Assembly: GCA_039588275.1 (NCBI GenBank)
Contig: JBDHAC010000083.1
Coordinates: 1 to 25,989 of the forward strand
Source: Gemmatimonadota bacterium
GTDB taxonomy: Bacteria > Gemmatimonadota > Gemmatimonadetes > Palauibacterales > Palauibacteraceae
Length of the DNA stretch: 25,989 nucleotides
Direction: 5' to 3'
In this document: one piece after another, positions 1 to 25,989 of the stretch
How positions within the stretch are numbered: the stretch's first letter is position 1
Layout of the letters: every line of letters begins with the position of its first letter
The notes under the pieces: generated by a model
The model's database searches: none
What the model was told of the DNA's origin: nothing
What the model saw: only the letters and a program-made list of their open reading frames with translations
Made by a program: the position numbers and the translations under genes

Positions 1-268
1 GAACCGACCGATCTCACGCCATCTGGCCCACAACTGGCTCGCGAAGGGCGAGAAGCTCGCGAAACTAGAACCGCTCAAGCGGGGCAAGTGGCACGCCTAT
101 CGCCGGAAGTGGTCCACCGAGCGCAAGCAGTACCCCGACGCCGACGTGGCGCAGGCTGGGGGATGGAGCAGCGTCGAGTCCATGCTGGCGTCGTATCAGC
201 ACGCCGACGAGGCAACGACGCTGCACGTCATACTGGAGCCTAGCGAACTGCGCGAGGCCAGCCGATAA
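1..268 (+). CDS. Tyrosine recombinase/integrase, C-terminal fragment (5' part outside window)
   Basis: Not in the ORF track. My translation of frame 2 gives ...GKWHAYRRKWSTERKQYPDADVAQAGGWSSVESMLASYQHADE...EASR* (TAA 266-268). This has the HxxR, GW and downstream catalytic Tyr pattern of tyrosine recombinases and lies next to a tRNA gene. Confidence 0.85.
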   Translation, partial: NRPISRHLAHNWLAKGEKLAKLEPLKRGKWHAYRRKWSTERKQYPDADVAQAGGWSSVESMLASYQHADEATTLHVILEPSELREASR

Positions 269-368
269 TCACTCGACCGAACGTACGCAGAAACATGCAC
301 ACTCGGTGCAAACCGAACAGGCAGCGAAGGGGTAGAAACCGCGCAACCGCGCGGGAAACAGCATACAA

Positions 369-442
369 CGGGGCGTGGCGCAGTCCGGTAGCGCACCTGC
401 TTTGGGAGCAGGGGGTCGCCGGTTCGAATCCGGCCGCCCCGA
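369..442 (+). tRNA. tRNA-Pro(TGG), CCA not encoded
   Basis: Acceptor stem CGGGGCG/CGCCCCG, anticodon arm CCTGC-TTTGGGA-GCAGG, T-arm GCCGG-TTCGAAT-CCGGC. Confidence 0.97.
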
Positions 443-460
443 TTGGACTTACAGGCTCAC

Positions 461-484
461 GGTACATGTTCGTGGTACACGTTC
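461..484. repeat. Tandem direct repeat GGTACAYGTTC x2, possible integrase arm-type sites
   Basis: GGTACATGTTC at 461-471 and GGTACACGTTC at 474-484, about 20 bp past the tRNA 3' end. Function is inferred. Confidence 0.5.
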
Positions 485-499
485 CGCCTGCCTGTCCGC

Positions 500-520
500 C
501 GCCGCCACCGAATGGCGGCG
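500..520. terminator. GC-rich hairpin between tRNA-Pro and the convergent CDS
   Basis: CGCCGCCA-ccgaa-TGGCGGCG; no strong U-tract. Confidence 0.45.
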
Positions 521-524
521 TGCG

Positions 525-1007
525 TCAATTGTACGGGTCGGCGTCTGCGGACGATGCTGGAGTAGCCTGAACGCCGATGCTGGTCCAGCCATCATCCCTA
601 CGCTGGAAAACCTCCGTCCGCTTGTACTCCGTGGTGACCAACCCGTCCGGCGTTTTCACCGTCCAATAGCCGTACAAATTGACGACGGCGACGTCGCCGA
701 AGATGCGGATGGCGACCGGGCGCATGTCGGCCCAATTGCCGCCGATCTGTCGCCAGTTATCCCAGGTGCGGCGAACCATTCGCTGACCCGAAGGCGCGCC
801 ACTCGTCGTGTCCCAGAAGAGCTGGTCCTCATCGATCCGGCACGTCTCGTAGAAGTGATCCGGTGTCTCGTCCGCGAGCGCCTCGACCCAGGCGTCCCAG
901 CACATGGTGATCGTATCGAGGACTTCCTGTTCCTCAGCGGTCCACTGTTGGGTCGAGCTGGGGGAAGCGATGAGAAGCGCGAGCGATGCAAGGGCGAGGG
1001 CACGCAT
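525..1007 (-). CDS. Secreted NTF2/SnoaL-like (DUF4440-type) protein
   Basis: ATG at 1007 follows a strong AGGAGGT SD. Signal peptide MRALALASLALLIASP; NTF2-like motifs IRIFGDVAVV and RTEVFQRRDDGW. The longer 290-aa ORF extension looks spurious. Confidence 0.85.
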   Translation of the reverse strand: MRALALASLALLIASPSSTQQWTAEEQEVLDTITMCWDAWVEALADETPDHFYETCRIDEDQLFWDTTSGAPSGQRMVRRTWDNWRQIGGNWADMRPVAIRIFGDVAVVNLYGYWTVKTPDGLVTTEYKRTEVFQRRDDGWTSIGVQATPASSADADPYN

Positions 1008-1311
1008 GGGGGACCTCCTGTGGCTGTGGGTGAGGTTTCGACGATGCCCGGGGGAGGACGGGACGCGCAAGGCTGGGATGGAGACGCTTCCCCCCGGTTC
1101 GACTGCCCCGAAGCGGAGAGGGGGCGCGGAGCCCGCGTGGAGGAGAGAGTCGAAGGACGCTACCCCGCTCAGTCCGAGAGTCCCGATAAACACAGCGACA
1201 TGTAGACCAGCGTTACGTCGGAGGGCGTGGAAAGATGTGGAGCGGGCTCCGACCGAGGCTACCTGGCCGTCTCGTGCGTCCCCAGATCCAGCGGGGAGGC
1301 TGCCACTGTGC

Positions 1312-1935
1312 TCAGTATTCGATGGTGCGTTTGATCCACAGTGCCGGCCCTGGCCGCGGCCGAGTAACCCGAGGAACCTTCGGGGTCTGACGGACATAAA
1401 CGACGCCCGGCTCGCGCCTCACCTTGCCTCGCTCATACAAGTCAAAGACTTCCTCCGCGATGGCCTTGACCTCGGGATCGTGGTCGGCGTTCATGAACTG
1501 CGCATCACTGAGCGCAACGAACACGGCCGCGAAGGTTTCTTTGTTGCCGGTCCGCACCCACTCCGCATGGGCTACCTTCACACTCTCGACCGCCAATTGC
1601 TCGACGGACTGCAGATGCCGGTCCGCCACACTGTCTTGACCAACCATCTGGGCCAGCGCAGCCTCCTGCAAATAATCGTACATGAGCCGAGCCTTGAGCT
1701 CGGGTCGAACCTGGCGTGCATACGTGTCGAGAGCCTGCAAATATCGCAAGGCCGCGGGCTTGTACATGCTGTACGCGTAGTTGAAGTGAAAATCCAACCC
1801 CCGCTCACCGGCAGAACCCATGTCGCCGACCGTGGCCTGCTCCAGCGCCAGGCTGTTGAGGGCCCGCTTGTAGTTCCTTCGCGCGTTAACCCACGCCTCC
1901 CTGGCGTTTAGGTACTCCTGTTTTGCTGCTGACAT
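1312..1935 (-). CDS. Hypothetical alpha-helical protein (207 aa)
   Basis: Protein-like composition from MSAAKQEYLN; GGAAGAGG/GAGG upstream; no recognised motif. Confidence 0.7.
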   Translation of the reverse strand: MSAAKQEYLNAREAWVNARRNYKRALNSLALEQATVGDMGSAGERGLDFHFNYAYSMYKPAALRYLQALDTYARQVRPELKARLMYDYLQEAALAQMVGQDSVADRHLQSVEQLAVESVKVAHAEWVRTGNKETFAAVFVALSDAQFMNADHDPEVKAIAEEVFDLYERGKVRREPGVVYVRQTPKVPRVTRPRPGPALWIKRTIEY

Positions 1936-2136
1936 GCCTCGGCCTCTTCCTGGTACAGAATTCCGGCGAGTGAGGGAGTGATCCTCCACGCTTCATGGAC
2001 AGCCTGGAAGACCCGCGATTGTACCAACCGGGGGACGTGGCTAGGGCAAGCGCAAGTCGGGAGATGGTCTACACGGGGTGTGGGGAAAACGCTCCGAGCA
2101 GTGCCCGAGGGGCGTCCGGCGCGCTTGTCCGCCGGA

Positions 2137-2838
2137 TCACGGCGTGAATGCGACGAACATCAACGCAATGGCGGCCGCGGTCAGGAGATGCCAGAGCCCG
2201 TGACCCCACCGGCCCCAGAAGATGCGACGCTTGCCCATGGTCCAGATGGCGAACGCCGCCCCAAACATGACGATGCTCCCCACCCCAAGCCACACGTGAC
2301 CCCGGAAGATGGCTCCTACCAGTACCAGTGAGAGGAGAATCCCCATCCGGACAGAGAGGTTGCCCGGGAACTCGTAACGAAGGAAGTACGCAGCGGCTGC
2401 ACTCCCGATCAGCATGGGTACGACGATCCACGGGTGCAGGGGCGCCATGGCGTAGAACGCCAGAGCGGCGAACACCGCGTACATGCCGGAATGATCGAGC
2501 GCCGCTGCCCAAATCGTCTTTACGCCGTGATACAACGCGGATCCGACGCACAGATAGGCCATGACCAGAGCGAATAGGCCGGCCGCCAGGGTCCCGACGT
2601 ACCGGAAGGTGACCCAGCCCGCTGCCAGGTAAGCAAGATTGCTGTACGAGTTGATGGGTTCGACCGGGAGATGCTTGTTCCAGTTCTGACAGCCACGGAG
2701 CTCGGCTTCCCACCAATCGCCTCGACACGGCTTGAACCCCGCCATTAACGAGGCGCTCCTCTCGATCATCGGGTACGCACGCCAAAGGGCGAACGCGACT
2801 ACGGTGAGTATGGCCGTGACCTCAATGGCAACCCTCAT
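2137..2838 (-). CDS. Ceramidase-domain (CREST superfamily) membrane hydrolase
   Basis: Multiple TM helices with EPINSYSN, GSALYHG, a conserved Asp (LDHSGM) and HGLWH Zn-binding motifs. GAGGGGG SD before ATG 2838. Confidence 0.85.
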   Translation of the reverse strand: MRVAIEVTAILTVVAFALWRAYPMIERSASLMAGFKPCRGDWWEAELRGCQNWNKHLPVEPINSYSNLAYLAAGWVTFRYVGTLAAGLFALVMAYLCVGSALYHGVKTIWAAALDHSGMYAVFAALAFYAMAPLHPWIVVPMLIGSAAAAYFLRYEFPGNLSVRMGILLSLVLVGAIFRGHVWLGVGSIVMFGAAFAIWTMGKRRIFWGRWGHGLWHLLTAAAIALMFVAFTP

Positions 2839-3038
2839 GACGCCCCCTCGGATACCCTTTGATCCGCCACAGGTAGCTGATTGGCCAATGTGAGCAACAG
2901 ATGGCCGCAAAGGTCGCTTCGACAAAAGGACCGCAAATGGAACAGGGTGTCCACCCCGGTCGAGGATCATTTCACGGGCGAACCTTCAGGCCGGGGGCGC
3001 TTGTAAAGTCGTCGTTCTCGAAGGCGAACCCGTAGCCC

Positions 3039-3061
3039 GCCCCGCCAGACAGCGGCGGGGC
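3039..3061. terminator. Hairpin downstream (minus strand) of the tRNA-Ala fragment
   Basis: GCCCCGCC-agacagc-GGCGGGGC. Shares the 13-mer GAAGCCCCGCCGC with the tRNA-His terminator at 22359-22371. Confidence 0.5.
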
Positions 3062-3090
3062 TTCATCGTACTCAGCCGTGCTTAGGGGAA

Positions 3091-3122
3091 TGGAGCTGAT
3101 CGGATTCCAACCGACGACCTCC
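3091..3122 (-). pseudogene. Degenerate 3' fragment of tRNA-Ala (att-site-like remnant)
   Basis: Reverse complement reads GGAGGTCGTCGGTTGGAATCCGATCAGCTCCA: variable loop, T-arm with TTC changed to TTG, and an Ala-type 3' acceptor strand AGCTCCA. No D or anticodon arm is present. Confidence 0.75.
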
Positions 3123-3231
3123 TTCCACATCGCACCTCTCCCTACACAGAAGTGTTCACGCCCACTACATTCGGGGCGACGCTTCGAGGCAAGTCGCGCC
3201 TCGATCCAAGATCCTGCCCGGGAGGTGATCT

Positions 3232-3651
3232 ATGCGCGTGCAACGATGGCTGGCGGCTGCAATCGTAGCACTGGTCGGGGTCTCTGCCCCCGTCGTTGCT
3301 CAGGAGGGCCCGCAACCGGGGGTCGTCTCGGTGCGGTATTTCGAGTGCGGACTCGGGGAGCTCGGCGACGCGGTGCGTCTCGTGAACGAGGAGTGGCGCC
3401 CGATCGCGCAGCAGCTCATCGACGAGGGGATGTTGCTCGATTACGGGATCCTCACGCATTCCTGGGGCGATGAGTGGAACCTGCTGGATTACTACGTCGC
3501 CGAGACCACGCAGGCATTCCATACGGCCTGGGCGGAGCTTGTCAGACGTGTCCAGGCGCAGGATCCGGACGGCAACATGTTCGAGGAGTTCGCCGAGTAT
3601 TGCCCACGGCACAAGGACAACATCTACAGCGTGGTTGCCCCGGCTCCGTAG
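3232..3651 (+). CDS. Secreted hypothetical protein (possible dimeric alpha/beta-barrel fold)
   Basis: GGAGGTG SD; signal peptide ending VVA-QE; HSWGDEWN and CPRHKDNIY segments with two Cys. Confidence 0.85.
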   Translation: MRVQRWLAAAIVALVGVSAPVVAQEGPQPGVVSVRYFECGLGELGDAVRLVNEEWRPIAQQLIDEGMLLDYGILTHSWGDEWNLLDYYVAETTQAFHTAWAELVRRVQAQDPDGNMFEEFAEYCPRHKDNIYSVVAPAP

Positions 3652-3728
3652 CCGGGGACGCGGGCGCTATCGGTGATTGAGCCCGCCGATTCGGCTCGCC
3701 CCCTGCTTACCCGCTCCCCAGCGAGTGG

Positions 3729-6700
3729 ATGACCGTCAAGCCTAGGATCGCGGCGCTGCAAGCGCTGCGGGAGCATCGCGACTTTACGAAGCTCGCCGCG
3801 ATGATGGCCCTCAGCTTCGTGGTCATTTTCGTCGTGGGTGTATTGCGCCCAGTTCGGGCGGCGCTCGCGCTGGACGGTCTCGCGGCCGGCGATTTCTATC
3901 AGGTGTACTTCGTGAGCGCGATCGTGATGCTGTTCGCGCCCGCGTACAACCAGCTCGCCGACCGCGTGCGCTGGAAGCACCTGATCCCGTCGGTGGCGGT
4001 CTTCTTCGCGCTCAGCCTGGTGGTCTTCCGGCTCCTCTACCGGGAGGGGAGCGGTACCTTCGGGATGGTGTTCTACGGCTGGTACGACGTCGTCGTAGCG
4101 GCTCTCGTCACCCAGTTCTTCATCGCGACGCAGCTCTTCTACAACACGCGCGATGCCAAGCGCGCCTATCCGCTCGTGATCGCGGCTGGATCCGTGGGCG
4201 CCGTGGCGGGTGCCGCGGTTCCCGCCATCTTCTCCGAGCGGGTCGGCTCGCCGAATCTGCTCCTCGTCGCCGCGGTGGCGACCGTCGTGTTCGCCGGCGG
4301 ATTGCTGTTCGTGTGGGCGCGCGAAGACCCGGATGAGGGCCGCACGCGCGGGGCCCCGGAGGATGGGGAGCTCTCCGCCGGGGAATTCCGGCGGATCTTC
4401 TCCAACCGGCAGGTACAGCTGATCGCGGCGACCGTCCTCCTCACCATCCTCGTCAAGCAGGTCATCGACTACGAGTACGCCACGATCACCAAGGAGGTGT
4501 TCGAGGAACGCGACCGCGTCAGCAGCTTCTTCGGGATCGTCGATGTGGCCACTCAGTGGCTCCCGATCGTGGTCCTCATCGCCCTGCGCCCGATCCTCCG
4601 GAGGTGGGGGATGGGGGTCGCGGTCCTGATCTTCCCGATCGCCATCCTCGTCGCGACAGGAAGCCTCGCGGTTGCCTTCGGTCTGTGGGCCGCCGTGGGC
4701 GCGCGTCAGGGCGAGCGCATGTTCCGATACTCGGCGGAGCGCGCCAGCCGCGAGATCCTCTACGTGCCCGTGCCGGATGAGATCAAGCTCAAGGCGAAGG
4801 CATACATCGATGTCGCGGTGGAGAAGGGGCTCGGCAAGGCGCTCTCGGGCGTGCTCCTCTTCCTGTTGCTGCTCGTGATGGGATATCGCCAGATTACCTG
4901 GGTGGGACTCGCGCTAGCGGTCCTGCTCCTTGTCGGGTTCATCCGCGTTCGTGGCGAGTACGTGAGGACGCTCGCGAAGTCCATCGAGGGCCGCTTCGCG
5001 AGCCTGCGGGGCACGTACGTGTCGATCACGGGCGGATCGACGATCGAGCTGATCCGCGAGGCCATGACCGATGCGGACCCGCTGAAGGTCGCGTTCGCGC
5101 TCGACCTGGTCGAGCCCGCCGACCCCGAGGATCTGGCCGGATTGTCGACCGAGCTGCACGCGTTGTTGAACCACGAGAGCGCCCAGATTCGAGCGCGCGT
5201 ACTCGGTCTGCTGACCCGGATCCCCGATGCGGTGGATCACGACGCCGTGCGCGCGCGGCTCCTCGATGACGATCAGCGTGTCCGTGAGGCGGCCGTGAAG
5301 ACGTTGGCCGAGGCGTCGCGCGGGTCGCGGGAAGGTCTCATCAGGGAGCTCTTGGACCAGGAAGATCCTCGGGTGCGCGCCGCGACGCTCACCTGCCTCG
5401 CGCACGATCTTCCTCCGGAGCGGGCGGAGTCGATCGTGCAGCCGTTCTACGAGCGCCGACGCGCCGAGGCAGCAGCAACACCGAGCGGCAATCATGCAGA
5501 GAAACGGCTGGAGCTGGCGGTAGCGGCGGGTTTGATGCGGTCAGAGCCCGGAGTTGCGGATCTCCTGCGTACTCTGATCAGCGACCCCGATCCGGCGGTC
5601 GCATCGGCAGCTTTAGAGAGCGCCGGGCAGCTGGCGCGTCCGGAGCTCACCCCGGCGTTGATCGGGGCGGTCGGGTCCGCGTACACGCGGGCATCGGCCA
5701 GGGTGGCGCTGGAGGCGCAGGGGGAGGCGGTGCTGGAGGCGCTGACGAGCGAGCTGAACGACCAGACGGCCGACCCCCGCGTGCGGCGCAACATTCCATC
5801 CGTGCTGGCGACCATCCCCACTCAGGCCACAGTCGAGGCGTTGATCCATTCCTACCTGTTGCCGGAGACCGATCAGGTCCTCGACAACCGCACGCTCAAA
5901 GCGCTCAACAAGCTTCGCGCCCGCGATGCCGATCTGGACTTCGACCTGAACCGGGTGCGCGTCGCCCTGGAACGCGAGATCGACGCGGCGGAGAAGTACG
6001 TGGTGGCGCTGGCGGTGACCGAGCGCCTGGACGTGGAGCGGGATTCGGTCCGACTCCTCGTGCGAGCCCTTCGCGAAGCCCAGAGCGAGCGCCGGGAGAG
6101 CATCTTCCGTTGGCTCGGTCTGGTGTACCCGCCAACGGGCATGTATCGATGCTACCTGGCCGTGACGGGAGGGGATGAGCGGGCTCGCGCCAACGGCATT
6201 GAGTGGCTCGAGACGACCGTCGGCCACGCGCTGTACCAGCGCATTCGACCGGCCTTGCGTCGGGCCGCTCGCGTGGAGCCCCCGGCGGGAGGTCCGGAGC
6301 CGATCCTGCGCGCGCTGTGGGAGGAGGAAGACGTGTGGCTCGCTCGCTGCGCCATGTGGGCGATGGCGGACGCGGGGTTCGAGTCCACGTCGGCAGAGAT
6401 CGCGCGCTTCGAGCCGGGAGACCCGGGCCTGCAACGCGTCGCCGGGCGCATTCGGGCTCGCCTCGCGTCGAATGGCGACCCGGTAGTCGCGCAACGAGAG
6501 GAAAGCATGGACCTGATCGAGAAGGTGTTCCTGCTCCAGAACGTCGACCTCTTGGGGGGCGCTCGCAGCGCGCAGTTGGCCCTTCTCGGGTCCATCGCCC
6601 AGGTGGTGAACGCGGATGGCGGCAAGCTGTTGATCCGGCGGGGCGAGCCGACGGACGCGCTCTACGTCGTGATCCGGGGCGAAGTCGAGTTGCAGGGCGT

Positions 6701-6920
6701 AGGCGAGCAGACGCTTCGAGTCACCGACGGATCGCCGTTCGGCACCTGGGCCCTGATCGACGAGGATCCGAGTCTCGTCGAGGCCCGAACGGTTCGGCCC
6801 ACCAGGCTGTTGAGGATCCAGCGGCGGGACTTCTACGATCTCCTCGCAGATCACCCCGAGCTGGGTCTGGACTTGCTCCAGGGCCTCGCCCGGAGGGTCC
6901 GTACGCTCGTGCGCGCGTAG
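3729..6920 (+). CDS. Npt1/Npt2 (TLC ATP:ADP translocase-like) MFS transporter fused to HEAT repeats and a C-terminal cNMP-binding-like domain
   Basis: About 12 TM segments with NTT-type motifs (LRPVRAAL, AKRAYPLV, FRYSAERASREILYVP, KAKAYID, LGKA). HEAT-like repeats (VREAAVKTL, VRAATL, VRRNIPSVL). CAP/cNMP fold LIRRGEPTDALYVVIRGEV. Confidence 0.9.
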   Translation: MTVKPRIAALQALREHRDFTKLAAMMALSFVVIFVVGVLRPVRAALALDGLAAGDFYQVYFVSAIVMLFAPAYNQLADRVRWKHLIPSVAVFFALSLVVFRLLYREGSGTFGMVFYGWYDVVVAALVTQFFIATQLFYNTRDAKRAYPLVIAAGSVGAVAGAAVPAIFSERVGSPNLLLVAAVATVVFAGGLLFVWAREDPDEGRTRGAPEDGELSAGEFRRIFSNRQVQLIAATVLLTILVKQVIDYEYATITKEVFEERDRVSSFFGIVDVATQWLPIVVLIALRPILRRWGMGVAVLIFPIAILVATGSLAVAFGLWAAVGARQGERMFRYSAERASREILYVPVPDEIKLKAKAYIDVAVEKGLGKALSGVLLFLLLLVMGYRQITWVGLALAVLLLVGFIRVRGEYVRTLAKSIEGRFASLRGTYVSITGGSTIELIREAMTDADPLKVAFALDLVEPADPEDLAGLSTELHALLNHESAQIRARVLGLLTRIPDAVDHDAVRARLLDDDQRVREAAVKTLAEASRGSREGLIRELLDQEDPRVRAATLTCLAHDLPPERAESIVQPFYERRRAEAAATPSGNHAEKRLELAVAAGLMRSEPGVADLLRTLISDPDPAVASAALESAGQLARPELTPALIGAVGSAYTRASARVALEAQGEAVLEALTSELNDQTADPRVRRNIPSVLATIPTQATVEALIHSYLLPETDQVLDNRTLKALNKLRARDADLDFDLNRVRVALEREIDAAEKYVVALAVTERLDVERDSVRLLVRALREAQSERRESIFRWLGLVYPPTGMYRCYLAVTGGDERARANGIEWLETTVGHALYQRIRPALRRAARVEPPAGGPEPILRALWEEEDVWLARCAMWAMADAGFESTSAEIARFEPGDPGLQRVAGRIRARLASNGDPVVAQREESMDLIEKVFLLQNVDLLGGARSAQLALLGSIAQVVNADGGKLLIRRGEPTDALYVVIRGEVELQGVGEQTLRVTDGSPFGTWALIDEDPSLVEARTVRPTRLLRIQRRDFYDLLADHPELGLDLLQGLARRVRTLVRA

Positions 6921-6962
6921 ACCGGCGGCCACGCAGACACACGACGCAGAGCCGGAGGACGG

Positions 6963-7439
6963 ATGTCGGACCAAAAGACGACGGTGATGATCGTGGACGA
7001 TGAGGAGATGGTCGTCACCTCGATTCGCAGCTTTCTGGAGTTGGAGACGTCGCACCGCGTGCTGACGTTCACCTCGCCGTCGGATGCGCTCGAGGTGCTC
7101 GCCGCGGAGAACGTGCACGTGATCGTGGCCGATTACATGATGCCCGGGATGGACGGGGTCACGTTCCTGACGGCAGCTCGGGAGTGTCGCCCGCAGGCTT
7201 CGCGAATCCTGCTCACCGGATATGCGGACCGGCACAACGCGATCCGAGCCATCAACGAGGCCGGATTGTATCACTATCTGCAGAAGCCGTGGGAGAACGA
7301 GGAGCTCAAGCTCATCATCCGAAACGGCGTGGAACGATCACAGCTCTTCAACGAGCTGGATGCGCGCGTGAGCGCCCTCGAGGTCGCGAACGAGGAACTG
7401 TCCGGGTTCCACCAGAAGTTGATCGAGGCGTTTCTGTAG
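6963..7439 (+). CDS. Response regulator (REC domain plus C-terminal coiled coil)
   Basis: IVDDE, ADYMMPGMDG, LLTG and YLQKPW motifs; GGAGG SD. Confidence 0.95.
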   Translation: MSDQKTTVMIVDDEEMVVTSIRSFLELETSHRVLTFTSPSDALEVLAAENVHVIVADYMMPGMDGVTFLTAARECRPQASRILLTGYADRHNAIRAINEAGLYHYLQKPWENEELKLIIRNGVERSQLFNELDARVSALEVANEELSGFHQKLIEAFL

Positions 7440-7455
7440 CGTGCCGGGACCGTCG

Positions 7456-8267
7456 ATGAGTGCGCGCAAAGATCCGCATTCGGAGCTGGAAGAGCTTCGC
7501 CGGGCGGGGCGCAAACCGAGCTGGTCAACTCTGCCAAGCTGGCGACGCTGGGATCCCTGGTCGCGGGCGTAGCGCACGAGATCAACACGCCACTCGGAGC
7601 GCTGCACAGCAACCACGACGTGATCGAGCGTGCCCTCAACAAGCTGCAGGAAATCCTCGAGGACGAGGTCGTCACGCCCGATGAGCTCGAGGAAGTACGC
7701 AAGATCGTGCGTGCGATGGATGGCGTGCTGCACACCAACGGCATCGCTGTCGATCGGATGGTGAAGCTCGTGGACAGCCTGCGCACGTTCGGGCGGCCCG
7801 ATCGGGCGGATATCGACCGGGTGGACCTGCACGACGGCATCGAGGGAACTCTGGCCGTGCTCGGGCACGAGATTCACGACATCGAGATCGTGCGAGAGTA
7901 CGGCGACATCCCGCACGTCGAATGCTACCCGGACCGAATCAACCAGGTGTTCATGAACCTGTTGCTCAACGCGCTTCAGGCGATGGGTGAGCGCGGGACC
8001 CTGACGGTTCGGAGCCGGTCGGGCGCGGGCCAGGTGTCCGTGGCGATCTCCGACACGGGCCCCGGCATCGCACCAAATACGCTCGAGATGCTCTTCGACC
8101 CCGGCTTCACGACCAAGGGAGACCGTGTCGGGATGGGACTCGGTCTCGCAATCTCGCGACAGATCGTTGACCAGCACGGTGGCGATATCGAGGTCGAAAG
8201 CGTCCTGGGGGAGGGCACGACGTTCATCGTGTACCTCCCGCTCGACCTGACCGAAGCCGAGGCATGA
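7456..8267 (+). pseudogene. Sensorless histidine kinase (NtrB-like), frameshifted by a 5-bp duplication at 7502-7511
   Basis: ATG 7456 reads MSARKDPHSELEELRRA. Another frame reads QTELVNSAKLATLGSLVAGVAHEINTP (H-box), QVFMNLLLNA, DTGPGI, FTTK and GMGLGL. Removing one GGGCG copy joins the two frames. Confidence 0.85.
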
Positions 8268-8307
8268 GGTTAGAGGGCGTAAACGCCACGTCGTAAGGAG
8301 GTCTTCA

Positions 8308-9306
8308 ATGGTCCGGCACTCGCGGTTTAGCTCGACAATCCCGTTCATGCTGTTGGCCCCGGCGGCAATGCTGGGGCAGGACACCAACATCATCGTGCCG
8401 GCATCGGAGGTGGAGGAGCGGTTCAAGTTCCAGTCCTTCGAGGTCGTCACCATGCCGACATCCCGGGGCCTCCCCAGCGAGCGGACCTACCGTCCCGTCG
8501 TCCGGTTCGAGGATGGGGCGATGCTGGAGCTCAAGTTCGCGCCCGCCCCGGTCGGCGGGGAGGTGTTCAACAACCGACCCCAGTACGAGGTCGGGGCGTA
8601 CGAGCTGCAGAAGCTCTTCCTGGACGAGTCCGAGTACGTGGTCCCTCCGACGGTCGCCCGTTGTTTTCCGTTCGATTTCGTCGAGCAGGCGATCGACAAG
8701 GCGCCCAATCGGAACGCGATCGAAGACCCGCAGCCCACGTTCGAGGAGTGGCGGATGTCGCTCGTCGTCCTCCAGTACTGGCTGTGGAATATCGACATCG
8801 CGGACAGGGACGATATCCGGGACCGGCAACGGCTCGAAGAGGACGAGGTCTTTGCCCGTCACGCGGGGAACTTCAACCTCCTCACCTACCTGATCCGACA
8901 CAACGATTCGAACGTGGGGAATTTTCTCATCTCGACCGACCCGTCGAACCCGCGCATCTTCAGCGTGGACAATGGGCTCGCGTTCTCCAACGAGGAGAGC
9001 GATCGTGGCACGTACTGGCGCGACTTGCGTATCGAGCGCTTTCCGGCTGCGTCCATCGAGCGGCTGAGGGCGGTCACGCTCGAGGATCTGCATGCGGCCC
9101 TGGGGGTCGTGGCCCAATTCTCCTTGGGGCCCGACGGTCAATTCGTGCAGGTCGAGCCCACCGAGAACCTCGCTCCCGATACGGGGATCCGCCGCCGTGC
9201 TACGGTGTTACAGATGGGGCTCCGCGCGTCAGAGATCCGAAACGTACACCGTCGCCTCGAGCGACTCCTCCGGGACATCGACAACGGGAAGTATGAGGTC
9301 TTCTAG
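8308..9306 (+). CDS. Putative exported atypical kinase (PI3K/PI4K-like, FAM20C/HipA-like fold)
   Basis: TAAGGAGGT SD. N-terminal signal-like segment ending AMLG-QD. Motifs ELKF (candidate ATP Lys), YEVGAYEL, VVPPTVAR, LIRHNDSNVGNFL (catalytic loop) and VDNGLAF (metal-binding). Confidence 0.75.
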   Translation: MVRHSRFSSTIPFMLLAPAAMLGQDTNIIVPASEVEERFKFQSFEVVTMPTSRGLPSERTYRPVVRFEDGAMLELKFAPAPVGGEVFNNRPQYEVGAYELQKLFLDESEYVVPPTVARCFPFDFVEQAIDKAPNRNAIEDPQPTFEEWRMSLVVLQYWLWNIDIADRDDIRDRQRLEEDEVFARHAGNFNLLTYLIRHNDSNVGNFLISTDPSNPRIFSVDNGLAFSNEESDRGTYWRDLRIERFPAASIERLRAVTLEDLHAALGVVAQFSLGPDGQFVQVEPTENLAPDTGIRRRATVLQMGLRASEIRNVHRRLERLLRDIDNGKYEVF

Positions 9307-9319
9307 GTTGCAGCACGTC

Positions 9320-10639
9320 ATGTCCCTGCGGGGCACACTGGGGATCGCAGGAGTAGCGCTCGCGATCGCGTTTCCGGGCATCCAGGCCGCACGCCTCGTT
9401 GAACCCGAAGGACGATTCGACGGGGAGTACGGGCTCTTCATCCGCCACGTGGAGCAGGACCTTCACGTAGGCTGGCTCACGGACGAGCCGGATCGGGGAG
9501 TCCTGCGGGCTTACGTGGACGGCGAGCTGGCAACGGCGGAGAAGACACCCGCCGCCCAGATCCACGCCGCCGTGGTCAAACTGAACGGTGACCAGAGCGA
9601 CGGCGGCCATCGCGACGGGGAGTCCGTGTTGCTCGAATATGGAGGGAGCGAGGACAGCGAGCCCCTGCACCGGACTCGCGTTCAGCTCGAACCTCCGCCC
9701 TCCGAAGCGACGCTCGTGTACGAAGGGGTCGATTCCCTTTATGTGATCGGCGATTCGCACGGCGAATTCGATACCGTGGCGGGACTCCTCCAAAACGCCG
9801 GGCTGATCGATGCCGAGCTCCATTGGACCGGCGGCACCCGGCACCTCGTCATGCTCGGCGACCTGTTCGACCGCGGTGCCGATGTCACGCGTCTCCTGTG
9901 GTTCGTGTATGGTCTCGAGCGCGAGGCGGAAGCCGCAGGCGGCCGGGTCCATACCGTGCTCGGCAATCACGAGATCATGGTGATGATCGGCGACCCCCGG
10001 TACGTGTCGGACAAGGAAGACTCGATCGCCAAGCTCCATAACGTCGGGTATTCGGAGCTGTTCGAGCCCCATACCTCCGTGCTCGGGCGGTGGCTCGCCA
10101 GCAAGCCCGCGCTCCTCCGGATCGAGGATGTCCTGCTCGCGCATGGTGGGGTCGGCCCGCGGTACCTGGGATACGGGCTCAGCGAGCTGAACGACACCCT
10201 TCGCCTATACATGGGGGAGGAGCTCTTCACGCACTGGTACGATGACGAGTTCCTGGGTGCGTGGGCCGAGGAGACGACGCTCGACTCGGCCGCCGTCGAT
10301 CGACGTTGGACGTTCTTCAACCATTCCGAGAGCATCTTCTGGTACAGGGATCTGGTGTACAGCGACACGCTGGGCGAGTACCTGACCAAAGTGTTGGAGC
10401 GGTTCAGGAGTAGCGTCCACGTAGTCGGACACACCCCGCTTGATCACATCGAGGAGCGCTACGACGGCCGCCTGATCGGGGTGGACATGGAGGAGGCCGC
10501 CACCGAGCTCCTGTTCCTGGCCAAGAACGAGGAGGGTGGTTGGGACCGATGGAAGATCGGTCTTGAAGGCCCTCCGGGACCGATTCTCAAGGACAGCGTC
10601 CCAGGGCACCCACAAGACAGCACCCGACGACCTCGGTAG
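9320..10639 (+). CDS. Exported metallophosphoesterase, Shewanella-like (Shelph) PPP phosphatase, with N-terminal accessory domain
   Basis: Signal peptide MSLRGTLGIAGVALAIAFPGIQA; GDSHG, GDLFDRG, GNHE, HGG, FWYR, VVGHT and VD motifs. Confidence 0.9.
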   Translation: MSLRGTLGIAGVALAIAFPGIQAARLVEPEGRFDGEYGLFIRHVEQDLHVGWLTDEPDRGVLRAYVDGELATAEKTPAAQIHAAVVKLNGDQSDGGHRDGESVLLEYGGSEDSEPLHRTRVQLEPPPSEATLVYEGVDSLYVIGDSHGEFDTVAGLLQNAGLIDAELHWTGGTRHLVMLGDLFDRGADVTRLLWFVYGLEREAEAAGGRVHTVLGNHEIMVMIGDPRYVSDKEDSIAKLHNVGYSELFEPHTSVLGRWLASKPALLRIEDVLLAHGGVGPRYLGYGLSELNDTLRLYMGEELFTHWYDDEFLGAWAEETTLDSAAVDRRWTFFNHSESIFWYRDLVYSDTLGEYLTKVLERFRSSVHVVGHTPLDHIEERYDGRLIGVDMEEAATELLFLAKNEEGGWDRWKIGLEGPPGPILKDSVPGHPQDSTRRPR

Positions 10640-10658
10640 GGCCAGCGCGTGGCCCTAC
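10636..10658. terminator. Hairpin between convergent phosphatase and hutI genes
   Basis: GTAGGGCCA-gcgcg-TGGCCCTAC, a perfect 9-bp stem. Confidence 0.55.
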
Positions 10659-10670
10659 GCCACAAGCGCA

Positions 10671-11924
10671 TCATTCAGGGCTGGGATCTCGCCAGGGAAG
10701 GGCGCCCTCGCCCCAGGCCAGCTCTCCATCGATCACGGTCATGGTGCAGGCGTTGGGACGCAGGTGATAGAGCCACGTCTCGACGTCGGGTGCGTCCAGT
10801 ACTGCGAAATCAGCGGCTTTCCCCGGTTCCAGAGACCCGCAACGATCCTCCAGGCCCGCCGCGCGCGCGGCGTACAGCGTCGCTGCCTTCAACGCTTCTG
10901 CCGGGGTCATGCGCTGCCGCGTGCACGCGAGGGTCATGGCGAACGGCAGGTGGTAGCTCGGGGCCGTGCCGGGGTTGAAGTCCGTGGCGACGGCGACGGC
11001 GACTCCACCCTCGATCAGCGCCCTCGCCGGGGGCGGATCCTGGTTCAGGTAGAGCGTGGCGATCGGTAGGGTGACGGCAACGACGCCGCTCGTCGCCATC
11101 GCCGCGATCCCGTCCGAGGAGACGTGCTCGAGGTGATCGGCCGAAACGGCGCCCACTTCGGCCGCGAGCGCCGCACCACCGCCATCGCTCAGCTGATCCG
11201 CGTGCAGTTTCGACCCCAGCCCCAGCTTTCGGGCCGCCAACAGAAGCGTGCGTGCCTCCTCGAGCGTGAAGGCGGACTCCTCCACGAAGACGTCGCAGAA
11301 GCGCGCGAGTCCTGTCGCGGCTACTTCCGGGAGTAGCTCATCCAGCAACAGTCGTACGTATCCGGCGCGATCTGATTCGAACTCGACCGGTACCACGTGG
11401 GCACCCAGCAGGGTGGGGACGATCCGGAGGGGGCCTTCCTCCGACAGGCGCCGGTAGACGCGCAGGAGCTTGAGCTCGTCGGCGACCGAGAGACCGTACC
11501 CCGACTTGCACTCGATCGTGGCGACCCCGAGCCGAACCATATCGCGTGCGAAGCCCCGGCAGCGTGCGAGGAGCGCATCCTCGGCCAGTGCGCGAGTGCG
11601 CGACACGGTCGAAGCGATCCCGCCACCGCGCCGCGCGATGTCCAGGTAGGTCGCGCCCCTGATCCGATCCGCGAACTCTTCCGCACGCCAGCCGCCGAAC
11701 GCGAGGTGCGTGTGTGCGTCTACGAGGCCCGGGATCACCAGACGCCCGCCAGCATCCCACCTCTCCCAGTCCACGTACGGATCGGGAAGGTCGCGGGCGC
11801 TACCCACCCAACACACCGCGGCTCCGTCCCACGCGAGCGCTGCGTCGGTGATCACGCCCGCATCCGCCTGGCCATCGCCCGCAGCACACGTCGCGAGTCG
11901 GGCGATGTTCGTCAGGACGGGCAC
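10671..11924 (-). CDS. hutI: Imidazolonepropionase
   Basis: PGLVDAHTH, GGGIASTV, ECKSGYGL, LGAH, KLHADQL, ADHLE and ATDFNPG motifs; adjacent to hutU. Confidence 0.96.
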   Translation of the reverse strand: MPVLTNIARLATCAAGDGQADAGVITDAALAWDGAAVCWVGSARDLPDPYVDWERWDAGGRLVIPGLVDAHTHLAFGGWRAEEFADRIRGATYLDIARRGGGIASTVSRTRALAEDALLARCRGFARDMVRLGVATIECKSGYGLSVADELKLLRVYRRLSEEGPLRIVPTLLGAHVVPVEFESDRAGYVRLLLDELLPEVAATGLARFCDVFVEESAFTLEEARTLLLAARKLGLGSKLHADQLSDGGGAALAAEVGAVSADHLEHVSSDGIAAMATSGVVAVTLPIATLYLNQDPPPARALIEGGVAVAVATDFNPGTAPSYHLPFAMTLACTRQRMTPAEALKAATLYAARAAGLEDRCGSLEPGKAADFAVLDAPDVETWLYHLRPNACTMTVIDGELAWGEGALPWRDPSPE

Positions 11925-11972
11925 GGATCGCCTCGCGCGGCTCGATCGTGCGGGGGCACCGGCATGCGCTGG

Positions 11973-13640
11973 CTAGGGCTCCAACATGGGGAGATCCACG
12001 CCGCGCTCCCGTGCGGTGGCGATCGCCCCCTCATACCCGGCATCCGCGTGTCGCATCACACCGCTGCCGGGATCGGCGGTCAGCACGCGCTCCAGCCTGC
12101 GGCTGGCGGATTCGGTCCCGTCCACGACGCATACCATCCCGGCGTGTATCGAATACCCGATGCCGACCCCCCCTCCGTGGTGGACCGATACCCAACTCGC
12201 GCCGCAGGCCGTGTTCAGCATCGCGTTCAGGAGCGGCCAGTCCGCGATCGCGTCGGACCCGTCCAGCATGCCCTCGGTCTCGCGGTTGGGCGAGGCGACC
12301 GACCCGGTATCCAGGTGATCGCGGCCCAGCACGATGGGCGCCTTCAGCGCCCCGCTCCGCACGAGCTGGTTGAAGCGCTCTCCCATCTCCGCTCGTTCCC
12401 CGTACTCCAACCAGCAGATCCGCGCGGGGAGTCCCTGGAAGTGGACCTTCTCGCGAGCCTTTCGGATCCAGCGGACCAGGCTGTCCTTCTCGGGAAACGT
12501 CTCGAGCACGGCCTCATCGGTCACGGCGATGTCTTCGGGGTCACCGGAGAGTGCCGCCCACCGGAACGGCCCCGCCCCGCGGCAGAAGAGGGGTCGAATG
12601 AACTCCGGCACGAAGCCCGGGATATCGAAGGCCTCCTTCATGCCTCGGTTATCGGCCACCTGACCCCGCAGGTTGTTCCCGTAGTCGAACGTCACGGCGC
12701 CCGCCTCCTGCAAGGCCAGCATGGCCTCGACATGGACGACCATCGAGTCCAGCACCCGCTCTTCGTACCCGGCGGGATCGCGCTCGCTCATTTGGAGCGC
12801 GGCGTCTACCGACATGCCGGCCGGGATGTATCCGAGGCGCAGGTCGTGTGCGGCCGTCTGATCGGTCAGGACGTCGGGTACGATGCCGCGCTCTACGAGC
12901 TGTGGCAGGACATCGGCGATGTTGCCCAGCAGACCGATCGACAGGGCGTCGCCCTTCGACTTCGCGTCGAGCACCCACTCCAGGGCTTCGTCCAGATCGG
13001 TGCACAGCCGGTCGCAATACCCCGTATCGATGCGGCGACGGATCCGCTCCTCGCGGACTTCGACGCCCAGGAAGGCGGCGCCCGTCATGGTAGCGGCGAG
13101 TGGCTGCGCCCCTCCCATGCCACCGAGTCCGGCCGTCACCACCAACCGGCCCTCCATCGAACCTCCGAAACGCTGGCGCGCGCACTCGGCGAACGTCTCG
13201 TAGGTGCCCTGCAGGATCCCCTGCGTGCCGATGTAGATCCACGAGCCGGCCGTCATCTGCCCGAACATCGTGAGCCCGAGCGCCTCCAGGCGGCGGAACT
13301 CGTCCCATGTGGCCCAATTCGGCACCAGGTGCGCGTTCGCGATCAATACCCGCGGAGCCTCTTCATGGGTGCGGAACACGCCGACCGGCTTCCCGCTCTG
13401 AACGAGCAGCGTCTCGTCGTTCCCCAAGCGCCGGAGCGTGTGAACGATCTTCTCGTAGCACTCCCAGCTTCGGGCGGCGCGGCCGCTTCCACCGTACACG
13501 ATCAACTGGTCCGGATCTTCGGCCACTTCCGGATCCAGGTTGTTCATGAGCATCCTCAGGGCCGCCTCCTGGTGCCATCCTTTGCAGGAGATCTCCGTTC
13601 CCCGAGGCGCGCGTATCCGTCGGATCGCCGTGCCAGTCAT
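11973..13640 (-). CDS. hutU: Urocanate hydratase
   Basis: [50 protein letters not shown] and HHGGGVGIG motifs. Confidence 0.98.
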
Positions 13641-15256
13641 CGCGAGTCTCCCGGTCCTTCGTCTCCGAGCGCCTCCTCTCCGAGCGCCTCCTCTACCGCG
13701 TCGACGATGCCACCGCTGTCGATCAGCTCGACCAGGGTCTCGATGTCGGGAGCCAGCGCGCGGTCCTCCAAGACCGGCTCCACGCGCTCGCGGATCTTGG
13801 CGTACGCTCCGGTCGTTCCACGACCGAGCAGAGCAGGACCGTCTTCGCGCAGGTAGATGGCCTGCGCGGCCGCCAGCAGCTCGACGGCCACGACGTACTC
13901 CACGTTGTCTACGATCTCGCGCGCCCGGCGGGCAGCGTTCGCCCCCATGCTCACGTGGTCTTCCTGATTCGCGCTGGTCGGAATCGAGTCGACGCTATCC
14001 GGGTGGGCCAGGGTCTTGTTGTCCGATACGAGTGCCGCCGCCGTGTATTGGGCGCTCATGAGCCCGCCGTTCAGACCCGGATTCTCGGTCAACATCGCTG
14101 GAAGCCCCCTGGAAAGTTCGGGAGTGAGCAGCCGGAAGACGCGCCGGTCGCTGATGTTGGCGGCCTCTGCGATCGCGATCCCGAGCACATCCAGCCATAA
14201 CGCAGGGCCCGCACCATGGAAGTTCCCGCCCGAGACGGCTTTGCGATCCGAGTCCGCGCGATTAACGAAGATCAGCGGGTTGTCGGATGCGGCGTTCATC
14301 GCGGCTTCCACTCGCTCCTCGATGAACGCTAGCATGTCATGTATCGGCCCCAACACCTGCGGCGTGCACCTCACGCTATACGCGTCCTGAACCCGTTCGG
14401 GGTCCGAATCGACAAGCCCGCTCCCCGTCAGCAACGAGCGCAGACGGGCCGCGGTTCGCACCTGCCCGGGTTGCCCGTTCACATCGTGCAGGGAGGGGTG
14501 CAAGGCCTCGGAGAGCGCCCGAAGACCCTCCATGCTGAGTGCAGCCGCGATCTCGGCGTGGGCGAGGGTCCGCTTTGCATCGTGGACGGCGAGCGCTGCG
14601 GCGGCCACCATCATGGAGGTGCCGTTGGTGAGCGCGAGCCCCTCCTTCGCTTCGAGCACGGGCCGCGTGATATCGGCGCGCCGCATGGCTTCGTCGCCAC
14701 TGACGAGCTCGTCTCCGTACCAAGCTTCGCCGCTGAAGTCAGCGCGCATGCTCTCGGGCCCGCGCGTCGCGACGGCCGCGATGTGCGCGAGCGGAGCCAG
14801 GTCGCCGGAGGCCCCGAGCGAGCCCTTCGCGGGCACCCGGGGCGTGACCCCCCGATTCAACATGTCGACCAGCGTTTGTACGATCGCGGGGCGGATCCCC
14901 GAGACTCCCTTGGCGAGAGAATTGGCGCGGATCAGGAGCATCGCTCGCACGCTGTCCTCCGGGAGCGCGTCTCCCACCCCAACCGCACACTTGAGGATCA
15001 CGTTGCGAGACAGGAGGCCCGCGTCCTCGCTCGCGATCCGGTGGCTCGCGAGCGACCCGTAGCCGGTGTTCACGCCATAGATCGTCTCTTCATTCGACTC
15101 CAGCACTCCCTGAATCCAGCCGTAGCTGGCCTCCATCCGCTCGATGACGTCGGGCTCGAGCGGATCGACTGGAGCCCCCTCCCGGGCGACCGCGACGACG
15201 TCATCGATCCGAAGACCCTCACCGCGCATGCGGACGCGCGCACGGCCATCGTTCAT
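13637..15256 (-). CDS. hutH: Histidine ammonia-lyase (MIO-dependent aromatic amino acid lyase)
   Basis: [14 protein letters not shown] motif ([11 protein letters not shown]), [14 protein letters not shown] and [17 protein letters not shown] before ATG 15256; 4-bp overlap with hutU. Confidence 0.92.
13663..13692. repeat. Perfect in-frame 15-bp tandem duplication in the hutH 3' end
   Basis: CTCCGAGCGCCTCCT x2, encoding [10 protein letters not shown]. Confidence 0.8.
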
Positions 15257-15530
15257 CTCCCGCCTCCTGGTTGCCAGCGGCCGGGATCTCGCCCGGCAAG
15301 TCCCCCTCTCGGAGCCCACGTCGCCGTCGGCCATAATGTACGGAGTGCGACCCCGCGCCGGGACTGCCGGCGTTCGCACCCCAGCCGAGGGACGAGCCAT
15401 TGGCACGCGCGGGGGCTGTTTGGTAGCTTGGTACAGCAGTTCCTAACACATCGAGTCGTGCTAGTGGTCGGGTGGAGCGGATCGTGTCGGGTGGCGAGTG
15501 GGGAGGTGGGTTCGTGATGGGGTGACACTG

Positions 15531-16830
15531 GTGGCGGATCGAACCAAGCCGAAGCTGCTCATCGTCGACGATGAGCCGGCTCTCAGAGGCGCGCACGGTC
15601 ATCGAGCGACACGACCCCGACCTGGTGATCTCGGATGTCGTCCTTCCGGATCTCTCTGGGCTCGAGCTGTTGAAGCACCTCAAGGGGCAGGACAGTCTGC
15701 GCCCCGTCATCCTCATCACCGCGCACGGGAGCATCGATGCGGCCGTCGACGCGATGAAGAGCGGGGCCGACGACTTCCTCACCAAGCCGCTCGACTACGC
15801 AAAGCTCCAGGTTACCGTACGAGCCGCGCTCGAGGAGCTGCGACACCGCCGCGAGATCGGACGCGTGGAATCGATGCTCGACGCCGAGCCCGGCTTCGGC
15901 GCCTTGATCGGCATGAGTCCAAGCATGCGCGAGGTGTATCGTCTCATCGAGCAGCTCGCCGAAAGCGACGCGTCCGCGATCATCACGGGGGAGAGCGGGA
16001 CCGGCAAGGAGCTCGCGGCCCGCACGGTTCACGACATGGGTACCAGGCGTAATGGCCCGTTCGTGGCGATCAACACCGCTGCGATCCCCGATGGCCTGGT
16101 CGAGAGCGAAGTGTTCGGTCACGAGAAAGGAGCGTTCACGGGGGCCGCGCATCCGCGACCCGGCTGCTTCGAGCTCGCTGACGGCGGCACCCTGCTCCTG
16201 GATGAGATCGCGGAGATGCCGGCGACGATGCAGCCGAAGCTGCTCCGGATTCTCGAATCGGGCCGCGCGCGACGGGTGGGGGGAACCCGGGAGCGTTCCT
16301 TCGACGTGCGGGTGCTGGCGGCGACGAACCAGGATCCTGCGCAATCCGTCGAGGACGGCAAGCTCCGCGAGGACCTGCTGTACCGGCTGAACGTCTTCCA
16401 CATCACGCTGCCTCCCTTACGGGAGCACATGGAGGATCTCTCACTGCTCGCGCAGCACTTCATCCGGATCTTCAACGAGAAGCACGATGCGGCCGTGAGC
16501 GGCGTGGGCGAGGAGGCGCGCGAGCTTCTGGGAGCGTACCGGTGGACCGGAAACGTGCGGGAGCTGCGGAACGTGCTCGAGCGGGCGACGATCCTCGCTC
16601 GCGCCGGGTGGATCGACCCCACCCACCTTCCACCCTACCTGCGCGAGTCCGGCAACCAAAGGGAGGACGCGGTCGTGCTCCCGCTCGGGATCTCGGCCGC
16701 CGAGGCGGAGAAGCGCCTGATCCTCAAGACGCTCGAGGTGGTGGGCTACAACAAGGCGGCTGCCGCCCGACAACTGGGGATCGACGTCAAGACGATTCGG
16801 AACAAGCTGAAGCTCTATGGTGAGTCGTAG
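15531..16830 (+). pseudogene. Sigma54-dependent response regulator (REC-AAA+-Fis HTH) with an out-of-frame deletion in the REC domain
   Basis: MADRTKPKLLIVDDEPALR is in one frame; SEARTVIERHDPDLVISD, GESGTGKE, GAFTGA, LLLDEI, REDLLYRL, GNVREL and the C-terminal HTH are in another. The junction is at about 15582-15589. Confidence 0.85.
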
Positions 16831-16839
16831 CAGTCCGCC

Positions 16840-16873
16840 CGCGATGGCTCGAGTAACGCGATGGCTCGGGTAA
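16840..16873. repeat. 17-bp tandem repeat upstream of the kinase start
   Basis: CGCGATGGCTCGAGTAA then CGCGATGGCTCGGGTAA, followed by CGGGATG containing the start codon. Confidence 0.8.
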
Positions 16874-16877
16874 CGGG

Positions 16878-18410
16878 ATGAGGGTCTCGACAAAGCTCGG
16901 ACTGGCTTTCGGGCTACTCGTATCGCTCGTCGTGGCGATGCTCGTGTACCACGTGTCTGTGATCCAGGAGGTCGCCAGGCTGAATCGTGATCTTTCGGCC
17001 GTGACCGTGCGACTCGCGCTCAGCTCGACGGACCAGCTCGGGCAACTCGACGACCTCGAGGAGAACGCGAGCAAATATCTCGTGACCGGCGACGAGGGCT
17101 ACCTCGAGGCGTACCGGCGATCGCGCCGCGCGTTTACCGGCTCGCTTCAGCAGCTCCGCGACCTGCCACTCACCGGGGATGAACAGGTTGAAGTCGAGCT
17201 CTTGTCCGGCCTGTGGAACGCGTTCTTGCGCACGGTCTCGCTCGGGGCATCGGCTGACTCGCTCGCGGCCGACGGTGATCTGTCCGCCCGACTCGCGGAC
17301 GTGGCGAACGAGGTGGAGCCTTTACGACGCCAGACGCTCCGGGTGAGCCAGGCCTCACAGCTCGCGATGGCGGCGACAGTGGAGCTCTCCACGGCAGCCG
17401 CGCGGCGTGCGAGCCGCATGTCGGGCGGTGCCGGCGTGGCGGCCGCTCTGGCCGCCGTGTTGCTGGCCCTCATCATCGTCAGGTCCATCTCGGAGCGCCT
17501 CGGCCAACTGAAGCGGGGCGCACAGGGCGTAGCGGAGGGCGACTTCTCCGTGCGGGTGGACACGCAGGGATCCGATGAGTTCTCCGAGGTCGCGCAGACT
17601 TTCAACGCCATGACGGAGCGGCTCGGTGAGCTGGACCGGATGAAGCGCGACTTCCTCTCGCAGGTCTCCCACGATCTGAAGACGCCGCTCGCGTCCATAC
17701 ACGAGACCAATCAACTCTTGCTGGACCAGCTCCCCGGGGAACTGAACGAAAAGCAGCGACATCTCCTCCGGCTCACGACCCGGAGCGCCGACCGACTCTC
17801 CATCATGATCGGCAAGTTGCTCGACATGGCGCGGCTCGACGCCGGGGCGATCGAGTACGAGTTCCGGGAGCACGAGGTGGGGGCTCTCATCCGGGCAGCC
17901 GTTTTGGAGATCATCTCGCAGGCGGCAGATCGCGGGCTGCGCATCGAGACCGAACTGCCGAACCGCGCGGTACACATCGAATGCGACGGGGATCGGGTAA
18001 CCCAGGTCGTGATCAATCTGCTCGAGAACGCCGTCAAGTTCTCGGATCCTGGAAGCCGAGTCGTCGTACGGGTCGAGTGCCTTGACGGCGGGGCGTTCCA
18101 GCTTGCGACCCCTTCTACGCGCGAGAGAGGGGGCGAGGTGGCTCGAATCTCGGTCCTCGACCGTGGACCGGGGATTCCGAGCGCCGACAAACGCAGGATC
18201 TTCGACCGGTTTCACCAGGCAGCCTCCGCAGGGCGCGATACCGAGCGCGGCGTGGGTCTCGGACTCGCGATATGTCGAGAGATCGCGACCGCGCACGCGG
18301 GCGAGGTCCAGGTGACGGACCGTAGCGGAGGCGGGAGCGTCTTCTCGCTCCTCATCCCCAATGCTCGGACAGAATGGGCCGAGGCCGAGTTGGCCCGCAC
18401 GGGGACGTAG
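16878..18410 (+). CDS. Membrane sensor histidine kinase with HAMP domain (GlrK/QseE-like)
   Basis: Two TM helices around a periplasmic helical domain; HAMP (DEFSEVAQTFNAM), VSHDLKTPL, NLLENAVKF, DRGPGI and GVGLGL. Confidence 0.95.
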   Translation: MRVSTKLGLAFGLLVSLVVAMLVYHVSVIQEVARLNRDLSAVTVRLALSSTDQLGQLDDLEENASKYLVTGDEGYLEAYRRSRRAFTGSLQQLRDLPLTGDEQVEVELLSGLWNAFLRTVSLGASADSLAADGDLSARLADVANEVEPLRRQTLRVSQASQLAMAATVELSTAAARRASRMSGGAGVAAALAAVLLALIIVRSISERLGQLKRGAQGVAEGDFSVRVDTQGSDEFSEVAQTFNAMTERLGELDRMKRDFLSQVSHDLKTPLASIHETNQLLLDQLPGELNEKQRHLLRLTTRSADRLSIMIGKLLDMARLDAGAIEYEFREHEVGALIRAAVLEIISQAADRGLRIETELPNRAVHIECDGDRVTQVVINLLENAVKFSDPGSRVVVRVECLDGGAFQLATPSTRERGGEVARISVLDRGPGIPSADKRRIFDRFHQAASAGRDTERGVGLGLAICREIATAHAGEVQVTDRSGGGSVFSLLIPNARTEWAEAELARTGT

Positions 18411-18416
18411 ACCGCG

Positions 18417-19034
18417 ATGAACCGCACTCCGCTGGCCTTGCCGATCCTGTTGGTGGCCCTCGCGGCTGGGTGCGCGACGAGCGTATTCGACAAGCACTTC
18501 GAGCGGGGAAGGTACGCCGCCGCCGCTGCCGCATTCGAGCAGGACAGCGCGCTCCGCTATGACGAGCGTTCGCTGTTCCGTGCAGGGCTCGTGCACGCGT
18601 TCCCGTCCTCCGACGCGTTCGATCCCTCGCTGGCGCTGGAGTACTTCGCGCGACTCGACTCGCTGTTTCCGGACAACCCCTACCGGGTCGAGGCACGTCG
18701 CATCGGCGCGCTCCTGGAGGATCGCAGCCGTCTTCAATCGGAGTTGGAGCTTCATCGCTCCGACCTGGACGACCTGCGCGCCCGGATCGCGCGGTTCGCC
18801 GATCGCGAAAGGCGGCTGGAGCGAAGAGGTGCGGAGCGGGACGCCGAGGTGGCCCGTCTGGAGGCTCAGGCCGCCCTGCTCGAAAGCCAGCTACGTGAGC
18901 GCTCCGTCGAGCTCGCGGCGTTACGGCAAGAGCTCGAGCGACTCAAAGCCATCGATCTGAGGTCGTCTAGATCCCGGAGCCGTTCAGGTGATGGGGGGCC
19001 CGATACCACGGGAAGCGACGGGCGACCGAGGTAA
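18417..19034 (+). CDS. Lipoprotein with TPR-like helices and coiled coil (QseG/YfhG-like)
   Basis: Lipobox LAAG-C; C-terminal coiled coil ending ELERLKAID; 6 bp after the kinase gene. Confidence 0.8.
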   Translation: MNRTPLALPILLVALAAGCATSVFDKHFERGRYAAAAAAFEQDSALRYDERSLFRAGLVHAFPSSDAFDPSLALEYFARLDSLFPDNPYRVEARRIGALLEDRSRLQSELELHRSDLDDLRARIARFADRERRLERRGAERDAEVARLEAQAALLESQLRERSVELAALRQELERLKAIDLRSSRSRSRSGDGGPDTTGSDGRPR

Positions 19035-19893
19035 ACGGGAATTCCGACAGAAGACGCTCGAGACGCGGCAGCGTCACCCGCCACCTGGCTGCATGGCGAA
19101 GCCGGCGGAGGAGGGAGGCGCGCAGGAGCGGTTGAACGACATCGGCTTCCCATGAACGGACGTGCAGGACAGCGGCCGTGCGGGTCGACGCATGTGAGGC
19201 CACCGCGCGATGGGTCAAGGCGAATGGAAGCAGCCGGAGTGACTCTCCACCCGCCCTCGGCAGCCGTAATCCCCCGAGCCGCACCGGGGTCGGTGGGATT
19301 TCCAGCACGGCTCCGCTCGGAGACCGGATCCAGTGGGGGAAGAGGGACCGCGCGCCGCGGAGATGGCTCCGCAATGTCGGAGTGAGGCTCGAGTCGTACT
19401 GATACCCCTCTTCGATGAGGACCTGGAACGCCCAGTGGCTCGCGGACCGAAGCGACCGGTCCGGTGCCCTGAACCCGACCACCGACCCCCCGGAGATGTC
19501 CTCGAGCACGGCCCGGTCGCTTCTCAGCCCGTGCCGCATTTGTCTGGAAGTCATGTAGGCCAGCGGGCGAGGCCACCAACCCAGGACGGCCAGCTCGTGA
19601 CCGGCATTCGCGATTGCCCGAACGACGCTCGGGTGTTTCAGGCCGATCCAGCCGAGAGTGAAAAAGGTGGCTCTGGCGTCATATCGCGCGAGAGCCTCGA
19701 GCAACGACTCCACACACCGCTCGAGCCGGCTCGGCATGACCTCCCAGTCTTCCAACGAGATCACACCGTTGAAGGCGGGGATCTGGAAGTACTCCAGGAC
19801 ATCTATGGTGAGGGCATGGGCGGGCGCTTCGCTGGCCAGATATGAAGCGCCGCCCGGCCGGAGAGCACGTGGAGGGGTAATCGCGGCATCCAC
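18967..19893 (-). CDS. Polysaccharide deacetylase family protein (XrtA/PEP-CTERM-associated type, DUF3473) with degenerate active site
   Basis: ALTIDV, ATFFTLGW, GHEL, GFRAP, GYQYDSS and GGESLRLLP. GTG at 19893 follows a GGGGAG SD; alternative start at 19935. Confidence 0.85.
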   Translation of the reverse strand: MDAAITPPRALRPGGASYLASEAPAHALTIDVLEYFQIPAFNGVISLEDWEVMPSRLERCVESLLEALARYDARATFFTLGWIGLKHPSVVRAIANAGHELAVLGWWPRPLAYMTSRQMRHGLRSDRAVLEDISGGSVVGFRAPDRSLRSASHWAFQVLIEEGYQYDSSLTPTLRSHLRGARSLFPHWIRSPSGAVLEIPPTPVRLGGLRLPRAGGESLRLLPFALTHRAVASHASTRTAAVLHVRSWEADVVQPLLRASLLRRLRHAARWRVTLPRLERLLSEFPFTSVARRFPWYRAPHHLNGSGI

Positions 19894-19936
19894 GTCCAGC
19901 TCCCCGGACCGGAGCGGCACACATGGGCCTTGCATG

Positions 19937-20182
19937 CGGACGGGCGGGGATCAGGAGCCGTGGCGTACGACCGCTAGCTCTGTATGACGGCTCCCATCCA
20001 CACCCTCGGAATGACGCTTCGAGGCGCCACCCTTCACATCCCTCGTCTCGAGCTCCACGATCCGCACGTCCAGGCTCCCGGGTAAGACCGATCCCCCCGC
20101 CCATCGACGGACCACGTCTGGTGCGTGGCCCGTCGGCCTGCGGCGCCCGAGCGGGTCCAACCGAACGCGGCGCCGCAGGAAC
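19937..20182 (-). ncRNA. Candidate structured ncRNA or long structured 5' leader
   Basis: At least seven nested or adjacent stems found by eye, with mismatches resolving as G-U pairs on the minus strand. Begins just downstream of a sigma54 promoter. No known family recognised. Confidence 0.5.
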
Positions 20183-20192
20183 GATCTTCAAA

Positions 20193-20208
20193 AGCAACAC
20201 GCGGGCCA
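20193..20208 (-). promoter_or_regulatory. Sigma54 (-24/-12) promoter
   Basis: Minus strand TGGCCCGCGTGTTGCT has exact GG-N10-GC spacing and is close to the TGGCACG-N4-TTGCW consensus. Confidence 0.75.
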
Positions 20209-20225
20209 CGACGTGCGTGACACGT

Positions 20226-20238
20226 TATGTGTCTGATT
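20226..20238 (-). promoter_or_regulatory. IHF-like binding site
   Basis: Minus strand AATCAGACACATA has one mismatch to WATCAR-N4-TTR and sits in an AT-rich patch between the promoter and the upstream palindromes. Confidence 0.5.
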
Positions 20239-20293
20239 TGTAGTCGGTTAAGGTCGATGCCGTGCTGGGAGGGTACTCCGTGAAAGACGATGA

Positions 20294-20342
20294 ATCGGGG
20301 AAGCCTTCCCCGATCGGCGTCGGCGTGGCGGGAATTTTTCCC
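20294..20342. promoter_or_regulatory. Pair of GGGAA-N3-TTCCC palindromes, candidate enhancer (UAS) for a sigma54 activator
   Basis: ATCGGGGAAgccTTCCCCGAT (20294-20314) and GGGAAtttTTCCC (20330-20342); centres are 32 bp apart. Confidence 0.55.
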
Positions 20343-20959
20343 TAGCTAAACGGGCCCGCGAGCTCGGGGAAACGATACACGACCACGCCGCTGTCGGGGG
20401 CGTTGTCTACATCTACGTACCCCTTGGCGACCATCTCGCGGAGCGATTCCTCGACCTGCTCGAAGGTCAGGCCCGTGGCCACGACCCCCTGCGTGACGGT
20501 GAGTGCCCCGCCGTTCTGTTGTGCGGCTTTGAGGAGCGACTGCTGTACGGTCTGCCGCGGGGGGAGCGGTGGAGGGGAGGGCGGCGTGGCCAGACGCTGT
20601 GCCAGCCGGGGGTGAGGGAGGTATCCCTCACGGATGTTGGCGTCCGTCACCAACCCCTTCATCCGGAACAGATCGATGAACTGGCCGATCCCGAACAGCC
20701 CCCAGGTAAGGAGCCACAGGATGCCGGTGCCGTACTTCCCGAGGTAGATCCGGTGCACGCCACCCAAGCCGACCAGGAACAGGCACCAGAGGGCATACCC
20801 GATGCTGTCTCGGTACATGCTCTCGCTTGCCGGTGTCCCACCGACCGGTTGGGGCGCGGGCGGCGCCGGGGGCGGTGCCGCGGGCACGCCCGTCGGTTGC
20901 GACGTCGCCGGGTAGACCGGCGCACCGGGGTCGTTCGGATGCTCCATCATCCCAGCCAT
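20342..20959 (-). CDS. TM2/NINE-domain membrane protein with Pro-rich linkers and C-terminal winged-helix-like domain
   Basis: GLGGVHRIYLGKYGTGILWLLTWGLFGIGQFIDL is the TM2 signature; GGALTVTQGVVATGL...YRFPEL at the C-terminus. Start could be 20950 or 20947. Confidence 0.88.
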   Translation of the reverse strand: MAGMMEHPNDPGAPVYPATSQPTGVPAAPPPAPPAPQPVGGTPASESMYRDSIGYALWCLFLVGLGGVHRIYLGKYGTGILWLLTWGLFGIGQFIDLFRMKGLVTDANIREGYLPHPRLAQRLATPPSPPPLPPRQTVQQSLLKAAQQNGGALTVTQGVVATGLTFEQVEESLREMVAKGYVDVDNAPDSGVVVYRFPELAGPFS

Positions 20960-21011
20960 CGTACGTCTGAGTACGCTCTGGAGTTTCCTTCGCTCATGCG
21001 TGCTTTCCCGA

Positions 21012-22115
21012 TCACGTCGAGGTTCTGAAGAACAGGATATCGCCGTCCTGCACCACGTAGTCCTTCCCCTCGCTCCGTATCAGGCCCCGCTCTCGCGCCG
21101 CTTTCAGCGAACCGGCGCGCACGAAGTCCTGGAAATGTATCGTCTCGGCCCTGATAAAGCCGCGCTCGAAGTCCGTGTGCACCTTCCCGGCGGCCTCCAG
21201 CGCGTGAGCACCGATGCGGACCGTCCATCCGCGAACCTCGCTCTCTCCAATCGTGAAGAAGGTGTGCAGCCCGAGGAGGCGGTAACCCGCGCGTATCAAG
21301 CGGTCCAGCCCCGGCTCCTCGAGCCCGAGAGCCTCGGCGTACTCCGCCCTCTCCTCGGGTGGCAGCTGCGCGATCTCGGCTTCCAGCCGGGCGCTTTCGT
21401 TCAGCACGAGAGCGTCGCGGTCGCTCGTCTCCAGCCAGTTCGTGACCCGGTCCTCGAGCGGGTGTTCCGCTGCCCCACCCGGCTCCTCCACGTTCAGCAC
21501 ATACATCATTGGCTTCAGGGTGAGGAGGGCCAGCGAGCTCGTCTGCCTCAGCTCATCTTCCGACAGACCCTCTGCGCGGGCCGGTTCTCCGCGATCGAGG
21601 CGTCGTTCGACCCGCTCCAGAAGTCCGACCAGAGCCGCTTCCTCCTTGTCACCCGCACGGGCCTTTCGCTCGGCCGTCTGTCGGCGCTTGGCAACGACTT
21701 CGAGGTCCGCGAGCGCGAGCTCGGTCTCTATGATCCCCAATCCTTCTACCGCATCGCCCGTGCCTTCGGGCTGCACCACGGTCGGGTCCTCGAACGCACG
21801 CACGACGTGGACCAGCGCGTCGGCTTCGCGCACGTGGTGCAGGAAGCGGTTGCCGAGACCCTCGCCCCGGGATGCCCCCGCGACCAGACCGGCGATGTCG
21901 ACGAACTCGACGACCGGTGGGACCTTCTGGCGCGGCGGTAGCATCTCGTGCAGCCGGTCCAGGCGCGGGTCGGGAACCTCGATCACGCCGATGTTGGGAT
22001 CGATCGTGCAGAACGGATAGTTATCCGCGGGTACGGCAACCGCCGTCAGGGCTTGGAACAGCGTGGACTTGCCGACGTTCGGCAACCCGATGATCCCGAT
22101 GGAGAGCTGAGCCAT
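21012..22115 (-). CDS. ychF: Redox-regulated ATPase YchF
   Basis: [51 protein letters not shown] and [11 protein letters not shown]. Confidence 0.97.
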
Positions 22116-22271
22116 CCGACGCGCGTCGCCTCTGACAGCGGGGTGGGGCACAGGTCTGTTTCGACCCGATCTTCGCCCCCTCATGATACCATGCGCGAGC
22201 GGGCCGGACACCTCTCGCTCCACCCGGGGGTACCGTCTACGTTGTGGCCGCCTAGATTGCCGGTTAGACGT

Positions 22272-22346
22272 GGTGGGCGTAGCTCAGTCGGTTAGAGCGC
22301 CAGGTTGTGGCCCTGGAGGTCGCGGGTTCGAATCCCGTCGCTCACC
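22272..22346 (+). tRNA. tRNA-His(GTG) with G-1:C73, CCA not encoded
   Basis: G+GTGGGCG/CGCTCAC+C acceptor stem, anticodon arm CCAGG-TTGTGGC-CCTGG, T-loop TTCGAAT. Confidence 0.97.
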
Positions 22347-22356
22347 CTCTCCCAAC

Positions 22357-22393
22357 AAGAAGCCCCGCCGCGGCTTGCGGCGGGGCCTTCTTT
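22357..22393. terminator. Intrinsic terminator, probably bidirectional (tRNA-His / HU gene)
   Basis: AAGAAG-CCCCGCCGC-ggctt-GCGGCGGGG-CCTTCTTT. Confidence 0.8.
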
Positions 22394-22438
22394 GCACCCT
22401 GGTAAGCATGAATGCGCTCTACGGCACGAGCGGCTACG

Positions 22439-22789
22439 TCACGGCCAGGATGGAATCGGGGTCGGGGCTGGTGCCACCGGCGACGGAGCGGGTGCCCGAT
22501 CGCTCACGCGCTCCTTCAGGTTCTTCCCGGCCCTGAAGGTCGGCACCGTTCTCTCCGGGATCCACAACTGATCTCCCGTCTGCGGATTCCGCCCGGTACG
22601 CGCCTTTCGGTGGCGCGTGCCGAACGTGCCGAAGCCGGTGATCATGAAGTCCCGACCCGCGTCGAGTTCGACCGCGATGATCCCCGTACCGGAATCGGTC
22701 CCGAAGATGCAGTCGATCACCTCTCTTGCTTTGGCTTTCGAGAGGTCCGTCCTCTCCGCGAGCTTCGTCGCGAAATCTTCCTTCGTCAT
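22439..22789 (-). CDS. hup: HU family DNA-binding protein
   Basis: MTKEDF...ITGFGTF...RKARTGRNPQTG...VPTFRAGKNLKE; AAAGGAGAGG SD. Confidence 0.93.
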   Translation of the reverse strand: MTKEDFATKLAERTDLSKAKAREVIDCIFGTDSGTGIIAVELDAGRDFMITGFGTFGTRHRKARTGRNPQTGDQLWIPERTVPTFRAGKNLKERVSDRAPAPSPVAPAPTPIPSWP

Positions 22790-22858
22790 TCGATCCTCTC
22801 CTTTGATGTGGGAATCCGCGGGCGAGCGAACAGATTCTTCCTCGAAGGGCGCCACCTG

Positions 22859-23128
22859 CTACGGCATCAGGTCTTGTCCGGCGCCACCGATCACATGTGG
22901 TGGTTCCGGCTCCTCACCGATCCATCTGTGGAAGGAAGGGTCCCGTAGCGCGTCGTCGACGCGCGGTGACTCCGCAGGAGCAGCTGGAGCGCGAATTCGC
23001 CTCAAGGGAGGAAAGATGACGGGTCGGGAGTGGAGTTCCCTGCTGGCGAGCCGCGCCATGCGCCGCATGAGCAGGGCCAAATCCAGTCCGACGCGATCGA
23101 ACAGGTCCGGCAGCGTACTCGTCGTCAT
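22859..23128 (-). CDS. Small hypothetical protein (89 aa)
   Basis: GAGGT SD before the ATG; co-oriented 69 bp upstream of the HU gene; no motif recognised. Confidence 0.55.
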   Translation of the reverse strand: MTTSTLPDLFDRVGLDLALLMRRMARLASRELHSRPVIFPPLRRIRAPAAPAESPRVDDALRDPSFHRWIGEEPEPPHVIGGAGQDLMP

Positions 23129-23363
23129 ATCGTGCGACCTCGAGACGGGCGCACGGACGGGACGCGCTAATCTCGCTAGATTCGGCAGCCGAGGTCAACC
23201 CTGGACACCCAGGGCACGCGCTTCCAGACAGCCCCGGCACCCACTTCGGATGGCCGCGACCCCAGCCCCGCGGAGCCCTTGACGTCGGCCCTCCGGCCGC
23301 TTCAACGTGCCCATCAGTCGGCCGGTATTCCCCTGTTCACCCTTCTTCGATCCGGAGGCGCTG

Positions 23364-23759
23364 ATGTCAGATCTCGATGCCCTACAAGCGATAGTCACGG
23401 CGTGGGATGATGCGATGAACAACGGCGATCTGAATGCGACGCTGGCTCTCTACGTGGACGATGACCCGATGACCATGCCGCCGCACGGTCCGACGGCCGT
23501 GGGGAAGGGAGCGATCGCCGAAGTGATCTCCGGGCTTCACGCGATGGGCAAGCTGACCGTGCGAAACACCTTCGGGGATGCCCACATTTCGGGCGACCTG
23601 GCCATGATGCACGGTACGTTCACGCTCCGCGTCGAGCCGGAGATCGGCCCCGCGGTCGACGACGCTGGAAAGTGGGTGTGCGCCTGCCAGCGCCAGGTGG
23701 ACGGGAGCTGGAAGACCCTGTACAACATCTGGAACAGCGACCACCCGCTCCCTGAGTGA
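23364..23759 (+). CDS. SnoaL-like/YybH (DUF4440) NTF2-fold protein
   Basis: GGAGG SD before ATG 23364; WDDAMNNGDL, ISGDLAM and GKW...RQVDGSWK...IWNSD. Confidence 0.9.
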   Translation: MSDLDALQAIVTAWDDAMNNGDLNATLALYVDDDPMTMPPHGPTAVGKGAIAEVISGLHAMGKLTVRNTFGDAHISGDLAMMHGTFTLRVEPEIGPAVDDAGKWVCACQRQVDGSWKTLYNIWNSDHPLPE

Positions 23760-23792
23760 CCGAGCCGATCTCTCGCCCCTCGCACTGGTAGC

Positions 23793-23820
23793 GACGGGCC
23801 GACTCCGCGGTCGGCCCGTC
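23793..23820. other. 11-bp perfect intergenic inverted repeat
   Basis: GACGGGCCGAC-tccgcg-GTCGGCCCGTC, 13 nt before the next start codon. Confidence 0.6.
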
Positions 23821-23833
23821 TTCGCGTCCCCCC

Positions 23834-25486
23834 ATGACGGAGACTCCCGAGATGCCACCGAGCGTCGGAACACCCACTCGCGTTGCCACCTGGAGTGAGC
23901 TCGATGACCGTGTGCCCGCATACGCGCTCGTAGGCGGAGTCGACCTGGTCGTGATCCGGTACGACGACAAAGCCTCGGTCTTGTACGGCCGCTGCCTTCA
24001 CCGGGGAGCGCTCCTCGCGGACGGCCACATCGAAGGAGAGGATTTGATCTGCGGCGTGCATGGCTGGGACTATCGGTACGATACGGGGGTCAGCTCGTAT
24101 AAGAACGAGGAGTCGCTTCACAAGTTCGCCGCCTGGGTGGATCCGGAGCAGGACGCCGTCCTCGTGGATGCCGAGGAGGTGGCCGCGTGGGAGGATGCGC
24201 ACCCGCAGCCATACCGGCGCGACGACTACTTGGGACTGTACGCTGACCCCCACGGCACCTCCGCAGAGCCTCACAACAGGTACATCCAGCAGCTCGCGAA
24301 GCACGGGCTCGAGAATGTGGGGCACCACGGAGCGGTGTCGGCGATGGGCGTCCCGCTCACAGAACTCCCGCGCTGGTCCGACATCCAGATCCTGACCGCG
24401 CAACTCGCGCGAAAGCCCTTGTTGGACGAGGCACCCGTAGGCACGGAGCTCGTAATCGGCCCGGGCGCCGCCAAGCCGCTCCGCCTCGCGATCCCGGTGT
24501 TTGTGAGCGACATGAGCTTCGGCGCACTGAGCCAGGAGGCGAAGGTCGCGCTCTCCAGAGGCGCGGAGATCGCAGGCACGGGGATTTGTTCGGGCGAAGG
24601 TGGGATGCTCCCAGAAGAGCAGGCAGCCAACTCACGCTATATGTACGAGCTCGCTTCGGCCCGCTTTGGGTGGAGCCTCGACGCAGTGCGAAAGGTGCAG
24701 GCGTTTCACTTCAAGGGAGGGCAGGGGGCCAAGACCGGGACCGGAGGCCACCTGCCCGGGCGAAAGGTCACCGAGAAGATCGCCGTGGTGCGTGGCCTGA
24801 CGCCGGGGGAGCCCGCCATCTCGCCGGCTACGTTCCCCGACCTAGTCACGCCGTCCGATTTCCGAGACCTCGCCGAGCAAGTGAGGGAGACCAGCGGAGG
24901 GATTCCGATCGGATTCAAGCTGTCCGCGCAGCACCTCGAGGCCGACATCGACTTCGCCCTCGAGGTCGGCGTGGACTACATCATCGTAGACGGGCGGGGC
25001 GGAGCGACCGGAGCAGCACCAAATCTCTTCAAAGAGAACATCTCCGTCCCCACCATCCCGGCGCTCGCCCGCGCCCGCACCCATCTAGACGCATGCGGCG
25101 CCGAGGAAGTCACGCTCATCATCACGGGAGGGCTTCGTACCGAGTCCGATTTCATCAAGGCCCTGGCGTTGGGGGCGGATGGCGTCGCGATCGCCAACTC
25201 GGCGATCCAGGCCGTCGGGTGCCTCGGGATGCGAGCCTGCCACACGAACAACTGCCCGGTGGGAATCGCGACGCAGCGCGAGAACCTCCGCGCCCGATTA
25301 ATCGTCGAGCAGTCGGCCCGCCAGCTGGGGAACTTCCTGATCGCGAGCGTCGAGCTGATGAAGGTGATGGCACGTGCCTGCGGTCACTCCCATCTGAACG
25401 AGTTCGTGCGGGAGGATCTGACCACGTGGAAGCGCGAGATGGCGGGGCTGACGGGGATTCGATACGCGGGCGTCACCCCGGTATAG
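23834..25486 (+). CDS. Rieske [2Fe-2S] domain fused to an FMN-binding glutamate synthase-related domain
   Basis: Rieske ligands CLHRG...CGVHG; DMSFGALS, SGEGG, GQGAKTGTGGHLP, DGRGGATG, TGGLR and the Fe-S motif CLGMRACHTNNCPVG. Confidence 0.92.
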   Translation: MTETPEMPPSVGTPTRVATWSELDDRVPAYALVGGVDLVVIRYDDKASVLYGRCLHRGALLADGHIEGEDLICGVHGWDYRYDTGVSSYKNEESLHKFAAWVDPEQDAVLVDAEEVAAWEDAHPQPYRRDDYLGLYADPHGTSAEPHNRYIQQLAKHGLENVGHHGAVSAMGVPLTELPRWSDIQILTAQLARKPLLDEAPVGTELVIGPGAAKPLRLAIPVFVSDMSFGALSQEAKVALSRGAEIAGTGICSGEGGMLPEEQAANSRYMYELASARFGWSLDAVRKVQAFHFKGGQGAKTGTGGHLPGRKVTEKIAVVRGLTPGEPAISPATFPDLVTPSDFRDLAEQVRETSGGIPIGFKLSAQHLEADIDFALEVGVDYIIVDGRGGATGAAPNLFKENISVPTIPALARARTHLDACGAEEVTLIITGGLRTESDFIKALALGADGVAIANSAIQAVGCLGMRACHTNNCPVGIATQRENLRARLIVEQSARQLGNFLIASVELMKVMARACGHSHLNEFVREDLTTWKREMAGLTGIRYAGVTPV

Positions 25487-25542
25487 GGACGGGTGAGGAC
25501 GGCCGGGACCCACCTCCCATGGGGCTCCGGGGCCCGTCTACA

Positions 25543-25571
25543 TTGACACATCCTGCATTCAGGAGTAGAAT
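25543..25571 (+). promoter_or_regulatory. Sigma70-type rRNA promoter
   Basis: TTGACA (25543-25548), 17-bp spacer, TAGAAT (25566-25571), then a GC-rich discriminator. Confidence 0.9.
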
Positions 25572-25578
25572 GAGGGCT

Positions 25579-25634
25579 GCGCGCGACGGCTGGGCCGTCG
25601 CGCGTACTGCTCTTTGACAAGAAGGTGTGAGTGG
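25579..25634 (+). promoter_or_regulatory. rrn leader antitermination elements: boxB-like hairpin, boxA, boxC-like
   Basis: Hairpin GCGCGCGACGGC-tgg-GCCGTCGCGCGT, boxA TGCTCTTTGACA (25608-25619), GT-rich GGTGTGAGTGG. Confidence 0.8.
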
Positions 25635-25800
25635 CGTGTGGGCCCTATGAAGCTGCGAGTACCACTTCTCGCAGTCGAGGGAAACCAACGTGGATTCCGA
25701 ACGCGGCCCGGGTGAGTCTTCGGACGAAGCCCGTGGCTCACAGCGTTCAAAGCTAGGTGCGGATGCCGCTTTGCGGTGCCGCACGCCAAGCTCTTTGAAA

Positions 25801-25989
<189 letters not shown>

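Follow-up and report, generated by a model that had tools for sequence, protein, structure and literature searches.

A putative NTT-type ATP exporter paired with a predicted exported Fam20-fold kinase and phosphatase in Gemmatimonadota

We propose that a gene cluster in a Gemmatimonadota bacterium encodes a carrier that feeds ATP to a predicted extracytoplasmic kinase, whose action a predicted phosphatase would reverse. We consider this the best explanation of the locus and give it about an even chance of being right; it draws on the protein families, their intact catalytic residues, export signals kept among relatives, and genes that repeatedly adjoin or fuse, as seen in sequence, a structure model and gene context. 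The DNA examined is a stretch of 25,989 nucleotides (GCA_039588275.1 JBDHAC010000083.1:1-25989; hereafter "the window") from a genome, G000, that is 86% complete, and the cluster occupies positions 3232..10639. In the proposed mechanism, an inner-membrane carrier of the NTT family likely swaps cytoplasmic ATP for periplasmic ADP, the kinase would spend this ATP on phosphorylating a protein, glycan or lipid in the envelope, and the phosphatase would strip phosphate from the kinase's product. Net flow of ATP would be outward, because the exchanger would face high cytoplasmic ATP and a periplasmic source of ADP. The conserved pairing of the carrier with a predicted exported kinase and phosphatase suggests that ATP is likely shipped across the inner membrane for envelope phosphorylation.

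The cluster consists of six open reading frames, all on the + strand and separated, in order, by gaps of 77, 42, 18, 40 and 13 bp, in agreement with the original prediction of six co-oriented genes with gaps of 13-77 bp. The domain content claimed for them was likewise borne out by Pfam matches to TLC, HEAT, cNMP_binding, Response_reg, HisKA/HATPase_c and Metallophos. A search of the locus found no sigma-70 promoter, and terminator-like matches were at chance level. Export signals were called throughout with a hydropathy heuristic rather than SignalP; by this measure the first, fifth and sixth proteins have signal-like N-termini, and the receiver and histidine kinase do not. The first gene (3232-3651, + strand) encodes a 139-aa predicted secreted protein whose hydrophobic N-terminus ends in VVA-Q by the same heuristic, and which has no match in Pfam or NCBIfam; its Atlas matches are hypothetical proteins, with one weak EthD lead (0.87). 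This protein had been put forward as a candidate substrate of the kinase. We reject a dedicated-substrate role, since the gene adjoins the carrier in only 5 of 32 and 2 of 80 loci in two locus sets, and belongs to a multi-copy family with five further paralogous reading frames in G000, away from the cluster. We regard it as a local passenger.

The second gene (3729-6920, + strand) encodes the 1063-aa carrier, in which a TLC domain (approximately residues 1-420), HEAT repeats and a cyclic-nucleotide-binding-like domain (cNBD) follow one another in one chain; a crude scan finds 11 hydrophobic segments. All three Pfam matches exceed their cut-offs (TLC, E 7e-11, 42 bits against a cut-off of 21; HEAT_2, 1e-10; cNMP_binding, 3e-12). 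A carrier profile strongly matched only two solved structures, both NTT1 carriers (9j3n, E 2e-37; 9j3j, E 3e-34). By sequence, the carrier is a TLC homologue remote from true ATP/ADP exchangers, falling far under the cut-off of TIGR00769 (NTP/NDP exchange; 30.7 bits against 387.2). It shares a homologous membrane domain with the plastid and parasite ATP/ADP translocases (AtNTT1, 9j3j; 9j3n) but differs from them in its long cytoplasmic tail and in its proposed net direction, which is export. In AtNTT1, E245 acts in translocation, K527 in ATP binding and K155 in ADP binding (PMC3306366). All 14 operon-type carriers have Asp where AtNTT1 has E245 and Lys where it has K527 (D120 and K370 in the window carrier, with an offset of 84 between chain and paper numbering inferred from residue spacing), whereas the K155 position is Tyr (Y60); a Lys stands two residues before that position in 9 of the 14, where the window carrier has Gln. 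The sequence evidence on adenine-nucleotide transport is thus mixed, with two of these positions kept and one not.

The canonical phosphate-binding cassette for cAMP or cGMP reads FGE...PR. The corresponding pocket in the window carrier reads FGTW...PS, without the canonical Glu and Arg; among 94 such domains the first position is Glu in 3 and Thr in 78, and the second is Arg in 20 and Ser in 67. We therefore reject canonical cAMP/cGMP gating of the carrier by this tail. NTT-HEAT and NTT-HEAT-cNBD fusions were published by Major, Embley and Williams in 2017, with Gemmatimonadetes in their sample and the fusions placed in a monophyletic clade (PMC5381601), and share the three-domain architecture of the window carrier. 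That paper proposes cAMP-tuned ATP uptake for the NTT-HEAT-cNBD fusions, whereas the pocket described here is non-canonical; as of its account, no NTT-HEAT fusion had been characterised or assigned a function, and its main text names no receiver, histidine kinase, kinase or phosphatase neighbours.

The next two genes encode a stand-alone receiver protein (REC; 6963-7439, + strand; 158 aa with a short C-terminal tail; Response_reg, E 2e-23) and a sensorless histidine kinase (HK; 7458-8267, + strand, the start being taken from sequence reading; 269 aa with HisKA and HATPase_c). Across 33 REC orthologues, which have a mean identity of 71%, residues D12, D13, D57, T85 and K108 never vary. The residues for a phosphorelay are intact in both proteins, with the acidic pocket, phospho-Asp, Thr and Lys in REC and the H, N and G boxes in HK; the HK of the window has 39 residues before its H-box (at residue 40) and no hydrophobic segment. 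The HEAT and cNBD-like tail, REC and HK would form a regulatory attachment of the window carrier's subfamily, through which phosphorelay, or some ligand that is not cAMP, would gate the carrier. The same parts could be read as those of a "transceptor", in which the carrier fusion senses a periplasmic nucleotide or phosphorylated metabolite and uses its tail to signal to REC and the sensorless HK, while the exported kinase and phosphatase set the level of a ligand that the carrier binds or slowly moves. REC, usually with HK, is the carrier's most constant immediate neighbour, staying when the kinase and phosphatase move or are not found, and it also follows NTT-HEAT plus cNBD in KSB1/Calditrichota-type genomes. 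Of 46 operon loci, 35 encode a short, non-membrane HK and 11 a longer one, with a hydrophobic segment in 10 of those; a comparison of loci shows the fusion to be best conserved in its cNBD-like domain, and the change at the K155 position would also fit sensing. We nevertheless consider a transceptor unlikely: it leaves the kinase without a phosphate donor, it does not account for distant kinases that pair with solo TLC carriers lacking the tail, REC and HK, and it fits poorly with TLC-kinase fusions and two-gene carrier-kinase units (L293, L093 and L104) that have no REC, HK or phosphatase alongside.

The fifth gene (8308-9306, + strand) encodes the predicted exported atypical kinase of 332 aa. 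Its sole Pfam match is a weak one to ABC1 (E 0.022), and sequence searches of the PDB gave weak PI3K/ATM matches only, the best to Vps34 (E 0.0034). PI3K/ATM as nearest kin was superseded by fold searches, which place the kinase closer to Fam20 and type II phosphatidylinositol 4-kinases (PI4KII). The structure model (pLDDT 94.1, but low over residues 1-20) resembles solved Fam20 and PI4KII-alpha proteins, with Z scores of 16.6 to 5xom (rmsd 3.7, 255 residues aligned), 16.4 to 4kqa and 14.8 to 4hnd; the top three structures in the comparison are all Fam20 (Z 16.2-16.6), and the top Foldseek match is PI4KII (4hnd, 4hne; E 1.7e-6). Residues K76, E94, H198, D200, N205 and D221 are each at least 90% conserved in 91 diverse homologues, and all but H198 are among the features shared with PI4KII. 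The kinase thus has an intact catalytic set with a predicted Fam20/PI4KII fold. Pfam profiles recover little of this likeness: PF06702 (Fam20C) matches 1 of the 91 homologues (E 0.057), and PF00454 (PI3_PI4_kinase) matches 34 weakly (E up to 0.1, best 1.6e-5) and the window kinase not at all. Searches of G000 with PF00454 and with PF06702, for which the control was also empty, gave no matches; one Atlas cluster has 22% Fam20C members.

The secretory-pathway Fam20 kinases, which include Fam20C and a hydra Fam20 solved with sugar, phosphorylate S-x-E proteins or xylose. Like them, the window kinase has a DxxxxN catalytic loop and a DNG metal loop, which are Fam20 motifs, and its signal-like N-terminus would match their signal peptide; it differs in being smaller and bacterial, with 12-14% identity and rmsd 3.7-4.0. 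PI4KII enzymes are cytoplasmic membrane-bound lipid kinases, whereas the window kinase is predicted to be exported. The Bacillus spore-coat kinase CotH (5jda) is a bacterial atypical kinase of the same broad fold, although its match is clearly weaker (Z 10.8) than those to Fam20 or PI4KII; it works in coat assembly inside the cytoplasm of the mother cell, where no ATP carrier is needed. A protein as the phosphorylated mark, as first claimed, is unsupported, because the model's scores against Fam20 protein kinases, a sugar-bound Fam20 and PI4KII differ by no more than about 2 Z units; the acceptor could be a protein, a glycan or a lipid.

Export signals are conserved across relatives of both enzymes, and the cytoplasmic location that would have refuted the original interpretation is not indicated. 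By the hydropathy heuristic they occur in 77 of 83 kinases and 47 of 53 phosphatases, as against 4 of 58 REC proteins. The kinase signal is of the cleavable type in close relatives and of the lipoprotein type in distant ones, with a Cys at the lipobox position in at least 90% of 61 distant kinases. Just past the signal-like segment, Q24-D25 is invariant in 45 of 45 close homologues.

The last gene (9320-10639, + strand) encodes a predicted exported PPP metallophosphatase of 439 aa (Metallophos, E 5e-10). It has only three matches in the PDB, all to the cold-active Shewanella PPI (2z72/1v73; E 1e-39), the closest solved relative, with which it shares the GNHE-HGG insert of the Shelphs (PMC535813). 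The motifs GDxHG, GDxxDRG, GNHE, HGG and GHT, the first three as defined in PMC535813, lie at residues 144, 180, 215, 275 and 370, and these five metal-site motifs are kept in 66-67 of 67 orthologues. The window enzyme differs from Shewanella PPI and the Shelphs in its extra N-terminal region, its predicted signal peptide, the linkage or fusion of its family to the kinase, and the reading VDME for the (I/L/V)D(S/T)G of bacterial-type PPPs, which 1 of 67 orthologues matches; Shewanella PPI reads VDSS there. Other exported phosphatases, of the PAP2 and Metallophos families, adjoin other NTT-HEAT genes.

Action of this phosphatase on the kinase's product is our preferred reading, although sequence cannot predict the specificity of bacterial PPPs (PMC535813). 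It might instead be a general periplasmic phosphatase in a scavenging pathway, with the carrier importing nucleotides or phosphorylated solutes and the kinase using environmental ATP or recycling nucleotides. Characterised parasite NTTs do import (PMC5381601), the phosphatase orthologue occurs without kinase or carrier orthologues in 2 of 17 genomes (G298 and G202), and the exported phosphatases beside other NTT-HEAT genes would fit such a role. We judge scavenging quite unlikely, since an ATP-removing carrier and a phosphatase would compete with the kinase, the fusion of a catalytically intact kinase to carrier or phosphatase is left unexplained, and gradients, which set the direction of exchange, would favour ATP leaving a free-living cell.

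The families co-occur, adjoin one another and fuse. In a sample of 251 genomes of the phylum, 17 have the kinase and 18 a carrier orthologue (E<1e-80). Each of the 17 kinase-bearing genomes, which represent five genera with 13 from a single genus, has the carrier on the same contig within about 6 kb; the eighteenth carrier copy is truncated. Among 61 relatives, 23 have kinase and carrier (9 of these keep both though the genes are no longer adjacent), 3 have the kinase but no carrier orthologue, 6 have the carrier only and 29 neither. In the six carrier-only genomes, carrier-REC-HK is present and no kinase was found; five of them, two of which are at least 90% complete, were also searched with a profile, again without a match. 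NTT-like genes occur in 58 of the 61 relatives, so mere co-presence says little. The arrangement is far from chance, because the order carrier-REC-HK-kinase-phosphatase recurs in many genera, against a background in which 1.3% of G000 sits within 6 kb of an NTT-like gene.

The link extends to the distant, lipoprotein-type kinases. Of 80 loci, most of them short, 24 have an NTT-like gene within 6 kb; among the 48 that include 1 kb or more of flanking sequence, 15 have one starting <600 nt downstream of the kinase; 12 of 12 tested NTT-like neighbours pass the Pfam TLC cut-off. In a tree built without the published fusion sequences of Major 2017, these carriers fall into at least three solo-TLC clades, separate from that of the window carrier. 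Of the two main kinase clades, just one is accompanied by the phosphatase, whose orthologue adjoins none of the 80 distant kinases. A hydrophobic, signal-like stretch is retained directly before the kinase in two TLC-kinase fusions, which share 67% identity and come from different sources. Seven proteins fuse kinase and phosphatase, in both orders. On this gene context, the core of the predicted system is the kinase plus the carrier. The fixed six-gene unit of the original prediction is ruled out: carrier-REC-HK and kinase-phosphatase come apart, as two separable modules, in family f2 and in KSB1/Calditrichota-type genomes. In the KSB1/Calditrichota type, no NTT gene is found near the kinase, and the NTT-HEAT genes are of other subfamilies. 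That separation, and the kinship of the sampled genomes, would be expected if two unrelated modules had been joined once in a Gemmatimonadota ancestor and had since travelled together with no functional link. We find this improbable, as the kinase family adjoins at least four NTT subfamilies, in both deep kinase clades, and is fused to one, and carrier-kinase units survive loss of the intervening genes.

Kinase-like motifs also occur in a second lipoprotein family, which looks unrelated to the first (hhalign E 0.002 with a profile, 0.12 with one sequence). By hand count, 18 of 49 genomes have it within 6 kb of other NTT paralogues; it was not found in G000. Its substitution for the kinase in carrier-only genomes was rejected: the family is present in 49 of 61 relatives anyway, so its presence there says nothing. 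A wider proposal, which we hold more tentatively and at somewhat less than an even chance, is that many uncultured diderm bacteria may run an envelope phosphorylation cycle in the style of the secretory pathway, in which NTT carriers dedicated to ATP export fuel exported Fam20-fold kinases of at least two families, exported PPP enzymes reverse the reaction and a phosphorelay gates the supply of ATP. In the literature searched, which lay outside most subscription journals, we found no publication on the kinase-carrier link.

The original interpretation is partly supported, by the conserved export signals and by the co-occurrence, adjacency and fusion of its families; it has lost its substrate, its single unit, any canonical cAMP gate, its protein mark and its ATP-free periplasm. 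The last of these premises does not strictly hold, and a 2020 review states the route of ATP over the bacterial inner membrane into the periplasm as unknown (PMC7432876). With a candidate exporter and a consumer now named in this cluster, that route and the function of NTT-HEAT proteins can both be put to a direct test in E. coli or liposomes. Each part comes from a known family, and the system is new only if the proposed coupling is right. If it is, the NTT-HEAT-cNBD family would gain a function, and its member here would be the first inner-membrane ATP exporter named in free-living bacteria. In a bacterium, an exported kinase of the Fam20 fold and its partner phosphatase would carry ATP-dependent phosphorylation into the envelope, and would bear on the origin of secretory-pathway kinases.

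Six co-oriented genes lie on the forward strand where the original prediction had placed them, encoding a 139-aa small protein (3232-3651), a 1,063-aa carrier (3729-6920), a receiver protein (REC, 6963-7439), a histidine kinase (HK, 7458-8267), a 332-aa kinase (8308-9306) and a 439-aa phosphatase (9320-10639), with gaps of 77, 42, 18, 40 and 13 bp. Pfam searches confirmed TLC, HEAT and cNMP_binding domains in the carrier, and identified a receiver domain in REC, HisKA and HATPase_c in HK, and Metallophos in the phosphatase. A convergent gene at 10671 bounds the cluster; it is the first of a histidine-utilisation-like set on the minus strand (10671-15406), whose members we take to be amidohydrolase, urocanase-like and ammonia-lyase-like genes, and which also borders the operon in several relatives. 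Elsewhere in the window are tRNA-Pro (369-442) and tRNA-His (22273-22347); adjoining the former, an open frame at 2-268 (within 1-268) resembles, by eye, the end of an integrase. A sigma-54-type response regulator and HAMP sensor kinase (15571-19034, minus strand) are convergent with the gene for a 205-aa coiled-coil lipoprotein, for which Pfam gave coiled-coil matches only; by eye, this set recalls QseE/QseF/QseG.

The kinase has 1,834 relatives in a 90% database (650 representatives at 50% clustering), and close homologues with names are from Gemmatimonadota, on which ground the host most probably belongs to this phylum. Across 91 diverse homologues, K76, E94, H198, D200, N205 and D221 are conserved at 90% or more, and fit the ATP-binding Lys, helix-C Glu, catalytic loop and metal-binding Asp of a kinase. 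The structure prediction and Foldseek search proposed in the original prediction found a kinase fold with Fam20 and PI4KII nearest: with an AlphaFold2 model (pLDDT 94.1, low only over the first 20 residues), Foldseek placed PI4KII-alpha (E 1.7e-6) and Fam20C (E 2.2e-6) at the top. In a wide structural search the best match was hydra Fam20 (Z 16.6, rmsd 3.7, 255 aligned); Golgi casein kinase 4kqa (16.4), zebrafish Fam20C (16.2) and PI4KII-alpha (14.8) also scored highly, and actin-fragmin kinase (12.0), CtkA (11.2) and CotH (10.8) scored lower. Judged by sequence, the kinase belongs to neither the Fam20C nor the PI3_PI4_kinase family, the Pfam profiles of which matched 1 and, weakly, 34 of the 91 homologues, respectively. 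From the model, we predict that it works like a Fam20/PI4KII kinase; since its structural neighbourhood includes protein, sugar and lipid kinases, the acceptor may be a protein, a glycan or a lipid.

The 45 close kinase homologues compared begin with a hydrophobic stretch of variable sequence, after which Q24-D25 is invariant. The 61 distant ones have a Cys where a lipoprotein would carry it, plus another Cys pair, all conserved at 90% or more. The signal-like N-termini predicted for the kinase and phosphatase were borne out at the level of a hydropathy heuristic (a 10-residue window of at least 2.0 at the ORF N-terminus, rather than SignalP), which was positive for 77/83 kinase, 47/53 phosphatase, 4/58 REC and 18/57 HK ORFs. 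Because the kinase family shows two different signal types, cleavable and lipoprotein, a chance pattern is unlikely. In two proteins, P0208 and P0274 (the latter Myxococcales-named, 41 contigs), the kinase domain follows a signal peptide and a domain of Beta-lactamase2 fold, hinting at an envelope setting and a cell-wall context. At one locus, L157, a Beta-lactamase2 gene faces an NTT-HEAT-cNBD gene. An export signal combined with an intact ATP site implies that the kinase would need a phosphate donor outside the cytoplasm.

In a phylum sample of 251 genomes, the kinase occurs in 17 and a carrier orthologue (E<1e-80) in 18, the eighteenth being truncated (359 aa). All 17 kinase genomes, which represent five genera only (13 are from one genus), have the carrier on the same contig, within about 6 kb. 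Among 61 related genomes, 23 have both genes, three the kinase only, six the carrier only and 29 neither. Of 54 GTDB loci whose flanks are long, 38 have the carrier near the kinase, 43 have the phosphatase there, 33 have both and six have neither; loci were mostly found via the kinase, so such shares are not genome-wide rates. Where the carrier abuts the kinase at L293, L093 and L104, REC, HK and phosphatase genes are absent alongside. The strongest independent evidence for a tie between carrier and kinase comes from distant kinases. Of 80 such loci (best 80 of 223, mostly short contigs), 24 have an NTT-like gene no more than 6 kb away; among the 48 loci that retain 1 kb of flank or more, this gene begins <600 nt downstream of the kinase in 15. 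In the genome carrying the window, the background for NTT proximity is 1.3%. All 12 neighbours tested exceed the Pfam TLC cut-off. In a quick IQ-TREE phylogeny of 101 NTT domains thinned from 139 (SH-aLRT only), the carriers of distant kinases fall into at least three clades of solo TLC proteins, apart from the clade of the window carrier. A midpoint-rooted FastTree phylogeny of kinases (115 kept of 198, after removal of 52 short-contig rows and near-duplicates) contains a lipoprotein clade with a solo TLC neighbour in 20 of 33 rows, and another clade accompanied by NTT-HEAT-cNBD and phosphatase. In two TLC-kinase fusions from separate sources, P0144 and P0273 (67% identical), a hydrophobic, signal-like stretch is retained after the final carrier helix, ahead of the kinase; given the usual carrier topology, the fused kinase would lie outside the cytoplasm. 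A second lipoprotein family, about 570 aa long and bearing kinase-like motifs, aligns to the kinase family with an hhalign E of 0.002. Of the 49 relatives with this family, 18 encode it no more than 6 kb from other NTT paralogues, by hand count with eight loci mapped. A parallel conserved cluster at L313-L317 (e.g. L316:5159-14007) combines an NTT-HEAT protein of 757 aa with two ~550-aa membrane proteins, a 438-aa secreted protein and a ~570-600-aa kinase-like lipoprotein. On contig C42 of the genome carrying the window, which is 86% complete, a related NTT-HEAT gene has a similar upstream protein, and the kinase-like lipoprotein of this type was not found in that genome.

The closest solved relative of the phosphatase, and its sole PDB match, is Shewanella phosphatase PPI (E 1e-39). 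All five metal-site motifs are found in 66-67 of 67 orthologues, and the (I/L/V)D(S/T)G motif given in the accessible part of PMC535813 in one of 67. In 53 of 80 GTDB loci (best 80 of 217; 13 of the 80 named Ca. Palauibacter), no more than 3 kb separates the phosphatase gene from that of the kinase. In seven proteins the two are fused, kinase first in P0123, P0127, P0268, P0270, P0271 and P0272, and phosphatase first in P0269. The proposed survey for co-occurrence or fusion of the three families yielded adjacency, TLC-kinase fusions and kinase-phosphatase fusions. The phosphatase occurs without the kinase in two of 17 genomes, and none of the 80 lipoprotein-type distant kinases surveyed (the top 80 of 223, mainly on short contigs) has it alongside; it is the partner of one kinase clade only. 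P0271 and P0272 have three domains, the third a second kinase-like domain, and a PI3_PI4_kinase-domain gene related to it lies directly upstream of the kinase at L115:8839-9930.

The six genes are two separable modules. They had been predicted to be a single unit, and are contiguous in the window, but in nine relatives the kinase is located away from carrier-REC-HK, after which a RibD_C-domain gene usually comes. The kinase was not found in six relatives with a carrier orthologue, and a kinase profile search of five of these, two at least 90% complete, was empty. None of the kinase loci of 17 KSB1/Calditrichota-type genomes shows an NTT gene; all 17 carry NTT-HEAT genes of other subfamilies at different places, and there a cNBD gene and a similar REC often come next. 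Nearly every genome of the order has NTT-like genes (58/61 relatives). With these separations on one side and the recurrent adjacency and fusions on the other, we think it very unlikely that the modules hitchhike without a functional tie. At L143-L152 (family f2, in which the modules separate), genes for a membrane His kinase, a His_Phos_1 protein (presumably SixA-like) and a patatin precede carrier-REC-HK, and a RibD_C-domain gene follows. The KSB1/Calditrichota-type loci L208:4312-11783 and L210:158-6620 have a solo TLC ahead of NTT-HEAT, cNBD and REC; upstream come a PAP2 or Metallophos phosphatase, either one exported, and, at L208, the kinase-like lipoprotein. At L091 and L114 a membrane Hanks-type kinase and a convergent phosphatase gene follow the kinase, and the carrier is absent nearby.

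Although a profile built from 30 carrier sequences hits two solved NTT1 structures (E 2e-37 and 3e-34), the window carrier itself scores far below the TIGR00769 cut-off. If residue numbers are shifted by the offset that residue spacing suggests, E245 and K527 of AtNTT1 map to D120 and K370, both kept in 14/14 operon-type carriers, and the position of K155 is Tyr in all 14, the Lys not being kept. A further AtNTT1 residue, E385, aligns with D247. The accessible part of PMC3306366 assigns E245 and K527 to translocation and ATP binding, respectively, and K155 to ADP binding. Evidence on the carrier's substrate thus points both ways. A role of the cluster in scavenging seems to us distinctly improbable.

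The cNBD-like domain is the most conserved portion of the fusion. The canonical cNMP pocket contains Glu and Arg; among 94 domains, Thr replaces the Glu in 78 and Ser the Arg in 67, and cAMP or cGMP binding in the usual mode is unlikely. Of the genes directly beside the carrier, REC is the most constant and is highly conserved (mean identity 71%); HK is sensorless in 35/46 operon loci. A constant, conserved REC and a sensorless HK keep viable a sensing role for the fusion, as a transceptor, a reading we consider unlikely. The fusion architecture is already published, with its function described as uncharacterised in the accessible part of PMC5381601.

The 139-aa protein, suggested earlier as a substrate, flanks the carrier in 5/32 and 2/80 loci and has five paralogues elsewhere in the genome; nothing distinctive recommends it for that role.

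The individual parts are members of, or similar to, known families. In the literature searched, which covered few subscription journals, neither the kinase family nor a link between it and NTT carriers is described. The accessible part of a review reports ATP in the E. coli periplasm and states that its route across the inner membrane is unknown (PMC7432876). One partner recurs beside the kinase, is fused to it and is retained when other genes are lost: a carrier homologous to nucleotide exchangers. The simplest reading is a fuel line in which the carrier supplies ATP to the exported kinase, and we put its chance of being correct at about even. The carrier would pass ATP out and ADP back, the kinase would place phosphate on an envelope acceptor, the phosphatase, in the window's clade, would remove it, and the HEAT/cNBD tail, REC and HK would regulate the ATP supply.

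Follow-up and report, generated by a model that had tools for sequence, protein, structure and literature searches.

The minus strand of the window, a stretch of 25,989 nucleotides from a Gemmatimonadota genome, carries a candidate structured RNA of about 338 nt, predicted to begin at a sigma54 promoter and to enter the start of a polysaccharide deacetylase homologue. The structure is real and longer than first described, and its sequence and minus-strand pairing are conserved far above the neutral level in two genomes and several partial contigs. We give an even chance to the reading in which this RNA is a cis-acting translational gate, the 5' leader of a sigma54 transcript for the deacetylase gene. 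A leader is somewhat favoured over a small RNA, since the start region of that gene and the 3' hairpin overlap. The features are collected in Table 1. The source genome, G000, is 86% complete with 67% GC, and C83, C19, C43 and C75 are contigs of it.

Table 1. Features of the locus, with positions in the window
Feature	Position	Strand	Basis or remark
sigma54-dependent response regulator of the triad	15571..16830	+	
Sensor histidine kinase of the triad (CHASE3-like, HAMP, HisKA, HATPase)	16878..18410	+	
Triad lipoprotein (invariant Cys, TPR-like helices, long coiled coil)	18417..19034	+	model pLDDT 85.6
XrtA-type polysaccharide deacetylase homologue	18967..19893	-	TIGR03006 216.9 bits, cut-off 276.2
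Conserved structured RNA, ~338 nt	19845..20182	-	folding z and identity with G002
3' hairpin: 27 bp, 3-nt bulge, invariant 15-nt loop	19847..19920	-	fold and conservation
Alternative deacetylase-like start: in-frame ATG, no Shine-Dalgarno	19933..19935	-	15 nt past the stop of the short frame
38-codon open frame, GGAG and GTG start buried in rod	19951..20067	-	no sign of peptide selection
Core rod with three-way junction	19952..20080	-	45 pairs; 7 vary, all kept, 2 both-sided
Core-rod parts: purine-rich linker; two hairpins	20049-20033; 20032-20009, 20003-19982	-	
Two 5' hairpins	20179-20137 and 20134-20106	-	fold; 71/77 positions identical in G002
sigma54 -24/-12 promoter	20192..20208	-	kept in G002; predicted +1 at 20182
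AT-rich stretch at the expected IHF position	20219..20256	.	inferred; imperfect match to the consensus in the available text of PMC3045617
Upstream activating site 2, GGGAA-N3-TTCCC	20298..20310	.	102 nt upstream
Upstream activating site 1, GGGAA-N3-TTCCC palindrome	20330..20342	.	134 nt before the -24 element

With regard to the fold, the first-pass annotation had described a structured RNA of about 245 nt, and the stems that it named are all present, including the perfect 11-bp stem 20137-20147/20169-20179. The comparison with shuffled controls on both strands, which it had proposed, supports the structure: for 19937-20182 the predicted minus-strand energy is -139.3 kcal/mol (z -4.74), a stability that 0/200 shuffles reach, and the plus strand gives z -3.10. 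A z of -3 is reached by none of 126 random 246-nt windows of G000. The extent had to be revised: the conserved element ends only near 19845, and its added part holds a 27-bp hairpin that had been missed. At this length, z is -4.2 in G000 and -3.9 in G002, a genome of the same genus. G-U pairs account for 12 of the 88 minus-strand pairs predicted for 19937-20182. Of the long closing helix proposed earlier, the core rod is retained, its pairing being kept in G002, whereas the outer helix 20094-20105/19939-19950 is not kept in register (6/12 pairs break); a shorter, shifted outer helix re-forms there in G002. One stem pair of the first 5' hairpin (20179-20137) also breaks in G002. The core has an alternative fold, in which 20007-19987 pairs with the 3' strand of the rod. 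This fold lies above the minimum by 6.0 kcal/mol in G000 and by 1.6 kcal/mol in G002, and in a longer sequence context it becomes the minimum-energy fold of G000.

The distribution of the RNA is narrow. A DNA search of 61 relatives returned one full homologue, that of G002, and the remaining 12 genomes with matches hold merely pieces of 25-50 nt. The genus has a third genome, 84% complete, in which neither the RNA nor the kinase nor the TM2 gene has a match, and outside the genus the TM2 gene is unlinked to the RNA (28 non-genus loci of the 30 fetched). Covariance models of the rod (R1) and of the last hairpin (R2) retrieved from 114 family genomes just their own source genomes, G000 and G002, and in 151 class genomes R1 retrieved G000 and one chance-level match (E 0.33). 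An exact pattern search of the genome contig collection gave a single match, the G002 contig. Partial homologous contigs are present in 8/8 runs examined, from sediment, beach sand, marine or unspecified metagenomes. Homologous contigs occur in two metatranscriptome runs (X19 and X20; 40 of 71 differences covered), from which transcription of the RNA is not concluded, because contig depth cannot rank genes and one X19 contig continues for 187 nt in the direction of the promoter and through it.

Between G000 and G002, 305/338 positions of the RNA are identical (90%); the figure from the enhancer to the start site is 90/160 (56%), and at the fourfold sites of six neighbouring genes 400/973 have changed (41%). 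The core structure, derived from G000, comprises 72 pairs, of which nine vary and all nine stay paired, three through both-sided changes and six through wobble-type changes that are compatible with the minus strand. As a test of covariation this is not significant, since only two full sequences are compared; for the same reason, the pair-shuffle control (129/500 and 251/500) is uninformative. In a fixed register, some pairs of the two small hairpins break in the partial contigs (2/10 touched in X19 and 3/5 in X10, by hand tally), and the X10 hairpins, judged by eye, re-form with a one-base slip.

We consider it very improbable that the region is what an inserted mobile or repeated element left behind, without selection, or that its fold arose by chance from GC content. 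The limitation to one genus and the 70% GC would fit such an origin, but the RNA is single copy in G000, one 22-nt pattern of it has 0 matches in viral contigs, its conservation lies far above that of neutral sites, and the wobble-type changes fit minus-strand pairing. It is just as hard to credit that the region mainly codes for a small protein and that the fold is incidental. The 38-codon frame has a GGAG and is open in G002, but its residue changes are as frequent as silent-site changes (8/39 codons change residue, and 3/20 fourfold sites change). The 69-, 106- and 176-aa frames, tried as genes, were rejected on account of stops or a frameshift in G002, and none of them has a Pfam match; codon-type selection on the 69-aa frame, raised earlier as a possibility, is contradicted by both a frameshift and a stop in that genome.

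The RNA does not match any Rfam family at gathering score or below E 1, and just three matches, with E 1 to 4.2, lie near the region. In agreement with the first-pass annotation, it matches no Rfam model of SRP, RNase P, tmRNA or known riboswitches, nor of 6S. An SRP-like gene is found elsewhere in G000 (contig C44, 39.6 bits vs a cut-off of 40), and 6S has no match anywhere in G000, with a model that passed its own cut-off in 4/14 controls. Within the window, the matches at gathering score are two tRNAs (369-442 and 22273-22346) and the start of the 16S rRNA gene (25801-25989) alone.

A protein sponge of the CsrB/RsmZ type, acting through GGA motifs, or a GlmY-like decoy for RapZ is largely refuted, and we attach next to no probability to either. 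The nine GGA triplets counted earlier are present, and the RNA shares this trait with CsrB/RsmZ-type sponges, but their number is at chance level: the shuffle mean is 7.05 and at least nine occur in 215/1000 shuffles. The triplets are mostly paired as well, two of the nine being fully unpaired and one sitting in an unpaired junction. The gene content of the triad, like that of QseE/QseG/QseF, and a kinase match discussed below would suit a decoy. Nevertheless, RapZ and CsrA were each found in 0/6 genomes searched and Hfq in 0/5 (G000, 86% complete; G017, 98%), the six being G000 and five relatives, and Rfam offers no match. The enhancer differs from that of GlrR, and the searches of these genomes for RapZ, CsrA and Hfq were negative. 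We conclude that the RNA is not GlmY and that a CsrA sponge is unlikely; a GlmY-like role is thus not supported.

The 3' hairpin is predicted to bury the GGAG at 19903-19900 and the GTG at 19893-19891 of the deacetylase gene. The codons within it show 0/19 fourfold-site changes (binomial P 4e-5 vs the six neighbouring genes), and in the 12 codons past it 4/6 fourfold sites have changed. Four partial contigs show no change in the hairpin parts that they cover, and three diverge in the DNA directly after it, at 19843-19849. The double change 19904:19861 retains its pair, and the Shine-Dalgarno of G002 is thereby better. Opening the stretch from GGAG to GTG is predicted to cost 20.0 kcal/mol, the highest of 140 comparable G000 starts (site included; median 7.5), and 22 kcal/mol in G002. 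This cost falls from 26.5 kcal/mol at 4 C to 17.8 kcal/mol at 50 C; an RNA thermometer was rejected, the stem being too stable with that much left at 50 C. A direct repeat of the start region is marginal (32/1000 shuffles).

The linker behind the hairpin is conserved at the protein level in the 7/7 orthologues covering it, and in the loose ends of X4 and X18, judged by eye, its conserved Leu has no codon that could serve as a start. From these observations two alternative starts of the gene are predicted: GTG 19893, which a GGAG precedes by 6 nt, and ATG 19935, which lacks one.

The deacetylase gene itself lies on the strand of the RNA and intervenes between the RNA and the triad, which had been taken to adjoin each other; it overlaps the 3' end of the lipoprotein gene by 68 nt. 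Its product is without the conserved acidic residue (Glu) and two His of the family in all orthologues covering these positions. The motifs DVEEY and HEIASHGWWH-type of the relatives and of the C75 paralogue become DV(L/Q)EY and HELA(V/L)LGWW(P/R/S) in the orthologues, and the C75 paralogue keeps its metal-ligand motifs. We take the altered positions to be the catalytic or metal-ligand residues known from CE4 enzymes, and the homologue is likely an inactive pseudo-enzyme. Purifying selection still acts on the gene (23% residue vs 50% fourfold change), and seven further close orthologues, 78-84% identical, were found in the protein collection. When metagenomes were scanned with the deacetylase, 38 relatives came up, distant and apparently active, and none had an RNA match; a search of the literature on the XrtA deacetylase gave no papers.

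The minus-strand sigma54 promoter reported by the first-pass annotation is present as a -24/-12 site at 20208-20192, which predicts +1 near 20182. An RpoN box is present in G000, and the spacing of activating site 1 is identical at C19:839 and C43:1179 of G000, in G001 and in G002. The palindrome of activating site 2 scores as a terminator-like hairpin 3' of the TM2 gene. Among 703 loose sigma54-like sites in G000, six have the palindrome nearby and three have it at exactly 134 nt (C83, C19 and C43); a promoter profile search of the genome gave these three training sites as its only strong matches. The two further copies, C19:705-855 and C43:1045-1195, are mutually similar beyond the motifs. 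The C19 promoter drives a 268-aa protein without a Pfam match, and the C43 promoter precedes a 56-aa frame and a further gene, which we take to be TadG-like. A lone perfect enhancer palindrome is present at C11:68305, about 500 nt from the contig end. The apparent 5' similarity of the RNA to the C19 leader and to a transcript of G114 is equalled by 141 and 232 of 1000 shuffles, and shared descent is not claimed, since this similarity is non-significant.

In relatives, an enhancer and a sigma54 site lie by the triad at 13/17 loci (one by eye) and at 13/32 further loci, 26/49 in total. This pairing with the triad supports the original proposal of an undescribed minus-strand RNA with a sigma54 promoter under triad control. 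As the enhancers co-occur with the triad, we infer that the triad regulator would bind them and likely switches the promoter on. The triad resembles QseE/QseG/QseF in make-up, since its cluster combines a membrane kinase with a lipoprotein and a sigma54 regulator. The sole PDB match of the kinase that extends to the membrane region is 9m08 (E 1.8e-21, 14th of 19), the deposit of a QseG-QseE study. PF13942 (QseG) does not match the lipoprotein gene, and among the matches listed in its fold searches TPR proteins are present and QseG is absent. Divergent from the regulator, on the minus strand at 10671-15406 of the window, lie three genes that presumably encode histidine ammonia-lyase, urocanate hydratase and imidazolonepropionase.

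What these promoters drive differs between genera: in most cases exported proteins, otherwise an ECF sigma factor, in one genus a stand-alone RNA, and here the long RNA. At 20/26 triad promoters of relatives, a protein gene starts about 40-140 nt past the predicted +1; these genes mostly have signal-peptide-like ends (by reading), and one encodes an ECF-type sigma factor. Of the other six, four are followed by a non-coding stretch (genus g17 accounts for three, G114 for the fourth), another is truncated at the end of its contig, and the last is G002. The ECF-type gene follows a triad-type enhancer pair (L104:3181 onward, G024) and echoes the control of rpoE by QseF in E. coli, as given in the available text of PMC6075780. 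In G114 (L175, sigma54 site at 2104, minus), about 180 nt without a clear gene extend from the triad-type promoter to a convergent gene, with a z of -0.6, not above shuffles. The triad promoter is often aimed at the 3' end of the lipoprotein gene (L089, L090, L091, L093, L160, L161, L163, L164, L167, L172 and L174), as it is here, and in genus g20, at L161, the gene that it drives reaches into that end. Transcription converging in this way could exert feedback on the triad.

Genus g17 carries, in 3/3 genomes, a stand-alone RNA candidate of about 200 nt (L154:1520-1712, plus strand, in G032; L155 in G018; L156 in G103). It has the same enhancer and sigma54 site, is divergent from the triad regulator and has a convergent beta-propeller gene behind it. 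Its z is about -6 (G032, G103), its copies are about 90% identical and it has no Rfam match. Its parts, first a 5' hairpin, then a rod and finally a long, bulged hairpin at the 3' end, come in an order similar to that of the 338-nt RNA.

This candidate argues for the chief rival of the gate, namely a released RNA of about 340 nt, stand-alone or dual-output, that acts in trans without Hfq and whose last hairpin is a terminator or processing barrier. Its invariant C-rich loop might, for instance, pair with G-rich ribosome-binding sites. The dead deacetylase would then be carried along by read-through. We regard this as possible, at clearly less than an even chance. The conservation of the entire 338 nt and the U-rich run behind the hairpin in G002 and X19 are in its favour, as are GlmY and Pxr, described as sigma54 RNAs beside their own two-component systems in the available texts of PMC3045617 and PMC10217877. 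In contrast, G000 has a weak U-run and X4 and X8 have a poor one, and the conserved downstream frame has to start within the hairpin or ahead of it. No significant similarity to the g17 RNA emerges in either direction: alignments are no better than shuffles, and the covariance models, which are weak because each is built from 2-3 near-identical sequences, give 9.9 and 11.6 bits at best (E 1.1 and 0.5).

For the cis gate, we count the cost of opening the hairpin together with the conserved start region, predicted to be buried, the protein genes behind 20/26 triad promoters, and the two core folds present in both genomes. The stand-alone g17 RNA under the same promoter type counts against it, and the 5' hairpins, equally conserved though far from the start codon, count against a simple gate. 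As a mechanism, the triad regulator would bind the enhancers and trigger sigma54 transcription of the primary RNA, in which the last hairpin is predicted to keep the GGAG and GTG buried, so that the gene would stay untranslated until the fold opens. The weakest step is the release of this lock, which may occur through a switch of the two-state core or through a factor binding the invariant loop. The switch might plausibly let a ribosome run through the 38-codon frame and then restart at ATG 19935. Ribosome coupling is a possible key because this frame ends 15 nt before that ATG, and it is a weak step because the 38-codon peptide shows no selection. The gate and a released RNA can both hold if the hairpin also ends some transcripts.

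A broader proposal, to which we assign a small probability, is that the QseEGF-like triad of Gemmatimonadota independently recruited unrelated large RNAs in different genera, here a two-state, dual-purpose RNA of 340 nt whose action in trans would require none of Hfq, CsrA and RapZ and which would, in addition, gate a dead deacetylase. If so, the catalytically dead deacetylase could tune the active exopolysaccharide deacetylase of the cell. The reach of the present findings is one genus and two full sequences. They provide Gemmatimonadota with a structured regulatory RNA candidate that has a defined promoter and a new enhancer motif; the literature searched describes no such structured RNA for the phylum, although supplementary motif tables could hold one.

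Among known systems, leaders that sequester the ribosome-binding site include translational riboswitches, RNA thermometers and translationally silent primary mRNAs. The present RNA is like them in the stable hairpin predicted over Shine-Dalgarno and start codon, a conserved stem covering both, and in the two-state domain upstream. It differs from them in that Rfam detects no known aptamer and in that the gated gene is a likely pseudo-enzyme. The sigma54 RNA Pxr of Myxococcus xanthus, which in the available text of PMC10217877 depends on the adjacent two-component system PxrK/PxrR, has several stem-loops and is processed from a longer precursor. The RNA described here shares the neighbouring two-component system and the several stem-loops, but it is longer, overlaps a start region, belongs to a different phylum and has no Rfam match.

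GlmY is likewise a sigma54 RNA beside its own two-component system, as far as the available text of PMC3045617 describes it. The two RNAs differ in that there is no sequence or Rfam match, in that the enhancer is GGGAA-N3-TTCCC here and TGTC-N10-GACA, the GlrR consensus site, in that text, and in that RapZ and Hfq were not found. In addition, QseG is not among the matches listed for the lipoprotein, the RNA faces the operon from downstream and enters a gene, and most triad promoters of the relatives drive protein genes. In contrast, the arrangement is much alike in both: a structured RNA, a sigma54 promoter, upstream enhancers and an IHF-type stretch, near genes for a sensor kinase of the four-helix type, for a lipoprotein and for a sigma54 regulator, as with QseE (GlrK), QseG and QseF (GlrR) of Enterobacteriaceae in the available texts of PMC3045617 and PMC12691602. 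The locus therefore belongs to a known kind, that of sigma54 RNAs beside their own regulators, like GlmY and, in the available text of PMC10217877, Pxr; the RNA family, the enhancer motif and the overlap with the start of a likely pseudo-enzyme gene are new.
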